Shown in pieces: positions 1 through 30,981 of a DNA stretch of 30,981 nucleotides. Location: the NCBI RefSeq assembly GCF_003334355.1, contig NZ_QOWP01000038.1. The stretch is one strand, 5' to 3'. Positions within the stretch are counted from its first letter, which is position 1; each line of letters opens with the position of its first letter. The translations under genes were made by a program, and so were the position numbers. The stretch is from Escherichia coli. Its GTDB lineage: Bacteria > Pseudomonadota > Gammaproteobacteria > Enterobacterales > Enterobacteriaceae. The notes below the pieces were generated by a model. The model was not told the origin of the DNA, made no database searches, and worked only from the letters and a program-made list of their open reading frames with translations.

Positions 1-15928: not shown

Positions 15929-16035
15929 CAAAAAGCAAAGCCTTTGTGCCGATGAATCTCTATACTGTTTCACAGACCTGCTGCCCTGCGGGGCGGCCAT
16001 CTTCCTTTATTCGCTTATAAGCGTGGAGAATTAAA

Positions 16036-16803
16036 ATGCGACATCCTTTAGTGATGGGTAACTGGAAACTGAACGGCAGCCGCCACATGGTTCACGAGCT
16101 GGTTTCTAACCTGCGTAAAGAGCTGGCAGGTGTTGCTGGCTGTGCGGTTGCAATCGCACCACCGGAAATGTACATCGATATGGCGAAGCGCGAAGCTGAA
16201 GGCAGCCACATCATGCTGGGTGCGCAAAACGTGGACCTGAACCTGTCCGGCGCATTCACCGGTGAAACTTCTGCCGCTATGCTGAAAGACATCGGCGCTC
16301 AGTACATCATCATCGGCCACTCTGAACGTCGTACTTACCACAAAGAGTCTGACGAACTGATCGCGAAAAAATTCGCGGTGCTGAAAGAGCAGGGCCTGAC
16401 TCCGGTTCTGTGCATCGGTGAAACCGAAGCTGAAAACGAAGCGGGCAAAACTGAAGAAGTTTGCGCACGTCAGATCGACGCGGTACTGAAAACTCAGGGT
16501 GCTGCGGCATTCGAAGGTGCGGTTATCGCTTACGAACCTGTATGGGCAATCGGTACTGGCAAATCTGCAACTCCGGCTCAGGCACAGGCTGTTCACAAAT
16601 TCATCCGTGACCACATCGCTAAAGTTGACGCTAACATCGCTGAACAAGTGATCATTCAGTACGGCGGCTCTGTAAACGCGTCTAACGCTGCAGAACTGTT
16701 TGCTCAGCCAGATATCGACGGCGCGCTGGTTGGCGGTGCTTCTCTGAAAGCTGACGCTTTCGCAGTGATCGTTAAAGCTGCAGAAGCGGCTAAACAGGCT
16801 TAA
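16036..16803 (+). CDS. tpiA: Triosephosphate isomerase
   Basis: 255 aa [57 protein letters not shown]...; active-site motifs IIIGHSERR and [11 protein letters not shown]. Confidence 0.97.
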
Positions 16804-16812
16804 GTCTGACAG

Positions 16813-16835
16813 GTGCCGGATTTCATATCCGGCAC
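16813..16835. terminator. Hairpin terminator between convergent tpiA and cdh
   Basis: GTGCCGGATTTCATATCCGGCAC perfect inverted repeat. Confidence 0.5.
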
Positions 16836-16857
16836 TTACTTTCCTTAACTCTTCGCC

Positions 16858-17613
16858 TTAACGCAAAATCTCACACTGATGATCCTGAATTTCCTCGGCT
16901 GAAGCACGGTTAAGCGTCAGTAGATTTCGTTGTGTCGCCAGCAATACAAATGAGTTATCACTCTGCCGTACCATCGCCAGCCCGTAGCTTCCCATATGTT
17001 CCCGCGCCTCAGGTACTTCTTCTGCCAGCATCATAAATGGGCTGCGTTGTACCAGTTCGCTTTCCGTTACCCGACGCGCCAGGTATTCATGCCCGCGCAA
17101 ACCACCTGGCAGTGGCAACCAGCGGCTGCTGATGTTCGCCAGATTGTTATCCAGCTGTTCGCGCACATCAGGACGAATACAAGAGATATGAATATGAAAA
17201 TGGTTTTGCGTACGCCCGGTGCGGGAGTTGATCGCCAAAGAAACCGCGCGATCGGGAACCGGCTGGCCGTATTTTTTGCTCATAAAATCACGCGCCTGCC
17301 AAGCCAACCAAAAGAAGTTCGGCGTTGAAGGATCGGTCAACAAAGGACTTTCAGTACCGTTAATACGATACGTTGGCATCAACAGATATTGCAGTGGGCC
17401 ATTAAGATCTTTTAAAACCACGTATCCGGCATTGGGTTTGACTTCCGCACATGGCGAAGGATTTTGATTTTGCTGCTGATTGGGCAAACATTCCTCAAGG
17501 ACAATCTTACGTAATGTATCCGACTCTTCACCGGTTAATTTCCAGTAACCAATACCGGCAGCCACAACGGCGATAACTATCATCACCAAAAAAAGAAGAC
17601 CCGCTTTTTTCAT
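16858..17613 (-). CDS. cdh: CDP-diacylglycerol pyrophosphatase
   Basis: 251 aa from ATG at 17613 ([26 protein letters not shown]...); the ORF-track start at 17805 is an extension that overlaps the sbp 3' end. Confidence 0.9.
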
Positions 17614-17667
17614 CTTTTTTTCCCTGTACCTCAAAGAGATGCAAGGGTAACGCAAAATCGTGACAAA

Positions 17668-17700
17668 TAAAAAACCCGGTCGCGAGAAACCACCGGGTTT
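17668..17700 (-). terminator. Rho-independent terminator after sbp
   Basis: Minus-strand hairpin ACCCGGTGG...CGACCGGGT followed by a T-tract. Confidence 0.55.
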
Positions 17701-17719
17701 GATAATTATCCTGGGGAAA

Positions 17720-18709
17720 TCAGCGTTTGCTGATCTGATCGAACGTACCGCCGTTAGCAAAATGCTCTTTTTGCGCTTTCGTCCAGCCGCCGAACTCTTC
17801 ATCAATGGTGAATAACTTCAGCTTTGGAAACGCATTTTCGTACTTTTTCGCCACCTCAGCGTCGCGCGGACGGTAGTAGTTTTTCGCGGCAATTTCCTGA
17901 CCTTCTGGCGAGTAGAGATATTTCAGGTAGGCTTCCGCCACCTCTTTAGTACCTTTTTTCTCGACCACTTTATCGACCACCGACACGGTTGGCTCTGCGA
18001 GGATAGACTCACTCGGCGTGACGATTTCGAATTTATCTTTCCCCAGTTCATTCGCTGCCAGCAGAGCTTCGTTTTCCCAGGCAATCAGTACATCGCCAAT
18101 TCCGCGCTCGACAAAAGTGTTAGTGGAGCCACGCGCGCCAGAATCCAGAACTTCGACGTTTTTATACAGTGCCCGAACAAAATCCTGTGCTTTTGCCTGA
18201 TCGTTGTTGTTGTGATGCAGCGCGTAGCCCCAGGCTGCCAGGTAGTTCCAGCGCGCGCCACCAGAGCTTTTCGGATTAGGCGTGATCACCGAAACACCCG
18301 GTTTAATCAGATCGTTCCAGTCATGGATCTGCTTCGGATTTCCCTTACGTACCAGGAAAACAATGGTGGAAGTGTACGGTGCGGAGTTATCCGGCAGACG
18401 TTTGATCCACTCTTTATCAATCCGCCCGCGTTCCGCAATTGCGTCCACGTCATAGGCCAGAGCCAGCGTGACAACATCAGCTTCAATACCGTTGATTACC
18501 GACGTCGCTTGTTTACCTGAGCCACCGTGTGACTGACGAATCACCACGTTATCACCAGTTTGCTGTTTCCAGTGGGCGCTGAATGCCTTGTTGTACTGTT
18601 CGTACAATTCGCGCGTTGGATCATATGAAACGTTAAGAAGCTGAATATCCTTTGCCATAACGCTGGTTGCCGCCAGCAAAAATGTTAACCCTACGCCCCA
18701 CTTGTTCAT
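17720..18709 (-). CDS. sbp: Sulfate-binding periplasmic protein
   Basis: 329 aa with signal peptide ([19 protein letters not shown]); matches Sbp as recalled. Confidence 0.95.
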
Positions 18710-18873
18710 CGCCCGACTCTCTTATGTTGTGTTGTGATGAGCAAAGCGTGCCAGAAGGTTAACCAAACATTAAAGAATAAAAAAAGATTGGCTATAACTT
18801 GCGGGTATATGTTGGGGGATTAAAAAGGCGGAAGAAATCCGCCTCATATTGCTGACAAAGTGCGCTTTGTCCA

Positions 18874-18972
18874 TGCCGGATGCGGCGCGAACGCCTTATC
18901 CGGCCTACAAAAGTTTGCAAATTCAATAGATTACAGAATTCATGTAGACCTGATAAGCGAAGCGCATCAGGC
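18874..18972. repeat. REP/BIME elements (two REP units in opposite orientation)
   Basis: TGCCGGATGCGGCGCGAACGCCTTATCCGGCCTACA and GTAGACCTGATAAGCGAAGCGCATCAGGCC are canonical E. coli REP palindromes, in the sbp-pfkA intergenic region. Confidence 0.75.
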
Positions 18973-19028
18973 CTTTTTGCTTCTGTCATCGGTTTCAGGC
19001 TAAAGGAATCTGCCTTTTTCCGAAATCA

Positions 19029-19991
19029 TTAATACAGTTTTTTCGCGCAGTCCAGCCAGTCGCCTTTGAACGGACGCTTCATGTTTTCGATAGCGTCGAT
19101 GATGTCGTGGTGAACCAACTGTTCGTTCTGGATACCTACGCAACGACCGCCGTAACCTGCCAGCAGCAGATCGATAGCGTAAGCGCCCATACGGGAAGCC
19201 AGAATACGGTCGTAAGGCACCGGAGAACCACCGCGCTGGATGTGGCCCAGCACAGTTGCGCGGGTTTCACGACCGGTTTCTTTCTCGATGAAATGCGCCA
19301 GTTCGTCAACATCACACATATGTTCGGTAATCGCCACGATCGCGTGTTTTTTACCTTTCGCGATACCCGCTTTGATTTCGTTTACCAGGTCTTCACGGCT
19401 GAATTCAACTTCCGGAACCACAACGAATTCACAGCCACCGGCAATGGCCGCAGCCAACGTCAGATCTCCACAATAACGGCCCATCACTTCCACCACGGAA
19501 ATACGCTGGTGAGAAGAAGAGGTGTCACGCAGACGGTCGATCGCTTCTACAACGGTGCTCAGCGCAGTGAAGAAACCGATAGTGTAGTCAGTGCCTTTGA
19601 TGTCGTTGTCGATAGTGCCCGGCAGACCGATGCACGGGAAGCCCATTTCGGTCAGACGCATTGCACCCATGTAGGAACCGTCACCGCCGATAACCACCAG
19701 CGCGTCGATACCACGTTTTTTCAGGTTTTCGATAGCCACGGCGCGGATGTTCTCGTCGCGGAATTCCGGGAAACGCGCAGAACCGAGGAACGTACCGCCA
19801 CGGTTGATCATGTCAGACACGCTGTAACGGTCTAGCTGTACCATACGGTCTTCATACAGACCCAGATAGCCGTCATAAATACCCATTACTTCCAGACCTT
19901 CTGTCAGCGCAGAACGAACAACCCCGCGAATTGCGGCGTTCATGCCTGGCGCATCACCGCCGCTTGTCAACACACCGATTTTCTTAATCAT
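19029..19991 (-). CDS. pfkA: 6-phosphofructokinase I
   Basis: 320 aa from ATG at 19991 ([53 protein letters not shown]...); the ORF-track start at 20087 is an extension. Confidence 0.97.
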
Positions 19992-20171
19992 GACTACCTC
20001 TGAACTTTGGAATGCAAAATGAAATCTGTTGCCGGAAGTCTTCTTGCACATCGAAGTGATCCAACGAATGTGCAAATAGTATAACAATCACTTCCTGCTG
20101 AATTGATTCAGGTCAGGCCAAATGGCGGTATTTTATACACAAAATGCGGGTCTGGCTCTCTTTTATACTGA

Positions 20172-21074
20172 TTATGAAAGCATAGACCGTTTACCCTCCC
20201 TGGGTACGACGGAACAGGGGTCCTGATGGATAATTACATCCGATCCCGGAAAACGCCGTAAAATAGCCTGCTCTACCTGATCCGCCACCATATGTGCCTG
20301 AACCAAAGGCAGAGAGTCTTCCATTTCCAAATGAATCTGAATAAAGCGGGTCGGCCCTGACTGCCGCGTGCGAAGATCGTGAGCGCCGCTAACACCCGGC
20401 CAGGAAGTCACGATATCAATAATTTCTTGCCGTTCCTCATCAGGCAATGCGCGATCCAGTAATGATTGTACCGCCTCATATCCCATGCGTAACGCGCTAT
20501 ATAAAATATAGATGCCGATTCCCAATGCAAACAGAGCATCGGCGCGATGCCAGCCGTACCAGGACAACCCCAGCGCCAGCAGAATTGCGCCGTTCATCAT
20601 AACATCAGACTGGTAATGTAGCATATCAGCCCGCACCGCCTGGCTTTGCGTCCGCCGCACCACCCAACGCTGAAACGAGACAAGGATAATCGTACAAATT
20701 AGCGCCACAATTGTCACGATAACCCCGACGCCTGGATCTGTCATCGGTGTTGGAGATATCAGATGTTGAATACCCGTCAAAAACAGGAATAGTGCCGAAC
20801 CGGAGATAAACATACTTTGCGCCAGCGCCGCGAGGGACTCAGCTTTACCGTGACCAAACGAGTGATTATCGTCGGCAGGTTGCAGGGAATATCGCACCAC
20901 CAATAAATTCGTCAACGACGCGCCGATATCCACCAGCGAATCCACCAGCGCGGCGAGAATACTCACCGACCCGGTATACCACCATGCAAAAATTTTAATC
21001 AGCAATAGCAGCGAAGCCATCGCCGTCGCAGCAATCGCCGCCCGACTGACCAGCCGTCCATAAGATTGATTCAT
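20172..21074 (-). CDS. fieF: Cation-efflux pump FieF (CDF family Fe/Zn transporter)
   Basis: 300 aa from ATG at 21074 ([50 protein letters not shown]...); six TM segments plus cytoplasmic C-terminal domain. Confidence 0.95.
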
Positions 21075-21092
21075 AAATACTCCCGCTATCAA

Positions 21093-21281
21093 CTGACGCT
21101 AGTATAACGGAAGCAAATCATCTGCAATGCATTAAGCAGCAGGCAAATTGAGGATAAAAAAAACCCCCACATCATGTGGGGGAAGACAGGGATGGTGTCA
21201 CAATAAATCACCTAACCTGATGATATAAATGGATTTATATCAACCGCTGTCCACATAGCGTCCACATCGTTCAGCGTCCGT
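21093..21281. other. Candidate prophage attachment junction (chromosome/P2-like prophage boundary)
   Basis: Non-coding gap between fieF and the first phage-side ORF. Contains hairpin CCCCCACAT-CATGTGGGGG (about 21154-21178) flanked by A8, and two direct repeats at 21248-21256 and 21259-21267 (minus strand ATGTGGACA / ATGTGGACG), spaced 11 bp. Confidence 0.4.
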
Positions 21282-21923
21282 TTAATCGGACGCTTTTAAA
21301 TTTTTATTTTTCCCAGCAGAAAAATTAGCTTTCCCGCTGTTTTGCAACTCAACAAGAGGAGATAACCGTCGGTAAACAGCCAAAAGTATCTTTAACTGAA
21401 CCAGTTCATCTGCCCCCGATAGTTGAACCAAGTTTTTACGTTGTTCTTCACTAAGTGCCATCACAGATTCAAGTGATTTAACTGCGTCAGAAACAAGTTC
21501 AATCTCTTTAATTTGATTCTGTATACGCAGCTTCTCTGATTTCAACTTTGCCCATTCTCTTTGTCGATATGTACGCATCACCTGATCGTAAACTTTGTTG
21601 GCAGCCAGAATACTTCCACCAACAGCAGTAACTAACTCAGCAATCTGCCAAGAGATATCAATAAGAGCAGACAATTCAATAAAGCCAGGAGAGGCATACT
21701 GAATTTTTTTCACTACAGGACGTAAATCTGGTGGAGTCGCACTGTAAGCCCCTCTAAAAAAGTTCACTACACTGTGCCCACCCTCCCAAGGCATTGTTGA
21801 ATATCCTCTTGATCCTCCTTTTAGGCCATAAAAAAAACCATATAGCTGCAAATACTCTTTCGTTAAGACCGCGAAATCAGCTAACTCCCAACGATTATCA
21901 AGCTCAATTATAACTTTTTCCAT
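21282..21923 (-). CDS. Hypothetical protein, prophage cargo (moron) of unknown function
   Basis: 213 aa from ATG at 21923 (MEKVIIELDNRWELADFAVLTKEYLQLYGFFYGLKGGSRGYSTMPWEGG...) with GGTGA-type RBS upstream; an in-frame TTG at 21941 would give 219 aa. Visibly AT-rich. Own AT-rich upstream region (21942-22023). Not CpxP; no motif I recognise; C-terminal half looks coiled-coil. Confidence 0.7.
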   Translation of the reverse strand: MEKVIIELDNRWELADFAVLTKEYLQLYGFFYGLKGGSRGYSTMPWEGGHSVVNFFRGAYSATPPDLRPVVKKIQYASPGFIELSALIDISWQIAELVTAVGGSILAANKVYDQVMRTYRQREWAKLKSEKLRIQNQIKEIELVSDAVKSLESVMALSEEQRKNLVQLSGADELVQLKILLAVYRRLSPLVELQNSGKANFSAGKNKNLKASD

Positions 21924-22023
21924 TTTCACCAACCTGTCCAACTTTAAAAATTGACTTTTAAGTATATGATAAACATGGTTTATTAAACGTGATCCACTAC
22001 TTTTAATGAAGAATATTCCCCAA

Positions 22024-22057
22024 AACAGAAAGCCCCTCGACTGAGGGGCTTTCTGTT
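22024..22057 (-). terminator. Rho-independent terminator downstream of ogr
   Basis: Hairpin AGAAAGCCCCTC-GACT-GAGGGGCTTTCT; on the minus strand followed by a T-tract. Confidence 0.65.
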
Positions 22058-22062
22058 TGTAA

Positions 22063-22281
22063 CTACATCCACATAATTTGCTGCCCTGATGGCAACGGGT
22101 GCGGCCTTACGGCGTGGACTTCTCCCGGCTTCACGATGTATCGCTGTACCGACTCATAAGTGATGAACGTGGCGCTGCAATTCACGTTCTGGCACTGGTG
22201 ATAACGCTCTTTTGTCGTGTCAGTGATATAGCGGCTTGTACGCGCATGTGCGGCATGCTGGCATAAAGGACAATGAAACAT
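22063..22281 (-). CDS. ogr: Late-gene transcriptional activator Ogr (zinc-finger)
   Basis: 72 aa from ATG at 22281: MFHCPLCQHAAHARTSRYITDTTKERYHQCQNVNCSATFITYESVQRYIVKPGEVHAVRPHPLPSGQQIMWM; Cys4 zinc-finger pattern, matches P2 Ogr as recalled. The ORF-track start at 22365 is an extension. Confidence 0.93.
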   Translation of the reverse strand: MFHCPLCQHAAHARTSRYITDTTKERYHQCQNVNCSATFITYESVQRYIVKPGEVHAVRPHPLPSGQQIMWM

Positions 22282-22361
22282 CGCGAGCACCTCTTCCGGT
22301 TTTGTTGATGGTGCCATTTTAGTTAATTTATCCTTATAAAACAAACAGATAAGATAAAACA

Positions 22362-23525
22362 TCACTCATCATCTTCTGTTTCGTACTCCACATCAGAAAG
22401 CCTGACCTCAAGCTCTAAGGACGTCGTGAAGCCGGAATTATTCAGAAAGTGTGTCACCTTAGTGATTGTCCAGTCCTGCTCGTCTATGACGCGCTTAAAG
22501 CCAGACACTTTGACCGGTGTTTCCGTGTAAATATCTGCCCGACCGGTAGCCAGGCTGATGGAGAACTCCGCAACGCCCCGTTGCAGTTTATCCCACTTCG
22601 CCTGAGCGGCGCGCATGGCCTGCGCTTTTGTGGCATATACCGTGGTCAGGGCAAAAACGTTGTCAGCCTCACCGGCCATATATTCACCTTCGCGCGCTTC
22701 AGGTACTTTTGGCGCTTTCTTCTGCGTGACCGGTTTTGCTTTCGGGTGCTCCAGTGCGCGCAGGTGTTTTTCTTTCTTTTTGCGTTTCAGTTTTACCTTC
22801 TGCTTTTGTGGTTTCGGGTCTTTGGTGTGTAACCACTTTGCCGTTACGCCGGTGTAAGCTCCACGGTCAGCAATCGCAAAATGATGACGGTCGCCGTCGC
22901 TGCGGGTGATGGTAATCTGCGGGATTTTTTTACCGCTGGCCGTCACCCCCTGCCCCGCTTTGAGAAACAACAGTTTTCCCATTTTTACCGACACCTCACC
23001 GCCGTTGCGTTCTGCAAGGCGGGTCAGGAATTTTGCATCAGACTCCTGCGACTGGTCGATGTGCGGAATTTTAATTCCGGCCAGTGACGGAGCGACACTG
23101 GCTTCCAGCCTGTTACGGGAGGCTATCGCCTCAACAATCGCACCGAGCGTGGTGTCATGCCATGAGCCTTCCCGGCGGGAATTGAGCGTCCCGCGAAAAT
23201 CTGCACTCCGGGCGCGGATGGTGACCACATCCGGTGCGCCCCGGTGTTCAACCTCATCAACGGTAAATTTCCCTTTGCATACCAGGGCAAAACCTTTCCA
23301 GCCGATATACACCGTCAGGACAGCGCCACGAACCGGCAGCCCGACCTGCCCGTCGGCATCGTTCAGTTCAATATCAAGCTGGTCAGCCTCAAAGCCCCGG
23401 TTATCCGTCAGGGTCATGCTCATCAGACGGTCGCTGATATTGCCGGTAATATCCCTGCTGTCGAGCATCAGCATGTAATCCGGCGTCAGTGTACTGCCTG
23501 CATCAAATGTCAGCGCATCCAGCAT
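22362..23525 (-). CDS. D: Tail protein D (late control gene D family)
   Basis: 387 aa; position between U and ogr as in P2; Lys-rich low-complexity segment (KPQKQKVKLKRKKKEKHLRALEHPKAKP). Confidence 0.9.
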   Translation of the reverse strand: MLDALTFDAGSTLTPDYMLMLDSRDITGNISDRLMSMTLTDNRGFEADQLDIELNDADGQVGLPVRGAVLTVYIGWKGFALVCKGKFTVDEVEHRGAPDVVTIRARSADFRGTLNSRREGSWHDTTLGAIVEAIASRNRLEASVAPSLAGIKIPHIDQSQESDAKFLTRLAERNGGEVSVKMGKLLFLKAGQGVTASGKKIPQITITRSDGDRHHFAIADRGAYTGVTAKWLHTKDPKPQKQKVKLKRKKKEKHLRALEHPKAKPVTQKKAPKVPEAREGEYMAGEADNVFALTTVYATKAQAMRAAQAKWDKLQRGVAEFSISLATGRADIYTETPVKVSGFKRVIDEQDWTITKVTHFLNNSGFTTSLELEVRLSDVEYETEDDE

Positions 23526-24004
23526 TATCCCGCCCCCGTCATACCCGTGAATCTGGTCGCCATACTGCCAGCCTTACCGATGAGCGATTCCGCCTGTTTA
23601 CCGATATCGCCATAAAGCGCGGCCAGTGATTCATCAACGCGGGTGAGTGACAGCGTAAAATCAATTTTCCGGGGTGTGCCGTCTGCAAAGAAAATACTCC
23701 CTGTTTCACTCACCCTGCTGATGACATACATGCCGTAAATCATGCCGGTGCCATCCAGCAACGGCCACGCCCGTCCCTCCTCTGCCATCAGCCTGAGCGT
23801 GGTCATCGTCAGCTTGCCGCCGGTCAGTTCGGGATAAAGCACACCGGCCAGCGTCATGTTTTCCTCACCCACACCGAGAAACTGGTAGGCATCCCGTTTG
23901 CCGATACGGGAATTTGACGGCCAGCGATAATCTGATTCACGCTGCATGGTCTGGTGTGGCAGCGTCTGGCGCATGAAAACAAACATCCCTAACGCGAGCA
24001 TCAT
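23525..24004 (-). CDS. U: Tail protein U
   Basis: 159 aa ORF immediately downstream of T; its stop overlaps the D start (ATGA), as in P2. Confidence 0.88.
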   Translation of the reverse strand: MMLALGMFVFMRQTLPHQTMQRESDYRWPSNSRIGKRDAYQFLGVGEENMTLAGVLYPELTGGKLTMTTLRLMAEEGRAWPLLDGTGMIYGMYVISRVSETGSIFFADGTPRKIDFTLSLTRVDESLAALYGDIGKQAESLIGKAGSMATRFTGMTGAG

Positions 24005-24018
24005 TTTTCATCACCTCC

Positions 24019-30981: not shown

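Follow-up and report, generated by a model that had tools for sequence, protein, structure and literature searches.

The interval between fieF and the phage-side genes of this DNA is, with a probability that we put at roughly 0.95, the attR site (P-O-B′) of a P2-family (Peduovirus) prophage with Wphi specificity, located at the known Wphi attB in the cpxP–fieF spacer. The window, by which we mean the whole stretch of DNA that was analysed, is 30,981 bp long and ends at position 30981 inside the prophage, approximately 9.8 kb in; int, attL and the P′ arm would lie beyond its end. A preliminary description of the same DNA had already drawn attention to this interval. Its observation is confirmed, and its interpretation is supported, as every testable element held.

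The host side of the junction was defined by alignment to K-12, whose annotation, transferred with an offset of +19399, places fieF on the minus strand at 20172..21074, on the B′ side. The fieF start is the ATG at 21072–21074; the ORF finder stretches the reading frame to a TTG at 21092. Because the annotated start is at 21074 and not at TTG 21092, the non-coding stretch runs from 21075 to 21281. The preliminary description had reported a gap of 190 bp after fieF and the absence of cpxP; the absence is real and is explained by the prophage insertion, but the bounds of the gap have to be moved to 21075–21281, with the fieF ATG at 21074. The window is identical to K-12 from fieF to 21199, except at base 21172, and similarity is lost beyond this point. 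In K-12 the cpxP stop codon is found 24 bp past the place where host homology ends.

A closer comparison is provided by strain PSS-12 (NZ_AP027697.1), in which the cpxP–fieF site is empty, with fieF next to cpxP, and which is 100% identical to the left 20 kb of the window. Up to 21199 the two sequences differ at one position only, a SNP at 21142; from 21200 they diverge. The B′ flank upstream of fieF (21075..21152) is therefore shared with K-12 and, apart from that SNP, with PSS-12, and is host spacer rather than phage DNA. Together, PSS-12 and the window form a near-isogenic before/after pair for the integration event. The prediction that a junction lies inside the interval is thus borne out, as K-12 and PSS-12, the latter with its 100% identical flank, match it only up to 21199. 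An end-to-end alignment with the uninterrupted K-12 fieF–cpxP spacer, which had been named as the result that would place the junction elsewhere, fails, with homology stopping at 21199.

Homology to phage genomes covers 21153–21269, and was found in Wphi (NC_005056), L-413C, fiAA91-ss and about 45 other Peduovirus genomes. Since host identity extends to 21199 and phage identity begins at 21153, the two overlap by 47 bp, and this overlap is the common core (O) at 21153..21199, shared by host attB and phage attP: GATAAAAAAAACCCCCACATCATGTGGGGGAAGACAGGGATGGTGTC. The core matches Wphi attP at 47/47 positions (1801–1847 of the retrieved segment), is identical to the PSS-12 attB, and has one mismatch to the K-12 attB. 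As in a P2-type attR (P-O-B′), host sequence thus gives way abruptly to phage sequence across a block that attB and attP share.

Complete genomes of related lysogens show both ends of such prophages. In NZ_AP021914, which is identical to the window through 22104 in its attR and cargo region, each end of the prophage carries an exact copy of the 47-bp core in direct orientation, the two being 31,059 bp apart. The complete-genome collection contains no exact counterpart of the prophage part of the window; EC31 comes nearest, at 99.6% identity over 90%, and its exact core repeats are separated by 29,455 bp. Both lysogens have the order fieF, core, P arm, ogr, cox, C, int, P′ arm, core and cpxP; in NZ_AP021914 the order in full is fieF / core / P arm / cargo, ogr, D ... 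Q, P ... A ... cox, C, int / P′ arm / core / cpxP. The second junction had been expected beside int, some 30 kb further right, and in the closest complete lysogens it is indeed found 29.5–31.1 kb away, after int and before cpxP. At the same chromosomal site in ECCWS199 (NZ_CP032237.1), no more than about 1.9 kb separates the attR-type junction from the attL-type one, suggesting that what remains in that strain is the remnant of an almost wholly deleted prophage.

[quoted passage not shown] The core is identical to that of Wphi attP, and the attB is in the cpxP–fieF spacer, as is characteristic of Wphi specificity. The 27-bp P2 core (locI / cyaR) has no match in the window with up to three mismatches, and this is therefore not a site of P2 specificity. 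The Int proteins of the closest lysogens are 97–99% identical to Wphi Int (317/327; 99%) and 52% identical to P2 Int. The N-terminal 50 or so residues are nearly identical among the lysogens, Wphi and P2, and this region of Int is the arm-binding domain (PMC3448106), so that arm sites are common to the P2 and Wphi types while their cores differ. The earlier proposal of P2-type integration was therefore correct as to the phage family and the type of arm repeat, but P2 specificity has to be replaced by that of Wphi.

The Int arm-type sites of the P arm are two direct repeats at 21248..21267. Read on the minus strand they are ATGTGGACG (21267..21259) and ATGTGGACA (21256..21248), and on the plus strand TGTCCACAT (21248–21256) and CGTCCACAT (21259–21267), with a start-to-start distance of 11 bp. 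They were found just as the preliminary description had them, and the resemblance to P2 integrase arm sites that it had suggested is substantiated by the published consensus sequences, tgTGGaCa for the P2 group and tgccGCCActt for the 186 group (Nilsson et al., PMC3448106). Both repeats fit the P2-group consensus, and at least two arm repeats are thereby present on the ogr-proximal (P) arm. The P2 reference record has the order ogr terminator, Int ‘P arm’, IHF, attP core, Cox and Int ‘P′ arm’, and the repeats in the window are the positional equivalents of its Int P arm. In the orientation of the window the P2 P arm reads GGTCACGTCCACACATTGACCACATCGA, that is, a GTCCACA/GACCACA pair spaced at 11 bp and then CG. 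The corresponding sequence of the window, GCTGTCCACATAGCGTCCACATCG, has the same build.

The P-arm repeats are identical in Wphi attP. On the other side of the core, the P′ arm of the Wphi-type element, as seen in Wphi attP and in the attL of lysogens, is GAGTGTCCACATAGTGTCCACAC, in the same orientation as the P-arm repeats; the pattern to be expected beside int in the source prophage is GTGTCCACA-N2-GTGTCCACA. An alignment of six att sequences, which takes in the attP sites of an Evevirus, a Novemvirus and a Stockinghallvirus targeting the same core, showed that the core and both arm units are kept while the spacer has drifted.

As the repeats are short, we considered whether the two 9-mers might be chance repeats, or sites for Cox or the C repressor, rather than Int arm sites. 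The 8-mer common to both, GTCCACAT, is present in three copies in the window against 0.7 expected; two of these are the repeat pair itself and the third is at 2405–2412, and three copies were reached in 2 of 100 shuffles. An origin by chance or through another protein is nevertheless barely credible. The repeats agree with the published P2-type arm consensus, and their 11-bp spacing, their orientation and their distance from the palindrome described below are those of the annotated P2 P arm. The P′ arm beside int has another such pair, oriented in the same way, and the repeats are kept in divergent genera while adjacent bases drift. Moreover, the Cox region of P2 is annotated on the opposite (P′) side of the core. 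Conservation across attP sites is stronger evidence for arm repeats than the count of 8-mers.

The spacer between the core and the P arm contains two further elements. A pattern scan identified an IHF-like 13-mer, TATCATCAGGTTA, at 21213..21225 on the minus strand, with one mismatch to WATCAANNNNTTR; the same sequence is present in Wphi. Its strand, and its place relative to the palindrome and the P arm, are those of TTTCAATTTATTG within the annotated IHF region of P2. We regard it as a putative IHF site on the basis of the one-mismatch consensus match and its positional homology to P2. A repeat search found an A+T-rich perfect palindrome with 10-bp arms, TGATATAAAT-GG-ATTTATATCA, at 21221..21242, one arm of which is overlapped by the IHF-like 13-mer. 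The equivalent palindrome of P2, GAAATAAA-AGG-ATTTATTTC (GAAATAAA / TTTATTTC), is inside the annotated IHF region, is likewise overlapped by TTTCAATTTATTG, and is equally far from the P arm. The equivalent dyad of phiT5282H is GAATAAA..TTTATTC, so that the dyad is preserved, at a constant distance from the P arm, while its letters have changed. The palindrome may be part of an IHF/bending module, or a site for another dimeric factor.

The interval also contains a hairpin with arms CCCCCACAT (21164–21172) and ATGTGGGGG (21174–21182), adjacent to an A8 run at 21156–21163. On the minus strand this gives an 8-bp G+C-rich stem and a 3-nt loop followed by T8/U8, which scores as an intrinsic terminator in both the terminator scan and the RNA fold. 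cpxP is transcribed on this strand; the structure is its intrinsic terminator and the 3′ end of the CpxQ sRNA, and occupies 21156..21182 on the minus strand (stem 21182..21164, U8 21163..21156). The preliminary description had recognised the hairpin and the A8 run, but placed them at about 21146–21178, slightly to the left of their real position. Its suggestion that this structure terminates transcription of the displaced neighbour gene is upheld by the terminator scan and by the match to the K-12 cpxP 3′ UTR.

In K-12 the cpxP 3′ UTR is 67 nt long, and the 47-bp core corresponds to its last 44 nt and 3 bp past the U-tract. These 44 nt are the same at attR as in the cpxP 3′ UTR of K-12 and PSS-12 apart from the polymorphic loop base, and attR therefore carries the 3′ body and terminator of CpxQ. 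Upstream of the core, the minus strand at attR has the phage sequence AGGUGAUUUAUUGU and not the native UUUUCCUUGCCAUA, so that the native 5′ 14 nt are missing. The 5′ region of CpxQ is the seed for nhaB and cfa (PMC6755755). Lacking both this 5′ seed and the linkage to cpxP for RNase E processing from cpxP mRNA, with cpxP some 30 kb off, the attR copy is a truncated duplicate of CpxQ and not a second CpxQ gene. As the last 44 nt of the cpxP transcript are also supplied by the phage, the cpxP 3′ UTR at attL is intact and identical to the native one. On the other side, attR keeps all 125 bp that natively precede fieF.

In an Rfam search of the interval for CpxQ, no family scored above threshold. 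A sub-threshold match to Hrs1 (RF02628; 31.4 bits against a gathering score of 56.4) was seen at 21156–21200 on the plus strand, opposite to CpxQ, and the Hrs1 consensus resembles the reverse complement of the CpxQ terminator and the CCCUGUCU segment. This resemblance suggests that the Hrs1 family may be a CpxQ homologue modelled on the opposite strand. In the searched open-access and bioRxiv literature there was no paper joining CpxQ, prophage and attachment site, and we did not find in it the relationship that emerges here, in which the 3′ three-quarters of CpxQ constitute the Wphi core, with the sRNA rebuilt at attL and a truncated copy left at attR.

Natural variation within the core allowed the position of strand exchange to be narrowed. 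The loop base at 21172 is polymorphic in E. coli, with T in the majority of empty sites and G, as in K-12, in a minority; in a spread sample of full-length empty sites, 9 of 33, roughly a quarter, have G. All phage attP sites examined have T at this position, and no phage record exactly matches a G version. Among lysogens, G is present at attR in at least 60, and in all seven of these that were checked at the other end (7/7) attL has T. No exact attL with G was found in 5,426 genomes, 820 of which have an attL junction. The prophages of the checked G-attR lysogens span approximately 30.2, 30.4, 31.4, 36.8 and 38.2 kb, and these differing spans indicate that there were probably several integration events. 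Since attR has host sequence on its left and phage sequence on its right, retention of G at attR together with T at attL puts the loop on the fieF side of the crossover, and strand exchange within 21173..21199.

Phages carrying G and crossing over to the left of the loop were considered as another source of this pattern and rejected, as this would need all lysogenised hosts to have had T and the existence of G phages, which were not found. The difference between the window and K-12 at 21172 was also tried as a means of placing the crossover in this particular prophage, and was dropped when PSS-12, with its identical flank and empty site, proved to have T as well. T is the majority allele of empty sites and is therefore uninformative in the window; the SNP is informative only in hosts with the G allele. 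Across thousands of genomes, however, this natural loop SNP confines exchange to 27 bp, a result that we did not find in the searched literature.

The preliminary description had taken the hairpin as the likely position of the core. The hairpin does lie inside the 47-bp core, but strand exchange maps to 21173–21199, on its cpxP/P-arm side. A rival reading is that the terminator hairpin is itself the recombination core, its arms being the core-type Int sites, with exchange across the loop. The hairpin is the most conspicuous inverted repeat of the 47-bp core, and P2 likewise uses an sRNA terminator region as its core, which we take to be the 3′ end of CyaR. Tyrosine recombinases typically have an overlap of 6–8 bp, and the arms of the hairpin are only 1–3 bp apart. 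In addition, the clean segregation at 21172 (at least 60 G at attR, 7/7 T at attL, no attL with G in the 5,426 genomes and no attP with G) puts the loop outside the exchanged segment, to its left. We therefore consider exchange across the hairpin very improbable, and place it to the right of the loop.

Within the exchange interval, inspection of the sequence revealed AGACA-GGGATGG-TGTC at 21185..21200, in which the short arms of an inverted repeat are separated by a 7-bp spacer and the next base is T in attB and A in attP. This segment forms a small 5-bp stem in the CpxQ fold, and is kept in six attP/attR sequences through 21197. Purely as a hypothesis, it could represent the core-type sites of Int and the overlap region between them, in which case cleavage would take place at its borders with the spacer.

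Integrases of the lambda/P2 type are heterobivalent, binding arm sites with the N-terminal domain and core sites with the central and catalytic domains. By this model, the N-terminal domain of the integrase would bind the arm repeats at 21248–21267 on the P arm and the matching pair on the P′ arm, and its central and catalytic domains would bind core-type sites. Bending of the A+T-rich spacer (approximately 21213–21242) by IHF would allow one integrase to bridge arm and core. Integration would have exchanged strands within the 47-bp block shared by attP and attB (21153–21199), narrowed by the SNP data to 21173–21199. Because the phage also carries the CpxQ terminator region, the 3′-terminal 44 nt of cpxP mRNA, insertion would rebuild an intact cpxP–CpxQ at attL, and would leave fieF with its native 125 bp upstream at attR. 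Excision would be expected to require Int, IHF and Cox acting on attL and attR.

The junction could be real and the prophage nevertheless a decayed, non-excisable remnant, with the arm sites and core persisting as relics. The window covers just 9.8 kb or so of the prophage; the junction types at the same site in ECCWS199 are separated by about 1.9 kb only, and in AR_0151 an IS150 is inserted next to the same cargo gene as in the window. We think such decay unlikely here. From the core through the IHF-like site to the arm repeats there are only 3 substitutions in 117 bp relative to Wphi attP, none of which is in the core or the repeats, and the open reading frames of ogr, D, U, T and the remaining tail genes within the window are all intact. 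The closest lysogens carry full-length prophages of 29.5–31 kb with int, C, cox, replication, capsid, tail and lysis genes. The attR described here is thus more probably that of a complete prophage, which may still be active.

The window loses its similarity to Wphi and to cargo-free lysogens after 21269 and regains it at approximately 22021. The DNA between these points, on the minus strand at 21270..22020, is an A+T-rich cargo cassette of 751 bp (GC 33–45%) inserted between the P arm and the ogr terminator. It has a single ORF of 213 aa (WP_000416606.1; 21282–21923, minus strand). The protein gave a PADLOC match to PD-T4-10_B with E = 1.3e-34, and had no Pfam match and no PHROG match. In the two-gene abortive-infection system to which it belongs, PD-T4-10_B is the toxin (PMC9519451); a search for a PD-T4-10_A partner of the cargo ORF yielded no candidate ORF of at least 25 aa. 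The cassette is followed by the rho-independent terminator of ogr and the late operon (22029..22052, minus strand), an exact reverse-complement match to the terminator in the P2 record, and by ogr itself, the 72-aa late-gene activator (22063..22281, minus strand), which was identified by translation and is annotated by RefSeq as ogrK in near-identical lysogens.

Among 808 genomes with a Wphi-type P side, 587 are uninterrupted and approximately 221 break exactly after the P arm. The junction and cassette of the window were matched over at least 80% of their length in 159 genomes. We considered whether the position after the P arm is a hotspot for diverse cargo, and abandoned the idea because the one further interrupted example inspected, AR_0151, has the same cargo gene together with IS150. 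About one in four of these prophages (160–220 of about 810) has one and the same cassette directly behind the P arm, and we did not find this reported in the searched literature.

The terminator scan detected a terminator-like hairpin over the cargo stop codon (21273..21294), with a T-rich tail on the plus strand only, and no terminator on the minus strand of the cassette. As the cargo gene lacks a minus-strand terminator, its transcript may continue across the P arm as far as the CpxQ terminator (21182–21156) and stop there. Such a transcript could in principle be a phage-driven RNA with an Hfq-binding terminator and the internal part of CpxQ, without the 5′ seed, that competes for Hfq or acts on a subset of CpxQ targets. 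We regard this as speculative and doubtful; if it were true, a truncated and differently regulated CpxQ look-alike would be present in the 160–220 E. coli genomes with the cassette, and attR would be more than a scar.

Further into the prophage, the window encodes a small serine recombinase of 197 aa (28724–29317, minus strand), annotated as ‘recombinase family protein’ in EC31. Beside it are tail-fibre-region ORFs in opposite orientations, at 29345–29851 (plus strand) and 29905–30561 (minus strand). The region 28724–30561 looks like a Gin/Cin-type invertible tail-fibre switch, which is absent from P2 itself.

Occupation of the cpxP–fieF site is common. Of 5,426 complete E. coli genomes, 833 are without an intact empty site, which corresponds to approximately 15% occupied, and the attL and attR junctions were found in 820 and 784 of the 5,426, respectively. 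The Wphi attB has been located at MG1655 4104392 (PMC3448106), the P2-like prophage ‘Wphi1’ of E. coli W is at cpxP–fieF, and the cyaR site of P2 is tabulated in the same study (PMC3032704); the Wphi att site has also been used in the pIT5 integration plasmids (PMC12765450). The site described here is an ordinary, already documented type of attR of a Wphi-type P2-family prophage, and leaves the current view of P2-family integration unchanged. Its value for annotation is that the prophage boundary is fixed to the base, by the core at 21153–21199, and that the integration module is identified as Wphi-type.

The closest known counterpart is the attP of Peduovirus Wphi (NC_005056), which has an identical core and the same host site, and matches 21153–21269 at 114 of 117 positions. 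The three substitutions are all in the spacer, with none in the core or the repeats. Wphi differs from the window in having no cargo, whereas the window prophage has its 751-bp cassette between the P arm and the ogr terminator.

The attP of P2 (NC_001895) resembles the interval in the order of its elements relative to ogr and int, in its tgTGGaCa repeats and their 11-bp spacing, and in an A+T palindrome/IHF module equally far from the P arm; the N-terminal domains of the integrases are nearly identical, and the P2 core is also located at an sRNA terminator. It differs in its core, AAAAAATAAGCCCGTGTAAGGGAGATT, which is at cyaR, another host site, and in an Int that is only 52% identical overall. 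Moreover, the distance between core and palindrome is approximately 12 bp longer in the window, and the sRNA terminators are oppositely oriented relative to int.

In the lambda paradigm, a bivalent tyrosine integrase bridges arm-type and core-type sites with the help of bending by IHF, and attR is a hybrid of P arm and core. This heterobivalent Int/IHF paradigm is set out in PMC9791396. The interval shares the P-arm-plus-core hybrid architecture of the lambda attR, but has no sequence relationship with it; P2-type phages use Cox and not Xis, and have only two arm repeats per arm. Finally, the att sites of 186-type phages belong to the same phage family and have the same overall architecture, but their arm consensus, tgccGCCActt, is unlike the motif in the window and their targets are mostly tRNA genes (PMC3448106).
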